From: Escherichia coli | GTDB lineage: Bacteria; Pseudomonadota; Gammaproteobacteria; Enterobacterales; Enterobacteriaceae | Assembly (NCBI RefSeq): GCF_044324785.1 | Contig: NZ_CP172127.1 | Length of the DNA stretch: 64,000 bases | Direction: 5' to 3' (one strand) | Program-made: the position numbers and the translations under genes | Shown: positions 1 to 64,000 of the stretch, piece after piece | How the letters are laid out: each line of letters begins with the position of its first letter | Position numbering within the stretch: position 1 is the stretch's first letter | The notes under the pieces: model-generated | The model's input: only the letters and a program-made list of their open reading frames with translations | Told to the model about the DNA's origin: nothing | Database searches by the model: none

Positions 1-440
1 AACGGCACGCCGAGCAGCAAGTTGCCGAAGGCAATACCGAAGACTACCGGCGGCACCAGACTGCCGATGACCAGTCCGGCATCCCACATTTTACGCCAGC
101 GTGCATCGGCGATTTTTCCGCGATAATCAAAGGCCAGCGGGCGGAAGAACAGCGAGCACAGCACCAGAATCATCGCCACATAAAAGCCGGAAAACGCCGC
201 TGCATAAACTCTGGGCCAGGCGGCAAATAATGCCCCACCTGCGAGGATCAACCAGACCTGATTGCCTTCCCAGTGCGCACCAACGCTATTAATCACTATC
301 CGGCGTTCATCATCATCACGCGCCACCAGCGGCAGCAAACAGCCAATCCCCATGTCAAATCCGTCGGAGATCATAAAGACCACCAGGATCACGCCAATCA
401 GCAGCCACCAGATGAAGCGCAATGTTTCATAATCAAACAT
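1..440 (-). CDS. appB: Cytochrome bd-II ubiquinol oxidase subunit II, N-terminal part (gene continues beyond window start)
   Basis: Minus-strand ATG at 440 (cat at 438-440) translates [33 protein letters not shown]..., a CydB/AppB-type N-terminus; lies 11 nt downstream of appC stop. Confidence 0.85.
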
Positions 441-451
441 GATTTTCTCCT

Positions 452-1996
452 TTACCCCTGTTGCTGCGTCGGTTGTTCACTCTGCATCGCGCTCGGCCCC
501 AGACGGGCATATTTCTGCATCAGGTAGACTTCGGCGATTAAGAACAGGGTGTAAAGCCCTACGATCATGATCAGTGAGAAAGCCAGTTGTCCTGTGGTTA
601 AGGCGGAGTGCGCGGAGTATGTCGGTAAGATGTCCTGTATCGCCCACGGCTGACGACCAAACTCGGTCATAAACCACCCGGCTTCAATCGCAATCCACGG
701 CAGCGGCAAACTCCAGAGCGCCATTTTCAGCACCCAGCGATGCTGGTCGATTTTGCCACGCAGCGTCTGGACAAGCGCAATCAGCATCACCAGTAGCAGC
801 AGAGAACCACAGCCCACCATGATGCGGAAACTCCAGAATACCGGCGCAACCTGAGGTATCGCGCCACGCATCGCCGCCTGGTACTGTGCAGCTGTGACAT
901 GGTTCATATCCGGCGCATAGCGGGAGAGCAACATGCCGTAACCAAGGTCGCCTTCCAGCTCCCGGAATGCCTGCAACACATGCGGCTCTCGATTGCCTTG
1001 CGATATTTCCTGCATTAACAGCCAGGCCATACGTCCGCGTTGCAAGCGTGGGTAGGTTTCAGCCATCAAATTCTTCAGACCCGGCACGGGTTTATCTAAT
1101 GAGTGAGTGGCGAGGATCCCTAGCAGCGCGGGAATTTTGATGGCAAAGGCGTTACGCTCTTGATCCTGTTCCGGCCAGGCAACCACATGGAACGGTGCAG
1201 GTGCAGGTTCCGTTTGCCACTCCCCTTCCATCGCCGCCAGTTTTACCGGTTGTACTTGCGCGACTTCATACGCCGAACTGTCTCCGAGTTGCAGCGTACC
1301 GATAATCGCCAGAGTACCGAAGACGGAACCGATGGCAAACGAGCGTAATGCAACATCGCGCTCCCGTCCGCGCAGTAAATACCAGGCGCTGATCGCCATA
1401 ATAAACATGGCCCCGGTCACGTAGCCCGCCATTACGGTGTGTACAAATTTCACCTGGCTGACCGGGTTAAAGACCAGCTCGCTGAAGCTGGTCATTTCCA
1501 TGCGCAGGGTGTCGATATCAAAATGCGCACCGGTCGGGTATTGCATCCAACCGTTGGCATTCAATATCCACAATGCAGAGAGATTTGAACCGAACGCCAC
1601 CAGCCACGTCACCAGCAGGTGCTGGTATTTATTCAGCCGTTGCCAGCCGAAGAAGAACAGCCCGACAAAAGTGGATTCGAGGAAGAAGGCCATTAATGCT
1701 TCCATCGCCAGCGGTGCGCCAAAAATATCGCCCACATAGTTGGAATAGAATGACCAGTTAGTACCAAACTGAAACTCCATGGTCAGGCCGGTAGCCACGC
1801 CAAGAGCAAAGTTGATACCGAAGAGCTTACCCCAGAAGCGCGTCATATCGCGGTAGATTGTTTTGCCGGTGACCACGTAAATGGTTTCCATGATAGCCAG
1901 CAAAAAAATCAGCCCCAGGGTAAGGGGTACAAATAAAAAGTGATACAGCGCGGTCAGAGCAAACTGCCAGCGCGATAAATCAATGACATCCCACAT
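452..1996 (-). CDS. appC: Cytochrome bd-II ubiquinol oxidase subunit I
   Basis: Track ORF 452..2002 (GTG-extended) trimmed to ATG at 1996; product [28 protein letters not shown]... 514 aa. Confidence 0.93.
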
Positions 1997-2129
1997 GCGC
2001 ACTCCTGTAGGCGAAGAGAGAAAAATAACCCGTTAATGGTAGATCTCCCTCTTTATCCTGAAACTCTACGACCAGAGGTATTCGCCGATTGCGATATTCA
2101 TAAGCCTGAAAGCGATACTTACCGTCTTT

Positions 2130-2987
2130 TTACGACGGTGCCCCTTCCGCCAGCCACTGACATACCTCACTAAGCCGCTGCGCAGAGTCGACCAAATCTT
2201 CTGGCGCTGCCAGAACCACTTCCGGTATCGGGCAGATTTCATAACTTTCCAGTAACGGGCCTTTTAAGGTGTCCGTACAGCGTAAATGCCAGACATGGCG
2301 TAACCCCGTGGCGTTGATATAGCTCTCGCCATAGCCAATGGTACGAATCTGAATATTTCCCGGCCCACAGAGACGTGAGAGAAAAAGCCGATCAGCCTCG
2401 CTGATGGGTAATTGCGTCAGATTAATGCTGTGCGGCTGCGCGTCGGGGTTACGTACATGCGCCAGTAACTCATGCGCCAACGGTAGGCCATTCATCAGGC
2501 CATCAATGGGCGGCGGTAACAGCGAATCTGTCGGCAAGAGATTTTGCGTTGCCGCCTGCCACAACGCCAGCGGCGCGCAGCCAGCCTCCAGTTTGTCCTC
2601 CAGCAACTTTTCGCCGCGACGTCTGCGCACCCGCCATAATCCGCAGAAGATCGCCTCCTGTATTTCACTTTCACTGTCGTCAGCCTGCTGAATGCGCACT
2701 GACACTTCCCCTTCCCCGAGAAGCGTATTGATAAAGTGACGATCGTCGGCGTTGAGATTTAACAGATCGACTGCCAGCACCTCGCCCAACGGCGGCTGGC
2801 GTTCGCTTAGTTGATGTTGTAACTCGTTTAACAGCGCAATCACCTGCGGGCTGTGAGCACATTGCTCCAGGGCCGCCATACTCGGTTCATCATTCACCTG
2901 ACAGGTGATCGGCAGTGGATTCATGCTGAAACTGTCATCGTTCGGTTGCGTTCCTGGCCCCAGCAAATGGAAAAAAGTTTCGCTCAT
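2130..2987 (-). CDS. hyaF: Hydrogenase-1 operon protein HyaF (maturation/accessory)
   Basis: Track ORF 2130..3047 trimmed to ATG 2987 ([20 protein letters not shown]...), 285 aa; ATGA overlap with hyaE stop. Confidence 0.9.
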
Positions 2988-3382
2988 GAGGCACGCTCCT
3001 GTTGTGGTTCGACAAGCCCACGCATCAGGTTTATCAGTTCCGCCCACGGGTGGATACCATTCAGCACGCCGCGATAATTACCGCTGGTAAATACTAATGT
3101 GGCGGGAAAGCGAAAGACGCCAAAGCGATCGCCGATGGCTTCGCTCTGCTCAAGGTCAGCTATCGCTACCTGCCATGTATAGTCGGGAAACTCGCGCAGT
3201 AATTCGCTAATCATTACCGGATTATCGCTGACCTCTGGCGTACGTTTCGGGTCACTGCTTAATAACACCACGCCGTCTGGCGCTTGCGTAAGCCAGTCGT
3301 CAAGACGGGATTCACTGACCGGCGTCCAGCCGCGCGCCAGCATTCGTTGCCACAACGCATCAAATGGCGTGTCGTTGCTCAT
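2984..3382 (-). CDS. hyaE: Hydrogenase-1 operon protein HyaE (Tat proofreading chaperone-like)
   Basis: Track ORF 132 aa [31 protein letters not shown]...; 4-nt overlaps with hyaD and hyaF. Confidence 0.9.
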
Positions 3383-3966
3383 CTCTGCTCCTCCTGTGTC
3401 ATCCGGTACTGGCGCAAGCGAACGCCTTCGTAATTTTCCATCGACAGACAGTCATAATTGAGACAACGCGATTCATTAGCCGGTTGCGGCACAATTCCCC
3501 ACGCAGCCAGCTGCGCCAGCGCCGCCTGTTCCGCAGCGGGCAGTTGCTCCCGCGCCAGTTCGCTCAGGCTGCCGCCGTAGTCGTCGAGCATTGCGGGTTG
3601 CAGACCGACGAGGGCAATATGTGCTGGCAGATGTCCGCGGATATCTGCCAGCGCCAGCACTTCGGAGAAACTGTTCTGATGCAGGCTCATTTTCTTCGCG
3701 CTGAGATAAGCCGGAATGCGTTCTCCGGCATATGTTCGCAGCGTTCCGGGTTCCAGCCCGTAATCAATGGCATCGAGGATCAACAAGTGACTGGCGCTTT
3801 CGACATACCCCAGCAAGTTCAGTCCCTGAGTACCGCCATCGACAATCTCCACATCCTCGGGCCAGTGGTAATGGGCATACAGCCGTTCCGCCACCCGCAC
3901 GCCGAAGCCTTCATCGGCCCACAGCAGATTGCCCAGCCCCATTACCACCACGCGTTGATCGCTCAT
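3379..3966 (-). CDS. hyaD: Hydrogenase-1 maturation endopeptidase
   Basis: Track ORF 195 aa [29 protein letters not shown]... (HyaD/HybD-family protease). Confidence 0.92.
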
Positions 3967-4670
3967 GAACGCTCCTTGTTACTTATTTTGCCAAATTTGT
4001 GGCTACGGTAGCCGTTGACCATGGTGGAGATCACTGTGTCGTCGGACATGATGTCTTCACGCAGCGCCATGTAGACATGACCGATCACAAACGCGCCAAT
4101 CAGCCACATCCCCAGCCGATGCCAGCTGTGAATGTCCATTGAGTTGCCACCCGTCCAGTAGAAAAATTCCACCACATAACGGAACGGCGCAAAAATAGCG
4201 TACTGGCTGTGTTCGCTGTACAGCGCAAAGCCGGTGATGATCATAAAAACTGACATCAGGAAATAGCCGAACATCGCCGCCTGGGCGATGGGGTTATGGC
4301 CTATATCGGCACTCGGACGTTTTGCCAGAAACAGATACCAGCGGATTTCATACCACACGCCCTGCCACCAGCTTTTACGCCATACCGGCACGATAAACAG
4401 CTCGCGGGAGTATCGATTGCCAACAAAAGCCCAGTAGATCCGCATCAGCAAGACCACGGTAAAAACCATCCCGGCGCTGAAGTGAATTAACCTGATGTAG
4501 CCCATATAGAACAGATACGTCGCCTCGCCGCTGACGGAAGGTAGCGGCTTGCCGATAAAGTAACCGGTGACCATCAACACCGCCATGCATAACACCGTCA
4601 GCCAGTGCCAGATACGCACTGGCGCTTCAAAGACATAGTGGCTGACAACGTTGTCGCTTTTCTGTTGCAT
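3963..4670 (-). CDS. hyaC: Hydrogenase-1 b-type cytochrome subunit
   Basis: Track ORF 235 aa, hydrophobic membrane protein [38 protein letters not shown]... Confidence 0.92.
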
Positions 4671-4688
4671 GATGATTCTCCTTCGCTG

Positions 4689-6482
4689 TTAACGCACCTG
4701 CACGGAGATCAGCTCGCTACCGTCGTCGCCCAGCACGTGTGTTGAACAGGCGAGGCACGGATCAAAGCTGTGCAGAGTACGCAGGATCTCCAGCGGTTGC
4801 TCGGGGATCGCCATTTTGGTGTTCATCAGCGCCGCTTCATAAGCGCCAATCTGCCCTTTGGGATCGCGCGGGCTGGCGTTCCAGGTGGTCGGCACCACGC
4901 ACTGGTAGAGATCAATCTTGCCATCGCGAATGGCGGCCCAGTGGCCTAACGCTCCGCGCGGCGCTTCGGTAAAACCGACACCACGGCACTCTGTCGGCCA
5001 GGTTGTGGGTTCCCATTTTTCCGTGGAGGCGGTGGCAAGATTGCCGTTTTTCAGGTTAGTCATCAGCTTGTTGAAGAAATACTGCAACTTACCTGCGGCC
5101 CACTGTGCTTCGTGTGCGCGGCACAAAATGCGGCCCAATGTTGACTGGATACCGGAAAGCGGCAGGTTCAGCGCCGACATCATGCGATCGACCGACTCAA
5201 CGGTCGCCGCATCGCCTTTGTGATAAGCGATTAACGTGCGTGCCAGCGGCCCCACTTCCATCGCGTTACCGCGCCAGCGTGGCGCTTTGATCCACGAGTA
5301 GCGTTCCTGTTCATTCAGCTGCTGAATGTTGGTATCGCTGCCTTTGACATCGCCGGGGTTGTACCACGGGTCGGTAATGCCATCGAACGGATGACGCCCG
5401 ACCTGATCGTTGGGATAACGATACCAGGCGTGGTCGACAAACTCCTGCACCTGCTGCGGATCAACCAAATCCACTGGCAGCACATTGTTGAAGTCGCCGT
5501 TAATCACCGCGCCGCCAGGCATCAGCAGACTTTTCTCGCCAAAGTCGTTGGCGATATCCGGGAACGCGCCGTAACTGAGAACGCATTTATCCGAAAGGCC
5601 AGTGCCGATTTCGCTCCACGGTTTGTTGAACTGACCGATGGCTAAGGCGTCGGGGATCATCACGTTGTTAATGAAATCCGCCGTGCGGGTGATAATCGAC
5701 TGCACCAGGTTCAGGCGTTCCATATTGACCGCCCCGACCGCGCCGCTTTCGTCAATGTTAATGGCGCAAGGCATCCCACCGACAATCCAGTTTGGATGCG
5801 GGTTTTTACCGCCAAAAACCGCGTGGATTTTGACAATTTCACGCTGGAAATCGAGAGCTTCGAGATAGTGGGCAAAGCCCATCAGATTGGCTTCTGGCGG
5901 CAGTTTGTACTGCGGGTGCCCCCAGTAGCCATTGCGGAAGATCCCCAACTGCCCACCTTCAACGAATTTCTTCAGGCGGTTTTGTACGTCGAAGAAATAG
6001 CCAGGGGATGATTTCGGCCAAGAGGAGAGACTTTGCGCCAGTTCGGAGGTTTTCCGCGGATCGGCTTTCAGCGCATCTAACACATCGATCCAGTCCATCC
6101 CGGCAAGCTGATAGAAGTGCACCAGATGATCGTGGCACCAGAGCGTTGCCAGCATAATGTTGCGGATGATATTGGCGTTGTCCGGCACTTTAATACCGAT
6201 GGCATCTTCGATGGCGTAAACCGAAGCCAGGGCGTGTACGCCAGTACAGACACCGCAGATACGTTCAACGAACGCCCACGCATCGCGCGGGTCGCGCCCT
6301 TGCAGGATGATCTCCAGCCCGCGAAACATGGTGCCGCAGGAGACGGCATTGGTGATCACATTCTGATCGTTAATATTCACTTCGCAGCGCATGTGGCCTT
6401 CGATGCGCGTAATCGGGTCGACCACCAGGCGGCGTCCGGCATTGTTGATGGTGTATCCCTGAGTTTCGTACTGAGTGCTCAT
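4689..6482 (-). CDS. hyaB: [NiFe] hydrogenase-1 large subunit
   Basis: Track ORF 597 aa with N-terminal RICGVC and C-terminal DPCLAC nickel-binding motifs. Confidence 0.95.
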
Positions 6483-7597
6483 GCCTGTTTATCCTCATTG
6501 CCTGGCTGATGTTCGGTTTCTGTAGGTTGCTGGTTATGACGTCTGCGCTGGTCAACGGCGCTGGCAACTGCGTGCACACCAACAGCCGCTGCCACCACGC
6601 CAAGCGCGGTTAAACCGACGGTGTCGGCGGTGGAATGAGTACCCATTTGCGGAATATCGACTACGCGGCTGTAGAACGAACCGCGATCCCAGAAACCATT
6701 TTCCGCGCAGCCCAGGCAGCCGTGACCAGACTGGATTGGGAAAGAAACGCCATCATTCCAGCGGGTGGAGGAACAGGCGTTATAGGTGGTAGGCCCTTTG
6801 CAGCCCATTTTGTACAGGCAGTAACCTTTGCGGGCAGCGTCATCATCCCAACTCTGGACGAACTCTCCGGCGTCGAAGTGAGCGCGGCGATAACATTTAT
6901 CGTGGATACGCTGACCATAAAACATCAGTGGACGGCCCATTCTGTCGACATCTGGCAAGCGATCAAAGGTCACCATGTAAGTAATGATGGCGCTCATCAC
7001 ATCCGGGATCGGCGGGCAGCCAGGTACTTTGATAATAGGTTTGTCGGTGATGACTTTGTCGATAGGCGTTGCCTGCGTCGGATTGGGTCGCGCGGCCTGC
7101 ACGCAGCCCCAGGACGCGCAGGTTCCCCAGGCGATAATCGCGCTGGCTCCGGCAGCGGCACGTTTGAGTTTCTCAATAAACGGTCGACCGCTGCTGATAC
7201 AGAACATCCCCTGCTCGCCCAGCGGCGGATTACCTTCTACTGCGAGGATATATTTGCCATTGTATTGCGTGATGATGTCTTCAAAGACTTCTTCCGCCTG
7301 GGTTCCGGCGGCAGCCATCAAAGTATCGTCGTAATCGAGGGAAATCAGGGAAAGGATGACGTCCTTTGCCAGCGGGTGAGCGGAGCGGATAAAAGATTCG
7401 GTACAGCAGGTGCATTCCAGACCGTGGATCCATACCACCGGAATGCGCGGTTTGTTCTCCAGCGCCCAGGCAATCTTTGGTGCCATTCCCGCGCCTAATC
7501 CCAGCGACGTGGCAGCCAGACTACAATATTTGAGAAAGCTGCGCCGGGTAACGCCCTGACGCCGCATGGCCTGGTAAAATGTTTCCTCGTTATTCAT
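6479..7597 (-). CDS. hyaA: [NiFe] hydrogenase-1 small subunit (Tat-exported)
   Basis: Track ORF 6479..7624 trimmed to ATG 7597 ([29 protein letters not shown], twin-arginine signal); ATGA overlap with hyaB start. Confidence 0.93.
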
Positions 7598-8023
7598 ATC
7601 GCACGTCTCTTCTCCTTGCGACACCGGCAGGACACCGGGCGCTTATGGTCGGCAAGCGACGTCCCTGTAGCAAGGCAAACCATCGCTTCACGTGAGATGC
7701 TGAAAACGAAAGCTCATCCTTCTGCACTGGCGCACGTCGCCAGAAAGTATTGTTAATAAAGCGTAGTGAAACTTTTGCACAAAACAATACAAACTGTATG
7801 GATTTATCTTTTAGCGATAAAAATGGACCTATTTTTCTTTTTGCCGGGCAGTGGGGATGTTTAGCCGGTTGCTAAACGAGTAAAAGAGAAGGAATTCATG
7901 GTGATGAAATGATCAATCTGCTGTTATTTCACGCTATCAATGCACTTTTGGCTGTTTTTCAGGCAAACAAACAAATTAGGGGTTTACACGCCGCATCGGG
8001 ATGTTTATAGTGCGCGTCATTCC

Positions 8024-8111
8024 GGAAGTGTGGCCGAGCGGTTGAAGGCACCGGTCTTGAAAACCGGCGACCCGAAAGGGTTCCAGAGTTCGAATCTCTG
8101 CGCTTCCGCCA
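8024..8111 (+). tRNA. serT: tRNA-Ser (anticodon UGA)
   Basis: 88-nt GGAAGTGTGGCCGAGCGGTTGAAGGCACCGGTCTTGAAAACCGG...CGCTTCCGCCA; 7-bp acceptor stem, long variable arm, anticodon loop CTTGAAA, encoded CCA end. Confidence 0.93.
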
Positions 8112-8121
8112 AATAAGATAA

Positions 8122-8154
8122 GGGGTTAGCTAAATGCTAACCCCTTTTTCTTTT
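8122..8154 (+). terminator. Rho-independent terminator downstream of serT
   Basis: Perfect 9-bp stem GGGGTTAGC/GCTAACCCC with loop TAAAT followed by TTTTTCTTTT. Confidence 0.8.
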
Positions 8155-8317
8155 GCCTGTCGAAATTCTCAGGGCGTTATATTTGCTTAATGACCTGATA
8201 ATCCGTTGTTAAACCTGTTCCAGATCAAATGCGTAAAGATGGGTAAAACTTCTGGGTGCCCTTACGCATTATCATTATGCTGCTTAATTAATTACATCTG
8301 TCATAGAGAGTGACTCA

Positions 8318-8977
8318 ATGGATCGTATTGTTAGTTCTTCACATGACCGTACATCGCTGCTTAGCACCCATAAGGTGCTGCGTAATACCTATTTTCTGCT
8401 GAGCCTGACGCTGGCCTTTTCGGCGATTACCGCAACTGCCAGTACGGTGCTGATGCTGCCATCTCCGGGTCTGATTCTGACGCTGGTGGGTATGTATGGT
8501 TTGATGTTCCTGACCTATAAAACGGCGAATAAGCCGACCGGAATTATCTCCGCATTCGCCTTTACCGGTTTTCTGGGTTATATCCTCGGACCAATTCTGA
8601 ACACCTATCTGTCTGCCGGAATGGGTGACGTAATCGCTATGGCACTGGGCGGAACGGCGTTAGTGTTCTTCTGCTGCTCTGCATATGTGCTGACCACCCG
8701 CAAAGATATGTCGTTCCTCGGCGGTATGCTGATGGCGGGTATTGTGGTGGTGCTGATTGGTATGGTTGCTAATATCTTCCTGCAGCTGCCCGCTCTGCAT
8801 CTGGCGATCAGCGCGGTCTTCATTCTGATCTCCTCTGGCGCTATTTTGTTTGAAACCAGCAACATCATTCATGGCGGTGAAACGAACTATATTCGTGCCA
8901 CGGTTAGCCTGTATGTTTCGCTGTACAACATCTTCGTCAGCCTGCTGAGCATTCTGGGCTTCGCCAGCCGCGATTAA
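8318..8977 (+). CDS. yccA: Inner-membrane protein of the BAX inhibitor-1 (TMBIM) family, modulator of FtsH
   Basis: Track ORF 219 aa [39 protein letters not shown]..., seven hydrophobic segments. Confidence 0.92.
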
Positions 8978-8999
8978 TCTCACCCGCTAACACTGTCAT

Positions 9000-9029
9000 A
9001 GCCTCGCTTTATGCGGGGCTTTGTTTTTT
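9000..9029 (+). terminator. Candidate intrinsic terminator after yccA
   Basis: Stem AGCCTCGC/GCGGGGCT (one G-U wobble) followed by TTGTTTTTT. Confidence 0.6.
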
Positions 9030-9067
9030 GTTACACTGCCGGCAGTCTGATTAAGGTAGTAATAATT

Positions 9068-9397
9068 ATGCTGATCTTCGAAGGTAAAGAGATAGAAACG
9101 GATACCGAAGGCTATCTCAAAGAAAGCAGCCAGTGGAGTGAGCCGCTGGCAGTGGTGATTGCAGAGAACGAAGGGATTTCGCTGTCGCCAGAACACTGGG
9201 AAGTGGTGCGTTTTGTGCGTGATTTCTATCTGGAATTCAATACTTCTCCGGCGATTCGTATGCTGGTAAAAGCGATGGCGAATAAATTTGGCGAAGAAAA
9301 AGGTAACAGCCGCTATTTATACCGACTGTTTCCGAAAGGTCCGGCTAAGCAAGCCACCAAAATTGCTGGCCTGCCAAAACCGGTAAAATGTATTTAA
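9068..9397 (+). CDS. tusE: Sulfurtransferase TusE (2-thiouridine tRNA modification)
   Basis: Track ORF 9011..9397 trimmed to ATG 9068 ([23 protein letters not shown]...), 109 aa, DsrC-like C-terminal ...PKPVKCI. Confidence 0.9.
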
Positions 9398-9672
9398 CGG
9401 ATACGAAAATCGGTTAATTCACCCGAGGGATGATGCGGCTCGCTGAGCACCCGTTCTACACGCGCAGAACGCGGGCCGCCACTCTTTAACCACTGCATTA
9501 ATTTTTCTACCTGCCCTTCTTCACCGCAAGCAACCACTTCCACGCTGCCATCGTCAAGATTTTTGGCGTACCCGGTTAAACCCAGTCTTTTCGCTTCGTA
9601 CTGTGTGGTGTAGCGAAATCCTACGCCCTGAACTCGCCCGTAAACCCAGGCAATTATGCAGACTTTCGACAT
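9394..9672 (-). CDS. acyP: Acylphosphatase
   Basis: Track ORF 9394..9885 trimmed to ATG 9672 ([35 protein letters not shown]...), 92 aa with acylphosphatase signature VQGVGFR. Confidence 0.9.
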
Positions 9673-9766
9673 TGCTGCTCTCCTTATCCTTAATGGACGC
9701 GTTGCAAATCCATGGAAAACTCCGGACAATGACGCCCATTTCTTTGCATCGACAGAAAAGTAAATT

Positions 9767-10957
9767 ATGAGTGTACGTTTAGTGTTAGCCAAAGGGCGCG
9801 AAAAATCATTACTTCGTCGCCATCCGTGGGTCTTTTCCGGGGCCGTTGCCCGCATGGAAGGTAAAGCCAGCCTCGGGGAAACCATCGATATTGTTGATCA
9901 TCAGGGAAAATGGTTAGCACGCGGCGCTTATTCGCCAGCTTCGCAAATCCGGGCGCGCGTCTGGACGTTTGACCCGTCTGAGTCTATCGACATTGCTTTT
10001 TTTTCCCGCCGTTTGCAACAAGCACAAAAATGGCGTGACTGGCTGGCGCAAAAAGATGGCCTCGACAGCTATCGTTTAATCGCCGGTGAATCTGATGGCC
10101 TGCCGGGTATTACTATCGATCGTTTCGGTAATTTTCTGGTGCTGCAATTGCTGAGTGCTGGCGCAGAATATCAGCGCGCAGCATTAATTAGTGCCCTGCA
10201 AACGCTGTACCCGGAATGTGCGATTTACGATCGCAGCGACGTTACGGTACGTAAAAAAGAAGGGATGGAACTGACCCAGGGCCCCGTTACCGGAGAGCTA
10301 CCGCCTGCCCTGCTGCCGATTGAAGAACACGGCATGAAGCTGCTGGTGGACATACAGCACGGGCACAAAACGGGCTACTACCTGGACCAGCGTGACAGCC
10401 GCCTGGCTACCCGCCGCTACGTTGAAAATAAACGCGTACTGAACTGTTTCTCCTATACCGGTGGTTTCGCCGTATCGGCACTGATGGGCGGTTGCAGCCA
10501 GGTTGTCAGCGTTGATACCTCCCAGGAAGCCCTGGATATTGCACGGCAGAACGTTGAGCTGAACAAACTGGATCTGAGCAAGGCTGAGTTTGTCCGTGAT
10601 GATGTCTTTAAATTGCTGCGTACTTATCGCGATCGCGGTGAAAAATTTGACGTTATCGTGATGGACCCGCCGAAGTTTGTTGAGAATAAAAGCCAGTTGA
10701 TGGGCGCGTGTCGTGGCTATAAAGATATCAATATGCTGGCGATTCAGTTGCTGAATGAAGGCGGTATTCTCCTGACTTTCTCCTGTTCCGGTCTGATGAC
10801 CAGCGATTTATTTCAGAAAATCATCGCGGATGCCGCAATTGATGCCGGTCGTGATGTACAATTTATAGAGCAGTTCCGTCAGGCAGCCGATCATCCGGTG
10901 ATCGCTACCTACCCGGAAGGGCTATATCTGAAAGGGTTTGCCTGTCGCGTCATGTAA
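9767..10957 (+). CDS. rlmI: 23S rRNA m5C1962 methyltransferase
   Basis: Track ORF 396 aa [27 protein letters not shown]..., PUA plus SAM-dependent methyltransferase domain. Confidence 0.92.
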
Positions 10958-11332
<375 letters not shown>

Positions 11333-11341
11333 TCCCTGAAC

Positions 11342-11379
11342 AAATCCCCGGAAGGTTTTGGCCTTCCGGGGATTTTTTA
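11342..11379. terminator. Shared hairpin terminator between convergent hspQ and yccU
   Basis: Perfect 10-bp stem CCCCGGAAGG/CCTTCCGGGG, loop TTTTGG, then ATTTTTTA; yccU stop codon (11377-11379) abuts the T-run. Confidence 0.8.
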
Positions 11380-11790
11380 TTTGGCCAGGCCCAGGCGAGG
11401 GATCTCAATAGCCGGGCAGCGATCCATCACCACATTTAATCCGGCATCCCGTGCCAGTACTGCCGCTTGCTCATTAATCACCCCCAGTTGCATCCAGAGG
11501 GTTTTCGCGCCGATGGCGATCGCTTCCTGCGCTACGCCCCACGCCGCTTCTGAATTCCGGAAAACATCGACCATATCGACTTTTTCAGGAACTTCTGCCA
11601 GCGTGCCATACCCCTGCTGGCCCAGCAGTGTTTTGCCAGCAACTTTTGGCGAAACCGGAATGACGTGATACCCCTGGTCGAGTAGATATTTCATCACGCG
11701 ATAGCTGGGACGATCGGGTTTGTCGCTTGCCCCCACCAGCGCAATGGTGTGAGTGGACGTTAAAATGCCTGCAATATCGGTTTCTTTCAT
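11377..11790 (-). CDS. yccU: CoA-binding domain protein
   Basis: Track ORF 11377..11871 trimmed to ATG 11790 ([37 protein letters not shown]...), 137 aa. Confidence 0.88.
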
Positions 11791-11962
11791 TATTTCCTCC
11801 AGACTGTTTAACAAAGTGTACGACAAAGCCGACATGCCAACCATGCAGCTAATACGAATGAATGAGAGCAAAAGCGGGAAATATGTCTATATGTTAGTAA
11901 GTATGATTAAAGAAAAATTTTGACACATTATTATTCGGGCGGTCTTTTGACAGGAGCTACCT

Positions 11963-12625
11963 ATGAAAACCGGCATCGTGACCACCTTGATTGCATTATG
12001 TTTGCCGGTATCCGTTTTTGCCACCACGCTGCGGCTTTCAACCGATGTCGATCTTCTGGTACTCGACGGCAAGAAGGTTTCCAGCTCTCTGCTGCGCGGT
12101 GCGGACAGCATTGAACTGGATAACGGACCGCATCAGTTAGTGTTTCGCGTTGAGAAGACGATTCATCTTTCCAATAGTGAAGAACGGCTGTATATCTCCC
12201 CACCGCTGGTGGTCAGTTTTAATACCCAGCTCATCAACCAGGTCAATTTTCGCCTGCCTCGCCTGGAGAATGAGCGGGAAGCTAACCATTTTGATGCCGC
12301 GCCGCGCCTTGAATTGTTGGATGGCGATGCGACGCCGATTCCGGTAAAGCTGGATATTCTCGCCATTACCTCAACGGCAAAAACGATTGATTATGAGGTC
12401 GAGGTTGAACGCTATAACAAATCCGCGAAACGCGCTTCACTACCGCAATTTGCCACGATGATGGCAGATGACAGTACGCTGCTTTCGGGTGTTTCCGAGC
12501 TGGATGCTATTCCACCGCAGTCTCAGGTGCTCACAGAACAACGGCTGAAGTATTGGTTTAAACTGGCTGACCCACAAACGCGAAATACTTTCCTGCAATG
12601 GGCGGAAAAACAACCATCTTCCTGA
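11963..12625 (+). CDS. yccT: UPF0319 family periplasmic protein
   Basis: Track ORF 220 aa [38 protein letters not shown]... with N-terminal signal peptide. Confidence 0.88.
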
Positions 12626-12720
12626 GATTTTTGTGCCTGTGCGCAGGCTTTTTCGGTCTTTCTCTTGCAGCGATAAGTGCTTACAGTAATCTGTAGGAAA
12701 GTTAACTACGGATGTACATT

Positions 12721-13179
12721 ATGGAACTGACGACACGTACTTTACCTGCGCGGAAACATATTGCGCTGGTGGCACACGATCACTGCAAACAAATGCTGAT
12801 GAGCTGGGTGGAACGGCATCAACCGTTACTGGAACAACACGTACTGTATGCAACAGGCACTACCGGTAACTTGATTTCCCGTGCAACCGGCATGAACGTC
12901 AACGCGATGTTGAGTGGCCCAATGGGGGGTGACCAGCAGGTTGGCGCATTGATCTCAGAAGGGAAAATTGATGTATTGATTTTCTTCTGGGACCCACTAA
13001 ATGCCGTTCCGCACGATCCTGACGTGAAAGCCTTGCTGCGTCTGGCGACGGTATGGAACATTCCGGTCGCCACCAACGTGGCAACGGCAGACTTCATTAT
13101 CCAGTCGCCGCATTTCAACGACGCGGTCGATATTCTGATCCCCGATTATCAGCGTTATCTCGCGGACCGTCTGAAGTAA
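12721..13179 (+). CDS. mgsA: Methylglyoxal synthase
   Basis: Track ORF 12712..13179 trimmed to ATG 12721 ([24 protein letters not shown]...), 152 aa. Confidence 0.93.
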
Positions 13180-13185
13180 TATTGC

Positions 13186-13206
13186 ACAGGTGGCAAACGC
13201 CACCTG
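13186..13206. terminator. Hairpin between convergent mgsA and helD
   Basis: Perfect 9-bp stem ACAGGTGGC/GCCACCTGT with loop AAAC filling most of the 31-bp gap between the two stop codons; T-rich on the plus side. Confidence 0.7.
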
Positions 13207-13210
13207 TTTC

Positions 13211-15265
13211 TTACGGTTTTCTCGCCACCGGCACATCCAGATTTTTCAGTATTTCGACAAATGGAGAGGGATTCTCTTTGTTAAACAGTGCCCATACCCG
13301 ATGGCGTGCCCGGGTCAGCGCCACGTACATTAACCGCCGTTCTTCAGCGTCCGGGAAATCCTCAACCGGTGGCAGTAGCGCCTCTTCCATAATCGACTCC
13401 CGCGCCGCAGCCGGAAAACCATCACTCCCCTCCTGCAAGCCAACGATGATGACGTAATCCGCCTGTTGCCCTTTGCTGGCATGAATGGTCATAAAGTCGA
13501 TTTGCAACTTCGGCCAGCGTGTTGCCGCTTTTTCCAGGCTGGCAGGCCTCATGTGATGGTAACGCGCCAGGATCAGAATGCGCTCTTCCGGTTTGGCATA
13601 ACCAGAGAGCTTATCCAGCAAAGCGTCAAGATGGCTCTCATCCAATAACGTGACGGCTTTTTTGTCTCCATTGGTTAAGCTGTTTAGCGGCTTTTTCAGC
13701 TGGCCTGGGTTCTGCTGAATAAACCGGTTTGCCACCTCACCGATACGACTGTTAAAACGGTAAGTCGTGTCTAAATCACAGCGATCGCCTTCTCCAAAGT
13801 TTTCATGGAAAGCGGTGGTGAGCGACATTTGCGCACCGCTGAAACGGTAAATCGCCTGCCAGTCATCACCAACAGCGAACAACGTCGTTTGACTGTTTTG
13901 CTTGCGTAATGCCGCTAACAACGCTGCGCGCTGCGGCGAGATATCCTGAAATTCATCAACCAGAATATGCTTCCACGGGCTGATAAAGCGACCTTTCTCC
14001 AGAATCACAATCGCCTGGTGAATAAGGCCCGAAAAATCGACAGCGTTTTCTGCCTTCAGCGCACCTTTCCAGGCTTTTAATAACGGGGCCATCAACTTGA
14101 TACGTTTACTGAACAGATCGCGAATCTCTTCGGGTGCACTGGCAATCATTTCTGCCTGTGCACCGCCGTGCATCCGCATCAGACTTACCCAGCGATCGAG
14201 GCGTGATGCAAGACGACGCTGTAATTTTTCATCATCCCAGAAATTACCTTCTGGCACTGACCACTGCATTTCTTCAGTCAGCCATTGCCGCCAGCCCTTC
14301 GCCTGCGCTTTCTTTTCGCTGCATTGCTTGCACCACTCAGCAATAAAAAGTTCATGACGGGCAGCGGTATCATTTTCCAGTTTGCTGACTATCGGAACTT
14401 TTTTGCTACCCTGCTGAATAATATGCAGCGCCAGCGCATGAAATGTGCGTGCGGTAATGTCTTCGGTATGTAGTCGTTCTCGAATACGCTCGTCCATCTC
14501 TTCAGCGGCTTTGCGACCAAACGCCAGCAATAAAATTTGCTCAGGGGACGCTTCACCACGCGCCAGCAACCAGCCTGCACGGGCCACCAGCACCGACGTT
14601 TTTCCGCTTCCTGCACCAGCCAGCACTAACAAAGAATGCTCGCCATTAACGACTGCCCGGGCCTGCGCCGGATTCAGCGGTGAAGACTCGACCTGGCGGA
14701 AAAAATCCGCATACTCGGTAAGCATGGCTTCGGTATACGCCTGATTATGCTGCAACCGAGCGCTTTCAATATCTTTCAACCAGGCCTGACATTTACGCCA
14801 CGCCTCACGGCAGTTATCGAATTCTTCCAGTCGGTTAACCGGCAACGGCAACGCCGACAAAGCCTGGCGGATTTGTTGCTGCACGCCAGAGGTTTGCTCA
14901 CGCGTCAGCCATTTATTTTCTCCGGTGCGCGTGGCAATTAAATCCAGTTGCTGGCGTAAAACACCAGACGCAATTTCGCTCATCTCGCTACTCCACCGCC
15001 GCCAGTGAGCATCAAGATGATGGTAAAAACGCTGCGTCTCGCCCCATTCGGTACCGTGCAGACGCACCACTTTTTCGCCCGGCAGTACAAATTCCAGCTC
15101 GCCCCATACCAGACCGCGCTTACAGTGAATAGCCAGTAATTGATTGAAAGGAATAAGGTATTCGTGGCGATCGCCGGAGACTTTAATCCCGGCATTGAGG
15201 ATCACCGCCCGATCGTAAGGGTGCTGTGCCAGACGTTTTCCAAGCGTTGTCGCTTTCAGTTCCAT
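13211..15265 (-). CDS. helD: DNA helicase IV
   Basis: Track ORF 13211..15358 trimmed to ATG 15265 (MELKATTLGKRLAQHPYDRAVILNAGIKV...), 684 aa, Walker A GAGSGKTS, UvrD-like. Confidence 0.93.
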   Translation of the reverse strand: MELKATTLGKRLAQHPYDRAVILNAGIKVSGDRHEYLIPFNQLLAIHCKRGLVWGELEFVLPGEKVVRLHGTEWGETQRFYHHLDAHWRRWSSEMSEIASGVLRQQLDLIATRTGENKWLTREQTSGVQQQIRQALSALPLPVNRLEEFDNCREAWRKCQAWLKDIESARLQHNQAYTEAMLTEYADFFRQVESSPLNPAQARAVVNGEHSLLVLAGAGSGKTSVLVARAGWLLARGEASPEQILLLAFGRKAAEEMDERIRERLHTEDITARTFHALALHIIQQGSKKVPIVSKLENDTAARHELFIAEWCKQCSEKKAQAKGWRQWLTEEMQWSVPEGNFWDDEKLQRRLASRLDRWVSLMRMHGGAQAEMIASAPEEIRDLFSKRIKLMAPLLKAWKGALKAENAVDFSGLIHQAIVILEKGRFISPWKHILVDEFQDISPQRAALLAALRKQNSQTTLFAVGDDWQAIYRFSGAQMSLTTAFHENFGEGDRCDLDTTYRFNSRIGEVANRFIQQNPGQLKKPLNSLTNGDKKAVTLLDESHLDALLDKLSGYAKPEERILILARYHHMRPASLEKAATRWPKLQIDFMTIHASKGQQADYVIIVGLQEGSDGFPAAARESIMEEALLPPVEDFPDAEERRLMYVALTRARHRVWALFNKENPSPFVEILKNLDVPVARKP

Positions 15266-15387
15266 GACTCTGTAGATCCACACGAAATGATTTCTTATCA
15301 GTGTAACCGTCAGAGAAAACGTGCTCCAGCCCAAAAAAACGTTACAATTGCCGCCCATTACTGAAAACCACAGTAAAGCGAGGTTTT

Positions 15388-15834
15388 ATGCGTACCGTTT
15401 TGAACATTCTGAACTTTGTGCTTGGCGGATTTGCCACCACTCTGGGCTGGCTGTTGGCGACTCTGGTCAGTATTGTGCTGATTTTTACCTTACCGCTGAC
15501 ACGATCCTGCTGGGAGATCACTAAACTGTCTCTGGTGCCTTATGGCAATGAAGCTATTCATGTCGATGAACTGAACCCGGCTGGCAAAAATGTGCTGCTA
15601 AATACTGGCGGTACGGTATTGAATATTTTCTGGCTGATTTTCTTTGGCTGGTGGTTATGCCTGATGCACATTGCAACGGGCATCGCACAATGTATTTCAA
15701 TCATTGGCATTCCTGTCGGCATTGCGAACTTTAAAATTGCCGCTATTGCACTATGGCCGGTTGGTCGTCGCGTGGTATCGGTAGAAACAGCGCAAGCTGC
15801 GCGTGAAGCCAATGCACGTCGTCGTTTTGAATAA
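15388..15834 (+). CDS. yccF: Inner-membrane protein YccF
   Basis: Track ORF 148 aa MRTVLNILNFVLGGFATTLGWLLATLVSIVL... Confidence 0.9.
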   Translation: MRTVLNILNFVLGGFATTLGWLLATLVSIVLIFTLPLTRSCWEITKLSLVPYGNEAIHVDELNPAGKNVLLNTGGTVLNIFWLIFFGWWLCLMHIATGIAQCISIIGIPVGIANFKIAAIALWPVGRRVVSVETAQAAREANARRRFE

Positions 15835-15852
15835 TCCACTAATATGGCCTTT

Positions 15853-18006
15853 ATGCTAAGTCCTTTGCTCAAACGCTATACCTGGAACAGCGCCTGGCTG
15901 TATTACGCGCGTATTTTTATTGCGCTTTGTGGAACCACAGCGTTTCCGTGGTGGCTGGGTGATGTAAAACTGACGATTCCGCTGACGCTGGGGATGGTGG
16001 CAGCGGCGCTGACCGATCTCGATGACCGACTGGCGGGACGTTTGCGTAACCTCATCATTACGCTGTTCTGCTTTTTTATCGCCTCGGCCTCAGTAGAATT
16101 GCTGTTTCCCTGGCCCTGGCTATTTGCGATTGGCCTAACGCTCTCTACCAGCGGCTTCATTTTGCTCGGCGGTCTGGGTCAACGCTATGCAACAATTGCC
16201 TTCGGTGCATTGCTGATCGCCATTTACACTATGTTGGGAACATCACTGTATGAGCACTGGTATCAGCAGCCGATGTATCTGCTGGCCGGTGCCGTCTGGT
16301 ACAACGTCCTGACACTTATTGGTCATCTGCTGTTCCCGGTCCGCCCGCTGCAGGACAACCTGGCGCGTTGCTATGAACAACTGGCGCGTTATCTTGAGCT
16401 CAAGTCGCGCATGTTTGATCCTGATATTGAAGATGAAAGCCAGGCACCGCTGTACGATTTGGCTCTCGCCAACGGTCAGCTGATGGCGACATTGAATCAG
16501 ACGAAACTCTCGCTGCTTACCCGCTTACGTGGCGATCGTGGTCAACGGGGAACGCGTCGCACGCTGCATTATTACTTTGTCGCACAGGATATTCACGAGC
16601 GTGCCAGCTCTTCTCATATTCAGTATCAAACATTGCGTGAACATTTTCGCCACAGCGACGTACTGTTCCGTTTTCAGCGGCTGATGTCGATGCAGGGCCA
16701 GGCGTGCCAGCAACTGTCACGCTGTATTTTGCTGCGCCAGCCTTATCAACATGATCAGCATTTTGAGCGCGCTTTTACGCATATTGATGCTGCGCTGGAG
16801 CGGATGCGCGATAACGGCGCGCCTGCCGATTTACTCAAAACACTGGGATTTTTGCTGAACAATTTACGCGCTATTGATGCCCAACTGGCAACAATTGAAT
16901 CAGAACAGGCCCAGGCACTGCCCCATAATAATGACGAAAATGAGCTCGCTGATGACAGCCCGCACGGATTAAGTGATATCTGGCTGCGTCTTAGCCGTCA
17001 CTTCACGCCGGAATCCGCCCTCTTCCGTCATGCGGTAAGAATGTCGCTGGTGTTGTGCTTCGGCTACGCCATCATTCAGATAACCGGAATGCATCACGGG
17101 TATTGGATCTTGCTGACAAGTTTGTTTGTCTGCCAGCCAAACTATAACGCCACGCGCCACCGCCTGAAGTTAAGGATTATTGGGACGCTGGTAGGTATCG
17201 CCATTGGCATTCCTGTGCTGTGGTTTGTGCCGTCACTGGAAGGGCAACTGGTGCTACTGGTTATTACCGGCGTGCTCTTTTTTGCCTTCCGTAACGTGCA
17301 ATACGCCCATGCAACGATGTTCATCACACTTTTGGTGCTACTTTGTTTTAACTTACTGGGTGAAGGTTTTGAAGTGGCGTTACCTCGCGTAATTGATACG
17401 CTGATTGGTTGTGCCATTGCGTGGGCGGCAGTGAGCTACATCTGGCCTGACTGGAAGTTTCGCAATCTGCCGCGCATGCTCGAACGCGCCACAGAGGCCA
17501 ACTGTCGGTATCTCGACGCCATACTGGAGCAATACCATCAGGGACGTGATAACCGTCTGGCGTATCGTATTGCCCGCCGCGATGCACACAACCGTGATGC
17601 TGAACTGGCGTCGGTGGTATCAAATATGTCCAGCGAGCCGAACGTTACCCCGCAAATTCGCGAGGCCGCGTTTCGGTTGCTGTGCCTTAACCATACGTTT
17701 ACCAGCTATATCTCAGCCCTCGGTGCTCACCGGGAGCAGTTAACTAATCCTGATATTCTGGCGTTTCTTGATGACGCAGTTTGCTATGTTGATGACGCGC
17801 TACATCATCAACCTGCTGATGAAGAACGCGTCAATCAGGCATTAGCTGGCCTGAAACAGCGGATGCAGCAACTTGAACCGCGGGCAGACAGCAAAGAACC
17901 TCTGGTCGTACAACAAGTCGGGTTATTGATTGCATTACTGCCAGAGATTGGTCGTCTGCAACGCCAGATTACTCAAGTTCCGCAGGAAACTCCTGTTTCG
18001 GCGTAA
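15853..18006 (+). CDS. yccS: Inner-membrane protein YccS (aromatic acid exporter-like, FUSC family)
   Basis: Track ORF 15844..18006 trimmed to ATG 15853 (MLSPLLKRYTWNSAWLYYARIF...), 717 aa. Confidence 0.9.
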   Translation: MLSPLLKRYTWNSAWLYYARIFIALCGTTAFPWWLGDVKLTIPLTLGMVAAALTDLDDRLAGRLRNLIITLFCFFIASASVELLFPWPWLFAIGLTLSTSGFILLGGLGQRYATIAFGALLIAIYTMLGTSLYEHWYQQPMYLLAGAVWYNVLTLIGHLLFPVRPLQDNLARCYEQLARYLELKSRMFDPDIEDESQAPLYDLALANGQLMATLNQTKLSLLTRLRGDRGQRGTRRTLHYYFVAQDIHERASSSHIQYQTLREHFRHSDVLFRFQRLMSMQGQACQQLSRCILLRQPYQHDQHFERAFTHIDAALERMRDNGAPADLLKTLGFLLNNLRAIDAQLATIESEQAQALPHNNDENELADDSPHGLSDIWLRLSRHFTPESALFRHAVRMSLVLCFGYAIIQITGMHHGYWILLTSLFVCQPNYNATRHRLKLRIIGTLVGIAIGIPVLWFVPSLEGQLVLLVITGVLFFAFRNVQYAHATMFITLLVLLCFNLLGEGFEVALPRVIDTLIGCAIAWAAVSYIWPDWKFRNLPRMLERATEANCRYLDAILEQYHQGRDNRLAYRIARRDAHNRDAELASVVSNMSSEPNVTPQIREAAFRLLCLNHTFTSYISALGAHREQLTNPDILAFLDDAVCYVDDALHHQPADEERVNQALAGLKQRMQQLEPRADSKEPLVVQQVGLLIALLPEIGRLQRQITQVPQETPVSA

Positions 18007-18598
18007 GAGAGTCAGCCCATTCTGCAAGCTCCTGGCGGCGTGCCACCGGGAGCGCAGCTTCATGAATGCCGATAATGGCCCCTTCAAGCATAAACAGAAT
18101 CTTTTCTGTCACCAGACTGTTTTGCTGCCGCAGTCGCAACCAACACATTTTTGCCCCAAGTATACGTAACGCCCGTACATCCTTAATCCCCACCTCCCCG
18201 AGAATCGCTTCCAGATGAAAAGACATATTGGGCAAATCTTTCAGTCTTTCCCGGGTATTGCGCGTGCTTTTCTCTTTCAGCGCTGCATCGAGAGAATATT
18301 TCGACAGACGCACCAGCTTCAGTTGATTTCGCCATAGACTTTCATCAACCCGATAGTAATTGAGGGTAACGGATCGGCCACACTTTTTATATGTCAGCCA
18401 GACAGGCGGATGTTTTACACAGTACTGTGCACTTTGCTCACAAGCCCGAAGATACAACTCACCATCAGAAACCATCGCAAACACCGTGTCGTCAACGGTC
18501 AGGCTGTAACTACCAAACAATGATCGGTATTCAATTGTGCCCAACGTTGCCAGGTATTCTTGTGATTTATAGATCCGCTTATAGGAGAGGCTTTTCAT
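17969..18598 (-). CDS. sxy: Competence regulator Sxy/TfoX
   Basis: Track ORF 209 aa MKSLSYKRIYKSQEYLATLGTIEYRSLFGSYSLTVDD...; 3' end overlaps yccS 3' end. Confidence 0.92.
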   Translation of the reverse strand: MKSLSYKRIYKSQEYLATLGTIEYRSLFGSYSLTVDDTVFAMVSDGELYLRACEQSAQYCVKHPPVWLTYKKCGRSVTLNYYRVDESLWRNQLKLVRLSKYSLDAALKEKSTRNTRERLKDLPNMSFHLEAILGEVGIKDVRALRILGAKMCWLRLRQQNSLVTEKILFMLEGAIIGIHEAALPVARRQELAEWADSLTPKQEFPAELE

Positions 18599-18774
18599 AA
18601 AATTCCTTTTAAAATCATAACATAAAAGAATGATTCACATTAACGGATCCGTTAACTACGAAAATAGGCAACTTATTCTTAAGGGGCAAGATTAATTTAT
18701 GTTTTCCCGTCACCAACGACAAAATTTGCGAGGCTCTTTCCGAAAATAGGGTTGATCTTTGTTGTCACTGGATG

Positions 18775-18794
18775 TACTGTACATCCATACAGTA
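18775..18794 (+). promoter_or_regulatory. LexA (SOS) box in the sulA promoter
   Basis: TACTGTACATCCATACAGTA, a perfect CTGT-N8-ACAG palindrome about 20 bp upstream of the sulA start. Confidence 0.9.
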
Positions 18795-18816
18795 ACTCAC
18801 AGGGGCTGGATTGATT

Positions 18817-19326
18817 ATGTACACTTCAGGCTATGCACATCGTTCTTCGTCGTTCTCATCCGCAGCAAGTAAAATTGCGCGTGTCTCTACGGAAAACACT
18901 ACAGCCGGGCTTATCAGTGAAGTTGTCTATCGCGAAGATCAGCCCATGATGACGCAACTTCTACTGTTGCCATTGTTACAGCAACTCGGTCAGCAATCGC
19001 GCTGGCAACTCTGGTTAACACCGCAACAAAAACTGAGTCGCGAATGGGTTCAGGCATCTGGGCTACCCTTAACGAAAGTAATGCAGATTAGCCAGCTCTC
19101 CCCTTGCCACACCGTGGAGTCAATGGTTCGCGCTTTACGCACGGGCAATTACAGCGTGGTGATCGGTTGGTTGGCAGATGATTTGACTGAAGAAGAGCAT
19201 GCTGAACTTGTTGATGCGGCAAATGAAGGTAACGCTATGGGGTTTATTATGCGTCCGGTAAGTGCATCCTCTCACGCCACGAGACAACTTTCCGGGCTAA
19301 AAATTCACTCTAATTTGTATCATTAA
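18817..19326 (+). CDS. sulA: SOS cell-division inhibitor SulA
   Basis: Track ORF 18811..19326 (TTG-extended) trimmed to ATG 18817 ([25 protein letters not shown]...), 169 aa. Confidence 0.94.
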
Positions 19327-19514
19327 GTAAATTTAGGATTAATCCTGGAACTTTTTTTGTCGCCCAGCCAATGCTTTCAGTCGTGACTAATTTTCCTTGC
19401 GGAGGCTTGTCTGAAGCGGTTTCCGCGATTTTCTTCTGTAAATTGTCGCTGACAAAAAAGATTAAACGTACCTTATACAAGACTTTTTTTTCATATGCCT
19501 GACGGAGTTCACAC

Positions 19515-19681
19515 TTGTAAGTTTTCAACTACGTTGTAGACTTTACATCGCCAGGGGTGCTCGGCATAAGCCGAAGATATCGGTAGAGTTAATATTGAGC
19601 AGATCCCCGGTGAAGGATTTAACCGTGTTATCTCGTTGGAGATATTCATGGCGTATTTTGGATGATAACGAGGCGCAAAAA
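19515..19681 (+). promoter_or_regulatory. ompA promoter and long stable 5' UTR
   Basis: TTGTAA (19515-19520) and TAGACT (19537-19542) upstream of GCCAGGGGUGCUCGGCAUAAGCCG..., which I recognise as the start of the ompA leader; about 132-nt UTR to the ATG at 19682. Confidence 0.7.
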
Positions 19682-20722
19682 ATGAAAAAGACAGCTATCG
19701 CGATTGCAGTGGCACTGGCTGGTTTCGCTACCGTAGCGCAGGCCGCTCCGAAAGATAACACCTGGTACACTGGTGCTAAACTGGGCTGGTCCCAGTACCA
19801 TGACACTGGTTTCATCAACAACAATGGTCCGACCCATGAAAACCAACTGGGCGCTGGTGCTTTTGGTGGTTACCAGGTTAACCCGTATGTTGGCTTTGAA
19901 ATGGGTTATGACTGGTTAGGTCGTATGCCATACAAAGGCAGCGTTGAAAACGGTGCATATAAAGCTCAGGGCGTTCAGCTGACCGCTAAACTGGGTTACC
20001 CAATCACTGACGATCTGGACGTATACACTCGTCTGGGTGGTATGGTATGGCGTGCAGACACTAAATCCAACGTTTATGGTAAAAACCATGACACCGGCGT
20101 TTCTCCGGTCTTCGCTGGCGGTGTTGAGTATGCGATCACTCCTGAAATCGCTACCCGTCTGGAATACCAGTGGACCAACAACATCGGTGACGCACACACC
20201 ATCGGTACTCGTCCGGACAACGGCATGCTGAGCCTGGGTGTTTCCTACCGTTTCGGTCAGGGCGAAGCAGCTCCAGTAGTTGCTCCGGCTCCAGCTCCGG
20301 CACCGGAAGTACAGACCAAGCACTTCACTCTGAAGTCTGACGTTCTGTTCACCTTCAACAAAGCAACCCTGAAACCGGAAGGTCAGGCTGCTCTGGATCA
20401 GCTGTACAGCCAGCTGAGCAACCTGGATCCGAAAGACGGTTCCGTAGTTGTTCTGGGTTACACTGACCGCATCGGTTCTGACGCTTACAACCAGGGTCTG
20501 TCCGAGCGCCGTGCTCAGTCTGTTGTTGATTACCTGATCTCCAAAGGTATCCCGGCAGACAAGATCTCCGCACGTGGTATGGGCGAATCCAACCCGGTTA
20601 CTGGCAACACCTGTGACAACGTGAAACAGCGTGCTGCACTGATCGACTGCCTGGCTCCGGATCGTCGCGTAGAGATCGAAGTTAAAGGCATCAAAGACGT
20701 TGTAACTCAGCCGCAGGCTTAA
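19682..20722 (+). CDS. ompA: Outer membrane protein A
   Basis: Track ORF 19595..20722 trimmed to ATG 19682 ([36 protein letters not shown]...), 346 aa with APAPAPAP hinge and OmpA-C domain. Confidence 0.97.
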
Positions 20723-20735
20723 GTTCTCGTCTGGT

Positions 20736-20766
20736 AAAAAACCCCGCTGCTGCGGGGTTTTTTTTC
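20736..20766. terminator. Bidirectional terminator between convergent ompA and matP
   Basis: AAAAACCCCGCTGCTGCGGGGTTTTTTTT: GC stem flanked by an A-run and a T-run. Confidence 0.85.
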
Positions 20767-20797
20767 GTCTTTAGAAAATTGAACTGACTTTCGTCAG

Positions 20798-21250
20798 TTA
20801 TTCCTTACCCAGCAATGCCTGCAGATCCTGCTTCAAAGAAGACATTTTATTCGCGTATTTCTCTTTGTTTTCCGCATCTTCAATCAGCTGAACAATCGTT
20901 TCAGAAAGCGTTTTACCGCGACGCTGCGCAAGACCAGCCAGACGTTGCCAGACAATAAATTCCAGATCGATCGATTTTTTGCGCGTATGCTGGTGTTCCG
21001 CATTAAAATGGCGCTTCCGTCTGGCCCGAATGGTCTGCTTCATGCGATTGACCAGTTCCGGATTCATATGCTTATCAATCCAGTTATTTACCAGCACGGG
21101 TTCATTTTCCAGCGAGAGCAACACATCGACGGCTTCCTGGGCGGCACTGGCTTCTATGTAACGGGTGATTAACTCCCCTTCGCGATGCTTCTTCACCAGA
21201 TACTTCCATTTCCAACCGCTTTCAAGATTTTCAAGTTGTTGATATTTCAT
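20798..21250 (-). CDS. matP: Ter macrodomain organizer MatP
   Basis: Track ORF 150 aa [35 protein letters not shown]... Confidence 0.92.
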
Positions 21251-21435
21251 AGCGATCTCAATGTTACCGTGTAACTCTTTACAGAATATCAGCTTTTTGG
21301 GCCAGTGAAGAAAAGAATCTCCATCCTGTGAGCTTTAACGCCCATGCCAAGAGTATTGTCGGTGCTTTCTACGTGTGCTGTAGTGCCGGTTACGGTATAA
21401 TCGCGGCTTTGACAACAGACTAAAAAACATCAACT

Positions 21436-23196
21436 TTGACCATTACGAAACTTGCATGGCGTGACCTGGTTCCTGATACCGATAGCTATCAGGAAATATT
21501 TGCTCAGCCACATTTGATTGACGAAAACGATCCTTTATTCAGTGATACTCAACCGCGACTGCAATTTGCGCTGGAGCAGTTGCTGCATACGCGAGCATCC
21601 TCCTCTTTTATGCTGGCGAAGGCCCCGGAAGAGTCTGAGTATCTGAATCTTATTGCCGATGCCGCGCGTGCGCTACAAAGTGATGCAGGCCAACTGGTGG
21701 GCGGTCACTATGAGGTTTCCGGCCACACCATCCGCTTACGTCACGCAGTGAGTGCAGATGATAATTTTGCGACTTTAACGCAAGTTGTCGCTGCCGACTG
21801 GGTAGAAGCAGAGCAACTCTTTGGCTGCCTGCGCCAGTTTAATGGCGACATTACCCTGCAGCCAGGTCTGGTGCATCAGGCAAATGGCGGTATTCTCATC
21901 ATCTCTTTGCGTACACTGCTGGCGCAACCTCTGCTGTGGATGCGGCTGAAAAATATCGTTAACCGCGAGCGTTTTGACTGGGTTGCGTTTGATGAGTCGC
22001 GCCCTCTCCCCGTCTCTGTGCCTTCGATGCCATTGAAGCTGAAAGTCATTCTGGTAGGCGAACGCGAATCATTGGCTGATTTCCAGGAGATGGAACCAGA
22101 GCTTTCAGAGCAGGCTATTTATAGCGAATTTGAAGACACTCTGCAGATTGTCGATGCGGAGTCAGTAAGCCAGTGGTGTCGCTGGGTGACATTGACCGCC
22201 AGACATAATCACTTACCTGCACCAGGAGCGGATGCCTGGCCGGTACTTATCCGCGAAGCAGCCCGCTACACCGGTGAACAAGAAACACTTCCGCTTAGCC
22301 CGCAGTGGATCCTCCGCCAGTGTAAAGAGGTCGCCTCCCTGTGCGATGGCGACACCTTCTCCGGCGAGCAGCTAAACTTAATGCTGCAGCAGCGTGAATG
22401 GCGTGAAGGTTTCCTCGCTGAACGCATGCAGGATGAGATCCTTCAGGAGCAAATCCTGATTGAAACCGAAGGCGAACGCATCGGGCAAATTAACGCCCTT
22501 TCGGTCATTGAATTTCCGGGTCATCCACGCGCTTTTGGCGAACCTTCTCGCATTAGCTGCGTTGTGCATATTGGCGATGGTGAATTCACCGACATCGAAC
22601 GCAAAGCGGAGCTTGGCGGCAATATCCATGCGAAAGGGATGATGATCATGCAGGCGTTCCTGATGTCGGAACTACAGCTTGAGCAACAGATCCCCTTCTC
22701 AGCATCGCTGACATTTGAGCAGTCATACAGTGAAGTGGATGGCGATAGTGCCTCGATGGCTGAACTCTGCGCCCTGATAAGCGCCCTCGCCGATGTGCCG
22801 GTGAATCAGAGTATCGCTATCACAGGTTCAGTCGATCAGTTCGGTCGTGCCCAGCCGGTCGGTGGTTTAAATGAGAAAATCGAAGGCTTCTTTGCTATTT
22901 GCCAGCAACGTGAGTTAACCGGGAAACAAGGTGTCATTATCCCCACTGCTAACATTCGCCATTTAAGTCTTCACAGTGAACTGGTGAAAGCGGTAGAAGA
23001 AGGCAAATTCACCATCTGGGCAGTAGACGATGTGACTGACGCACTGCCGTTATTATTAAATCTGATGTGGGATGGCGAAGGCCAAACGACGCTGATGCAA
23101 ACCATCCAGGAACGTATCGCGCAAGCATCGCAACAGGAAGGACGTCACCGTTTTCCATGGCCATTACGTTGGCTGAACTGGTTTATTCCGAACTGA
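21436..23196 (+). CDS. ycbZ: Lon protease homolog (S16 peptidase domain protein)
   Basis: Track ORF 586 aa [27 protein letters not shown]...; start codon is TTG; C-terminal Lon-type proteolytic domain (DGDSAS... serine motif). Confidence 0.88.
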
Positions 23197-23264
23197 TCGG
23201 ACTTGTTCAGCGTACACGTGTTAGCTATCCTGCGTGCTTCAATAAAATAAGGCTTACAGAGAAC

Positions 23265-23783
23265 ATGGTAGATAAACGCGAATCCTATACAAAAGAAGAC
23301 CTTCTTGCCTCTGGTCGCGGTGAACTGTTTGGCGCTAAAGGCCCGCAATTGCCAGCACCGAACATGCTGATGATGGACCGTGTGGTCAAAATGACCGAAA
23401 CGGGTGGTAACTTCGACAAAGGGTATGTTGAAGCAGAACTGGATATCAATCCGGATCTGTGGTTCTTCGGATGCCACTTCATTGGCGATCCGGTTATGCC
23501 GGGATGCCTGGGCCTGGACGCAATGTGGCAGCTGGTAGGGTTCTACCTCGGCTGGCTGGGCGGCGAAGGTAAAGGCCGCGCGCTGGGCGTTGGCGAAGTG
23601 AAATTCACTGGTCAGGTACTGCCAACAGCGAAAAAAGTGACCTACCGTATTCACTTTAAACGCATTGTTAACCGTCGTCTGATTATGGGCCTGGCGGATG
23701 GCGAAGTGCTGGTTGATGGTCGTTTGATCTATACCGCCAGCGACCTGAAAGTCGGTCTGTTCCAGGATACGTCTGCCTTCTGA
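23265..23783 (+). CDS. fabA: 3-hydroxydecanoyl-ACP dehydratase/isomerase
   Basis: Track ORF 23067..23783 trimmed to ATG 23265 ([40 protein letters not shown]...), 172 aa. Confidence 0.96.
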
Positions 23784-23807
23784 TTATAATCAGACAGAGT
23801 ATCAAAA

Positions 23808-23840
23808 GGCGAAACCTCCGCAATGCGGAGGTTTCTTTTT
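23808..23840. terminator. Bidirectional terminator between convergent fabA and rmf
   Basis: GAAACCTCCGCAATGCGGAGGTTTC hairpin followed by TTTTT on the plus strand and a short T-run on the minus strand. Confidence 0.8.
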
Positions 23841-23852
23841 AAAGAGACAGAA

Positions 23853-24020
23853 TCAGGCCATTACTACCCTGTCCGCCATGGCTTCTCGCCAGCCTCCCAG
23901 CCATTGTGACCTTTGATTCAGCGTCTGATAGGGACACATTTCTTTTGAGCGTCCGGCGATGCCGGCCTGATAACCACGTTGATGTGCCCGTTCCAGGCGA
24001 TCTCGTTTTTGTCTCTTCAT
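23853..24020 (-). CDS. rmf: Ribosome modulation factor (100S ribosome dimerization)
   Basis: Not in the ORF track (55 aa, below its cutoff). Minus-strand ATG at 24020 gives MKRQKRDRLERAHQRGYQAGIAGRSKEMCPYQTLNQRSQWLGGWREAMADRVVMA, stop TGA at 23853-23855. Confidence 0.93.
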   Translation of the reverse strand: MKRQKRDRLERAHQRGYQAGIAGRSKEMCPYQTLNQRSQWLGGWREAMADRVVMA

Positions 24021-24218
24021 GCCTCGTTTCCCTCATACTGGTTTCTGGTGGAAAAGAAAACAGTGATTACTAAATGTGCAATCACAGTTAAGCAATACCG
24101 CGAATCATAACTGCCGTCAATGCGCAAAATTCACGCCACTGTCATATTTGTGAGCTACACGGGCATGTCGGTTGTACAAAAAATGTGAAGAGGAACAACT
24201 TTTTCCGCAAGTTAGAAA

Positions 24219-24253
24219 CAAAAAAACCGCCTCAGGCAACATACCGGAGACGG
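24219..24253 (-). terminator. Candidate intrinsic terminator downstream of pqiC
   Basis: Minus-strand RNA CCGUCUCCGG..CCUGAGGCGG stem (one wobble, one mismatch) followed by U7. Confidence 0.55.
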
Positions 24254-24275
24254 TTATATTTACAAATCTTTATGA

Positions 24276-24839
24276 TTACGGTAGACGCTTTATCTCTTGC
24301 GCAATAGAAGCGGCTTCCTGACTCCAGACACTGGCCAGCACTTTAACCATTTCATCGTAACCATCCTGAGTTTGCACCCCTTCCAGACGGAACGGACGTT
24401 TGATCAGTTGTCCCTGGTGGTTCAACAGCCACTCACCACTGACAATGACCTTGCCATCATATCGCCCGTTAAACTCCGTTACGGTAACATTGAGCGTATC
24501 CTGGGCGCTTCCCAGAGGCTGGGAGGCAACCACCCAGCCGGGCAGTTGCGTGCTCAGGTTGGCAACCAGAGTGTTGCGCAACTGTTGATCCAACGGGCTG
24601 GCCCACAAGTTGTTGTTGGCAATCACATACTTCACATCACTGGTTTGATAAACCACACCATTTCCGGCCAGATAGTCAGGAACAGCGACCTGCTCTACCC
24701 ATAACAGGCGATTACCCTGGCTGGCGGTACTTTGTGTACCGCTCTGCACCACAGGTAACTGGTAATAGTTTTTATTAATTTCGCCGGAGCTGCATCCGGC
24801 CAGCCACAGTGCTGCAATCGTCACTAGCCACTTTTTCAT
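24276..24839 (-). CDS. pqiC: Paraquat-inducible protein C, outer-membrane lipoprotein of the Pqi MCE pathway
   Basis: Track ORF 187 aa MKKWLVTIAALWLAGCSSGEINKNYYQLP... with lipobox LAGC. Confidence 0.9.
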   Translation of the reverse strand: MKKWLVTIAALWLAGCSSGEINKNYYQLPVVQSGTQSTASQGNRLLWVEQVAVPDYLAGNGVVYQTSDVKYVIANNNLWASPLDQQLRNTLVANLSTQLPGWVVASQPLGSAQDTLNVTVTEFNGRYDGKVIVSGEWLLNHQGQLIKRPFRLEGVQTQDGYDEMVKVLASVWSQEAASIAQEIKRLP

Positions 24840-26476
24840 TGTTTCGCCCTCTTCGGCTCTGGATCTTTTTTGTCCTTCGCTTCAAATACCAGCGCGTTAC
24901 TCTTCTCATTGAGCGTTTTCAGCACCGGTTGCAGTTCTCGCAACACCTGATCAAGGCGCTGCATATCCGCCACCATCTTGTTGTAGGCTGCGGAGCCAGG
25001 CTGGAAGCCCTGCATGCTGCGATTCAATTCACGCAACGTTGACTGCATATCCGTCGGCAGCTGCTGCATCGACTGGCTGGCGAGGATCTTGTTCATGCTA
25101 TCCAGCGTCGTTTGCAGGTTTTTCATTGTGCGCTGACTTTCAGAAAGCGTACTGGTTGCCTGTTCAATCATCGGATTCAATGGCAGTTTGTTGATCTTAT
25201 CCAACGCTTCCATCAGTCGTTGCTGGATTTGCGCCAGGCCGCCGCTAACGGTCGGGATAATCTGATAACCATTAAATTCACGAATACCGGTTATTGCAGG
25301 CGTATTTGGATAGAAATCGAGATCAACATACAGTGCGCCAGTGACCAGGTTTCCGGTTTTCAGCGATCCGCGTAAACCACGTTTCAACAATTCGCCAAGG
25401 TGCTCAACAACATCCGCATTTTCGCCAAGCTGCATTTTCAGCCGCTCTGGCTCGATACGAATCAGTACCGGAATACGGTAATCATCGTTAAATGTCTGAC
25501 GCATATTCGGCGCAAAGAATGGCACTTTGCTTACGGTACCCAGGCGAATCCCCCGGAATTCTACCGGAGCTCCCGGTTGCAGACCGCGTACCGAATCTTT
25601 AAAGAACATCAGATAATCAATGTGATCGGTGTACAACGAATCCTGAATGCTCTTCTGATCATCATACAAAACGAAAGCTGTTTTCGGTGCCACTGGCTGC
25701 CCTAAATCCAGACCTTCCGGCACATCAAAGCTGACACCGCCACTAAGCAGCGTTGTCAATGAGCCCATCTCCACACGCATTCCCGCTGACGTCAAATCAA
25801 CCGCAATGCCACTATCTTTCCAGAAGCGAACATTGCTGGTCACCAGTCGGTCATAAGGTGCATTGATGAACAGTTGATAGCTGATATTGCGTTTTTGCGT
25901 ATCGAAGGTGCTGGTTTCAACCGAACCTACCCGATAGCCACGGAACAGCACGGGATCTCCTGGCGAGAGCTGCCCGGCTTTTTTGCTATCGAGAATCACA
26001 CGGATACCTTTCGCATCAGGCGGGGCCAACGGTGGCGAGTCCAGCAAATCGTATTTATCCATTTTGCTGCCTTTCGCGCCTGGCTGCAGTTCGATATAAA
26101 CCCCAGACAGCAGCGTTCCCAGGCCGCTAATCCCTTCTCGACCAATCTGCGGTTTCACCACCCAAAAGACGGTATCTTTATGCAGCAATTTTTCCATACC
26201 GGAATTCAGCCGCGCTTTGATTTCAACGTGCGTCAAATCATCAGCCAGTGTGGCGCTTTCAACCACGCCGACGTCAACGCTACGGCTTTTAATGGTGGTT
26301 TTACCACCTTCAATTCCTTCCGCATTCGCGGTGATCAGGGTCACTTCCGGCCCCTGATGGCTGTAATGATAAAAAAGAACCCAGGCCCCAATGAGCGCCG
26401 TGACGATAGGAAATATCCACACGGGAGACCAGTTCTTCACTTTCTGGATTTTGGCTTCCCCATTATTAGATTCCAT
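24836..26476 (-). CDS. pqiB: Paraquat-inducible protein B (MCE-domain protein)
   Basis: Track ORF 24836..26536 trimmed to ATG 26476 (MESNNGEAKIQKVKNWSPVWIFPIVTALIGAWVLF...), 546 aa. Confidence 0.9.
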   Translation of the reverse strand: MESNNGEAKIQKVKNWSPVWIFPIVTALIGAWVLFYHYSHQGPEVTLITANAEGIEGGKTTIKSRSVDVGVVESATLADDLTHVEIKARLNSGMEKLLHKDTVFWVVKPQIGREGISGLGTLLSGVYIELQPGAKGSKMDKYDLLDSPPLAPPDAKGIRVILDSKKAGQLSPGDPVLFRGYRVGSVETSTFDTQKRNISYQLFINAPYDRLVTSNVRFWKDSGIAVDLTSAGMRVEMGSLTTLLSGGVSFDVPEGLDLGQPVAPKTAFVLYDDQKSIQDSLYTDHIDYLMFFKDSVRGLQPGAPVEFRGIRLGTVSKVPFFAPNMRQTFNDDYRIPVLIRIEPERLKMQLGENADVVEHLGELLKRGLRGSLKTGNLVTGALYVDLDFYPNTPAITGIREFNGYQIIPTVSGGLAQIQQRLMEALDKINKLPLNPMIEQATSTLSESQRTMKNLQTTLDSMNKILASQSMQQLPTDMQSTLRELNRSMQGFQPGSAAYNKMVADMQRLDQVLRELQPVLKTLNEKSNALVFEAKDKKDPEPKRAKQ

Positions 26477-26480
26477 ACTG

Positions 26481-27734
26481 TCAGGACTCCTCATGCTCTG
26501 ATTCAGGTTGACGATCCCACGACAAACGCGGGTCAAACGTCATAGCAGAAAACATTGTCATTATGACGACTAAAGCAAACATTAATGCACCCATTGCCGG
26601 ATAAATACTCATTAAACCTCCCATACGCACCAGCGCCGAGAGCACCGCGATAACGAAAACGTCAATCATCGACCAGCGGCCTACAAACTCAACAACTTCA
26701 TAAATCAAATGCATTCTTTCACTGTCGCGCTTGCCATGCCCTTTGGCATCCCAACACAACCACGCTATGGCGATCATCTTTAACGTTGGCACCATAATAC
26801 TGGCCAGAAAGATAACCGCAGCGACGGGATAAGATCCTTCGCTCCATAACAGGATGACCCCAGCGAGAATCGTCGATGGCATCTTCGAGCCTAATAAATC
26901 CGTCACCATGATGGGCAAAATATTAGCCGGAAGGTACAGCATGATGGACGTTACAAGCAGCGCGAGTGTCCATTGCAGGCTGTTTCTACGCCGAACGTAC
27001 CCTTTAGTACCACAGCGCGCGCATACGGGTTCATCAGCAGGAAGGATTGCCGTACAACAGGAGCAAGAACGCAGCCCCTGACGTATCCCCGTGACGCCAG
27101 GTTTTAGCGGCTGGCGCAGTTCTGGCATCGGGGCGATATCGTCCCATAACCAGCGACGATCAACGCACTGAAAGGCGCGCAGTTGCAGGACACAAAATAA
27201 ACACCAGGGGAGAAAGCTACTGCCGACACCAATGCTGCCGTAGGCCATCAGTTTAACGAAACTGACCAGCACACCCGCGAGGAAAATCTCCGCCATTCCC
27301 CAGGTTTTGAGTTGAAAAAGCACCCGTGCCAGTTGCTCTTTTAAACGGACCGGTAATTCCGCGCGATTCACCAGTAACAGAATGGTTATCAGACAAAACG
27401 CGGGAACCAGTTGCACAAACAACAGGAAAAAGGTGCCGAGGCTGGCGTAGTCCTCAGAAAAAAGCACGCCGGGAATTTCCAGTAATGTAATTTCACTGGT
27501 GACTCCCGCAACGTTCATATTCACAAAAGGAAACAAGTTGGACAGCAACAGCATGAACAGTGCAGCCAACGCATAGGCGGTGGGACGCTGCCGAGGGGCA
27601 TCCCACGCCACGGTTAACGTTGTGCCACACCGGGGACATGCCGCTTTCTGACCATGCTCAAGGCGCGGTAACGCCACCAGCATGTCACACTGCGAGCACA
27701 GGATGTGCTTCGCGGCATGATGATGTTCGCACAT
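26481..27734 (-). CDS. pqiA: Paraquat-inducible protein A (integral membrane, Zn-ribbon motifs)
   Basis: Track ORF 417 aa MCEHHHAAKHILCSQCDMLVALPRLEHGQKAACPRCGTTL... Confidence 0.9.
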   Translation of the reverse strand: MCEHHHAAKHILCSQCDMLVALPRLEHGQKAACPRCGTTLTVAWDAPRQRPTAYALAALFMLLLSNLFPFVNMNVAGVTSEITLLEIPGVLFSEDYASLGTFFLLFVQLVPAFCLITILLLVNRAELPVRLKEQLARVLFQLKTWGMAEIFLAGVLVSFVKLMAYGSIGVGSSFLPWCLFCVLQLRAFQCVDRRWLWDDIAPMPELRQPLKPGVTGIRQGLRSCSCCTAILPADEPVCARCGTKGYVRRRNSLQWTLALLVTSIMLYLPANILPIMVTDLLGSKMPSTILAGVILLWSEGSYPVAAVIFLASIMVPTLKMIAIAWLCWDAKGHGKRDSERMHLIYEVVEFVGRWSMIDVFVIAVLSALVRMGGLMSIYPAMGALMFALVVIMTMFSAMTFDPRLSWDRQPESEHEES

Positions 27735-27863
27735 TGGTACTCCTTAATGATGCGCTATTTTACAGATGACTAACAAAGTGTTGGTTTTCATGCCTGATTA
27801 ACCCAGTTCATCAGGCAATTTTACCGTTGTCAGCTGTCTCTGTTTAAATCGACTATTTTGCGA

Positions 27864-29771
27864 TCAGCCACCATTTTTTAACGCTTCAAGATACTCCCAG
27901 CGTTCAAAGGCTTGCTCCAGCTCCTGCTCTGCAGCAGCCATATCGGCGAGCACTTTTTGCGTCTGCTCATGCGGCTGACTGAAGAAGGAAGCATCCGCCA
28001 CCTGCGTCTGTAGGGCTTCCAGCTTCGCCTCCAGATCTTCGAGCAATTGCGGTAGCTGCTCCAGTTCGCGCTGCAATTTATAGCTTAGTTTGCTACTGCT
28101 GCGTTTTACAGTTTCTGCTTTTGGCGCGGCGGCTTCTTCGATTTTTTTCACCGCAGGCTGTTTGAGCGCCACATACTGTTCTTGCTGACCACGGGCATCA
28201 TGATAACCGCCGACATAACGACCAATTTTACCGCCGCCTTCGAAGATCCAGCATTCTGTAACGGTGTTATCGACAAACTGACGATCGTGGCTCACCAGCA
28301 ATACCGTGCCCTGGTAGCTGTCGATCAGTTCTTCCAGCAGTTCCAGCGTTTCAACATCAAGATCGTTGGTCGGTTCGTCAAGAATCAATAAGTTGCTTGG
28401 TTTGAGGAACAATCGCGCCAACAACAAGCGGTTACGCTCACCGCCAGAAAGCGCACGTACCGGCGTCATCGCCCGTTTCGGATGGAACAGGAAGTCCTGC
28501 AAATAGCCCAAAACATGGCGTGGCTTGCCGTTAACCATCACCTCTTGCTTACCTTCAGCAAGGTTATCCATCACCGTTTTATCGGGATCCAGTTCCGCAC
28601 GGTGCTGATCGAAATAAGCCACTTCCAGTTTGGTGCCAACGTGAATACGCCCGCTGTCCGCTTGAAGCTGACCGAGCATCAGTTTCAGCAGCGTGGTTTT
28701 GCCGCACCCATTCGGGCCAATCAGGGCAATTTTGTCGCCACGTAGAACTTGGGCAGAAAAATCTTTCACCAGTTGCTTACCGTCAACCTGGTAGCAAACG
28801 TCTTCCATTTCGAAAACGATCTTACCGGAGCGGCTGGCCTCTTCCACCTGCATCTTTGCGGTACCCATCACTTCGCGACGTTCGCCACGCTCGCGACGCA
28901 TTGCTTTCAGGGCGCGTACGCGGCCTTCATTACGGGTACGGCGTGCTTTGATCCCCTGGCGGATCCACACCTCTTCCTGCGCCAGTTTGCGATCGAACTC
29001 GGCATTTTGTAGTTCTTCCACGCGCAGGGCTTCTTCTTTTTCCAGCAGGTACTGGTCGTAATTGCCAGGATAGGTCACAAGTTTGCCGCGATCGAGATCA
29101 ACAATACGCGTCGCCATATTGCGGATAAACGAACGGTCGTGGGAGATGAAAATAATCGTCCCATTGAAGGTTTTAAGGAATCCTTCCAGCCAGTCGATGG
29201 TTTCGATATCCAGGTGGTTAGTCGGTTCGTCGAGCAGCAATACGCGCGGATTGCTCACCAGCGCTCGTCCTAATGCCGCTTTACGCAACCAACCGCCGGA
29301 AAGCGACGACAGCGCAACATTAGGATCTAACCCCAGTTGCGCCAGCACTTCGTTGATGCGGTTTTCCAGCTGCCACAGGTTGTGGTGATCCAGCTGTTCC
29401 TGAACCTTCGCCAGTTCGTTGAGATTTTTCTCGCTCGGGTCGTTCATCACCAGGCGCGAAATATCGTGATAGCGTTTCAGGTATTCCGCTTGTTCTTCAA
29501 TGCCTTCGGCAACGAAATCATAAACGCTACCCTCAACGTTACGCGGCGGATCCTGTTGCAGACGAGCTACAATCAAATCTTGCTCGTAAATAATGCGACC
29601 GTCATCCAGCCCTTGTTCACGGTTGAGGATTTTCATTAACGTCGATTTGCCTGCGCCGTTACGGCCTACCAGACAAACACGTTCGTTATCTTCGATATGC
29701 AGTTCTGCGTTATCGAGAAGCGGCGCGTCGCTGAACGACAGCCATGCGCCATGCATACTGATTAATGACAT
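27864..29771 (-). CDS. uup: ABC-F family ATPase Uup
   Basis: Track ORF 635 aa with two ABC cassettes (GRNGAGKST and GPNGCGKTT Walker A) and a C-terminal coiled coil. Confidence 0.94.
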   Translation of the reverse strand: MSLISMHGAWLSFSDAPLLDNAELHIEDNERVCLVGRNGAGKSTLMKILNREQGLDDGRIIYEQDLIVARLQQDPPRNVEGSVYDFVAEGIEEQAEYLKRYHDISRLVMNDPSEKNLNELAKVQEQLDHHNLWQLENRINEVLAQLGLDPNVALSSLSGGWLRKAALGRALVSNPRVLLLDEPTNHLDIETIDWLEGFLKTFNGTIIFISHDRSFIRNMATRIVDLDRGKLVTYPGNYDQYLLEKEEALRVEELQNAEFDRKLAQEEVWIRQGIKARRTRNEGRVRALKAMRRERGERREVMGTAKMQVEEASRSGKIVFEMEDVCYQVDGKQLVKDFSAQVLRGDKIALIGPNGCGKTTLLKLMLGQLQADSGRIHVGTKLEVAYFDQHRAELDPDKTVMDNLAEGKQEVMVNGKPRHVLGYLQDFLFHPKRAMTPVRALSGGERNRLLLARLFLKPSNLLILDEPTNDLDVETLELLEELIDSYQGTVLLVSHDRQFVDNTVTECWIFEGGGKIGRYVGGYHDARGQQEQYVALKQPAVKKIEEAAAPKAETVKRSSSKLSYKLQRELEQLPQLLEDLEAKLEALQTQVADASFFSQPHEQTQKVLADMAAAEQELEQAFERWEYLEALKNGG

Positions 29772-29782
29772 TACTATTCCTT

Positions 29783-31891
29783 TCAGGCTGCGGTAATCAG
29801 CCAGCAGTTGTGGATCTGGCGGTTACGGGCGAAATCCTGGGAGAGCGTTTTTTGCGTAATTTCTTGTGCTTTCAGTCCCAGTTTTGCCAGGCCGTCGAGA
29901 TCCATACGGAAGCCACGTTTGTTGTTCGAGAACATGATCGTCCCACCTGCACGCAGCAGACGTTTCAAATCTTTCATCAGCGCCAGATGATCGCGCTGAA
30001 CATCAAACGCATCTTCCATTCGTTTTGAGTTAGAGAAGGTTGGCGGATCGATAAAGATCAGATCGAACTGTTCATTTGCCTCACGCAGCCACGCCAGGCA
30101 ATCGGCCTGAATCAGGCGATGCGCACGCCCGGTTAGGCCATTCAGACGCAGGTTGCGTTCTGCCCACTCCAGATAAGTACGCGACATATCCACGGTGGTG
30201 GTGCTGCGTGCACCGCCTAATCCCGCATGCACGGTGGCGCTGCCGGTATAAGAGAACAGGTTGAGGAAATCTTTGCCTTTGCTCATCTGACCTAGCATAC
30301 GGCGGGCGATGCGGTGATCGAGGAACAGACCAGTATCGAGATAATCCGTCAGGTTCACCCACAAGTGAGCGTTATATTCGGTAACTTCCAGAAACTCGCC
30401 CTTCTCGCCCAGTTTCTGGTACTGATTTTTGCCCTTCTGACGTTCACGGGTTTTCAGCACCAGTTTGTTTGGCGCAATCCCCAGTACCGAAATGGTTGCA
30501 GCGATAATATCGAACAGACGCTGACGCGCTTTGTGCGCATCAATAGTTTTTGGCGGCGCATACTCCTGCACCACCACCCAGTCGGCATAACGGTCAACGG
30601 CAACGTTATATTCTGGCAGATCGGCGTCATACAGGCGGTAACATTCAATCCCTTCCTGGCGAGCCCACTTCTCGAATTTTTTGAGGTTCTTACGCAGGCG
30701 GTTGGCGTAGTCTTCCGCTACCATCGCCGGTTTGCTGTCTGGAGTGCTTTCGGCAACGTGGTAATTTTTCTGTACGCAGTCCAGCGGGCCGTTTTTCGCC
30801 TTGTACTGTTTGTCTGCACGCAGCTGCAGGCAGCTGAGCAGATCCGGCGAGGCACTAAACAAAGAGAGATTCCAACCACCAAACTGGTTTTTCATGATTC
30901 GGCCCAGCAGACTATGCAGCGCAATCAGCGCCGGTTCGCTGTCCAGACGTTCGCCGTAAGGCGGGTTGCTCAACACTGTACCGTATGGCCCTTTCGGCAG
31001 CGGATTGGTCAGTTGCGCGACATCTTTCACTTCAAAAGTGATCAGTTCGCCAATCCCCGCAAGACGGGCGTTGGTGCGCGCACGTTGAATCACCCGTGCG
31101 TCGCTGTCCGAACCATAAAAATGAGAGCTATACTCAGCCAGGCCTTTGCGGGCGCGAGTTTGCGCTTCCGCTTTCACTTCCTGCCAGATAGCTTCATCAT
31201 GCTGCGCCCAGCCGCTAAAGCCCCAACGCCCACGGTGCAAGCCTGGTGCGCGATCGGTCGCCAGCATCGCCGCTTCAATCAGCAACGTACCGGAACCACA
31301 CATCGGATCGAGCAGCGGTGTTCCTGGCTGCCAGCCGGATCGCATCACAATCGCGGCTGCCAGGGTTTCTTTGATCGGCGCAATACCAGCACGATCGCGA
31401 TAGCCACGCAGATGTAAACCATCACCACTGAGATCAAGGGCGATACTGGCTGTTTCTTTATGCAGCCAGACGTTAACGCGGATATCCGGCGCATCGCGAT
31501 CAACATTTGGACGCGGCAGATTTTTCCGCGTGAAAGCATCGACGATCGCGTCTTTCACTTTCATCGCACCGTACTGACTGTTGCGGATGGTGTCATTCAA
31601 ACCACTGAAGTGGACAGCGAAGGTCGCACCAGGATTAAACATCTCTGTCCAGTTGATCGCCTGAACACCGAGATAGAGGTCTAAATCGCTGTAAACCTTA
31701 CACTCGCCCAGTGGCAACATAATACGCGAGGCCAGGCGGCTCCACATCAGGCTCTGGTAAACAAGCCGTGTGTCGCCCTTGAAATGGACCCCACCCTGAA
31801 CCACCTGGCATTCAACGGCCCCCAGGTTTTCCAGTTCAGTTTTTAACAGCTCTTCCAGCCCACGGGCCGTACTGGCAAACAGAGAATTCAT
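29783..31891 (-). CDS. rlmL: Bifunctional 23S rRNA methyltransferase RlmKL (m2G2445/m7G2069)
   Basis: Track ORF 702 aa [25 protein letters not shown]... Confidence 0.92.
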
Positions 31892-32134
31892 ATCGTCACT
31901 TTTACTCTAAGAGCCTACCGCAGTAGGCGTAATTGTTGCAGTCAGTCTGGACATGGACAGCGCGGAGAAACCGGAGCGTACACAAGTACGTGAGGATTTC
32001 GAGCACTTCCCTGGGCCAAACTGACAAATAAAATAGCCTAATGGGACAGGCGCTAAGAAAATTGTTGCGCATTATAGCTAATAAGCGCGTCATGTCATAA
32101 AGTTGAGGGCTTATTTTCATTTGAGGACCGCACC

Positions 32135-33244
32135 GTGGCGACATTAACCCGGCTTTTTATTCATCCTGTTAAATCGATGCGCGGCATTGGTCTTACACAT
32201 GCTCTGGCAGATGTCAGTGGTCTGGCCTTCGATCGCATCTTTATGATCACGGAACCTGACGGTACGTTTATTACCGCTCGCCAGTTTCCCCAGATGGTAC
32301 GGTTTACTCCTTCACCTGTGCATGATGGCTTGCATCTCACCGCACCAGATGGCAGTAGCGCATATGTTCGTTTTGCTGATTTCGCCACACAAGACGCACC
32401 AACCGAAGTTTGGGGCACACATTTTACCGCGCGAATTGCGCCAGGCGCGATCAACAAATGGCTAAGTGGATTTTTCTCCCGCGAAGTGCAATTACGCTGG
32501 GTGGGGCCACAAATGACCCGGCGCGTGAAACGCCACAACACTGTACCTCTGTCATTTGCTGATGGCTATCCTTACCTTCTTGCTAACGAAGCCTCGTTAC
32601 GTGATCTCCAACAACGTTGTCCAGCCAGTGTAAAAATGGAGCAATTCCGCCCCAATCTGGTGGTTTCCGGCGCGTCCGCCTGGGAAGAAGATAGCTGGAA
32701 AGTGATTCGCATTGGTGATGTGGTATTTGATGTGGTTAAACCTTGTAGCCGCTGTATTTTCACCACCGTCAGCCCAGAAAAAGGGCAAAAACATCCGGCA
32801 GGCGAACCATTAAAAACATTGCAATCTTTCCGCACTGCCCAGGATAACGGCGATGTCGATTTTGGTCAGAATTTAATTGCCCGTAATAGCGGCGTAATTC
32901 GCGTTGGCGATGAGGTGGAAATTCTGGCAACGGCTCCGGCTAAAATTTACGGCGCAGCCGCCGCTGATGATACCGTCAACATCACGCAACAACCGGACGC
33001 AAATGTAGATATTGACTGGCAGGGACAGGCATTTCGTGGAAATAACCAGCAGGTGTTGCTGGAGCAATTAGAAAATCAGGGAATTCGTATCCCTTATTCT
33101 TGCCGCGCGGGCATTTGTGGAAGTTGCCGTGTTCAGCTTTTAGAAGGCGAAGTCACGCCGCTGAAAAAATCAGCAATGGGCGATGATGGCACCATTCTTT
33201 GCTGTAGCTGTGTACCGAAGACTGCGCTTAAGCTGACGCGTTAG
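32135..33244 (+). CDS. ycbX: MOSC-domain protein with C-terminal 2Fe-2S ferredoxin domain
   Basis: Track ORF 369 aa beginning at GTG 32135 ([19 protein letters not shown]...); GAGGA Shine-Dalgarno at 32122-32126; C-terminal [11 protein letters not shown] ferredoxin motif. Confidence 0.9.
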
Positions 33245-33783
33245 ACTGCCTGTTCGAGGCTGAAGCTGTCCGCATTAACCTGCGGTTTCAGCCTGTCGTT
33301 CATGATTTTAATGGCGTCGCCCAACTGCATCGTGCGACCCGCAATAACAACGCAGGGTTGGGCCAGCAGGCATAGTGCGGCATTTTCGCCAGATTCAATG
33401 ACCAGCAAATTGACCTGCTCGTGAGTATCGCTCAACCAAACGCAGGCCGCATCGCCCGGCATGGGCATCCACATTTCACCATGAGATACAAAATGCCAGC
33501 TTTTCGGCATTTGCGGTTTGAGATAACGAATTGCTACCAGTGCATTAAGCACCAGTTCGGCTTTTTGTTCTTTAGATAAATTAAAATCGCGGCATTTTTC
33601 TTCAAATGAGAAATAGAGCGCTGCATCATCAACACAAAAAACGGAGGGATTAAAGGCATCTGGTGTGAGCATTTTACGAGCAAAACGCGAGCGAAATAAC
33701 ATACCATTGGCTAAATCGAGCATCATTCGATCGTGCTCTTCATCATAATACCAGCGCCAGTTATCGTCAGGTTTAATTCGCAT
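33241..33783 (-). CDS. zapC: Cell-division protein ZapC
   Basis: Track ORF 180 aa [30 protein letters not shown]... Confidence 0.92.
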
Positions 33784-33956
33784 GCGGATTCTCCCACCTA
33801 AATCATTCTGCGCAACATTGTCCTTTGCCGCTTCGTTTATTGCCCTAAATAAGAAAAGACTAAAATGTATAAATAAGCAACAGGTAAGGAATATAAAACA
33901 ACCAGGGCTGGAAATAAAGCCCCGGTTGTCTCATAACGTTAAAAAGGAGAAATTAA

Positions 33957-34967
33957 TCAGATATTGCTAACGATTTCTTTAATCAAAGGCGGTCCTTTGA
34001 AAATAAATCCCGAATAAATTTGCACCAGCGTTGCACCCGCAGCAATCTTTTCACGCGCAGCGATAACCGAGTCAATGCCGCCAACACCGATGATCGGTAA
34101 GCGACCGTTTAATTCCTGTGACAAGCGGCGAATAATTTCTGTGCTTTTTAACTGAAGCGGACGACCACTTAAGCCACCGGTTTGATCACAATTTTTCATT
34201 CCCTGAACCAGAGAACGATCGAGCGTGGTATTGGTTGCAATAACGCCATCAATATTATGGCGAACTAAACTATCGGCAACCTGGATCAATTCTTCTTCAG
34301 AAAGATCCGGCGCGATCTTCACTGCGATCGGCACATATTTATGGTGCATCGCTTGCAAATCATTTTGCTTATTTTTAATCGCGGTTAAGAGATCATCCAG
34401 CGCTTCGCCATATTGCAGTGTGCGTAGTCCTGGGGTATTCGGCGATGAAATATTGATGGCGATATATCCCGCATAAGCATAGATTTTTTCCATACAAATC
34501 AGATAGTCATCTTTACCCTGCTCCACCGGCGTATCTTTATTTTTGCCGATGTTAATACCCAGGACGCCATCATAATGGGCTTTTTTTACGTTCTCTACGA
34601 GGTTATCAACGCCAAGATTATTAAAGCCCATACGGTTGATCAAACCTTCGGCATCTACCAGACGAAAGAGACGCGGCTTGTCATTACCTGGCTGTGGACG
34701 TGGCGTGACGGTACCGATCTCGATCGATCCAAATCCCATCGCGCCTAACGCGTCAATGCACTCCCCGTCTTTATCAAGACCGGCTGCCAGACCAAGCGGA
34801 TTTTTAAACGTCAGGCCCATGCAGTTAACAGGTTTCGCAGGCACTTTCTGCCGCACCAGTGCTTCAAACGGCGTTCCGGTAATGCGGCGTAATTGCTGAA
34901 AAGTAAACTCATGAGCGCGCTCTGGATCGAGCTGGAAAAGGGCTTTACGAACGAAGGGGTAGTACAT
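33957..34967 (-). CDS. pyrD: Dihydroorotate dehydrogenase (quinone)
   Basis: Track ORF 33957..34994 (TTG-extended) trimmed to ATG 34967 ([21 protein letters not shown]...), 336 aa. Confidence 0.95.
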
Positions 34968-35077
34968 GAACTCTCCTGGATTCCCGGTGTGCAAACCGGG
35001 GGCGTATTATGTGCGAGTTCGGACCAAAAGGGAATTGACCTGTGGCAAAAAAAGCGCAAACGTTTTCCGAACCTGTT

Positions 35078-35788
35078 TCAGAGCAGATTTTGCTCCTTCT
35101 TTGCACTCAACCCGCCGTAATCATTTATCGTCCGCCAGGAGACATGACACGGTGCTATTGCCTGACACCAGCTTGTCTGACGCTGGCTTTTAGGTGGCAC
35201 AACTCCCGCATTACTTAACGCTTTACCATTTACGCTCACCTGAATCAGGTTAATGTAGTAAGGCGTTGGGTTAGTGAGTTGTACACCCTGCGAATTCCGT
35301 GTCCAGCGTAATTGTTGATAAGCTTCCAGCGGGTCGCCCGGCAAACCTTCGGGTCGCCAGAACAGTTTAAATACCGAGCGCATCGCCACTTTTACGCTCT
35401 GATTTTCAACTTTGCCGGATGGTACGCTGGCAATGCTTAACTCAAATAGCGTTTCGCGATCCACAGGCAAAATGCCGCTTTCCGTTCTCAGCAAGCGCAA
35501 CGTGCCTGTAGTACCGGGCTTCAGGAGAACAAGTGGTGGAGCGACCAGTAGTGGTGCTGACCCTGTCGATGCTTCGCCCCCGGCCCAACGCGTTGGGCGA
35601 TTGATTTTACTGTTAATAAGCCAGGATTCCTGACTGGTATTAGTCAGTGAAATAGATATCGATTCTCTGTCTGCCGGGAAGATAAATCGCGTTCCGCCAA
35701 CCACCACTCCTGCCTGCAATTTCCCCGCCACCAGCAGCGATAAAACGGCAAAAATCGCGAGCGTCAATCTGTTCCACGTATTAGTCAT
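35078..35788 (-). CDS. ycbF: Periplasmic fimbrial chaperone (PapD-like), second chaperone of the elf cluster
   Basis: Track ORF 35078..35815 trimmed to ATG 35788 (MTNTWNRLTLAIFAVLSLLVAGKLQA...); chaperone-type fold signature ...VFKLFWRPEGL...; start set by N-terminus recall, moderate certainty. Confidence 0.8.
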   Translation of the reverse strand: MTNTWNRLTLAIFAVLSLLVAGKLQAGVVVGGTRFIFPADRESISISLTNTSQESWLINSKINRPTRWAGGEASTGSAPLLVAPPLVLLKPGTTGTLRLLRTESGILPVDRETLFELSIASVPSGKVENQSVKVAMRSVFKLFWRPEGLPGDPLEAYQQLRWTRNSQGVQLTNPTPYYINLIQVSVNGKALSNAGVVPPKSQRQTSWCQAIAPCHVSWRTINDYGGLSAKKEQNLL

Positions 35789-36296
35789 AATGAAGTACAA
35801 ATGTCGCGCTGGCATTCACTTTACCCGACTGCACATCGCTATTAACAGGTCGCAATTGCGCATAAAAAGTTAATGGCACCTTACCGCTATGTAGGCTGTA
35901 GTCTTTACTCGCCTGGTTAAGCGGAATCAATATTTTCGCATCATCCAGAATCGCAATTGCCAGCCCGCTGGCTGCATCCGTACCACTTTCAATGGACAGC
36001 ATTTCGCTCTGCACTCCGTCGGGGGCTCCTGAAAAGGTGACGTCAACCGTGCTGACATCTGTTCCGCAATCCTGCAAATTAATAATGAAAGATTTCTCCG
36101 GGCCAAAATTCCCATTAGAAAAACGTGTCAGCGAGACATCGCCTAACTGCACATTGATTTGCTTGCTATCCTGTGCCAGCACGCATGTATTACGGCGAAA
36201 CGATCCGCTAATGTTAACCGTGCCATCATGGGCAAATAGCTCACAGCTTCCCATTAATCCCAGTAAGCACAGCATCCAGATTATCCGTTTCAACAT
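35781..36296 (-). CDS. ycbV: Fimbrial-like subunit
   Basis: Track ORF 35781..36344 trimmed to ATG 36296 (MLKRIIWMLCLLGLMGSCELFA...), 171 aa; 8-nt overlap with ycbF start. Confidence 0.82.
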   Translation of the reverse strand: MLKRIIWMLCLLGLMGSCELFAHDGTVNISGSFRRNTCVLAQDSKQINVQLGDVSLTRFSNGNFGPEKSFIINLQDCGTDVSTVDVTFSGAPDGVQSEMLSIESGTDAASGLAIAILDDAKILIPLNQASKDYSLHSGKVPLTFYAQLRPVNSDVQSGKVNASATFVLHYD

Positions 36297-36303
36297 CACT
36301 CCT

Positions 36304-36846
36304 TCACTGGTAAACCAGATCAAAATAGAGAACCGCCGTCGCATTACCGCCCGTTGCGCCCGCCTTTGTGGACTTATAGCGGAGTTGATATTTGAGTGTG
36401 TTATCCCCCGCTTTTAAGGGCGTAAGAGGCTGGACCTGATTGAGCGGGATTTCTTGCTGACTTTGCGCATCAAGAATTTGCACGGCAATCCCCGTTGCCA
36501 TACCACCGCCTCCGCCTGTGTCAGTTAGTTTGAGCAGTGTCGGCACAAGGGTGTCAGCCTCACCGCTAAAAAGGACGTCCGCGCCAGTAATACCAGCGGC
36601 ACAACCGGTGATATCGATATTCAAATCAGCAGCAGTGCTTACGGTATTCGCGGCCTGAAAATCACTGATATTAAAATCACCAATATGAATATTTTGTAAT
36701 GCACTTTTGGTGGCGACATCACAGCCCTGATCGACCACATTCCCATAAATATGCATACTAACTTGTTCAGGCCCAGCCATCCCGACATGGATGTTAAGAT
36801 TGCTAAAGAACAAGATAACGCACTGAAATATCGTTTTTTTCTTCAT
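36304..36846 (-). CDS. ycbU: Fimbrial-like subunit
   Basis: Track ORF 180 aa MKKKTIFQCVILFFSNLNIHVGMA... with signal peptide and pilin-like C-terminus. Confidence 0.82.
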   Translation of the reverse strand: MKKKTIFQCVILFFSNLNIHVGMAGPEQVSMHIYGNVVDQGCDVATKSALQNIHIGDFNISDFQAANTVSTAADLNIDITGCAAGITGADVLFSGEADTLVPTLLKLTDTGGGGGMATGIAVQILDAQSQQEIPLNQVQPLTPLKAGDNTLKYQLRYKSTKAGATGGNATAVLYFDLVYQ

Positions 36847-36857
36847 ACGTTCACGCG

Positions 36858-40519
<3,662 letters not shown>

Positions 40520-40543
40520 CTCGCTCTCTTAACTGAAGACGGC

Positions 40544-41245
40544 TTACGATTTACAGTTGAGTTGCGGCGTTTCCGCCCCGTAGTCATTGATGGTTCGGTA
40601 CGTTACGCTACTGTTTTGAGCACCCTTTGGCAGAGGGAATTGGTATTTATCAAAGGGGGAAATCATTTGATTTTTAACTACTTTTCCACCTATTTTCAGG
40701 TCTGTCAGGGTAATGAAATAAGGTGTTGGGTTACTGACCGTAACCATGTCAGCTGACGAAGTGCAACGCAGTTTCGCCGGAGCCTCGGCTAAGGGATACG
40801 CTAAACCTTTTGGTCGCCAGAAAAGTTTGATGACGCTTTGTGTGGCAATCTTCAGGGTATTGCCTTCTTCCCGCTTCGTTGTTGAAGGGACTGCCCGTAC
40901 GCTGGTGAAGAAAAGAGTTTCTCTGTCTTTCGCCAACGGCGCACCAATATACATAATGCGTAACAGATTCTCGTTTGCCGGATTCAGCACAAATAGCGGT
41001 GGTGTAATAATAAAGTCCGCTGACTTTTTATTATCTGGGGTCATCACCCATGACTGAATAAGATAAGGAACATCCGGACTGGTGTTACGTACACCCAGTG
41101 AAATTTGCTCTTCACCTTCCGAATAAACAAGACGTGTTGCTGCAAGTCCGACCCCACCTTTACCTGCCGCCCATGTGAACGAACAGCTGAGTAATATTGC
41201 CGTTAAACTTACGGTCACAATTCCCTTTGTTATGCAAGTTTTCAT
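40544..41245 (-). CDS. elfD: Periplasmic fimbrial chaperone
   Basis: Track ORF 233 aa MKTCITKGIVTVSLTAILLSCSFTWA... with ...VIKLFWRPKGL... chaperone signature. Confidence 0.9.
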   Translation of the reverse strand: MKTCITKGIVTVSLTAILLSCSFTWAAGKGGVGLAATRLVYSEGEEQISLGVRNTSPDVPYLIQSWVMTPDNKKSADFIITPPLFVLNPANENLLRIMYIGAPLAKDRETLFFTSVRAVPSTTKREEGNTLKIATQSVIKLFWRPKGLAYPLAEAPAKLRCTSSADMVTVSNPTPYFITLTDLKIGGKVVKNQMISPFDKYQFPLPKGAQNSSVTYRTINDYGAETPQLNCKS

Positions 41246-41327
41246 AAATAGTCACTCTTAAAAAATATGGATATCCCCTCCAGAACACTGGAGGGGTACT
41301 AATTAATAAAACAATTAATGAGTTCTA

Positions 41328-41867
41328 TTAATAATAGTTAATATGGAAATTTGTTACCGCATTCACATTACCAGAAGTCGCTTTCCCCGTAGCGATATAA
41401 TCAACTTTAAAAGTCAACGTCTGATCTCCATCTTGCAACAAAATGTTCCCGGTTTCTGTGTCTGGCGTGATGGCCGTTGTACCATCATTCATATACATTT
41501 GCAGGGCCACGTTTGTAGCAGCATCAGATGAGGCCTGGTTAGCAAACGCTGTAATCTGAGTAGTATCCGCAGTGCCATTAAAGGTGAACGTTGCATTTTT
41601 TGTTACGGTAGTATCACAATCTTTTAATTCAATTGGCACATCAGTTTGCACGCCAGAAACCTGACCATTGGTTTGCAACTTCGTGGCACTAACATCTGGC
41701 AAAGTCACCACGGAATCTTTCGTCGCAGCGACCAGAGTACAAGCTGGAGCAATAACTTTACCATTAAATGTTACTGAGCCATCCGTGATAGCATTATCAT
41801 CAGCAGCCATAACGCTGGACGTTGCACATACCACAGTTATAAACGCCGTCAATACACTTTTTTTCAT
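41328..41867 (-). CDS. elfA: Major fimbrial subunit (E. coli laminin-binding fimbriae)
   Basis: Track ORF 41328..41876 trimmed to ATG 41867 (MKKSVLTAFITVVCATSSVMAADDNAITDGSVTFNGKV...), 179 aa. Confidence 0.88.
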   Translation of the reverse strand: MKKSVLTAFITVVCATSSVMAADDNAITDGSVTFNGKVIAPACTLVAATKDSVVTLPDVSATKLQTNGQVSGVQTDVPIELKDCDTTVTKNATFTFNGTADTTQITAFANQASSDAATNVALQMYMNDGTTAITPDTETGNILLQDGDQTLTFKVDYIATGKATSGNVNAVTNFHINYY

Positions 41868-42222
41868 CGTTATCATCCTGATCTCTTCGTAAATATGATA
41901 ATGCCTTTAAATGACATTAGACTTAATAATAACAATAATTGTCCGCCATTTAAATCAAGCATACTAAATCCAATAAGTGACAAATCTTTAATTTATAGAT
42001 TTCATGAATATTTAAATATTAACTGAACGAGTAATTCATTGATTCAACATCTAATGACTATCCAATAAATAAATATGCGTGATATATAAAGCCCTTTCTT
42101 TAGTTTATTTTCAGAAAAAGATACACAAAATTTATATTTGGCATTTTCTTGTCTCTCCGACAGACTGACCGAATTGTTATCAATGTTAACAAAACAAGAA
42201 CAATTGGTTATAAGGAGAGAGT
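41868..42222. promoter_or_regulatory. AT-rich divergent control region between elfA and ssuE
   Basis: 355 bp, visibly AT-rich with long A/T tracts (e.g. ATTTAAATATTAACTGAACGAGTAATTCATTGATTCAACATC); must hold the elf promoter (leftward) and the sulfur-starvation ssu promoter (rightward). Confidence 0.65.
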
Positions 42223-42798
42223 ATGCGTGTCATCACCCTGGCGGGTAGTCCTCGCTTTCCTTCTCGCTCCAGCTCCTTGCTGGAATATGCGCGGGAAAAA
42301 CTGAATGGCCTGGATGTAGAGGTTTATCACTGGAATCTGCAAAACTTCGCCCCGGAAGATCTACTTTATGCTCGTTTCGATAGTCCGGCACTCAAGACCT
42401 TCACCGAACAGCTGCAACAGGCTGATGGACTGATAGTCGCTACACCTGTGTATAAAGCCGCCTATTCCGGCGCGCTGAAAACCCTGCTCGACCTGCTGCC
42501 AGAGCGCGCTTTGCAAGGCAAAGTGGTGCTGCCGCTGGCGACAGGCGGCACGGTGGCTCATCTTTTGGCGGTCGATTATGCCCTTAAGCCAGTTTTAAGT
42601 GCGCTGAAAGCCCAGGAGATCCTGCACGGCGTGTTTGCCGATGACTCACAAGTAATTGATTACCACCACAAACCCCAGTTCACGCCAAATCTGCAAACCC
42701 GTCTTGATACCGCGCTGGAAACTTTCTGGCAGGCATTGCACCGTCGGGATGTTCAGGTTCCTGACCTTCTGTCTCTGCGAGGTAATGCCCATGCGTAA
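42223..42798 (+). CDS. ssuE: NADPH-dependent FMN reductase
   Basis: Track ORF 191 aa MRVITLAGSPRFPSRSSSLLEYAREKL... Confidence 0.93.
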   Translation: MRVITLAGSPRFPSRSSSLLEYAREKLNGLDVEVYHWNLQNFAPEDLLYARFDSPALKTFTEQLQQADGLIVATPVYKAAYSGALKTLLDLLPERALQGKVVLPLATGGTVAHLLAVDYALKPVLSALKAQEILHGVFADDSQVIDYHHKPQFTPNLQTRLDTALETFWQALHRRDVQVPDLLSLRGNAHA

Positions 42799-43750
42799 GA
42801 TCATTAAACTGGCGCTGGCGGGCTTACTTAGCGTCTCTACACTTGCTGTTGCCGCGGAGTCTTCGCCAGAGGCGTTACGGATTGGCTATCAGAAAAGCAA
42901 CATCAGTTCGGTGCTGGCGAAAAATTACCAAATGCTGGAAAAACGCTATCCGCAAACAAAAATCTTCTGGGTGGAGTTCCCGGCTGGCCCGCAGATGCTG
43001 GAGGCACTGAACGTCGGTAGTATCGATCTGGGTAGTACGGGAGATATTCCGCCAATCTTTGCTCAGGCCGCCGGGGCTGATTTGCTGTATGTGGGTGTCG
43101 AGCCACCGAAGCCAAAAGCCGAAGTGATTCTGGTGGCAGAAAATAGTCCGATCAAAACCGTAGCCGATCTTAAAGGTCACAAAGTTGCCTTTCAGAAAGG
43201 TTCCAGTTCACACAACCTTTTACTGCGTGCACTGCGTCAGGCCGGACTTAAGTTTACCGATATACAACCCACTTACCTGACACCCGCTGATGCCCGCGCC
43301 GCGTTCCAGCAAGGTAACGTTGACGCCTGGGCTATCTGGGATCCCTACTACTCCGCTGCATTATTACAGGGCGGCGTGCGGGTGCTGAAAGACGGCACCG
43401 ATCTCAATCAAACCGGATCGTTTTATCTGGCTGCCCGTCCGTATGCAGAAAAAAACGGCGCATTTATTCAGGGTGTACTGGCAACCTTTAGTGAGGCCGA
43501 TGCGTTAACCCGCAGCCAGCGCGAGCAAAGCATCGCCTTATTGGCAAAAACGATGGGCTTACCGGCCCCGGTGATTGCCTCGTATCTGGATCATCGCCCT
43601 CCCACCACCATCAAACCGGTTAACGCCGAAGTTGCCGCCTTACAGCAGCAAACGGCAGATCTGTTTTATGAAAACCGTCTGGTGCCGAAAAAAGTCGATA
43701 TTCGCCAGCGTATCTGGCAGCCCACTCAACTGGAAGGAAAACAATTATGA
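42791..43750 (+). CDS. ssuA: Aliphatic sulfonate ABC transporter periplasmic binding protein
   Basis: Track ORF 42656..43750 trimmed to ATG 42791 ([34 protein letters not shown]...), 319 aa; 8-nt overlap with ssuE. Confidence 0.92.
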
Positions 43751-44892
43751 GTCTGAATATGTTCTGGTTTTTACCGACCCATGGTGACGGGCATTATCTG
43801 GGAACGGAAGAAGGTTCACGCCCGGTTGATCACGGTTATCTGCAACAAATTGCGCAAGCGGCGGATCGTCTGGGCTATACCGGTGTGCTAATCCCAACGG
43901 GGCGATCGTGTGAAGATGCGTGGTTGGTGGCGGCGTCGATGATCCCGGTGACGCAGCGGCTGAAGTTTCTTGTCGCCCTGCGCCCCAGCGTAACCTCACC
44001 TACCGTTGCCGCCCGCCAGGCCGCCACGCTTGACCGTCTCTCTAATGGACGTGCGTTGTTTAACCTGGTCACAGGCAGCGATCCACAAGAACTGGCAGGC
44101 GACGGCGTGTTCCTTGATCATAGCGAGCGCTACGAAGCCTCGGCGGAATTTACCCAGGTCTGGCGGCGTTTATTGCTGGGCGAAACCGTCGATTTCAACG
44201 GTAAACATATTCATGTGCGGGGAGCCAAACTGCTCTTCCCGCCGATTCAACAGCCGTATCCTCCGCTTTACTTTGGCGGATCGTCAGACGTCGCCCAGGA
44301 GCTGGCGGCAGAACAAGTTGATCTCTACCTCACCTGGGGCGAACCGCCAGAACTGGTTAAAGAGAAAATCAAACAAGTGCGGGCGAAAGCTGCCGCGCAT
44401 GGACGCAAAATTCGTTTCGGTATTCGTCTGCATGTGATTGTTCGTGAAACCAACGACGAAGCGTGGCAGGCCGCCGAGCGGTTAATCTCGCATCTTGATG
44501 ATGAAACTATCGCCAAAGCACAGGCCGCATTCGCCCGGACGGATTCCGTAGGACAACAGCGGATGGCGGCGCTCCATAACGGCAAGCGCGACAATCTGGA
44601 GATCAGCCCCAATTTATGGGCGGGCGTTGGCTTAGTGCGCGGCGGTGCCGGGACGGCGCTAGTGGGCGATGGTCCGACGGTCGCCGCGCGGATCAACGAA
44701 TACGCTGCACTTGGCATCGACAGTTTTGTGCTTTCGGGCTACCCGCATCTGGAAGAAGCGTATCGGGTTGGCGAATTGCTGTTCCCGCATCTGGATGTCG
44801 CCATCCCGGAAATTCCCCAGCCGCAGCCGCTGAATCTGCAAGGCGAAGCGGTGGCAAATGATTTTATCCCCCGTAAAGTCGCGCAAAGCTAA
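43747..44892 (+). CDS. ssuD: FMNH2-dependent alkanesulfonate monooxygenase
   Basis: Track ORF 381 aa [44 protein letters not shown]... Confidence 0.94.
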
Positions 44893-44903
44893 GGAACACG
44901 ATA

Positions 44904-45695
44904 ATGGCAACGCCAGTGAAAAAGTGGTTATTGCGCGTTGCCCCCTGGTTTTTACCGGTGGGCATCGTGGCGGTGTGGCAACTGGCCTCCTCAGTTGGCT
45001 GGCTGTCAACACGTATTTTGCCCTCACCGGAAGGGGTGGTGATGGCGTTCTGGGCGCTCTCCGCCAGCGGCGAATTGTGGCAGCATCTGGCGATCAGCTC
45101 CTGGCGGGCGCTCATTGGCTTTTCAATTGGCGGATCGCTGGGCTTGATTCTGGGACTGATTAGCGGGCTGTCGCGCTGGGGAGAACGGCTGCTGGATACC
45201 TCAATTCAGATGTTGCGCAACGTGCCGCATCTGGCGCTGATCCCGCTGGTGATTTTGTGGTTTGGCATTGATGAATCCGCAAAAATCTTTCTGGTCGCAC
45301 TCGGTACGCTATTCCCCATTTATATCAACACCTGGCATGGCATCCGTAATATCGATCGCGGGCTGGTGGAGATGGCGCGTAGCTATGGATTATCCGGCAT
45401 ACCGCTGTTTATCCATGTGATCCTGCCTGGCGCCCTGCCCTCAATTATGGTCGGCGTGCGTTTTGCGTTGGGCCTGATGTGGCTGACGCTGATTGTTGCC
45501 GAAACCATTTCTGCCAATTCTGGCATTGGTTATCTGGCGATGAATGCGCGGGAGTTTTTGCAAACGGACGTGGTGGTGGTCGCCATTATTCTTTACGCCC
45601 TGCTCGGCAAACTGGCTGACGTCAGCGCACAGCTGTTAGAGCGCCTCTGGTTGCGCTGGAACCCGGCTTATCATTTGAAGGAGGCCACGGTATGA
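44904..45695 (+). CDS. ssuC: Aliphatic sulfonate ABC transporter permease
   Basis: Track ORF 263 aa [33 protein letters not shown]... Confidence 0.92.
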
Positions 45696-46459
45696 ATACT
45701 GCTCGTCTGAACCAGGGCACACCATTGTTGCTCAATGCAGTAAGCAAACATTACGCGGAAAATATCGTCCTGAACCAACTGGATTTACATATTCCGGCTG
45801 GTCAGTTTGTGGCGGTGGTGGGCCGCAGCGGTGGTGGCAAAAGTACCCTGCTGCGCCTGCTGGCAGGTCTGGAAACGCCAACCGCTGGCGATGTGTTAGC
45901 GGGCACCACACCGCTGGCTGAAATTCAGGAAGACACGCGAATGATGTTTCAGGATGCGCGTCTGCTGCCGTGGAAATCGGTGATTGATAACGTTGGGTTA
46001 GGCCTTAAAGGCCAGTGGCGCGATGCCGCGCGTCGGGCGCTGGCTGCAGTAGGACTGGAGAATCGCGCAGGGGAATGGCCTGCCGCACTTTCTGGCGGGC
46101 AGAAACAGCGTGTGGCGCTGGCAAGAGCGTTGATTCATCGACCGGGTTTATTATTGCTTGATGAACCGCTCGGGGCGCTGGACGCCCTGACTCGGCTCGA
46201 GATGCAGGATTTGATTGTGTCACTTTGGCAGGAGCACGGCTTTACCGTACTGTTGGTGACGCATGATGTGAGCGAAGCGGTAGCAATGGCTGACCGGGTG
46301 TTGTTAATTGAAGAGGGAAAAATTGGTCTGGATTTGACGGTGGATATCCCCCGTCCGCGCCGGTTAGGGTCGGTGCGATTAGCGGAGCTGGAAGCGGAAG
46401 TGTTGCAACGGGTGATGCAGCGTGGTGAATCTGAAACTCGCCTGAGAAAACAGGGGTAA
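45692..46459 (+). CDS. ssuB: Aliphatic sulfonate ABC transporter ATP-binding protein
   Basis: Track ORF 255 aa with Walker [10 protein letters not shown] and ABC signature LSGGQKQR. Confidence 0.93.
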
Positions 46460-46500
46460 ATTCCCGAATGGCGGCGCTATTGCCGCCATTCGGTTATTTA

Positions 46501-49113
46501 TCAAGCCAGTGCTTTAGTTATCTTCTCGTACAGATCGCCAGAGAGATTTTCCAGCCCTTTCAACTGTTCCAGCGCCGCGCGCATTTTCTCCTGACGTTTG
46601 GCATCATATCGTTTCAGGCGAATCAGCGGCTCAATCAGGCGCGAAGCCACCTGCGGGTTACGGCTGTTGAGGTCGGTAAGCATTTCCACCAGGAACTGGT
46701 AACCGCTGCCATCTTCAGCATGGAACGCTGCCGGGTTGCTGCCCGCAAACGCGCCAATCAACGAACGAATACGGTTCGGGTTGCTCATGGTAAATGAGCG
46801 ATGCTGCAACAGACCGCGCACCGTCTCCAGAACATTCGCCGCCGGGCTGGTGGCTTGCAGGATAAACCATTTATCCATCACCAGACCATCCTGATGCCAC
46901 TTGTCGTCGTACTCCTGCATCAGCGCATCACGGCATGGCAACTGTGCAGCAACCGCCGCAGAAAGCGCCGCCAGCGCATCAGTCATATTGTTTGCTTCAT
47001 GGAACTGCTTGCTTACCAGCACGTCAGCCAGATGCGTTTCACCAAAAGCGAGGAAGCGCAGGCAGGCATTACGCAGAGTGCGTTTTGCAATATCTTCATG
47101 CTCAACACGGTACTCGCTCTGGTAATTCGCGTTGTAAATAGCCAGCAGCTCATCCGCCAGTTCAGTCGCCAGAGTACGGGTGAGTGCTTCGCGCACTTCG
47201 GCAATAGCAATCGGGTCGATGATATCGAACAGTTCCGCCATTTCATTGACGGAAGGCAGCGTCAGGATTTCTGCCGCCAGTGCCGGATCAATCTTCTCAT
47301 CAAGCAGCACTGCGCGGAAAGCGTCAGCCACATGCACCGGCAGAGACAGCGGCTGCCCTTGCTGATGACGGGCGACGTTGAGCTTGATGTAGGTTGCCAG
47401 CAGGCTTTGCGCCGCATCCCAGCGGGAGAAATCATTACGCGCATGGCGCATCAGGAAGGTCAGTTGCTGATCGCTCCACTTATATTCCAGTTTCACTGGC
47501 GCAGAGAATTCGCACAGCAGCGCAGGCACCGGCTGAAAGTAGACATTATCAAAGACAAAGGTCTGTTCCGCCTGGGTGACGTTCAGCACCGAATTCACCG
47601 GATGACCGCCTTTTTGCAACGGGATCACTTTGCCTTCGTTATCATACAATTCGATTGCAAACGGAATATGCAGCGGTTGTTTTTCTGCCTGATCCGGCGT
47701 AGCAGGCGTACGCTGGCTGATGGTCAGGGTGTACTGCTCGGTTTCTGGATTATAGTCGTCTTTGACGGTCACAACCGGCGTACCGGACTGGCTGTACCAA
47801 CGGCGGAAATGAGAGAGATCGACATTCGACGCATCTTCCATCGCCTGAACAAAGTCGTCGCAGGTTGCCGCGCTGCCATCATGGCGCTCGAAATAGAGCT
47901 GCATCCCTTTCTGGAAGTTTTCTTCGCCCAGCAGGGTGTGGATCATGCGAATCACTTCCGCGCCCTTCTCGTAAACGGTCAGGGTGTAGAAGTTGTTCAT
48001 CTCAATGACCATATCCGGGCGGATCGGGTGCGCCATCGGGCTGGCGTCTTCCGCAAACTGCAATCCGCGCATGGTGCGCACGTTGTTGATACGGTTTACC
48101 GCGCGAGAACCAAGGTCAGAGCTGAATTCCTGATCGCGGAACACGGTTAAACCTTCTTTCAGGCTGAGCTGGAACCAGTCGCGGCAGGTCACACGGTTAC
48201 CGGTCCAGTTGTGGAAATATTCGTGACCAATAACACGCTCAATATCGAGGTAATCTTTATCGGTGGCGGTGTCGGTACGGGCCAGCACATATTTGGAGTT
48301 AAAGATATTCAGACCCTTATTCTCCATTGCGCCCATATTAAAGAAGTCCACCGCGACGATCATATAGATGTCGAGGTCATACTCCAGGCCGAAGCGTTCT
48401 TCATCCCATTTCATGGAGTTTTTCAGCGAGGTCATCGCCCACGGCGCGCGGTCGAGGTTGCCGCGATCGACGTACAACTCCAGCGCCACTTCGCGACCAG
48501 AACGCGTGGTGAAGGTGTCGCGCAGCACGTCGAAGTCGCCTGCAACCAGCGCAAACAGGTAGCACGGTTTCGGGAACGGGTCCTGCCACTGTACCCAGTG
48601 ACGTCCGTTTTCCAGTTCGCCTTGCGCAACGCGGTTACCGTTGGAAAGCAGGAAGGGATATTTGGTTTTATCGGCAATAATTTTGGTGGTAAAACGCGCC
48701 AGCACGTCCGGGCGGTCAAGATAATACGTAATATGGCGGAAACCTTCGGCTTCACACTGAGTGCAAAGCGCATCGCCTGACTGATAAAGCCCTTCCAGCG
48801 CGGTATTCGTCGCCGGGCTAATTTCATTAACGATCTTAAGCGTAAAACGCTCCGGCAAATTACTGATGACCAGTGCGCCATCTTCTTCTTTCCAGGCGGT
48901 CCACGGCTCATCATTAATATGAACAGAAACCAGTTTAAGATCTTCGCCATCAAGACGAAGCGGAGCATCTGATGCACCATGACGGACAGCCTGGCTGACC
49001 GCGGTAACGACCGTCTTTTGCGCGTCCAGGTCAAAGGTCAAGTCAATATCAGTAATCTGGTAATCCGGCGCACGATAATCGTGACGGTATTTGGCTTGTG
49101 GCTGTTGAGTCAT
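46501..49113 (-). CDS. pepN: Aminopeptidase N (M1 zinc metallopeptidase)
   Basis: Track ORF 870 aa MTQQPQAKYRHDYRAPDYQITDIDLTFDLDAQKT...; GAMEN and HEYFHNWTG zinc-binding motifs. Confidence 0.96.
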   Translation of the reverse strand: MTQQPQAKYRHDYRAPDYQITDIDLTFDLDAQKTVVTAVSQAVRHGASDAPLRLDGEDLKLVSVHINDEPWTAWKEEDGALVISNLPERFTLKIVNEISPATNTALEGLYQSGDALCTQCEAEGFRHITYYLDRPDVLARFTTKIIADKTKYPFLLSNGNRVAQGELENGRHWVQWQDPFPKPCYLFALVAGDFDVLRDTFTTRSGREVALELYVDRGNLDRAPWAMTSLKNSMKWDEERFGLEYDLDIYMIVAVDFFNMGAMENKGLNIFNSKYVLARTDTATDKDYLDIERVIGHEYFHNWTGNRVTCRDWFQLSLKEGLTVFRDQEFSSDLGSRAVNRINNVRTMRGLQFAEDASPMAHPIRPDMVIEMNNFYTLTVYEKGAEVIRMIHTLLGEENFQKGMQLYFERHDGSAATCDDFVQAMEDASNVDLSHFRRWYSQSGTPVVTVKDDYNPETEQYTLTISQRTPATPDQAEKQPLHIPFAIELYDNEGKVIPLQKGGHPVNSVLNVTQAEQTFVFDNVYFQPVPALLCEFSAPVKLEYKWSDQQLTFLMRHARNDFSRWDAAQSLLATYIKLNVARHQQGQPLSLPVHVADAFRAVLLDEKIDPALAAEILTLPSVNEMAELFDIIDPIAIAEVREALTRTLATELADELLAIYNANYQSEYRVEHEDIAKRTLRNACLRFLAFGETHLADVLVSKQFHEANNMTDALAALSAAVAAQLPCRDALMQEYDDKWHQDGLVMDKWFILQATSPAANVLETVRGLLQHRSFTMSNPNRIRSLIGAFAGSNPAAFHAEDGSGYQFLVEMLTDLNSRNPQVASRLIEPLIRLKRYDAKRQEKMRAALEQLKGLENLSGDLYEKITKALA

Positions 49114-49331
49114 AAATAACCTTTAGCATCTTTTATAGAGTCTGGTGTTCAGTCTATTCCTGTTGCGTAAATCGCGCTATGCAGAATCTTCATCTTTTCA
49201 GGTACAAACGCCTTTATTGCTACATTTTTATAACATACACCGCGTAATGCCATCGACCAGAAAGGTGGCATATGGTGTGATCGGGGTTCAATAAATTGCG
49301 AAACAAGGTATACTCCAGCAGTTCCTGAAGA

Positions 49332-49348
49332 TGTTTATTGTACTAAAC
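49332..49348 (+). promoter_or_regulatory. Candidate NadR-type operator (NAD box) in the pncB leader
   Basis: Palindrome TGTTTA-ttgtac-TAAAC 30-47 bp upstream of the pncB ATG; half-sites match the TGTTTA/TAAACA motif I associate with NadR-repressed genes. Confidence 0.4.
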
Positions 49349-49378
49349 GCTCCTGTACGAGGACGCTACTGCGCACCT

Positions 49379-50581
49379 ATGACACAATTCGCTTCTCCTG
49401 TTCTGCACTCGTTGCTGGATACAGATGCTTATAAGTTGCATATGCAGCAAGCCGTGTTTCATCACTATTACGATGTGCATGTCGCGGCGGAGTTTCGTTG
49501 CCGAGGTGACGATCTGCTGGGTATTTATGCCGATGCTATTCGTGAACAGGTTCAGGCGATGCAGCACCTGCGCCTGCAGGATGATGAATATCAATGGCTC
49601 TCTGCCCTGCCTTTCTTTAAGGCCGACTATCTTAACTGGCTACGCGAGTTCCGCTTTAACCCGGAACAAGTCACCGTGTCCAACGATAATGGCAAGCTGG
49701 ATATTCGTTTAAGCGGCCCGTGGCGTGAAGTCATCCTCTGGGAAGTTCCTTTGCTGGCGGTTATCAGTGAAATGGTACATCGCTATCGCTCACCGCAGGC
49801 CGACGTTGCGCAAGCCCTCGACACGCTGGAAAGCAAATTAGCCGACTTCTCGGCATTAACCGCCGGTCTTGATATGTCGCGCTTCCATCTGATGGATTTT
49901 GGCACCCGCCGACGTTTTTCTCGTGAAGTACAAGAAACCATCGTGAAACGTCTGCAACAGGAATCCTGGTTCGTGGGCACCAGCAACTACGATCTGGCGC
50001 GTCGGCTTTCCCTCACGCCAATGGGAACACAAGCACACGAATGGTTCCAGGCGCATCAGCAAATCAGTCCGGATCTTGCCAACAGCCAGCGAGCTGCACT
50101 TGCTGCCTGGCTGGAAGAATACCCCGACCAACTTGGCATTGCATTAACCGACTGCATCACTATGGATGCTTTCCTGCGTGATTTCGGTGTCGAGTTCGCC
50201 AGCCGCTATCAGGGCTTGCGTCATGACTCCGGCGACCCAGTTGAATGGGGTGAAAAAGCCATTGCACATTATGAGAAGCTGGGAATTGATCCACAGAGTA
50301 AAACGCTGGTTTTCTCTGACAATCTGGATTTACGCAAAGCGGTTGAGCTATACCGCCATTTCTCTTCCCGTGTGCAATTAAGTTTTGGTATTGGGACTCG
50401 CCTGACCTGCGATATCCCCCAGGTAAAACCCCTGAATATTGTCATTAAGTTGGTTGAGTGTAACGGTAAACCGGTGGCGAAACTTTCTGACAGCCCTGGC
50501 AAAACTATCTGCCACGATAAAGCGTTTGTTCGGGCGCTGCGCAAAGCGTTCGACCTTCCGCATATTAAAAAAGCCAGTTAA
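49379..50581 (+). CDS. pncB: Nicotinate phosphoribosyltransferase
   Basis: Track ORF 49331..50581 trimmed to ATG 49379 ([33 protein letters not shown]...), 400 aa. Confidence 0.94.
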
Positions 50582-50588
50582 TATCATC

Positions 50589-50615
50589 AGGGAGCTAATC
50601 GGCTCCCTTTTTTTA
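50589..50615 (+). terminator. Intrinsic terminator after pncB
   Basis: AGGGAGC/GCTCCCT stem with loop TAATCG followed by TTTTTTT. Confidence 0.8.
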
Positions 50616-50749
50616 CCTTTAATTCCGAAATCTTTCGCTGCATTTGCGAATTCTGCTTGTCTGATTGCAGATGCCAGGTAACATAGGTATCCCCCCATTT
50701 ACGGGTGGACAAGTGTTTATTTTTTCCGACTATTAACAGAGAGAATATT

Positions 50750-52150
50750 ATGAGCGTTGTGCCTGTAGCCGACGTACTCCAGGGCCGCGTAGCCGTTGAC
50801 AGCGAAGTCACCGTACGCGGATGGGTACGTACCCGCCGAGATTCAAAAGCTGGCATCTCCTTCCTCGCCGTTTATGACGGTTCCTGCTTTGATCCTGTAC
50901 AGGCTGTCATCAATAATTCTCTGCCCAATTACAATGAAGACGTCCTGCGTCTGACCACCGGTTGCTCGGTCATTGTGACGGGTAAAGTCGTGGCGTCGCC
51001 GGGCCAGGGGCAACAATTTGAAATTCAGGCCAGCAAGGTTGAAGTTGCTGGTTGGGTTGAAGATCCAGACACTTACCCGATGGCGGCAAAACGCCACAGC
51101 ATTGAGTATCTGCGTGAAGTCGCTCACCTGCGTCCGCGCACAAACCTGATTGGTGCCGTCGCGCGCGTTCGCCATACGCTGGCGCAGGCGCTGCATCGCT
51201 TCTTTAACGAGCAGGGATTCTTCTGGGTTTCAACGCCACTGATTACTGCGTCTGATACCGAAGGGGCTGGCGAAATGTTCCGCGTTTCTACGCTGGATCT
51301 GGAAAACCTGCCGCGTAACGATCAGGGCAAAGTGGATTTCGACAAAGACTTCTTTGGTAAAGAGTCTTTCCTGACCGTATCTGGCCAGTTGAACGGCGAA
51401 ACCTACGCTTGCGCATTATCCAAAATTTATACCTTCGGCCCGACTTTCCGTGCTGAAAACTCCAACACCAGCCGTCACCTGGCGGAATTCTGGATGCTGG
51501 AGCCGGAAGTGGCGTTTGCTAACCTGAACGATATCGCGGGTCTGGCTGAAGCCATGCTGAAATATGTCTTCAAAGCGGTTCTCGAAGAACGCGCTGACGA
51601 CATGAAATTCTTCGCTGAACGCGTAGATAAAGATGCCGTTTCACGTCTGGAACGCTTCATTGAAGCCGATTTTGCGCAGGTGGATTACACCGACGCAGTG
51701 ACCATTCTCGAAAACTGCGGCAGGAAGTTTGAAAACCCGGTTTACTGGGGCGTTGATCTCTCTTCTGAGCATGAGCGTTATCTGGCGGAAGAACACTTTA
51801 AAGCACCGGTAGTGGTTAAAAACTATCCGAAAGATATTAAAGCGTTCTATATGCGCCTTAACGAAGACGGTAAAACCGTTGCGGCTATGGACGTTCTGGC
51901 TCCGGGCATCGGTGAGATCATTGGTGGCTCCCAGCGTGAAGAACGTCTGGACGTGCTGGACGAGCGTATGCTGGAAATGGGCCTGAATAAAGAAGATTAC
52001 TGGTGGTATCGCGATCTGCGTCGCTACGGTACTGTTCCGCATTCAGGTTTCGGTCTTGGTTTTGAACGCCTGATTGCTTACGTAACTGGTGTGCAAAACG
52101 TGCGTGATGTGATTCCGTTCCCACGTACTCCGCGTAACGCCAGCTTCTAA
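50750..52150 (+). CDS. asnS: Asparaginyl-tRNA synthetase
   Basis: Track ORF 50705..52150 trimmed to ATG 50750 ([38 protein letters not shown]...), 466 aa, class II aaRS. Confidence 0.96.
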
Positions 52151-52164
52151 TTTAGCGTCTTCAA

Positions 52165-52191
52165 GAGCCAGCACCCGCTGGCTCTTTTTTT
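52165..52191 (+). terminator. Intrinsic terminator after asnS
   Basis: GAGCCAGC/GCTGGCTC perfect 8-bp stem, loop ACCC, then TTTTTTT. Confidence 0.85.
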
Positions 52192-52542
52192 ATCCTTTCT
52201 GTCAAGTTATCTGTTTGTTAAGTCAAGCAATCTATTTGCAACCCCGCCATAACGATCATCCTGTTACGGAATATTACACTGCAATATTTTCGCACAAAAA
52301 ATAATCCGCATTCTTATTGCGGATTAGTTTTTTCTTAGCTGATAGCACAATTTTCATACTATCTTTTGGCGTTCTGGATGTCTGAACGAGGATTTAGTGC
52401 CAGGTCGATAAAGTTTCCATCAGAAACAAAATTTCCGTTTAGTTAATTTAAATATAAGGAAATCATATAAATAGATAAATATTGCTGTAAATATCATCAC
52501 GCTTCTATGGAAATATGACGGTGTTCACAAAGTTCCTTAAAT

Positions 52543-52636
52543 TTTACTTTTGGTTACATATTTTTTCTTTTTGAAACCAAATCTTTATCTTTGTAGCACT
52601 TTCACGGTAGCGAAACGTTAGTTTGAATGGAAAGAT
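52543..52636 (+). promoter_or_regulatory. ompF promoter with tandem OmpR-binding sites F1-F3
   Basis: TTTACTTTTGGTTACATATTT / TTTTCTTTTTGAAACCAAATC / TTTATCTTTGTAGCACTTTC tandem 20-bp sites followed by AAAGAT -10 candidate; about 110-nt leader to the ATG. Confidence 0.75.
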
Positions 52637-52752
52637 GCCTGCAGACACATAAAGACACCAAACTCTCATCAATAGTTCCGTAAATTTTTATTGACAGAAC
52701 TTATTGACGGCAGTGGCAGGTGTCATAAAAAAAACCATGAGGGTAATAAATA

Positions 52753-53826
52753 ATGATGAAGCGCAATATTCTGGCAGTGATCGTCCCTGCTCTGTTAGTA
52801 GCAGGTACTGCAAACGCTGCAGAAATCTATAACAAAGATGGCAATAAAGTAGATCTGTACGGTAAAGCTGTCGGTCTGCATTATTTTTCTAAAGACAATG
52901 GTGTAAACAGTTACGGCGGAAACGGCGACAAAACTTATGCCCGTCTTGGTTTTAAAGGGGAAACACAAATCAATTCCGATCTGACCGGCTACGGTCAGTG
53001 GGAATATAACTTCCAGGGTAACAACTCTGAAGGCGCTGATGCCCAGAAAGGTAACAAAACTCGTCTGGCATTCGCAGGTCTGAAATTCGCTGATGCGGGT
53101 TCTATCGACTACGGTCGTAACTACGGTGTGGTTTACGACGCACTGGGTTACACCGATATGCTGCCTGAGTTTGGCGGTGACACGGCATACAGCGATGACT
53201 TCTTCGTTGGTCGTGTAGGCGGCGTTGCTACCTATCGTAACTCCAACTTCTTCGGTCTGGTTGACGGCCTGAACTTTGCCGTTCAGTACCTGGGCAAAAA
53301 CGAACGTGCTGGTATTCCTGAGCGTTCCAACGGCGACGGCGTCGGTGGCTCTATCAGCTACGAATTCGAAGGCTTTGGTATCGTAGGTGCTTACGGTGCA
53401 GCAGACCGTACCGACGCCCAGGAAGCCGAATTCCGCGGTCAGGGTAAAAAAGCTGAACAGTGGGCAACTGGTCTGAAGTATGACGCGAACAACATCTACC
53501 TGGCAGCGAACTACGGTGAAACCCGTAACGCTACGCCAATTGAAGGCGGCTTCGCCAACAAAACGCAAGACGTTCTGTTAGTTGCGCAATACCAGTTCGA
53601 TTTCGGTCTGCGTCCGTCCATCGCTTACACCAAATCTAAAGCGAAAGACGTAGAAGGTATCGGTGATGTTGATCTGGTGAACTACTTTGAAGTGGGCGCA
53701 ACCTACTACTTCAACAAAAACATGTCCACCTATGTTGACTACATCATCAACCAGATCGATTCTGACAACAAACTGGGCGTAGGTTCTGACGACACCGTTG
53801 CTGTGGGTATCGTTTACCAGTTCTAA
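52753..53826 (+). CDS. ompF: Outer membrane porin F (variant allele, 357 aa)
   Basis: Track [41 protein letters not shown]...VGIVYQF; general-porin fold with terminal aromatic residue; loops differ from the K-12 allele. Confidence 0.95.
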
Positions 53827-53851
53827 TAGCACACCTCTTTGTTAAATGCCG

Positions 53852-53881
53852 AAAAAACAGGACTTTGGTCCTGTTTTTTTT
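53852..53881 (+). terminator. Intrinsic terminator after ompF
   Basis: AAAAAACAGGACTTTGGTCCTGTTTTTTTT: 6-bp stem flanked by A-run and T-run. Confidence 0.85.
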
Positions 53882-54010
53882 ATGCCTTCCAGAGCAATCT
53901 CACGTCTTGCAAAAACAGCCTGCGTTTTCATCAGTAATAGTTGGAATTTTGTAAATCTCCCGTTACCCTGATAGCGGACTTCCCTTCTGTAACCATAATG
54001 GAACCTCGTC

Positions 54011-55201
54011 ATGTTTGAGAACATTACCGCCGCTCCTGCCGACCCGATTCTGGGCCTGGCCGATCTGTTTCGTGCCGATGAACGTCCCGGCAAAATTAAC
54101 CTCGGGATTGGTGTCTATAAAGATGAGACGGGCAAAACCCCGGTACTGACCAGCGTGAAAAAGGCTGAACAGTATTTGCTCGAAAATGAAACCACCAAAA
54201 ATTACCTCGGCATTGACGGCATCCCTGAATTTGGTCGCTGCACTCAGGAACTGCTGTTTGGTAAAGGTAGCGCCCTGATCAATGACAAACGTGCTCGCAC
54301 GGCACAGACTCCGGGTGGCACTGGCGCACTACGCGTGGCTGCCGATTTCCTGGCAAAAAATACCAGCGTTAAGCGTGTGTGGGTGAGCAACCCAAGCTGG
54401 CCGAACCATAAGAGCGTCTTTAACTCTGCAGGTCTGGAAGTTCGTGAATACGCTTATTATGATGCGGAAAATCACACCCTTGACTTCGATGCACTGATTA
54501 ACAGCCTGAACGAAGCTCAGGCTGGCGACGTAGTGCTGTTCCATGGCTGCTGCCATAACCCAACCGGTATCGACCCTACGCTGGAACAATGGCAGACACT
54601 GGCACAACTTTCCGTTGAGAAAGGCTGGTTACCGCTGTTTGACTTCGCTTACCAGGGTTTTGCCCGTGGTCTGGAAGAAGATGCTGAAGGACTGCGCGCT
54701 TTCGCGGCTATGCATAAAGAGCTGATTGTTGCCAGTTCCTACTCTAAAAACTTTGGCCTGTACAACGAGCGTGTTGGCGCTTGTACTCTGGTTGCTGCCG
54801 ACAGTGAAACCGTTGATCGCGCATTCAGCCAAATGAAAGCGGCGATTCGCGCTAACTACTCTAACCCACCAGCACACGGCGCTTCTGTTGTTGCCACCAT
54901 CCTGAGCAACGATGCATTACGTGCGATTTGGGAACAAGAGCTGACTGATATGCGCCAGCGTATTCAGCGTATGCGTCAGTTGTTCGTCAATACGCTGCAG
55001 GAAAAAGGCGCAAACCGCGACTTCAGCTTTATCATCAAACAGAACGGCATGTTCTCCTTCAGTGGCCTGACAAAAGAACAAGTGCTGCGTCTGCGCGAAG
55101 AGTTTGGCGTGTATGCTGTTGCTTCTGGTCGCGTAAACGTGGCCGGGATGACACCAGATAATATGGCTCCGCTGTGCGAAGCGATTGTGGCAGTGCTGTA
55201 A
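54011..55201 (+). CDS. aspC: Aspartate aminotransferase
   Basis: Track ORF 396 aa [46 protein letters not shown]...; PLP-lysine region [14 protein letters not shown]. Confidence 0.97.
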
Positions 55202-55216
55202 GCGTTAAAAACAATG

Positions 55217-55245
55217 AAGCCCGCTTGAAAAGCGGGCTTTTTTAT
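55217..55245 (+). terminator. Intrinsic terminator after aspC
   Basis: AAGCCCGCTT-GAAA-AGCGGGCTT hairpin followed by TTTTTAT; sits 7 bp from the ycbL stop on the other strand. Confidence 0.85.
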
Positions 55246-55251
55246 GCGCTT

Positions 55252-55899
55252 TTACCAGACGGGCATTTCGTCTTGCAGGAAGGGATTATGCAGGCGCTCA
55301 TAACCAAGTGTGGATAATGGTCCGTGACCCGGAATAAATGTCACGTCATCCCCCAGTGGCAGCAACTTATCTTTGATTGAAGAAATCAGTTGATTATGAT
55401 CGCCACGCGGGAAGTCACTGCGCCCTACTCCGCCTTTGAAAATAACGTCGCCAGAAATCAGCAGCTTTGCCCGATCATCAAAAAACACGACATGACCCGG
55501 CGTATGCCCAGGGCAATGTAACACCTGTAAAGCCACATTCCCTATGCTGATGGTATCGCCTTCGTTCAGCCAACGATCCGGCGTCAGCGGCTGGCACTCT
55601 TCCAGACCAAACATACGACTTTGCGCAGGCAAGCCTTGCAGCCAGAACTCATCTTCTTTTTCCGGGCCAAAAACCGGCACGCCGTAATGTTGCGCCAGTT
55701 CCGCCGCTGCACCAACGTGGTCCAGATGACCATGCGTCAGCAGGATCTGCATCAGTGTCAGGCCGCTGGCGTCAACTTCCTGTTTGATTTTTTCCGCATC
55801 GCCGCCAGGATCGACCAGTGCGGCCAGGCGGGTTTGTTCACACCAGATCAATGAACAGTTCTGGGAGAATGCGGTGACCGGAATAATACGATAGTTCAT
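55252..55899 (-). CDS. ycbL: Metallo-beta-lactamase fold hydrolase (glyoxalase II-like)
   Basis: Track ORF 215 aa [38 protein letters not shown]... with THGHLDH metal-binding motif. Confidence 0.9.
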
Positions 55900-55925
55900 A
55901 CTGCCCCTGTTTCGTTAAGCAATTG

Positions 55926-56474
55926 CTACCAGTGCCGTGCTGGCCCGGTATCAATATGCACAAAGTTACTACGTGGGTAATATCCTACACCACCTGCGCG
56001 CATAGATAACGCGGCTTTGCGAATATTGCTTAACGCGATACCTTCAATATGGAAATCCATCGCCTGCCCTTTCGTGTGATAGCTTTTCTTCGCTACTCCA
56101 CGGCTGCGGGCGCGTAGTTCATTGTTGGTATCAATGGAACGATAACCGGAAATGAGTTGCACCGGTTTGCGGGTGCCTAATAACCCTTGCAGGCGATACA
56201 ACTGATCGAACAATCCTGGGTCGATGGACTTTATTTTGTTCGCGCGGTAATCGCGGAAAAAATGGTTAAGTTTTGCCAATTCTTCCTGAATATAGCCTCT
56301 GCCATCGAAAAACTCCGCTTTGATTGACTCTCCGGTATGAAGATTATTGAGTGTCAAAATGCGCGGGCGTGGGGTAGAGAGTGTTGCAAACGCAGGGGTC
56401 GGCAGGATGGCGGCACCGAGTGCAACGCCACCAAGCGCCAGCAATTTGCGGCGATTAGCGTCGAATTTGTCCAT
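55926..56474 (-). CDS. mepK: Peptidoglycan L,D-endopeptidase (peptidase M15 family), Tat-exported
   Basis: Track ORF 55926..56483 trimmed to ATG 56474 (MDKFDANRRKLLALGGVALGAAILPTPAFA...), 182 aa; twin-arginine-like RRKLL signal. Confidence 0.85.
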   Translation of the reverse strand: MDKFDANRRKLLALGGVALGAAILPTPAFATLSTPRPRILTLNNLHTGESIKAEFFDGRGYIQEELAKLNHFFRDYRANKIKSIDPGLFDQLYRLQGLLGTRKPVQLISGYRSIDTNNELRARSRGVAKKSYHTKGQAMDFHIEGIALSNIRKAALSMRAGGVGYYPRSNFVHIDTGPARHW

Positions 56475-56654
56475 GATAATCAAGTCTACAGGTCAATGTT
56501 ATCGTTTATATGCACTTCTGGCGCACAAGAGGCACCTTAACCGCCCGTAAAGCAGACGTCAAGATGACTCAACCCCAGCAGTGACGGGGGCTGCAGAGAA
56601 TCGCCCCCGATCATGCTAATTATTACGACAACTGATTTCCCCGAACTGCTTCAT

Positions 56655-58502
56655 TTACCTGATTAATTGTTCCGCTTTCGATACGATTTGCGAGCTGGAT
56701 CGCGCAGGCAGATCATAATTGTAAATATCTGTACGATACTGGGTACGACCATCTGCACCAACAAATGCCGTCAGGTAGTAGAGATTTACCGGAATCGACT
56801 GCCGAATATTGACGTAACGCGTATCGCCCTGCTTCAGCGCATCAGAAATACGTTTGTCATTCCAGCCTGCATCCTGCAACAGCATATTCGCCAGATCGGA
56901 AGCTTTATTCACTCGTACACAGCCTGAGCTCAATGCGCGTGTATCACGCTTGAACAGATTGTGGTTCGGCGTGTCATGCAAATAAATGGCCTCTGAACTC
57001 GGCATATTGAATTTATAGCGCCCCAGCGAGTTCCGTGGGCCTGGAGCCTGCTGGAAGCGGAACGGTAAATTCGAGGCCGTGATTGTAGACCAGTCAACCT
57101 GCCATGGGTCAATCGCTTCTCTGCTGTTCCAGCCGCGCATCACCGTATAGCCATGGCTTTCGAGATATCCCGGATCGTTGCGCACTTTCGGCAGAATATC
57201 TTTGCGTGCCAGAGTTGGGGGTACGTTCCACGGCGGGTTTACCACTACGTTGTTAAGTGCACTGCTCATCATCGGCGTTTTGCGATCGGGGCGACCAACA
57301 ATGACTCGCGAATCCAGCACCTGATTGCCGTTCTGATAGTAGACCAGCGAATAGGCCGGAATGTTAACCATGATCCCGGTAGAAAGCTCTGTTGGCAGCA
57401 AGCGCAATCGCTGGATGTTGAGTGCCAACACGCCAGCACGCTGGGCGGGCGTTACGTTTAACCAGTCACGCGTTGCCGGGCCAATAGCGCCATCTGCTCC
57501 CAATCCTTGCCATGCCTGAAAACGTTTAACGGCTTCCACCAGTTCATTATCGTAGGCGGCACGAACGGCAGGCGCAGGTTTACTACGAGACGTCGTTTGC
57601 TTGTCCATCGGCTTAGTTTCTGCTGTTTCAACAGTAACAGCGGATGGGCTGACTACTGCGTCAGTTGGCGTGTCATCGCCAGGGAGAGTAATTTTTGGCC
57701 CCCCGTCCAACATGCCTGTGCGTTGCAATATTTCGCGCAACGCCGGTACGTCGTTACTCCACTGCCCTGGGCGCAACGTTGCTTTACCGGTCAGTTGAGG
57801 CCACGGTTTGGTGTCACTGAGTAAGGCCAGTAACGATTCATGCATCGCCGCATATTGCGGATGCTGCGGTGCCAGTCCTGCAACAAACGTCGGCAATTGA
57901 CCTTTATCCAGCGTCAGCTGCCATTGGTTAATCACCGAAAGCGGCGGCGTTGCAAGCGCATAAGGTTTACTGCTATATAGCCAGCGAGTGCCTTTGACCG
58001 GAATATTTGCAATGAAATGGAGATAGCCCATCATCGCATCAGAGAGCACGACGTCGCGTGCCATCCCGTTAACACCAGGATCGGTCAGTAACTCTACCCA
58101 TTTATTAAACTGCGGCTGGAAACCGGCAATCGCCACCTCTGCCAGCTGTTGCTGGAAGGCTTTAACAGCATCACGGTTTTCCCACATGGGTTGCATATCG
58201 CGTGCGGCATACAACAGTTGAAGCTGGTTAAGATAAACCGGCTTGTAACCTGCGGGTAATTGAGATTCGATTTGCGTGCGGGCTTTTTCTGCCGCACCTT
58301 CAGGCAATGGCTGGATCCCCGCCATTATTGCCGTGGCTTGCGCCTGCGGCAGTGCCTCGCCCTGTTCACTGACAGCCACCGGGCTGTCGCCAGGGATTAC
58401 TTCAGGCTCATCGGCCTGCGCATTGAACAGTGGAGCGAATGTTACGGCCAGGCACAAACTGATTGCCGACAGCCGACGACCACACATCATATTAAGCAAC
58501 AT
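56655..58502 (-). CDS. ldtD: L,D-transpeptidase (3-3 peptidoglycan cross-linking)
   Basis: Track ORF 615 aa [30 protein letters not shown]...; C-terminal YkuD-type domain with catalytic ...LSSGCVRV... Confidence 0.9.
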
Positions 58503-58762
58503 CCCTTGCCCCCTGTTTTTATCATACTCTGAATAGCCAGGCTGTTATTTTACGACTTGCCTGTACAACGCCAATACTCACGAAAGTATGACGAGCAAGC
58601 CTGTTACTCATCAGGCTTATCTTCAGTATATAAACGCCGATACGTTTTTACATAACCTAATGTAAAGAAGTTTAAAGAAAAGCGCGCCGTAATGTGCCAC
58701 TTTTTTAGTGCAGAAACGGAGTTTTCGGAAAAAGAAAAGGCGGCATTGCTGCCGCCTTCATT

Positions 58763-61700
58763 TTAACTCGCCTGGGAAGGCGCTTCGTCACTTCCTGGAA
58801 GCGTTTCAGGGAGTTGCGGCGCAAATCCTCGCAGGCCGACGACGTGAACGTGTTCGGTATTCTGGAAGACTTTACGTACCAGTTTATAGGTGGTGCCTTT
58901 TTCCGGACTGATATTTTCCGGCGCTGCGATGATGAGCTGCATTTGCAAACGTTCACACAATTCAAACAGCGTGGCGATAGAACGAGCATCCAGTCGCGCT
59001 GCTTCATCGAGGAACAGCAGGCGGCAAGGAGAGATATCTTTACCGCGCAGGCGGCGAGATTCATCTTCCCAGCTTTGTACCACCATCACCAGAATCGACA
59101 TACCGGTACCAATCGCCTCACCGGTCGACAATGCACCAGACTCTGCACGCAACCAGCCATCAGAACCACGGTTAACCTCAACTTCCATTTCCAGATAGTT
59201 GCGGTAATCCAGCAGTTCTTCGCCAATGGTCTGCGGCGTGCGCTGCCCCATATCAATCTGCGGATTAAGACGCTGATACAATTTCGCCAGTGCTTCTGAG
59301 AAGGTCAGACGGTTGCTGTTAAACAGATCCTGATGCTGCTCGTGCTGTTCAGAGAGCACATCCAGCAGCATGGCGTGCGTTTCACGCACGTTCACGTTCA
59401 GACGTACGCTGTTCACCTGACCAAACGATACGTTCTGCAACCCCTGGTTGAGCATACGGATACGGTTCTGTTCGCGCTGAATGGTTTTGCGAATAATGTT
59501 CGCCACGCTGCGGGAACTGATCGCCAGTTTCTGTTCACGGGAGGTTAACTCTTCGGTCAAACGGCTAAGTTCGATCTCCATCTGTTCGATAGCTTCCACC
59601 GGATCATCGGTACGAATAATATCCTGACGAATACGTTCACGCAGATGCTGATAAACCGCCACGAAGAACTGAATTTTACGTTCCGGACGTTTTGGATCTT
59701 CCGACATCCGCAGCACGTCGCGCAGATGTTCGTTATCCGCCACCGCCAGACGCAGCGCACCTAACGCCTTATCCGACATGGAACGCAAATCATCAGCGGA
59801 GAGATAAGCCAGCTCACGACGGTGTAAGCGACGCTCAACGCCGTTATCTTTCACCATGCGCATGACTGCACACCAGCCCGCTTTCGCGGTCACTACCTGC
59901 TCGCGCATCTCAAAGTAATCACGCTCCAGCTTGCGTAGTTTGCGGGTCAGATTGTCCATCTCCGCTTCGCAGAAGGTAAGCGCTTTTTCCAGTTGATTGC
60001 GGCGGGACCGGTTATTGCTCAGCTGCGCATGCAACTCGTCACGGCGAATACGCGCCCGCTCTTCTGCCCCGCTATCAGCACGCACGCCGATATCCTGCAA
60101 TTCACGTTGCAGATCGTTGAGTAGCTCTTTTTTGGTGTCGTAAGAACTTTTCAGCGAAGCCAGCACCTGGTTGTACTGACTCAACTGCGCTGCGTGACCG
60201 CGCAACGCTTCGCGAGCGCGGGTACGCTCCGCTTCCGCCTGTTCCAGACGTTCACGCAGTTTTTCGTTGAGATCGCTGTTACCGCTAAGCATTTCTGCCG
60301 AGTCAGAATAGCTAAAGTGCGCACGACGCTGCACCACTTCCGTCAGGGCAAACGCCTGCTGACGGGCATCGCGCTGCATCTGCTGAGAGTACGCGTAATC
60401 TTCTTTTAACTGTTCGAACTGTTCCGGGTCGCTCTGCAATACCGAAACGATCGGTTCCAGTTTCGCCAGTTGATTACCGAACTGCTGAACAAAACGCGCG
60501 GCTTCCTGGGCTTCATCCAGACGTTCGCGGATTTCCTCGACGCGATCCGCCAGGCTGTCATCAGCCAACAGGTTGAGACGCGGCAGAATGCGGTTCAGCG
60601 CCGTAACGCCTTCTTTCGCCTGCTCAAACTGAATGCGCTGCTGCTGGTTATCATTTTCATGATTACTCAACGCCCGCTCCAGTTCGACGCGACGGCTGTT
60701 CAGTTGACGGATTTCTGCTTCCGGGTCAGACTCAAACGCCACCGCCAGATGACTACCGATAAAGCGGCTGAACGCCTGATGCAGACGCTGGGTTTTCTGT
60801 ACATCAAAGGAGAGCGTGGCGAAGCGTTCGGAAAGCACTTCACGCTCAGCATGGAGACTTTCAATACGGCTTTCACGCGCAGCACGACCAAACAGCGGCA
60901 CTTCCGGGAAACGTGAATAACGCCACTGACGATCGGCGATTTTCACCACCACCGCTTTTTCCAGCTCATCAACGCTGAACACGCTGTCATCGAATGACTG
61001 CGGATCCCCTTCGATCAAATAGAGATCTTCCGGGCAATCGCTCAAGCCTTCCAGGTGTTCGGTTACCTGTGACAGATCTGGCACCACGATGGCGTGGCGT
61101 GACGGGCCATACAGCGCCGAGAAGTACGGCGCATCCTCCAGGCTAACGTCGTCATAAATTTCTGACAGCAGCACACCACCAAAACGCTCCGCCAGTGCGT
61201 TCAGACGCTGATCTTCAGAGCCGCCAGGCTGGCTTAAACGTTCGATCTCTTCATCGACAGCGTTTTTGCGCGCGCCCACTTCATCGCGTTCAACAATGGC
61301 TTCGCGCTCACGCTCCAGCAGCTGTTGCAGATATTCGGTGACGTCCTGGCTGGAGGAGAACTCTTCGCCGCACTGTTCACTCAACTGGTTGAGACTGTTT
61401 TGCGCTGCCAGCCAAACCGGTGCACGCTGCATCAAACTCTGAATGCGAGACTGCAGCTGTTCCTGCTCCTGGCGCAGTGCCATACGCTCTTCGCGGGCGT
61501 TAGACACGCTATCGGAAAGAGAGGCAATACGCGCTTCCAGCTCCTGATGCAGGGCTTCCAGTTCGTCGATATCAAAATTCTTGCCCTGACGTTTGCAGAA
61601 ATCTGCCAGCAGGCGTTCGGCTTCTTGCTGTTCGCGCAGACGCTGTTCCAGTTCGCTTAAGCGCATCCGCAACGGCTGAACCTGCTCTGCCAGGTGACGC

Positions 61701-63223
61701 TGATCGACCCCTTCGCGCAATAGTTCGCGAGCGACATCCCACGCCTCGTTACGCGCCAGCGGGCCGTTGATTGCCACCACCAGCTGATAAGCCTGCTCAA
61801 ACTGGCTGTGCGCGGTTTGCGCCATGCTCATTTTCTGCTCAAGAGAGAGCATTTTTTCAGTCGCTTCCAGCTCTTTCGCCTGGAAGGTTTCCAGCCATTC
61901 GGCGGCGCTGTCGGCGGTTAAGTCCGGCAGATGGCACAGTTCTTTGGCACGATTAAGCGCAGCAATCGCCTGGTTATACTGGATCGCGCGCGTTTGCTGG
62001 ACGTCCAGCGCCTGCTGGTAGTCAGCAAGCTGGCTTTTCAGCTCGTCCACTTCCAGTTCGGCAGCTTCCGCACGAGCCTCATTCTCTTCCTGGCGTTCGA
62101 TGGCTTCTGCCACCACTTCATTTTGCTCTTCCAGACGGATCTGCAGCTCATCGAGATCCGCTTCGTAGCGTTCGATCTTCTCCTGCTGACGCAGTGCGGT
62201 TTGCACCAGGTTCAGGTGATCGCTGGCCGCCTGATAATCCGCTTCCAGATCGCCTTCGGCACCGTTGTGCTCTGCCAGCTCACGCGCCATATCGACGTGT
62301 TTGTACTGCTCCGCCGCCAGTTGCTGACGCGAAGTATGTAGTTCGCGACGAAACTCCAGGGCCTTATCGAGATGGACACGGCGCTCGTTGGCGTGACGCA
62401 TGTAGTCCGCCGCCACGTAGTTGGTGGCTTCGCTGATCAGATGCTTAAACAGGTCGCGGTCCGACTGGGTGACACGAATCGCTTCCAGCGTCATGCGGTT
62501 TTCGCGCAGCGCCGCTTCCATGTCCTGGAACGCTTTCCGCACGCCGCTGTTTTCCGGCAACAGGTAGTCGCGCAGAGAGCGCGTAATGGCGCTGGAGATC
62601 CCGCCGTACAGCGAAGCTTCGATCAGACGATAGAATTTGCTACGGTCAGATGCGGAGCGCAGACGACGCGCGATGATGCCCAGATCGAACATCAGCGAGT
62701 GGTAATCGGTAATGGAGTTGAACTGCTTAAACTGCACGCCTTCCATCGCCTCGAGCTTGTCTTTCAGCTCGTTCAGCGGCAGTACACGCGCCTGGCGTTC
62801 GTTCAGAGTTTCGGTCACCAACTGCGTCGGCTGCACCGACATCGGCAGTCCCTGAATGGCAAATGGTTTGATATCCACTTTACGATCGCGTCCGGCAACC
62901 TGTTGCAGACGCACACCGACCACCACGCGCTGGTGGCGCGAGTTAATGGTGTCGAGCATCGAATAACAGACACCCGCTTTCAGCTTACCGTGCAGACCTT
63001 TATCGCGCGAACCGCTGGTGGCCCCGGCTTCCGTAGTGTTACGGAAGTGCAGCAGGGTCAGGTCGGGGATCAGCGCCGTAACGAACGCCGCCATGGTGGT
63101 GGATTTACCCGCCCCGTTACCGCCGGAGAGCGTCGTAACCAGCTCATCGAGGTCAAAAGTTCGGGCAAAAAAGCCGTTCCAGTTAATCAGCGTCAGTGAG
63201 CGAAATTTACCGCGTTCAATCAT
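58763..63223 (-). CDS. mukB: Chromosome partition protein MukB (SMC-like condensin)
   Basis: Track ORF 1486 aa [47 protein letters not shown]... with long coiled-coil arms. Confidence 0.97.
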
Positions 63224-63927
63224 TATTCTTCCTCTCCGCTATCTGGCTGATTCTCTTCGGTTTCATCGTTGAGTTGCAGATGATTTTCAATCGGCATTGC
63301 TTCGCCATCACGAATCAGGCGACGCTGTGCTTCACGGGGATCGTCGCCAGCACGCACATCGGCTCCGAAGCGGAACACCGATTCGGTAATGCGGAACTTG
63401 CTGCTGTCGTGGCCCATAAACCACACCATACCCAAACGACGCAGACGGTTGAGCGAAGAACGTACTTTTTCCTGCAACTTCTGGCGGTCAACGTCTGAAC
63501 CGGTTGAACGGTTGTTCACCAGTTTCAGCAGTTTCGCTTCATCGGCCAGGGTGAGCAGTTCGTCGTACAGTTCCTGCTGGGTGAAAATCCCCTCGTTCGC
63601 CAGCCGTTCCGGGCTGAGATAGAGATAACAGAGGATTTTCCCGACCATCATATCCAGTTCCGACAAGACGGAACGAGGGATCAGCGTGGTGGAACGTGGG
63701 CGTAAATAGAAGAACCCTTCTGGTGCGCGAATAAGCTCAACGTTATAACGCGCGTAAAACTCTTCCAGATATTCCTGAAAATCCATCAGGAATGCATGAT
63801 TATCCAGTTCGTCGAGGCCAATATGGCGGCCTGAACGTAAGGCGCTGTCCAGCGCCGGAAATAACGGATTCGCCAGCGCCTGCGCCAGCTTAACCGGCAT
63901 CACTTGTTCAATATTTGTCGATGACAT
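63223..63927 (-). CDS. mukE: Chromosome partition protein MukE
   Basis: Track ORF 63223..63954 trimmed to ATG 63927 ([38 protein letters not shown]...), 234 aa; start set by N-terminus recall. Confidence 0.88.
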
Positions 63928-64000
63928 GCGCCTGTACCTTGGCTCCGTAATCATTAATCGGCTGCCATTTCGCTGGCAGTCCGGTGAAATCTGCTTGCGC
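63908..64000 (-). CDS. mukF: Chromosome partition protein MukF, C-terminal 30 codons (gene continues beyond window end)
   Basis: Minus-strand frame ending ...[30 protein letters not shown] then TGA at 63908-63910; overlaps mukE start by 20 nt. Confidence 0.8.

Follow-up and report, generated by a model that had tools for sequence, protein, structure and literature searches.

Why do the Elf, Bcf, and Auf fimbrial clusters retain a second, distinct chaperone? The question is touched by a seven-gene chaperone-usher cluster found within 64,000 nucleotides of Escherichia coli DNA from contig NZ_CP172127.1 (the window; that is, the whole stretch analyzed). An earlier note, made from the sequence alone, had described the cluster as intact and potentially functional, and had taken the second chaperone and the extra pilin-like genes as hints of a composite fibre or of alternative tip subunits.

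Identity and Integrity of the Operon

Seven open, co-directional genes (elfA, elfD, elfC, elfG, ycbU, ycbV, and ycbF) occupy positions 35078-41867 on the minus strand, bounds that coincide exactly with the stop codon of ycbF and the start codon of elfA (Table 1). The genes are flanked by ssuE and pyrD, so that the K-12 position is retained, as judged from synteny and from how RefSeq annotates matching genomes. The window aligns collinearly with K-12 975,549-1,039,735, where the orthologs are b0938-b0944. All seven genes have the same lengths as their orthologs in K-12 MG1655, with identical start and stop codons and no internal stops, and the proteins are 94-99% (94.5-99.4%) identical in amino-acid sequence to those of K-12, with no indels across 6.8 kb. 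The elfC and elfG genes overlap by 10 nt and ycbV and ycbF by 8 nt (when the K-12 ycbF start is used), and the remaining intergenic gaps are 82, 24, 11, and 7 nt.

The earlier note had therefore read the frames and the junctions correctly, although it had omitted the strand, and comparison with K-12 revealed in none of the seven genes a frameshift or premature stop, which it had named as grounds for refutation. Gene names and roles agree across Pfam, NCBIfam, the RefSeq annotation of matching genomes, and K-12 synteny. With seven genes in the K-12 order at the ssuE/pyrD site and high identity to b0938-b0944, we conclude with high confidence that the region holds, in intact form, the known E. 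coli elfADCG-ycbUVF operon (Ycb/ELF fimbriae, ELF standing for E. coli laminin-binding fimbriae), a classical chaperone-usher system that has been assigned to the gamma-1 class; no result conflicted with this identification. The operon is already known in E. coli, and an intact copy here is an ordinary finding.

The window copy differs from the elfADCG-ycbUVF operons of K-12 and O157:H7 at the allele level only. It is a recombination mosaic, in which elfA and the promoter match K-12 closely (99-100%; ElfA is 99.4% identical in amino-acid sequence) and elfC is 94% identical to K-12 and ~99% identical to strain SC418. Only 300 of the 4,002 genomes that carry the locus belong to the elfC allele group of the window (at least 95% identity).

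Table 1. Features of the Operon and Its Surroundings in the Window
Feature	Coordinates	Strand	Product or length	Basis
elfA (ycbQ)	41328-41867	-	major pilin, 179 aa	Pfam Fimbrial E=5e-17; best NCBIfam BcfA
elfD (ycbR)	40544-41245	-	primary periplasmic chaperone, 233 aa	Pfam PapD_N 4.7e-36, PapD_C 2.9e-15
elfC (ycbS)	37919-40519	-	outer-membrane usher, 866 aa	Pfam PapC_N 1.5e-49, Usher 2.7e-222, PapC_C 1.4e-18
elfG (ycbT)	36858-37928	-	two-domain tip adhesin, 356 aa	Pfam Fimbrial in C-terminal half only, residues 211-356
ycbU	36304-36846	-	minor pilin, 180 aa	Pfam Fimbrial 1.4e-14; NCBIfam BcfE, then FimF
ycbV	35781-36296	-	minor pilin, 171 aa	Pfam Fimbrial 7.6e-20; NCBIfam BcfF and FimF about equal (116/115 bits)
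ycbF	35078-35788	-	second periplasmic chaperone, 236 aa	Pfam PapD_N 3.4e-28, PapD_C 1.1e-14
Divergent ssuE-elfA control region	41868-42222		355 bp, 27.6% G+C	composition
Putative SlyA site, TCAGGATGATAA	41870-41881	-		read directly; published as possible site (PMC5797941)
Promoter-like site, TTTAAA, 17 nt, TG-TATTAT	41926-41954	-	~59 nt upstream of elfA	consensus match only
G+C-rich hairpin, CCCCTCCAG-TGTT-CTGGAGGGG	41275-41296	-		in 82-nt elfA-elfD gap
Presence/absence unit	35068-42154		7,087 bp (7.09 kb)	operon plus 287 bp of upstream region

Presence, Absence, and Decay across E. coli

The locus is carried by ~74% of complete E. coli genomes (4,002 carriers; n = 5,426) and is cleanly missing from 1,353 of the 5,426 (25%), absence being called where a query in which pyrD is joined directly to ssuE was covered in one place. 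When an empty site was aligned to the window, the alignment ended at 35067 and resumed at 42155, and the coordinates of the presence/absence unit are now clean (Table 1). Genomes without the locus have ~69 bp of unrelated sequence in place of the unit, which has a G+C content of 46.7%, versus 51.3% for the window.

Decay in some lineages, as the earlier note had supposed, is evident both from these absences and from damaged copies, given here as individual examples. In strain SC418, the closest relative for elfC, elfA is split by IS621; in strain HZ13 the usher is annotated as two pieces; and in Shigella flexneri 2457T ycbQ is listed as a pseudogene and the ycbR chaperone entry is absent (PMC6854044). 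The distribution of Ycb over phylogroups has also been reported (PMC3559732).

The absence of the locus from a quarter of complete genomes, the disrupted copies in close relatives, and the description of the operon as cryptic in laboratory K-12 (PMC5797941) could all be accommodated if the locus were a decaying relic, silent, free of selection, and making no fibre, whose frames are open by chance. We consider this highly improbable. Relative to K-12, dN/dS is 0.05-0.33 in all seven genes (0.08 for elfA, 0.05 for elfC, and 0.27 for ycbF) with dS up to 0.26, and all seven genes are under purifying selection; the lack of indels over 6.8 kb also argues against decay. In Pseudocitrobacter, moreover, where each gene has 56-74% amino-acid identity, all seven are intact and keep their order, and the operons of K-12 and O157 yield assembled fimbriae once they are transcribed (PMC7098969). 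The selection data already disfavor a relic, and with dN/dS well below 1 in every gene and fimbriae made by the K-12 and O157 operons (PMC7098969, PMC5797941), the description of the cluster as potentially functional holds.

Components and Presumed Assembly of the Fibre

Pfam searches, with every score well over the gathering level, supported an usher, two chaperones, and four pilin-domain proteins, in agreement with the assignments made earlier (Table 1), so that the usher, PapD-like chaperone, pilin, and two-domain adhesin of a classical chaperone-usher operon are all present. ElfA carries a signal peptide, GSVTFNGKVI as its N-terminal donor-strand segment, a Cys43/Cys84 pair, and the C-terminus ...NFHINYY. 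YcbU (Cys42/Cys82; ...YFDLVYQ) and YcbV (Cys38/Cys77; ...TFVLHYD) have equivalent pairs and termini, and the three proteins share a C-terminal motif, ...F/V-x-I/L-x-Y-x with a penultimate aromatic residue, as read from the sequence. A search for donor-strand-exchange motifs, which the earlier note had recommended, thus found the features of pilins in all three proteins, and the donor-strand segment itself in ElfA. From their resemblance to FimF and BcfE/F, YcbU and YcbV are likely to be adaptor subunits.

ElfC has the N-terminal domain, barrel, and C-terminal domain of an usher, with Pfam scores far over the gathering level, and its best NCBIfam match, PRK15193 (1743 bits), passes the cut-off of 995, followed by FimD (954) and LpfC (858). 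ElfG, for which BcfD and LpfD are the best NCBIfam matches, aligns over its full length (residues 33-356, E=3e-26) with the solved LpfD adhesin 5AFO; it consists of an N-terminal half for receptor binding, followed by a pilin domain at the C-terminus, and it lacks a donor-strand segment of its own.

The Fim and Lpf systems are of the gamma-1 class, to which Elf has also been assigned, and the assembly mechanism is presumed to be the same; they also provide the closest solved chaperone (FimC) and adhesin (LpfD) to the Elf proteins. Only one chaperone belongs to each of Fim and Lpf, and Fim ends with its adhesin gene and has a FimI-type gene after that of the major pilin. Elf has a second chaperone and no gene at the FimI position. 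The Ycb/ELF usher has been placed in the gamma-1 class (PMC7098969).

By analogy with Fim and Pap, the subunits would cross the inner membrane via Sec, after which a PapD-like chaperone (ElfD or YcbF) would complete the incomplete Ig fold of each subunit with its G1 strand, the C-terminus of the subunit being anchored on the conserved Arg/Lys pair of the chaperone. The chaperone-subunit complexes would then dock on the usher ElfC, where the N-terminal extension of each incoming subunit would displace the chaperone strand by donor-strand exchange. ElfG, a two-domain adhesin without an N-terminal extension, would enter first and occupy the tip, YcbU and YcbV would probably serve as adaptors, and ElfA would polymerize into the rod. 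The composite fibre proposed in the earlier note is therefore reasonable, but a rod with adaptor subunits and a tip adhesin is the normal design of the class. When expressed constitutively or inducibly, the K-12 and O157 operons give rise to fimbriae and to biofilm or adhesion phenotypes, and published reports conflict, describing either a rigid or a flexible fibre (PMC7098969).

Control Region and Transcription Unit

In K-12 SlyA binds to the 355 bp between ssuE and elfA, and H-NS is reported to repress the operon (PMC5797941). Positions 41801-42100 of the window are 100% identical to K-12, and the ssuE-elfA region is likely to be a target of H-NS silencing; the center of the putative SlyA site (TCAGGATGATAA) lies 8 bp upstream of the elfA ATG. 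Because this A+T-rich control region is common to the window and K-12, where repression by H-NS and activation by SlyA have been reported, expression would probably be silent in the laboratory here as well. A promoter consensus scan of 34900-42300 found 8 sites, compared with 11.4 expected in shuffled sequence; since matches are no commoner than in shuffled sequence, the promoter-like site upstream of elfA is weak evidence for a promoter.

A terminator consensus scan of the same interval gave 12 sites versus 8.2 in shuffled sequence, which is not above chance, and we saw no convincing intrinsic terminator between ycbF and the pyrD leader. An Rfam search at gathering thresholds over the whole window returned nothing inside the operon, its only matches being the PyrD leader and tRNA-Ser. 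The elfA-elfD gap, by contrast with its shuffled versions, folds strongly (-27.2 kcal/mol, z = -4.6; none of 200 shuffles folded as well). The stem of the hairpin within it is identical in K-12, and in Auf and the clusters of Pseudocitrobacter and Enterobacter the gene for the major pilin is followed by a different G+C-rich or long hairpin. The hairpin is probably a partial terminator or an mRNA stabilizer, which would yield more of the major pilin relative to the assembly proteins.

The position of the pilin-pilin-chaperone block, which comes before the adhesin gene in E. coli Auf and after it in Elf, suggests a movable module, and the block has its own chaperone. It could be proposed on these grounds that ycbU-ycbV-ycbF is a separate transcription unit, which uses the same usher for either a different tip or another fibre. 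This is improbable, as the elfG-ycbU gap is just 11 nt, the scans found no promoter- or terminator-like site at the junction, and there is neither a second usher nor a second adhesin-sized gene. In addition, all seven genes are induced together as elfADCG-ycbUVF upon SlyA overproduction (PMC5797941).

Conservation of the Two-Chaperone Arrangement

We compared the operon with related clusters. Pseudocitrobacter has the same seven-gene order at the same site, and Enterobacter has it at a different site, which indicates that the second chaperone was not added locally. The counterpart in Salmonella enterica, bcfABCDEFG(H), corresponds to Elf gene for gene and likewise has two chaperones, at a different chromosomal site: the best NCBIfam matches of ElfA, ElfD, ElfG, YcbU, and YcbV are BcfA, BcfB, BcfD, BcfE, and BcfF, respectively, and the matches of ElfC (PRK15193) and YcbF (PRK15192) are ones that we take, by accession numbering only, to be BcfC and BcfG. 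BcfA, BcfB, BcfD, BcfE, and BcfF all missed their equivalog cut-offs (for example, 118 versus 247 for BcfA and 124 versus 517 for BcfD), and of the models in this comparison only the usher model PRK15193 was passed, so the clusters are homologous and positionally equivalent and are not members of the same equivalog families. A bcfH-like thiol-disulfide gene is present in Salmonella bcf(H) and absent from E. coli Elf; in the Enterobacter cluster L008, a ScsC_N-like gene (a faint match) follows the second chaperone. Elf and Salmonella bcf have been described as orthologous clusters, with BcfD as the adhesin (PMC5343171).

E. coli Auf, which occurs in phylogroup B2 and adjoins glgP, has 23-47% protein identity to Elf and lies at a different locus. 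It has two chaperones, the pilin-pilin-chaperone module, and the 8-nt overlap, as in Elf. Its adhesin-sized gene is last, whereas that of Elf directly follows the usher gene. Auf has been reported as a close and mutually exclusive relative of Ycb (PMC3559732). The Elf, Pseudocitrobacter, Enterobacter, and Auf clusters all keep the 8 nt by which the second chaperone gene and that of the last minor pilin overlap.

The Role of YcbF

ElfD, whose best NCBIfam matches are BcfB and FimC, and YcbF are both chaperones of the FGS (short F1-G1 loop) type, with a G1 region that aligns to FimC without insertion. YcbF aligns to FimC with the equivalents of Arg8 and Lys112 conserved, and this cleft Arg and Lys are invariant in a chaperone alignment that includes both proteins. 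YcbF scores 525 bits against PRK11385, over the equivalog cut-off of that model (357), with PRK15192 as the next best. Its ATG lies within the last ycbV codons (TTATGACTAA), giving the 8-nt overlap; an alternative upstream ATG at 35815 would extend it to 245 aa.

YcbF and ElfD are only 36% identical. A Cys208/Cys214 pair and a loop insert in YcbF are conserved in its homologs and missing from ElfD; both are common to the YcbF-type chaperones of Citrobacter, Pseudocitrobacter, Enterobacter, Buttiauxella, and E. coli Auf, the second chaperone of Auf having the YcbF-type cysteine pair. The second chaperone is not an extra but an ancient and conserved part of this operon type, as shown by the cluster comparisons and the alignment of YcbF-type proteins.

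Our best guess is that YcbF is a conserved, specialized second chaperone with YcbU and YcbV, the minor subunits, as its clients, since ycbF is translationally coupled to ycbV. In K-12, however, the ycbF deletion was the only ycb mutant without an invasion defect (PMC4914927), a result that agrees with redundancy with ElfD no less than with a dedicated role. It is conceivable that YcbF is a mere back-up that duplicates ElfD, shares its clients, and contributes nothing distinct to assembly, and the cleft residues and short-loop architecture that both proteins retain are consistent with this; we treat it as a possibility of less than even weight. The low ElfD/YcbF identity and the cysteine pair and loop insert shared across several genera and Auf count against it. 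So does the fact that the second chaperone, even at ~40% identity, retains both its position and the 8 nt shared with the gene of the last minor pilin. Nor would a redundant copy be expected to last so long under purifying selection, to which the dN/dS of ycbF attests.

The specialized reading can be put more generally. We tentatively propose, as a suggestion that may well prove wrong, that the YcbF-type chaperones (YcbF, AufF-like proteins, and probably BcfG) form an old, distinct subfamily dedicated to adaptor subunits (in Elf, YcbU and YcbV). The domain 2 cysteine pair, the domain 1 loop insert, and the conserved 8-nt ATGNNTRA overlap that couples the chaperone gene to the last minor pilin gene may be the marks of such a subfamily. 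The papers that we consulted contained no experiment on a dedicated adaptor-chaperone role for YcbF-type proteins.

Implications

The strain retains a complete Ycb/ELF adhesin operon, an operon linked in the literature to the binding of laminin (as cited in PMC7098969) and of heparin, to adherence to epithelia, and to the early stages of biofilm formation. This knowledge is of use for genome annotation and adhesin typing, and its practical value is small. If YcbF-type chaperones are indeed dedicated to adaptor subunits, the stoichiometry of the tip fibrillum would be set independently of that of the rod.

An intact Ycb/ELF operon

The interval 35078-41867 is the known Ycb/ELF operon, elfADCG-ycbUVF. 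Seven reading frames follow one another on the minus strand, and the span given in the earlier note has the ycbF stop codon and the elfA start codon as its exact limits. Intergenic gaps measure 82 nt (elfA/elfD), 24 nt (elfD/elfC), 11 nt (elfG/ycbU), and 7 nt (ycbU/ycbV). The junction coordinates bear out the previously described 10-nt overlap of elfC and elfG, and the 8-nt overlap of ycbV and ycbF is obtained when the K-12 start of ycbF is used. The longest ycbF ORF starts at 35815, the choice of PGAP in some genomes, and overlaps ycbV by 35 nt; the signal peptide is more convincing from the K-12 start (MTNTWNRLTLAIFAVLSLLVAGKLQA/GVVVGG).

Genes of the fimbrial operon (ORF list for 33000-44000)
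Gene	Position	Strand	Product
elfA	41328-41867	-	major pilin
elfD	40544-41245	-	first PapD-like chaperone
elfC	37919-40519	-	usher, 866 aa
elfG	36858-37928	-	adhesin
ycbU	36304-36846	-	minor pilin
ycbV	35781-36296	-	minor pilin
ycbF	35078-35788	-	second PapD-like chaperone

Gene-by-gene comparison with the K-12 MG1655 region confirmed that every frame is open, as had been claimed: all seven genes have the lengths, start codons, and stop codons of K-12, with no internal stops or indels relative to it, and the proteins are 94.5-99.4% identical. Nei-Gojobori dN/dS values were 0.08 (elfA), 0.10 (elfD), 0.05 (elfC), 0.06 (elfG), 0.17 (ycbU), 0.33 (ycbV), and 0.27 (ycbF), similar to those of housekeeping genes in the flanks. 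Because dS is as high as 0.26 (in elfC) while dN/dS is low and stops and indels are absent, the operon has had plenty of time since divergence to decay but has not done so.

Pfam searches of each ORF upheld the usher, chaperone, and pilin assignments, with all matches far above gathering thresholds: Fimbrial in ElfA, YcbU, YcbV, and the C-terminal 146 residues of ElfG; PapD_N and PapD_C in both ElfD and YcbF; and PapC_N, Usher, and PapC_C in ElfC. In the operon pilins, the Cys pair and C-terminal strand motif typical of such subunits are present, and ElfA, YcbU, and YcbV have an N-terminal segment before the first Cys that ElfG lacks. Against the curated NCBIfam equivalog cut-offs, YcbF (525 bits vs 357) and ElfC (1743 vs 995) passed. 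The best scores of the other five proteins fell below the cut-offs, the top models being BcfA (ElfA), BcfB (ElfD), BcfD (~LpfD; ElfG), BcfE (YcbU), and BcfF (~FimF; YcbV). After its own family, the next model for YcbF was PRK15192, which we take to be BcfG from accession numbering only. ElfG residues 33-356 align to structure 5AFO (E=3e-26), the LpfD long polar fimbria adhesin.

Salmonella bcf has been called orthologous to this operon, and alleles of its BcfD adhesin tune binding to host cells (PMC5343171). In published work, the K-12 and O157 versions of the operon produce fimbriae visible by EM and promote adherence to polarised epithelial cells and the early stages of biofilm formation; binding to laminin and to heparin is also reported (PMC7098969, PMC4914927). 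Both the observation and the interpretation of the earlier note hold; the seven-gene finding is correct and well described, with nothing novel.

Distribution, decay, and allelic make-up

The operon is flanked by ssuE and pyrD, as it is in K-12. Of 5,426 complete E. coli genomes, 4,072 gave a Megablast match to the locus, with at least 80% coverage in 3,997 of the 4,072. A joined pyrD-ssuE query was covered in one place in 1,353 of the 5,426, and the site is therefore empty in about a quarter of genomes. Alignment of one empty site (L012) to the window placed the indel at 35068-42154 (7,087 bp, the operon plus 287 bp upstream), with ~69 bp standing in its place. This pattern agrees with the published distribution, in which Ycb occurs in phylogroups A, B1, D, and E, and B2 has the related Auf cluster elsewhere (PMC3559732). 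Decay in some lineages, as proposed earlier, does occur: IS621 (IS110-family) splits elfA in SC418 (L005 3375-5192), the strain with the elfC closest to ours (99.0%); the usher is split in strain HZ13; and Shigella flexneri 2457T has ycbQ (elfA) listed as a pseudogene and no ycbR (elfD) chaperone entry (PMC6854044).

The window aligns collinearly with K-12 975,549-1,039,735 (mukB to appC), to which it is 97.4% identical, and contains no insertions relative to K-12 in that alignment. About 155 bp of K-12 (984,329-984,483, gloC-aspC intergenic), possibly a REP/BIME-type repeat element, are missing at ~55219-55238, and a tRNA gene at 8024-8108 (+) corresponds by position to serT (tRNA-Ser UGA). 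The best identities among the 5,426 genomes were 98.2% (locus) and 98.1% (7-kb flanks), so the strain belongs to a lineage without a close representative in the collection; the best partial matches were environmental and phylogroup-D-like strains.

In 300-bp sliding comparisons with K-12, SC418, and E300010, the control region and elfA were 99-100% K-12-like, whereas elfC was 90-97% K-12-like and 99-100% like SC418 and E300010; none of the three matched elfG throughout. The elfC allele group of the window (at least 95% identity) occurs in 300 genomes and the K-12-type group, whose identity to the window is 90-95%, in 3,735. These mosaic alleles are ordinary E. coli recombination. Two local pockets of high divergence outside the operon look like recombination patches: 33701-34000 (zapC-pyrD intergenic; 80% to K-12 and E300010, 99% to SC418) and 42700-43300 (ssuE 3' end/ssuA 5' part; only 87-95% to all three).

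Regulatory signals

The ssuE-elfA region is 355 bp long with 27.6% G+C, and 41801-42100 is identical to K-12, where the operon is described as cryptic and H-NS-repressed, SlyA binds the ssuE-elfA fragment, and SlyA overproduction raises the whole unit 2.7-fold (PMC5797941). The sequence proposed as the SlyA site, TCAGGATGATAA, occurs unchanged at 41870-41881. The elfA-elfD gap (-27.2 kcal/mol, z=-4.6) holds a 9-bp G+C-rich hairpin at 41275-41296, and hairpins of other sequence lie at the corresponding place, behind the gene for the major pilin, in Pseudocitrobacter, Enterobacter, and Auf clusters; we infer that this putative element may act as an attenuator or stabiliser. An Rfam PyrD leader (34962-35035, minus strand, 97.9 bits) begins 43 nt past the ycbF stop codon. 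We found no convincing terminator between the two, so transcription could conceivably continue from the fimbrial genes into pyrD.

The second chaperone

YcbF is 36% identical to ElfD. It aligns to solved FimC (E=3e-34), with equivalents of the subunit-anchoring Arg8 and Lys112 kept. Alignment of YcbF homologs revealed a loop insert and a nearly invariant Cys208/Cys214 pair, both lacking in ElfD; in PapD the equivalent position is occupied by a disulfide.

Homologs found by searching proteins with YcbF, together with their genomic context, revealed seven genes in elf order at the ssuE/pyrD site of Pseudocitrobacter (56-74% identity per gene), and the same order at another site in Enterobacter roggenkampii (L008), plus an extra pilin gene. 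There, the YcbF-like chaperone gene is followed directly by one of 95 aa whose product has a faint ScsC_N match (L008 9730-10017); it resembles Salmonella bcfH and has no equivalent in the E. coli elf locus, although the Cys pair is conserved in YcbF-type chaperones. The E. coli Auf order is major pilin, chaperone, usher, pilin, pilin, chaperone, and adhesin-sized gene. Compared with elf, this order indicates that pilin-pilin-chaperone is a conserved module with the adhesin gene on either side. In the B2 bloodstream isolate MS20653, the second Auf minor pilin gene (L004 8592-9106) is annotated as frameshifted. In every cluster, the ATG of the second chaperone falls within the final codons of the pilin gene before it (TTATGACTAA, TTATGACTAG, TTATGCCTGA, or CTATGATTAA).

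Of the K-12 ycb mutants, only the one lacking ycbF still invaded normally (PMC4914927), which counts against a strictly required role. As module, overlap, and Cys pair are conserved and yet the deletion kept invasion, our best guess, and only a guess, is that YcbF is a conserved, specialised accessory chaperone, probably serving YcbU and YcbV.

Follow-up and report, generated by a model that had tools for sequence, protein, structure and literature searches.

Base composition, protein binding and origin of the divergent elfA-ssuE control region of Escherichia coli

How can a cryptic fimbrial operon and a sulfonate-utilisation operon be served by one short and extremely AT-rich region, and where does such a region come from? 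The question is raised by the spacer between elfA and ssuE, which was analysed here within a window of 64 kb (64,000 nucleotides of the Escherichia coli contig NZ_CP172127.1; all positions are counted from its first letter). The answer argued for below, which we consider very probable, is that two back-to-back operons share the spacer as their control region, that H-NS occupies it, and that it combines DNA of two origins.

The locus and its published protein binding

The gene order in the window is appB ... pyrD, ycbF-ycbV-ycbU-elfG-elfC-elfD-elfA, ssuEADCB, pepN ... mukF. The gene elfA (ycbQ) encodes the major fimbrial subunit and is the first gene of elfADCG-ycbUVF. It occupies 41328-41867 on the reverse strand as a clean open reading frame in agreement with the RefSeq annotation, and a Shine-Dalgarno sequence AGGA is found 9-12 nt upstream of its ATG at 41867. 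The first gene of ssuEADCB, ssuE, occupies 42223-42798 on the forward strand, likewise as an open reading frame annotated in RefSeq. Between the two genes lies a divergent intergenic region of 355 bp (41868-42222) with an AT content of 72.4%. A first-pass annotation, made from the sequence alone, had given both the extent of this spacer and the names of the flanking genes, and the open reading frames and RefSeq agree with it exactly.

The spacer corresponds to positions 997513-997867 of K-12 (NC_000913.3) and is identical to that of MG1655 at 353 of 355 positions, with substitutions at 42142 and 42195. Because of this near identity, experiments carried out in K-12 apply to the spacer of the window as well. 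Many E. coli genomes carry a spacer which is 100% identical to the one studied here.

The elfA gene itself is far more variable than its surroundings and has a second allele class with about 92% identity; a query of 1471 bp covering elfA-ssuE was matched at 99% identity or more by only one of 5415 genomes. Its AT content (57.6%) is also the highest in the elf operon. In E. coli O121:H19 16-9255 (locus L086, 1-118) the annotation gives elfD as a pseudogene with a frameshift, and the elf operon is therefore decaying in some lineages. An IS1A element lies within the elfA-ssuE spacer of E. coli PEC389 (locus L088, 882-1579), where it splits the AT-rich region.

Two published papers bear directly on the spacer. 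Panyukov & Ozoline (2013; PMC3661553) include it as 'ssuE(-)/elfA(+) 996773_328' among 78 promoter islands of K-12, where it is marked 'A', which means H-NS-bound in all ChIP studies compared (Grainger, Kahramanoglou and Oshima), and is also flagged for an association with predicted foreign genes. This island, given in their Table 1 in U00096.2 coordinates, maps to about 41857-42185 of the window by way of an unconfirmed genome-version offset of 777/778, which leaves an uncertainty of +/-1 nt. Curran et al. (2017; PMC5797941) flag both ssuEADCB and elfADCG-ycbUVF as 'G, K, O' for H-NS ChIP. The same authors amplified exactly this 355-bp ssuE-elfA fragment and showed by EMSA that SlyA binds it, the apparent Kd being about 50-100 nM. 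Overproduction of SlyA raised ssuEADCB 3.6-fold and elfADCG-ycbUVF 2.7-fold, which they attribute to antagonism of H-NS. Throughout this work, H-NS occupancy refers to the ChIP summaries in these two papers and not to raw profiles; the genes ssuE and elfA are not mentioned by name in the main text of Grainger 2006.

The first-pass annotation had taken the composition as a sign of H-NS silencing at a fimbrial operon that is cryptic in the laboratory. This interpretation is supported, and it is already published for what is a documented K-12 locus: H-NS is bound here in the Grainger, Kahramanoglou and Oshima ChIP sets according to both papers, and the elf operon is called cryptic and poorly expressed in PMC5797941. 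It had further been stated that two very differently regulated operons share one region. They do share it, but the difference in regulation was overstated, as both operons are flagged for H-NS and both are raised by SlyA overproduction.

Base composition, predicted shape and coding content

Gene coordinates, taken from the annotation of strain CFSAN061763, were re-anchored to clean open reading frames of the window before the intergenic regions were ranked. Small indels shift the coordinates relative to CFSAN061763 below ~21 kb and above ~52.7 kb, and the ompA reading frame of the window (about 19658-20722) is 12 nt longer than in the CFSAN061763 annotation when the nearest candidate start codon is used.

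The AT content of the spacer compares with 47.7% in coding sequence and 57.6 +/- 4.8% in the other 30 intergenic regions of the 64 kb, which makes it the first of 31 in rank (z = 3.1). Segments of 355 nt reaching 72.4% AT make up 0.06% of the window, and every one of them overlaps the spacer. TpA steps occur at 11.0 per 100 nt, 2.5 times the value of 4.3 found window-wide. The AT-richness is clearly beyond chance, and the spacer stands out under windowed counting just as the first-pass annotation had claimed. Second among the long AT-rich intergenic regions is the asnS-ompF spacer (52151-52752, 602 bp, 65.4% AT), which contains four H-NS consensus matches with 1-2 mismatches plus one straddling the asnS edge.

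One might take such a composition as the ordinary state of intergenic DNA, or as the result of mutational drift, without any special regulatory meaning. The intergenic regions of the window as a whole do exceed coding sequence in AT content (59.5% versus 47.7%), but the spacer is an outlier within this very class, and the ancestral pyrD-ssuE spacer described below has just 57.6% AT. Moreover, the spacer is at least 95% identical to that of the window in about 3,770 of 4,041 genomes with its island part, and protein-binding data have been published for the fragment (PMC3661553, PMC5797941). We regard this explanation as scarcely credible; the composition ranking together with the published binding of H-NS and SlyA effectively refutes it. 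Hardly any more credit can be given to an unannotated small gene or small RNA within the spacer, which would explain its length and conservation. Open reading frames of 30-43 amino acids are present at 41895-42026 on the forward strand and at 41873-41983 and 42100-42192 on the reverse strand, but short reading frames through AT-rich sequence are expected by chance, and RefSeq annotates nothing in the spacer in any genome inspected. Promoter islands in general yield short abortive RNAs (PMC3661553), but an Rfam scan of 41000-43000 gave zero matches to any family even at E <= 1, and the conserved ssuE leader (see below) is without a consensus RNA structure.

A further possibility is that the spacer is an intrinsically curved element, in which helically phased A-tracts act as a structural promoter element or as a signal for H-NS. 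Phased A/T tracts and a curved region had indeed been noted in the first-pass annotation. AnTm tracts with a length of 4 nt or more number 22 in the spacer, little above the 18.8 +/- 2.5 of dinucleotide shuffles; most of them are only 4 nt long and their spacing is irregular. The Fourier power of AA/TT at periods of 10-11.5 bp is not above that of dinucleotide shuffles (p = 0.32), a result which gives no support to helical phasing, and that part of the description is rejected. Curvature was predicted with the Bolshoy-Trifonov wedge model, for which a synthetic phased A-tract served as a sanity check. In this model a single peak of 21.9 degrees per turn at ~42122 lies above the 99th percentile, close to where A5, A4T3 and AT4 tracts cluster (42107-42147), and the end-to-end/contour ratio of the spacer, 0.705, falls within the lowest 2.5% of windows. 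The mean predicted curvature of 8.1 degrees per turn, on the other hand, is only within the top 14%. For the elfA-proximal 220 bp the model predicts fairly straight DNA, with a curvature no higher than the average of the window, and this part carries many TpA steps, a feature of flexible and not of curved DNA. The description as 'curved' is borne out only in part by the model. On the model, the region is best described as extremely AT-rich DNA with one predicted bend toward the ssuE end, not as a phased and globally curved element, and we consider the latter unlikely.

Four of the 13 sigma-70-like matches in the surrounding 20 kb fall within the 355 bp, which fits the label of a promoter island. 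Dinucleotide shuffles of the spacer itself contain 2.8 +/- 1.8 such matches; since the observed number is no higher than this, the density of promoter-like sites follows from composition.

Candidate elements on the two sides of the spacer

On the elfA side, a consensus scan gave a candidate promoter at 41926-41954 on the reverse strand, consisting of a -35 element TTTAAA (41954-41949), a 17-nt spacer and a TG-extended -10 element TATTAT (41931-41926). Only one Cappable-seq start, a weak one, is found on the elfA strand in the spacer (U00096.2 997039, window position 41918/41919, score 4.7; supplement of PMC4782308), and it sits 6-7 nt past the predicted -10. A SlyA site, TCAGGATGATAA, is predicted in the table of PMC5797941 at 41870-41881 on the reverse strand, with its centre 8 bp from elfA on the upstream side.

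The E. coli H-NS binding-site consensus is given in PMC3661553 as TCGATAAATT. The sequence TCTATAAATT at 41990-41999 on the reverse strand agrees with it at 9 of 10 positions and is one of five matches with one mismatch in the 64 kb; another match, with two mismatches (8/10), is located at 42033-42042. Window-wide, 72 such matches were counted where 59.6 +/- 7.5 were expected, which is no statistical enrichment, and the near-consensus site at 41990-41999 is suggestive only. An exact match, AATCAATGAATTA, to the IHF consensus WATCAANNNNTTR is found at 42032-42044 on the reverse strand (4 matches in 64 kb, 2.45 expected). For the promoter region of ssu, van der Ploeg reportedly described binding of IHF in 1999.

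The first-pass annotation had reasoned that the sulfate-starvation promoter of ssuEADCB must be in the same spacer. It must indeed lie there, and the comparison with other genera puts its core in the last 60-140 bp. A block at 42155-42222 on the forward strand, found by this comparison to be common to elf-less E. coli and other genera, contains the -10 element, the leader (TTGTTATCAATGTTA ... GTTATAAGGAG) and the ribosome-binding site. The -10 element of the window, CAGACT (42161-42166), aligns with a CAnACT/TG-n element that 18 genomes of other genera have in common ahead of ssuE. Based on this alignment, we infer a core promoter at 42137-42166 on the forward strand, with TTTGGC (42137-42142) as -35 element and a spacer of 18 nt, from which transcription would be expected to start near 42173. 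A promoter-like sequence TTCAGA-17-TATATT at 42110-42138 on the forward strand is a better-looking alternative to the favoured TTTGGC-18-CAGACT. According to secondary literature that refers to van der Ploeg 1999 and Bykowski 2002, transcription of ssuEADCB depends on Cbl under sulfate starvation.

The ssuE leader (42172-42218) is strikingly conserved, with TTGTTATCAATGTTA retained throughout Enterobacteriaceae and GTTATAAGGAG as far as Serratia and Erwinia, and an inverted repeat AATTGTT/AACAATT is found within it. Across 28 Enterobacterales the consensus structure of the leader has zero predicted pairs, and an RNA element is therefore not supported. The leader could be a protein-binding site, and the repeat looks like conserved DNA or plain sequence.

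The elf insertion and the ancestral pyrD-ssuE spacer

The elf operon is missing, with pyrD directly upstream of ssuE, in 1353 of 5426 complete E. coli genomes (~25%), and the spacer's island part occurs in 4013-4041 of the 5426. With the elf-less genome TUM13773 as reference both junctions were mapped: positions 35068-42154 of the window are replaced by 69 bp in elf-less genomes. The insertion, on the reverse strand, is 7.0-7.1 kb long and comprises ycbF to elfA together with the elfA-proximal 218 bp of the spacer (35068-42085, with the right edge up to 42154). The pyrD-ssuE spacer of TUM13773 measures 236 bp and has an AT content of 57.6%.

The left junction lies directly after GCGCAAACGTTTTC (35054-35067), upstream of pyrD. 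This sequence is conserved across genera as GCAAnCGTTT and matches the PurR operator consensus. A GC-rich hairpin, TTCCCGGTGTGCAAACCGGGGG, is located in the pyrD leader/upstream region at 34981-35002 and is kept in elf-less E. coli. No direct repeat was noticed on reading the two junction sequences, and sensitive blastn detected no paralogue of the AT-rich block in elf-less genomes, for example upstream of auf. On the right, just the last 68 bp before ssuE are clearly common to the spacers with and without elf. The right edge would lie between 42085 and 42154 and remains fuzzy, because the in-register similarity of this part to the ancestral sequence is modest and a free local alignment is not significant.

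Which of the two arrangements came first was addressed with an outgroup survey, in which one genome per species was scanned for SsuE, giving roughly 60 loci from Enterobacterales, in most of which pyrD adjoins ssuE. In Citrobacter, Enterobacter, Klebsiella, Leclercia, Lelliottia, Kosakonia, Buttiauxella, Cedecea, Pluralibacter, Siccibacter, Erwinia and Serratia the two genes are as a rule neighbours separated by ~240 bp, and they are also adjacent in two divergent 'E. coli' species representatives. Four blocks are conserved in these pyrD-ssuE spacers: TTATGC-N8-GCA, GATAAATCATTTAG, CTCTGnCAnACT and the leader TTGTTATCAATGTTA ... GTTATAAGGAG. Elf-less E. coli retains all four, whereas the window retains only the -10 element and the leader. 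Because of the adjacency in the outgroups and the retention of all four blocks, the elf-less arrangement is, judged by this comparison, the primitive one, and a deletion in the elf-carrying allele could not have produced it. The elf operon with 218-287 bp of the spacer is a presence/absence difference within E. coli and is absent from nearly all outgroup genera, which links the AT-rich region to horizontally acquired DNA. This analysis of the insertion and of the ancestral promoter goes beyond the published descriptions of the locus that were consulted, by a modest amount of new detail.

The 69 positions between the possible right edges (42086-42154, forward strand) appear, from their in-register similarity, to be a diverged and AT-enriched counterpart of the ancestral region upstream of ssuE, and they hold the predicted curvature peak. 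Aligned in register with the ancestral 69 bp, 30 of 69 positions are identical against 19.9 +/- 3.6 in shuffles (p = 0.0035); free local alignment of the same two sequences gives no significant similarity (p = 0.41). The AT content is 75.4% compared with 60.9% in the ancestral version. Among elf-carrying E. coli this stretch is almost invariant, even where the elfA-proximal half differs at about 35 sites (one strain). We would interpret it as the strongly diverged activator region of ssuE: the Cbl activator site and the -35 element are probably contained in 42086-42154, with the Cbl site roughly at 42086-42135.

The reading of the spacer as a shared control region of composite origin can then be put together as follows. 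The elfA-proximal 220-290 bp would have arrived with the elf operon, as part of an insert of 7.0-7.1 kb that entered the pyrD-ssuE spacer in its ancestral form, and would have brought a weak sigma-70 promoter for elfA with a start near 41918, the candidate SlyA site, the IHF match and the near-consensus H-NS match. The extreme AT content and the many TpA steps would make this part a substrate for H-NS, which would coat the island end and silence the weak elfA promoter; H-NS is known for silencing the AT-rich promoters to which it binds. SlyA binds the fragment, and its overproduction raises both operons, according to Curran et al. by antagonising H-NS. The ssuE-proximal 70-140 bp would be a remnant of the ancestral ssuE promoter, in which the -10 element, leader and ribosome-binding site have been conserved; upstream of the -10, the region where Cbl would be expected to bind appears heavily diverged and AT-enriched. 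Under sulfate starvation Cbl would activate the ssuE promoter from a position presumably within the last 140 bp. Since the ancestral spacer is of ordinary composition, the influence of H-NS and SlyA on ssuEADCB may be a by-product of the elf insertion.

A stronger version of this last point is that the insertion rewired ssuEADCB, which would have lost the ancestral -35-proximal motif, become AT-enriched upstream and come under H-NS/SlyA control, while elf-less lineages would keep an unsilenced ancestral promoter. We put this forward tentatively, as possible but rather doubtful. Phylogroups A, B1, D and E are reported to carry elf and B2 to be elf-less; Ycb fimbriae are described as missing from phylogroup B2 (PMC3559732), and the absence of ycb in B2 has been interpreted as loss (PMC6896753). 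If the rewiring were true, B2 would show the primitive state, or one that was re-imported, and not the outcome of simple deletion, and E. coli lineages would show systematic differences in the expression of sulfonate utilisation, so that a lineage-specific difference in ssu regulation is predicted between elf-carrying and elf-less (B2-type) E. coli. The locus would then be a clean and datable case of an acquired, silenced fimbrial operon that reshaped a neighbouring housekeeping promoter, possibly imposing nucleoid-protein control on it.

Comparison with known systems and related loci

The closest known system is the K-12 ssuE/elfA promoter island itself (PMC3661553), one and the same locus, where promoter-like sites are dense and an association with predicted foreign genes is noted; nothing material differs apart from the two substitutions in the spacer and a different elfA allele. 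SlyA/H-NS antagonism has been described at hlyE-C0299 and slyA-ydhIJK (PMC5797941), which are likewise divergent promoters, and SlyA binding is common to these and to the 355-bp fragment. Compared with them, the SlyA site TCAGGATGATAA is predicted here, and displacement of H-NS at elfA-ssuE is presumed.

On the fimbrial side, the cryptic chaperone-usher operons sfm, yad and yeh are, like elf, H-NS-associated, poorly expressed in the laboratory and responsive to SlyA. H-NS repression of cryptic fimbrial operons was reportedly described by Korea et al. in 2010. AT-rich promoter islands are also found upstream of these operons (yadN/folK in the table and folD-sfmA in the text of PMC3661553). In contrast to sfm, yad and yeh, the silenced promoter of elf diverges from a core metabolic operon, and the insertion changed that operon's own promoter.

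On the ssu side, the comparison is with the Cbl/CysB-dependent sulfate-starvation promoters of tauABCD and ssuEADCB. The latter is a named Cbl target, and its -10 element and leader are conserved across Enterobacterales. Relative to the ancestral ssuE promoter, elf-carrying E. coli lacks the -35-proximal motif GATAAATCATTT and has 75% instead of 61% AT upstream. A CTTTCYTTAG-like element was recognised by eye upstream of both tauA of K-12 and ssuE of the window. The yaiS-tauA spacer of K-12 (locus L085, 318-932) is a long AT-rich region upstream of tauABCD, the other Cbl-dependent sulfonate operon, and the K-12 island yaiS/tauA 383994_309 is likewise H-NS-bound (PMC3661553).

In Pseudocitrobacter (loci L015 and L020, about 1-4000) an operon resembling elfC/elfD/elfA is found directly upstream of ssuE, with 55-69% amino-acid identity. 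The spacer between its elfA-like gene and ssuE is a different AT-rich sequence of 471 bp in which more of the ancestral ssuE promoter is kept; it was considered as an orthologue of the AT-rich block and rejected, as it gave no convincing alignment with the E. coli spacer. In this genus pepN follows directly after ssuE, and ssuADCB is missing. No match to ssuA was found downstream of ssuE in six loci of the survey (L021, L031, L042, L047, L056 and L060, from Kluyvera, Phytobacter and others); pepN follows ssuE directly in four of them, and L047 and L056 have a gap of ~1.8 kb. The pattern suggests that the genes for the transporter and the monooxygenase were lost repeatedly, with ssuE kept.

Follow-up and report, generated by a model that had tools for sequence, protein, structure and literature searches.

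The question raised by this locus is whether a short palindrome just upstream of pncB is an operator of the NAD-responsive repressor NadR, or whether the same bases are part of the coding sequence, act as RNA or are present by chance. We consider it very probable that 49332–49349 is the operator for NadR repression of pncB, occupied by the NAD-bound and released by the ATP-bound form of the repressor, and that it acts by promoter interference. This assignment draws partly on what is observed here, namely a motif match that is rare and conserved and a species that possesses the repressor, and partly on the literature, for the repression of pncB and the NAD-dependent binding of the consensus by NadR.

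Of 5426 complete E. coli genomes, 5424 contain the 501 bases around the box with at least 95% identity. In the RefSeq annotation, pepN lies on the minus strand and pncB on the plus strand, and the 265-bp intergenic region between them (49114–49378) is identical to that of K-12 MG1655, in which the equivalent of the box occupies 990386..990403 on the minus strand. The gene downstream of the box is a true NAPRTase, its product matching the Pfam families NAPRTase_N (E = 2e-38) and NAPRTase (E = 6e-94), and 29 nt separate the end of the box from the annotated ATG. The features discussed below are collected in Table 1, with positions counted along the 64-kb stretch of E. coli chromosome that was analysed as a whole (the window).

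Table 1. Features of the pncB upstream region and gene, with the basis of each assignment
Feature	Position	Strand	Basis
Weak -35-like element TTCAAT (3/6)	49287..49292	+	predicted; conserved block GTGTGATC..TTCAATAAA
Probable pncB -10 hexamer TATACT	49309..49314	+	predicted; inside invariant GGTATACTCC, 49307-49316
NadR operator (NAD box), TGTTTATTGTACTAAACG, very probable	49332..49349	.	motif, independent matrix, conservation
pncB leader, CTCCTGTACGAGGACGCTACTGCGCACCT	49350..49378	+	conserved in all 80 species, including 26 box-less
pncB CDS, nicotinate phosphoribosyltransferase, 400 aa + stop	49379..50581	+	RefSeq, Pfam

The NAD box in the pepN–pncB intergenic region

The N-terminal HTH of NadR recognises a palindromic 18-bp operator, TGTTTA-N6-TAAACA (PMC2330245, PMC2330246), and the NadR dimer together with its co-repressor NAD binds this operator at the promoters of genes for de novo synthesis and for salvage (PMC2330246). 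The E. coli protein comprises an HTH_3 domain (residues 7–59), a cytidylyltransferase-like domain and an AAA_28 kinase domain, and its gene, which lies outside the window, is carried by 5424 of the 5426 complete genomes of the species. A search upstream of E. coli nadR itself returned no NAD box. The original prediction placed a palindrome, TGTTTA-N6-TAAAC, with half-sites of the NadR type at 49332–49348. The palindrome is present there as described (TGTTTATTGTACTAAAC), although the full unit of 18 bp reaches 49349. It agrees with TGTTTA-N6-TAAACA at 11 of 12 half-site bases, the sole mismatch being the final G in place of A, and its half-sites agree with the boxes upstream of nadA (TGTTTAGCATATAAAACA) and nadB (TGTTTAGTAAATTAAACA) of E. 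coli K-12 as well as with the published consensus. Comparison with these two upstream regions, which had been suggested as a check, revealed the same box architecture. A half-site spacing incompatible with NadR operators had been named beforehand as a reason to abandon the assignment; since the half-sites and their 6-bp spacing equal those of the published consensus, the operator survives.

How much weight does such a match carry? The pncB box is the only match to TGTTTA-N6-TAAACA with at most one mismatch in the window. Nevertheless, shuffled windows contain on average 0.21 such matches per 64 kb and 20 out of 100 shuffles contain at least one, so that a single match in 64 kb is not striking by itself; by extrapolation, roughly 15 would occur in a whole E. 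coli genome. These figures are what speaks for a functionless A/T-rich palindrome that arose by chance. Within the 265-bp intergenic region, however, only about 1e-3 matches of this quality are expected by chance. A position weight matrix points in the same direction. It was trained on the E. coli nadA and nadB boxes and the published operator of Proteus mirabilis niaP, with pncB sites excluded, and is thus a small, symmetrised matrix of 3 sites that differs from the curated RegPrecise matrix. With this matrix the pncB box scores 17.7 bits and ranks first among the ~128,000 positions of the 64 kb, ahead of a runner-up at 13.1 bits. Scores of at least 17.7 bits are expected 0.075 times per 64 kb of Markov-1 random sequence, or ~3e-4 times per pepN–pncB intergenic region. 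The score is lower than those of the nadA and nadB boxes (17.7 versus 25.9–28.0 bits), both of which were training sites. Accordingly, a chance origin would demand an event with an expectation of about 3e-4 to 1e-3, and this in front of a gene that the literature names as NadR-repressed.

The second-best matrix position, at 36792, is inside an ORF and was dismissed, and the intergenic region holds no second NAD box at up to 3 mismatches. When the whole window is searched at this tolerance, 40 matches are found, compared with 23.7 +/- 4.9 in shuffled sequence, and no shuffle reaches 40. Most of these matches lie in coding sequence, and their excess is likely due to codon bias or local base composition and not to function.

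The palindrome could also be the operator of some regulator other than NadR. The motif is common specifically to nadA, nadB and the published NadR consensus, which argues against this, and no other regulator of enterobacteria is known to recognise a TGTTTA-N6-TAAACA motif; we therefore regard it as extremely improbable.

Conservation of the box and the start codon of pncB

To follow the box beyond E. coli, pncB loci were collected from 80 Enterobacteriaceae species sharing 82–98% protein identity. In 54 of them, a one-mismatch box precedes the pncB ATG by 28 or 29 nt. Across the 31 distinct sequences representing these 54 species, identity is 100% at all 12 half-site positions and 96% in the spacer, whereas it is only 65% in the 17 nt between TATACT and the box. 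Within E. coli, the stretch from the -10 hexamer to the ATG (82 nt) is at least 99% identical, that is, without a single difference, in 5403 of 5425 genomes. A functionless palindrome would hardly stay invariant in 54 species while neighbouring bases diverge, and location and conservation together effectively refute chance, to which we assign a negligible probability.

Conservation could nevertheless have a different source if the box were translated. An ORF of 416 aa (49331..50581) shares the frame of pncB and begins with an ATG that extends over the first two positions of the box, so that 49332–49349 might encode the N-terminus of a longer PncB and be conserved through protein constraint. 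The original prediction had pointed out that this ORF covers the operator and that the 400-aa start avoids doing so, and the comparative data bear out its choice. RefSeq begins pncB at 49379, and the 16-codon extension is not conserved: the in-frame ATG at codon -16 is present in only about 5 of the 80 species, namely Escherichia and a few others. In 20 box-bearing species the leader is 1 nt shorter, and the box is therefore out of frame. Moreover, in-frame stops 2–13 codons upstream of pncB are common among the species compared, and the Pfam domain NAPRTase_N begins at residue 13 when PncB is counted from the RefSeq start. PncB is thus correctly read from 49379 as a protein of 400 aa, and the longest ORF gives a wrong start for pncB; a coding role of the box is scarcely conceivable.

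The NadR operator is not universal. At the same place, 26 of the 80 species have TTGATGGAAACG, which is itself conserved; among them are Klebsiella, Raoultella, Trabulsiella, Atlantibacter, Franconibacter, Siccibacter, Mangrovibacter, Superficieibacter and Pseudescherichia. Given this replacement, pncB appears to be outside the NadR regulon in Klebsiella, Raoultella, Atlantibacter, Cronobacter-related genera and others, either through loss or because it never entered. Such a pattern agrees with the lineage-variable NadR regulon described previously. Indeed, comparative genomics defined nadA-pnuC as the conserved core of the regulon and found pncB to be regulated 'in several enterobacterial genomes', and the curated NadR regulog in its supplement, which spans 11 Enterobacterales genomes, counts pncB among the targets in 6 of them and pnuC in all 11.

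Some box-less genomes carry related sequences further upstream. In Klebsiella, Raoultella and Trabulsiella, an insertion of roughly 60 nt separates the TTCAAT block from TATACT, and its 5' edge carries TGTTCAATATATTAAACT, 136–139 nt before the pncB ATG. With 2 mismatches to the NAD box, this sequence could be a weak NadR site that has moved, or the resemblance could be coincidental. In Enterobacter sp. Ag1, the proximal box is absent and a perfect TGTTTAGTACTCTAAACA is found 179 nt before the pncB ATG.

The leader between the box and the ATG displays a conservation of its own. Together with bases of the right half-site (49345–49381), it reads AAACGCTCCnGTGAGAGGAyGCTACTGCGCACC(T)ATG and is kept in 80 out of 80 species. 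The mismatched G at position 18 of the box is invariant, and the same G belongs to the leader that is conserved in the box-less species, so that conservation of the right half-site could in part have another cause. The leader contains an SD-like GAGG, which at 14–15 nt from the ATG is unusually far from it. An alignment fold of the leader yielded no covariation-supported structure, a search of 49100–49500 gave no Rfam match at E up to 10, and no literature support was found for a CsrA link of this GGA-containing leader. Conservation of the leader may reflect an ordinary constraint of translation initiation or a second regulatory element. Because the leader is conserved also in the 26 species without a NAD box, we entertain the idea that its ~33 nt form a second, NadR-independent cis-regulatory element of pncB, although we think this rather unlikely; such an element might, for instance, be bound by a protein or an sRNA in the vicinity of the GGA/SD motif. 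If it existed, the NadR box would have been gained or lost at its 5' edge in particular lineages.

Promoter context and mode of repression

The original prediction located the box between the likely promoter and the start codon. This is consistent with the -10-like TATACT found 17 nt upstream of the box, a 5/6 match to the -10 consensus within the ten bases GGTATACTCC that are invariant in a 24-genus alignment. The 17-nt distance is kept in 39 of the 54 box-bearing species. A weak -35-like TTCAAT precedes TATACT by 16 nt. A consensus sigma-70 scan of 49050–49450 called no promoter, because its thresholds exclude such a weak -35 element. In Klebsiella-type sequences, the insertion of roughly 60 nt mentioned above splits TTCAAT from TATACT and TATACT is retained, which speaks for TATACT as the -10 element. 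Literature searches yielded neither a mapped start of pncB transcription nor usable NadR ChIP-exo data. With TATACT as the -10 element, transcription would start near 49320–49321 and the box would lie at about +12 to +29.

The spacing between TATACT and the box varies in one group. In four Enterobacter-group species it is 7 nt instead of 17, corresponding to a 10-bp deletion or one helical turn, with the distance from box to ATG remaining 29 nt. The position of the operator is thus tied to the ATG, and not strictly to the -10 element. Further upstream, several blocks of the intergenic region are nearly invariant across genera, namely TGCTACATTTTTATAACA at 49218–49235, a GGCACGAAATGCC-like block at ~49240–49258 and GTGTGATC..TTCAATAAA at 49275–49295, the last containing a TGTGA that resembles a CRP half-site. 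For pncB, the divergent pepN or both, these blocks probably serve as promoter elements or as sites for regulators.

A transcription start near 49320 would also place the box in the pncB mRNA, where the palindrome might act as RNA rather than as a DNA operator, with a GUUUA-loop-UAAAC hairpin in the 5' UTR affecting mRNA stability or translation. An isolated segment of 26 nt can form a 6–8-bp A/U-rich hairpin, but this structure is weak (-2.6 kcal/mol, z = -1.5), with 14 of 200 shuffles folding at least as well, and it does not appear in the minimum-free-energy structure predicted for the leader as a whole, whose stability does not exceed that of shuffled sequence (z = 0.11). Furthermore, the Rfam search described above returned nothing for it, and the alignment fold (-2.1 kcal/mol) contains no compensatory changes; covariation is absent from the box because the half-sites never vary. 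The nadA and nadB boxes are placed differently with respect to their start codons, as would suit recognition of the motif by a protein that binds DNA. Taken together, a role of the palindrome as RNA is very unlikely.

For the NadR operator, the available data suggest the following scheme. According to a 2025 study, nadB, nadA, pnuC and pncB are repressed by NadR, the EMSAs covering the nadB and nadA-pnuC promoters only; at low NAD, ATP frees NadR from DNA, and at high NAD, the dinucleotide is bound by the adenylyltransferase domain. NadR is trifunctional, combining the N-terminal HTH with NMN adenylyltransferase and ribosylnicotinamide kinase. When NAD is plentiful, NAD-bound NadR (a dimer according to PMC2330246) would occupy the half-sites TGTTTA and TAAACG upstream of pncB; when NAD is low, ATP-bound NadR would leave the DNA and pncB would be transcribed. 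Because the box is located 17 nt downstream of the probable -10 element, at about +12 to +29, bound NadR would be expected to reach into the downstream part of the region covered by RNA polymerase. The repressor could then block open-complex formation or promoter escape, or represent a promoter-proximal roadblock. We infer interference of this kind, including the repression by occlusion put forward originally.

Relation to known operators

The pncB box is almost certainly a NadR site that has already been described, which makes the original prediction correct but ordinary. A TAAACAA inverted repeat common to the Salmonella pncB and nadA promoter regions was reportedly noted by Vinitsky et al. 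in 1991 (J Bacteriol 173:536), and Penfound and Foster are said to have shown binding of NadR to NAD boxes in 1999. The pncB site is reportedly also listed by Gerasimova and Gelfand in 2005, in RegPrecise and in RegulonDB/EcoCyc. We see no substantive difference between the site of the literature and 49332–49349; they are the same element. The link between NadR and pncB, by which nicotinate salvage is shut off when NAD is replete, is established biology. The significance of the present result lies mainly in annotation quality; it also confirms that a reading of the sequence alone can recover a textbook operator.

The closest relatives of the pncB box are the NAD boxes of nadA-pnuC and nadB in E. 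coli and Salmonella, which share its 18-bp TGTTTA-N6-TAAACA architecture and its repressor. The nadA, nadB and pncB boxes are also alike in having an A/T-rich spacer with a central TA/GTAC-like core and in being located in the promoter or leader of a gene for NAD supply. The pncB box differs from the other two in the G at position 18, the T at position 7 and the lower score. Their placement differs as well: with promoter positions predicted throughout, the pncB box lies downstream of the probable -10 element, whereas the nadA box overlaps a -10-like TATAAA. The main nadB box has no mismatch and stops 6 nt short of the ATG, compared with 29 nt for pncB. Upstream of K-12 nadB there are two boxes (1323–1340 and 1397–1414 of the retrieved locus), 74 bp apart from centre to centre, the upstream one being weaker with 2 mismatches; the pncB intergenic region has one box at up to 3 mismatches.

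Outside the NadR regulon, the arrangement resembles that of lacO1, a promoter-proximal downstream operator centred at +11. In both cases, a repressor dimer on a palindrome just past the transcription start, which for pncB is a predicted one, would hinder initiation or escape. The two systems differ in regulator family and in ligand logic, NadR using NAD as co-repressor and ATP as the ligand that releases it from DNA.

Follow-up and report, generated by a model that had tools for sequence, protein, structure and literature searches.

Escherichia coli OmpF forms trimeric, weakly cation-selective diffusion pores, and its expression is under the control of OmpR and micF. It is a main entry route for beta-lactams and quinolones, and T-even-like phages, phage K20 and several colicins use it as a receptor or translocator. 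In the 64,000-nt stretch of E. coli DNA analysed here (the window), ompF encodes a protein that departs from its K-12 counterpart mainly in surface loops, which raises the question of how such a pattern has arisen. An earlier note on this DNA saw in it the signature of diversifying selection restricted to the loops. The reading to which we give most weight (roughly 85% probability) is a different one: a functional ompF of the allele class of strains IAI39, SMS-3-5 and CE10, mosaic in structure, with an old block that has been moved by recombination.

The ompF locus and its product

The source of the window is E. coli strain N3, in line with the non-K-12 lineage suspected earlier. K-12, IAI39 and others share the gene order pncB-asnS-ompF-aspC-gloC with the window (Table 1), and the OmpF product is identical to RefSeq WP_000977905.1, annotated as porin OmpF. 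In phmmer comparisons the protein scored 719 bits (E = 7.8e-216) against OmpF of PDB 3HW9, and less against the paralogues PhoE (440 bits) and OmpC (approximately 392 bits). The Pfam family PF00267 (Porin_1) is precomputed for a protein one residue away from it (P0021). The length of 357 aa, the usual signal peptide and the VGIVYQF end previously reported agree with the open reading frame and the alignment, and the 362 aa given for K-12 OmpF is found both in NC_000913.3 and in PDB 3HW9. The C-terminus includes the terminal aromatic residue for outer-membrane assembly. An AlphaFold model predicts 16 strands and a 29-residue L3, and superposes on solved OmpF with TM 0.91/0.96 and an rmsd of 1.3 Å.

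The flanking genes had been called ordinary and indeed have a dN of 0 against K-12, both for asnS and for aspC. Positions 52601-52800, including 152 nt upstream of the ompF start codon, hold zero differences from K-12. An Rfam scan of positions 50000-56000 returned zero matches, and promoter-like matches around ompF did not rise above those in shuffled controls. The window ompF is an intact natural variant in the normal asnS-ompF-aspC position, and its product should work normally as a trimeric general-diffusion porin.

Table 1. Features of the ompF region of E. coli strain N3; positions are those of the window and residues follow mature K-12 numbering.
Feature	Position	Strand	Basis or remark
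asnS, upstream neighbour	50750..52150	+	protein identical to K-12; DNA 0.14% from IAI39
Terminator-like hairpin after asnS	52163..52186	+	
ompF CDS	52753..53826	+	357 codons and stop, ATG start; ORF list, phmmer, RefSeq annotation of strain N3
Signal peptide, 22 residues, identical to K-12	52753..52818	+	alignment to K-12 precursor; mature PDB chains begin at residue 23
Private synonymous C-to-T of strain N3 against all other carriers examined	52845	+	N3 vs IAI39: dN = 0, one synonymous difference
Divergent block (mosaic segment)	52872..53545	+	limits are the first and last allele-class differences; sliding windows
L1 coding region and top of strand 2 (G26D, E29V, M38K)	52891..52932	+	topology, alignment
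L2 codon, T77K	53047..53049	+	topology, alignment
Turn T2 on the periplasmic side, with the strand ends next to it (Y90F, V93A, F96I)	53086..53106	+	topology; residues match outgroups
Constriction loop L3, 7 synonymous differences, no amino acid change	53125..53211	+	dS 0.47, dN 0
L4, one residue longer than in K-12, including charge reversal R167E	53293..53337	+	
Y182F, periplasmic end of strand 8	53365..53367	+	
L5, six substitutions	53407..53448	+	
L6, short (ancestral) form without the K-12 TNKFTN insertion	53527..53559	+	
3' portion of ompF, coding for strands 12-16, L7 and L8; differs from K-12 at a single synonymous site	53546..53826	+	dS 0.016, dN 0
aspC, downstream neighbour	54011..55201	+	protein identical to K-12

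Differences from the K-12 protein

Of the 363 columns in the alignment of the window and K-12 proteins 336 are identical, and the remainder comprise 20 substitutions, a one-residue insertion in L4 and a six-residue gap in L6. In mature K-12 numbering, the substitutions are G26D, E29V, M38K, T77K, Y90F, V93A, F96I, D164G, T165I, A166P, R167E, Y182F, N198D, L199A, Q203E, P204F, L205R, N207Q, T247E and S248G. All five pairs of window and K-12 peptides quoted in the earlier note turned out to be exact; its list of differing blocks was right as far as it went, but T77K and Y182F had been overlooked.

When the loop boundaries are taken from the AlphaFold model, 15 of the 20 substitutions fall in the surface loops L1, L2, L4, L5 and L6 (81 surface-loop residues in total) and five in the remaining 253 residues, so that the changes are not spread evenly along the protein (odds ratio for loops 11.3, Fisher p = 1e-6). 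The proposed clustering in loops thus stands for these 15 positions, but not for the four on the periplasmic side, and a 12-residue block previously regarded as an external loop is in fact the turn that joins strands 4 and 5 on the periplasmic side. Variable sites are limited to L1, L2, the T2 turn, L4, T4, L5 and L6. The window protein has the same locus, fold, signal peptide, L3, L7, L8 and C-terminus as K-12 OmpF (b0929; PDB 2OMF, 1OPF, 3HW9), and its pore-lining residues are also unchanged; it differs in the longer L4 with R167E, the six changes in L5, the L6 without TNKFTN and the four periplasmic-side residues. The constriction charges K16, R42, R82 and R132, which face D113 and E117, are not among the 20 changed positions, nor is either member of the L2 latch pair E71 to R100.

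A divergent block within ompF

At the nucleotide level the differences form a 674-bp block spanning strands 1-11 and loops L1-L6, with 86 substitutions, an insertion of 3 nt and a gap of 18 nt relative to K-12 (approximately 88% identity by BLAST; 11.8% substitutions). Positions 52801-53600 hold about 107 differences from K-12, compared with 0-1 per 200 bp on either side. The density of differences sets the block apart both from the remainder of ompF (Fisher p = 5e-16) and from asnS and aspC together (p = 9e-39). The window ompF is a mosaic, in which the first approximately 120 nt and the last approximately 280 nt are ordinary E. coli sequence and the internal block is a highly divergent haplotype of much greater age.

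The majority of the substitutions in the block are synonymous. Its dS against K-12-type alleles is 0.39-0.54, whereas the values for asnS, aspC and the ompF tail are 0.047, 0.040 and 0.016, respectively; the dS between E. coli and E. albertii, 0.40-0.54, is similar to that of the block. Divergence along the block is uneven, ranging from 7% to 18%, with peaks at L1 (11-14%) and L4-L5 (16-18%) and lower values in between. The dN/dS ratio is 0.11 over the whole block, and in pairwise comparison 0.16 for loops and 0.05 for strands. The dS is 1.08 in loop codons and 0.35 in strand codons, the loop value being unreliable due to multiple hits and the alignment of indels.

These numbers bear directly on the idea that the loops of ompF in this lineage acquired new point mutations under recent diversifying selection. 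Replacement changes are indeed concentrated in loops, as noted above, and, relative to synonymous changes, they are more frequent there than elsewhere in the block (odds ratio 5.5, p = 0.001). On the other hand, synonymous changes occur in 51 codons, including those of the strands and L3, the dS of the block (about 0.5) is ten times that of the flanks, and several of the window states are ancestral (see below). In addition, the identical block is present in hundreds of genomes of other backgrounds. The supposed signature of diversifying selection is therefore half right: the amino acid changes are concentrated in the loops, but an excess of replacements was not seen, since even in the pairwise comparison of loops, with an N:S ratio 5.5 times that elsewhere in the block, dN/dS is as low as 0.16. 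Instead of loop-restricted point changes, we find a block of mostly synonymous substitutions with near-identical sequence on both sides, and recent mutation of the loops in this lineage is very improbable.

Distribution among E. coli and spread by recombination

The same block was found in 486 of 5,426 complete genomes (approximately 9%), among them IAI39, SMS-3-5 and CE10. It is 0.00% divergent among seven carriers (IAI39 and six others), from which N3 is one base apart. The pepN, ldtD and mukB flanks of the same carriers are up to 3.3% apart and represent at least three backgrounds, as judged from flanks of approximately 10 kb in eight genomes. N3 itself matches IAI39 solely over approximately 50.25-54.5 kb of the window. 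Homologous recombination has moved the block between lineages, with the result that it is found in unrelated chromosomal backgrounds, N3 among them.

Homologous recombination also carries sub-segments such as L1 from one E. coli lineage to another. In all, 754 genomes contain the L1 segment, compared with 486-488 for the whole block or for L4-L6, and about 270 other genomes thus have the L1 part without the rest. Such mosaic L1-only alleles were seen directly in strains 67-1 and 730V1, whose protein WP_000977907.1 shares the L1 segment of the window (0.8-1.7% DNA divergence up to approximately position 52990); unlike the window protein, it is K-12-type from L2 on and, at 362 aa, includes the long L6. 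L5 and L6 occur in several forms across E. coli alleles. Sampling of the 90-99% identity bands also brought up strain 02E060, which carries an unrelated K-12-type allele with a 4-aa deletion in L6.

Polymorphism of porin loops and mosaic recombination in E. coli ompF have already been published. OmpF is listed among the E. coli porins with mosaic evolution, and five hypervariable regions and five groups are distinguished, one of the groups being CE10 (bioRxiv 10.1101/2021.09.21.461324; PMC12175518). The regions correspond to L1, a periplasmic turn, L4, L5 and L6, and they are described there as shuffled by local recombination (bioRxiv 10.1101/2021.09.21.461324; PMC12175518). The second of them (HVR2) lies on the inner, non-extracellular face, for which the paper uses the term 'cytoplasmic interfaces' (bioRxiv 10.1101/2021.09.21.461324). 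Strain CE10 carries the window block at 99.9% identity, and the published pattern of hypervariable regions matches the window. A small number of hypervariable regions and local recombination that sets the gene tree at odds with the strain background, two of the marks of mosaic evolution according to Wang and co-workers, are both present in the window ompF. For another mark, positive selection on the hypervariable regions, the values observed are the loop dN/dS of 0.16 and the 5.5-fold N:S ratio given above. The K-12 loop sequences quoted in the earlier note are correct. The allele is a common one that has been described before: a real but ordinary mosaic ompF, and a textbook case of porin mosaic evolution. 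The portions of the CE10-group papers available to us work mainly at the protein level and do not give the synonymous divergence, the limits of the block or the finding that the short L6 is ancestral. What is modestly new here is quantitative, namely the exact limits of the block, the ten-fold synonymous excess, the almost complete lack of diversity in the class and the derived nature of the K-12 L6 insertion shown below.

Comparable cases are found in other porins. The exchange of E. coli ompC (the ST38/phylogroup D allele) likewise involves a porin allele with different loops spread by homologous recombination (PMC6970295), although the gene is a different one and reduced beta-lactam permeability was shown there experimentally, an effect not known for the window ompF allele. 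As for ompF, the same paper covers inactivation and promoter mutations only (PMC6970295). In the available sections of the studies on Yersinia ompF (PMC3105102) and Neisseria porB (PMC10327514), conserved strands, variable loops and intragenic recombination are reported from these other genera.

Ancestral and derived states

In the outgroup alignment, the short L6 is present in E. albertii, a cryptic Escherichia, Citrobacter and Superficieibacter. Since the outgroups share the short form, it is K-12 that carries a derived 6-aa insertion, and L6 of the window, which had been described as shortened, has not lost anything relative to them. The residues F90, A93 and I96 of the periplasmic turn are in part also shared by outgroup ompF genes. 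By outgroup comparison, then, the short L6 and the periplasmic-turn residues of the window are the ancestral states and those of K-12 the derived ones.

Where did the block come from?

Gene conversion from a paralogous porin (ompC, phoE, ompN or nmpC) is one conceivable source of the block, and public data do contain hybrid porins in which OmpF follows an OmpC-like or PhoE-like N-terminus. The whole protein, however, is far closer to OmpF than to PhoE or OmpC in bit score, secondary BLAST matches on ompC cover 5-19% of the queries, and the short L6 and, in part, F90, A93 and I96 are shared with outgroup ompF. Conversion from ompC or phoE was rejected because OmpF orthologues resemble the block much more than the paralogues do, and the chance that any paralogue made it is negligible.

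A scan of species representatives for a donor listed matches from E. albertii and one cryptic Escherichia, as well as from many further genera, none of them near the block; the ompF loci of E. fergusonii, E. marmotae and E. ruysiae were not among the matches listed. The L4-L6 fragment, used as a protein query, matched partial proteins alone and gave nothing informative. The full-length protein search brought up a Dryocola OmpF with L4 NERAGIPTRSNGDG, of the same length and with the same AGIP motif as L4 of the window, and an ENA contig with a similar 12-residue L1. As donors both were rejected, their DNA being 18-25% divergent in these segments (21-25% in Dryocola). In L4-L5, the DNA of the block differs by 16.6-20.9% from all Escherichia and Citrobacter alleles compared, while the Escherichia alleles are 5.5-14.5% apart from one another in the same segment.

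Two accounts of these distances may be considered. According to the first, the block introgressed from a related species outside the sample, either within Escherichia, cryptic clades included, or among more distant enterobacteria, and then spread among E. coli lineages. Diversity within the class is near zero despite the very deep divergence from other classes, and in the strand regions dS (0.35) is comparable to that between E. coli and either E. albertii or the cryptic Escherichia SCPM-O-B-8794. That L4-L5 is equally far from Escherichia and Citrobacter, and that an L4 of the same length with the AGIP motif exists in Dryocola, also speak for an import. Against it, no donor was found: the nearest non-E. 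coli L4-L5 DNA among the matches listed is that of Citrobacter youngae (84.9%), the Dryocola DNA is too divergent, and the 15 listed of 544 protein-cluster members are all named E. coli. Moreover, the uneven divergence along the block is unexpected from a single import out of one genome. Introgression is a credible origin, to which we assign somewhat less than an even chance.

According to the second account, the block is an old balanced polymorphism within Escherichia, kept by frequency-dependent selection on the loops while recombination eroded the linkage around them; only the neighbourhood of the selected loops would then stay deeply divergent. The peaks of divergence at L1 and L4-L5, the higher dS in loop codons than in strand codons, the independent recombination of modules such as L1 and the several forms of L5 and L6 among E. 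coli alleles are all consistent with this. Classes older than the species and neutral divergence that peaks at the selected sites, as expected of a balanced polymorphism, are seen here as well (dS of approximately 0.5 versus 0.04). Arguing the other way, the class is absent from the one E. albertii and the one cryptic-clade genome examined, the loop dS is unreliable as stated above, and the virtual lack of diversity within the class is more in keeping with a recent arrival, even if quick coalescence is also expected of a rare class. Long-term balancing within the genus is possible, but we put it forward only tentatively.

The block, and chiefly its L4-L5 part, might also be a relic older than the diversification of Escherichia, that is, a surface type shared across genera or an import from an unsampled enterobacterium. 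This is a speculative proposal, with the odds somewhat against it; if it were true, few polymorphisms of E. coli would be older than its ompF allele classes, and the K-12 reference would be the derived form.

Selection on the loops

A loop bias would also result if purifying selection had simply been weaker on the exposed loops during a long period of divergence, without any adaptive maintenance of the alleles. The dN/dS values stay below 1 throughout, and the same loops vary freely among genera. Such relaxation leaves unexplained, however, why an old haplotype persists at approximately 9% while neighbouring genes coalesce ten times more recently, and why the reshuffling of modules has yielded a limited number of types. 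Relaxed constraint by itself could be the cause of the loop bias, but we consider this rather unlikely. The allele classes are probably maintained by frequency-dependent selection exerted by phages, colicins, toxins and antibodies, in combination with relaxed constraint on the loops.

Functional and practical implications

The surfaces of L1, L4, L5 and L6 are binding places of phages, colicins, contact-dependent inhibition toxins and antibodies. Altered surfaces of these loops would change which agents dock on the cell, and the receptor specificity of the window OmpF may accordingly differ from that of K-12, with phages, colicins and immunity as the putative selective agents. The changed loops include regions reported to contact phage K20 (L5-L7; Traurig and Misra 1999, as cited in PMC12032242 and bioRxiv 10.1101/2021.09.21.461324).

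A change in permeability had also been suggested. Because L3 and the constriction residues are identical to those of K-12, a large effect of this kind is not indicated. R167E and the neighbouring changes in L4, located near the vestibule arginine cluster, are the sole candidates that could affect permeability; R167E might modestly shift the electrostatics of the vestibule (for the structural context of R167, see PMC12578334).

About one in 11 complete E. coli genomes thus have L1, L4, L5 and L6 surfaces unlike those of the K-12 protein, on which almost all structural and phage work has been done. This is of relevance to the prediction of host range in phage therapy, to OmpF-directed vaccines or nanobodies and to models of permeability.

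Elsewhere in the window, the remark that ompA also departs from K-12 agrees with the substitutions I114V and N224T relative to K-12 OmpA.

The ompF gene and its product

The ompF open reading frame (ORF) of the window is intact and lies between asnS and aspC, as in K-12 and all the other E. coli compared. Strain N3 (NZ_CP031609.1), isolated from a human rectal swab, is 100% identical to the window, and its ompF is annotated as porin OmpF (WP_000977905.1). The product matches the solved K-12 OmpF at 719 bits (E = 7.8e-216), PhoE at 440 bits and OmpC at ~392 bits. AlphaFold predicts 16 strands and a long L3 (mean pLDDT 81), and the model fits K-12 OmpF structures at TM 0.91/0.96 and 1.3 A rmsd. 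The signal peptide, L3, the constriction charges and the C-terminal assembly signal are unchanged compared to K-12, the barrel is likewise conserved, and the L2 latch residues checked (E71 and R100) are kept. There is also no difference from K-12 in 52601-52800, which takes in 152 nt 5' of the start codon.

Features of the window discussed in the text
Feature	Coordinates	Strand	Remarks
ompA	19682-20722	+	346-aa OmpA
asnS	50750-52150		5' neighbour of ompF
ompF	52753-53826	+	357 codons, intact; from ORF list
Divergent block	52872-53545		674 bp, 86 substitutions and two indels; limits set by differences common to all carriers
aspC	54011-55201		3' neighbour of ompF

The asnS-ompF spacer contains a perfect 9-bp-stem hairpin (52302-52326) flanked by T-runs on both strands, which falls in 52201-52400, the stretch 5' of ompF with most differences between N3 and K-12. 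The aspC-gloC spacer (55202-55251) is 50 bp in N3 versus 221 bp with two REP-like palindromes in K-12, and the longer K-12 spacer accounts for the 180 "differences" in this bin of the comparison. This is ordinary REP/BIME presence-absence polymorphism; the long spacer is present in strains 67-1, ETEC4085 and 730V1.

Protein differences from K-12

In a codon by codon alignment to ompF of NC_000913.3, 20 substitutions separate window OmpF from K-12, along with one extra residue in L4 and a gap of six residues in L6. With loop limits taken from the AlphaFold model, surface loops L1, L2, L4, L5 and L6 hold 15 of the substitutions; M38K maps to strand 2, at its outer end, and Y90F, V93A, F96I and Y182F (mature K-12 numbering) are in periplasmic turns or adjoining strand ends. 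L3, L7, L8 and all positions beyond mature residue 248 are without amino acid change. An earlier note had proposed that the differences cluster in external loops and that loops be compared with the rest; change is indeed concentrated there (15/81 loop residues versus 5/253 others, odds ratio 11.3, p = 1e-6). The five peptide pairs that it quoted are all exact, but T77K and Y182F were overlooked and one quoted block is periplasmic. This periplasmic block agrees with the second hypervariable region placed on the inner (non-extracellular) face of OmpF (bioRxiv 10.1101/2021.09.21.461324).

Papers on mosaic evolution describe five hypervariable regions in OmpF, four extracellular and one on the inner face; TMHMM assigns the extracellular ones to L1, L3, L4 and L5, other passages name L5 and L6, and five major OmpF groups are defined, one exemplified by CE10 (bioRxiv 10.1101/2021.09.21.461324; PMC12175518). 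According to the same preprint, ompF was flagged as positively selected in earlier genome scans (Chen 2006, Petersen 2007, via bioRxiv 10.1101/2021.09.21.461324). The window allele, common, annotated and already described, thus belongs to a known class, and the evolutionary regime is known as well. The present additions are all quantitative: block limits, dS contrast, within-class uniformity and ancestral polarity.

An old block in a gene of ordinary age

At the DNA level, about 107 differences from K-12 fall in 52801-53600; the adjoining DNA, to which the final ~280 nt of ompF belong, has 0-1 per 200 bp on both sides. The divergent block differs in density from the remainder of ompF (p = 5e-16) and from asnS and aspC together (p = 9e-39). 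Synonymous changes affect 51 codons, across strands and L3 as well as loops. Between the window and K-12, dS (Nei-Gojobori) is 0.49 in the block (dN 0.052); for asnS, aspC and the ompF tail the values are 0.047, 0.040 and 0.016. Between K-12 and E. albertii, dS is 0.54 in the same block, 0.40 in asnS and 0.51 in aspC. By this measure, the block has the age of a species split, and the gene and surroundings that hold it have the age usual within a species.

Within the block, strands and turns have a dN/dS of 0.05 and surface loops one of 0.16; for L3 it is 0. The ratio of replacement to silent changes is 5.5 times higher in loops (p = 0.001), and the loops are less constrained than the remainder; at a pairwise dN/dS of 0.16 they show no excess of replacement over silent changes. 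A second high-divergence patch, towards ssuE/elfA (42400-43200), has 17-36 differences per 200-250 bp from both K-12 and IAI39.

Spread among E. coli

Among 5,426 complete E. coli genomes, 486 have the block at no less than 99% identity, and nearly all others (4,922) are 80-90% identical to it, making the distribution bimodal. Carriers include IAI39, SMS-3-5 and CE10, which serve as references for phylogroup F (the former D2). The seven carriers compared all encode WP_000977905.1 with 0.00% divergence within the block; the one base that sets N3 apart from them, at 52845, is synonymous. In the pepN, ldtD and mukB flanks, six carriers cluster (0-1.7% apart), while 0.8-3.3% separates C1 and N3 from this cluster and from each other; the part of the window in which N3 is close to IAI39 is limited to about 50.25-54.5 kb. 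The L1-encoding 5' part of the block occurs in 754 genomes and the L4-L6 part in 488, and strains 67-1 and 730V1 (WP_000977907.1) have the window-type L1 segment followed by K-12-type sequence from about 52990 onward. Identical blocks in discordant flanks, and the L1 segment without the rest, mean that the block and its modules pass between E. coli lineages by homologous recombination. For ompC, a porin allele has been shown to spread by recombination and to affect phenotype (PMC6970295).

The mepK-ldtD-mukBEF region (56000-64000) is found at 99% identity or above in one of the 5,426 genomes, N3 itself (next best 98.5%), which suggests that N3 belongs to a lineage seldom sampled. The human blood isolate elppa9 has the same ompF allele class as a frameshifted pseudogene (L088:3001-4078), in line with what is known of clinical strains, in which OmpF is often lost. 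In strain 02E060 (L090:2914-3990), a K-12-type ompF of 358 aa has an independent 4-residue L6 deletion; the length of L6 therefore varies recurrently.

Polarity and origin of the block

Window OmpF was aligned with E. albertii, cryptic Escherichia SCPM-O-B-8794, several Citrobacter and Superficieibacter. The short L6, previously taken as "shortened", is the general state among these outgroups, and it is the K-12-type alleles that have gained six residues (TNKFTN). F90, A93, I96 and F182 are shared with some outgroups singly or jointly, all four only with SCPM-O-B-8794, so K-12 is derived there, as at L6. The aligned outgroups lack both the window L4 (AGIPE), longer by one residue, and the window L1 (D..V..K). 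The L4 of Dryocola OmpF (NERAGIPTRSNGDG) is strikingly similar to that of the window; a DNA divergence of 21-25% rules out Dryocola as donor, and the likeness is due to ancient common descent or to convergence.

The depth of divergence is uneven along the block. In the L1 segment, the window allele lies outside a tight group of K-12, cryptic Escherichia and E. albertii. In L4-L5, it is 16.6-20.9% from every compared Escherichia and Citrobacter allele, Escherichia alleles being 5.5-14.5% apart, and the closest non-E. coli DNA among the matches listed, Citrobacter youngae, reaches only 84.9%. A database-wide protein search with window OmpF retrieved its own cluster, in which 544 proteins are grouped and all 15 entries listed bear the name E. 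coli; no nearer relative turned up outside it. The near-zero diversity within the allele class fits introgression of the block from an unsampled relative, for which we estimate a probability of roughly 0.4. The divergence peaks at L1 and L4-L5, together with the independent shuffling of modules, fit an old balanced polymorphism eroded by recombination, an origin that we regard as possible, if slightly less likely.

Predicted function

Window OmpF is predicted to form a normal trimeric diffusion pore, its difference from K-12 falling on the outer face. L5 and L6, with L7, are reportedly required for binding of phage K20 (Traurig and Misra 1999, via PMC12032242 and bioRxiv 10.1101/2021.09.21.461324), and T2-like phages are described as using OmpF as receptor through Gp38 (PMC12032242), so the altered L1/L4/L5/L6 surface should affect recognition of the cell by phages, colicins and antibodies. 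Judged from its sequence, the constriction does not suggest a permeability effect. One possible exception is R167 of L4, described as part of the arginine cluster around D121, D126 and D127 (PMC12578334); its replacement by glutamate could slightly shift vestibule electrostatics. In the earlier interpretation of diversifying selection on the loops, the loop bias holds and the link to surface recognition is plausible, but point mutation of loops in this lineage is the wrong mechanism: an old recombining block is involved, and some of the "changes" arose on the K-12 side.

Other porin observations

Public assemblies contain hybrid porins (P0029, P0042, P0051, P0056, P0104 and P0117) with an OmpC-like or PhoE-like N-terminal third and OmpF C-terminal two-thirds, one of them with the loops of the window allele; these could be assembly chimeras or real paralogue recombination. 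The OmpA substitutions pointed out earlier (DLDVYTRL and VLFTFNK) match I114V and N224T (precursor numbering) relative to K-12 OmpA. Allelic variation of ompA is well known (PMC9560509).
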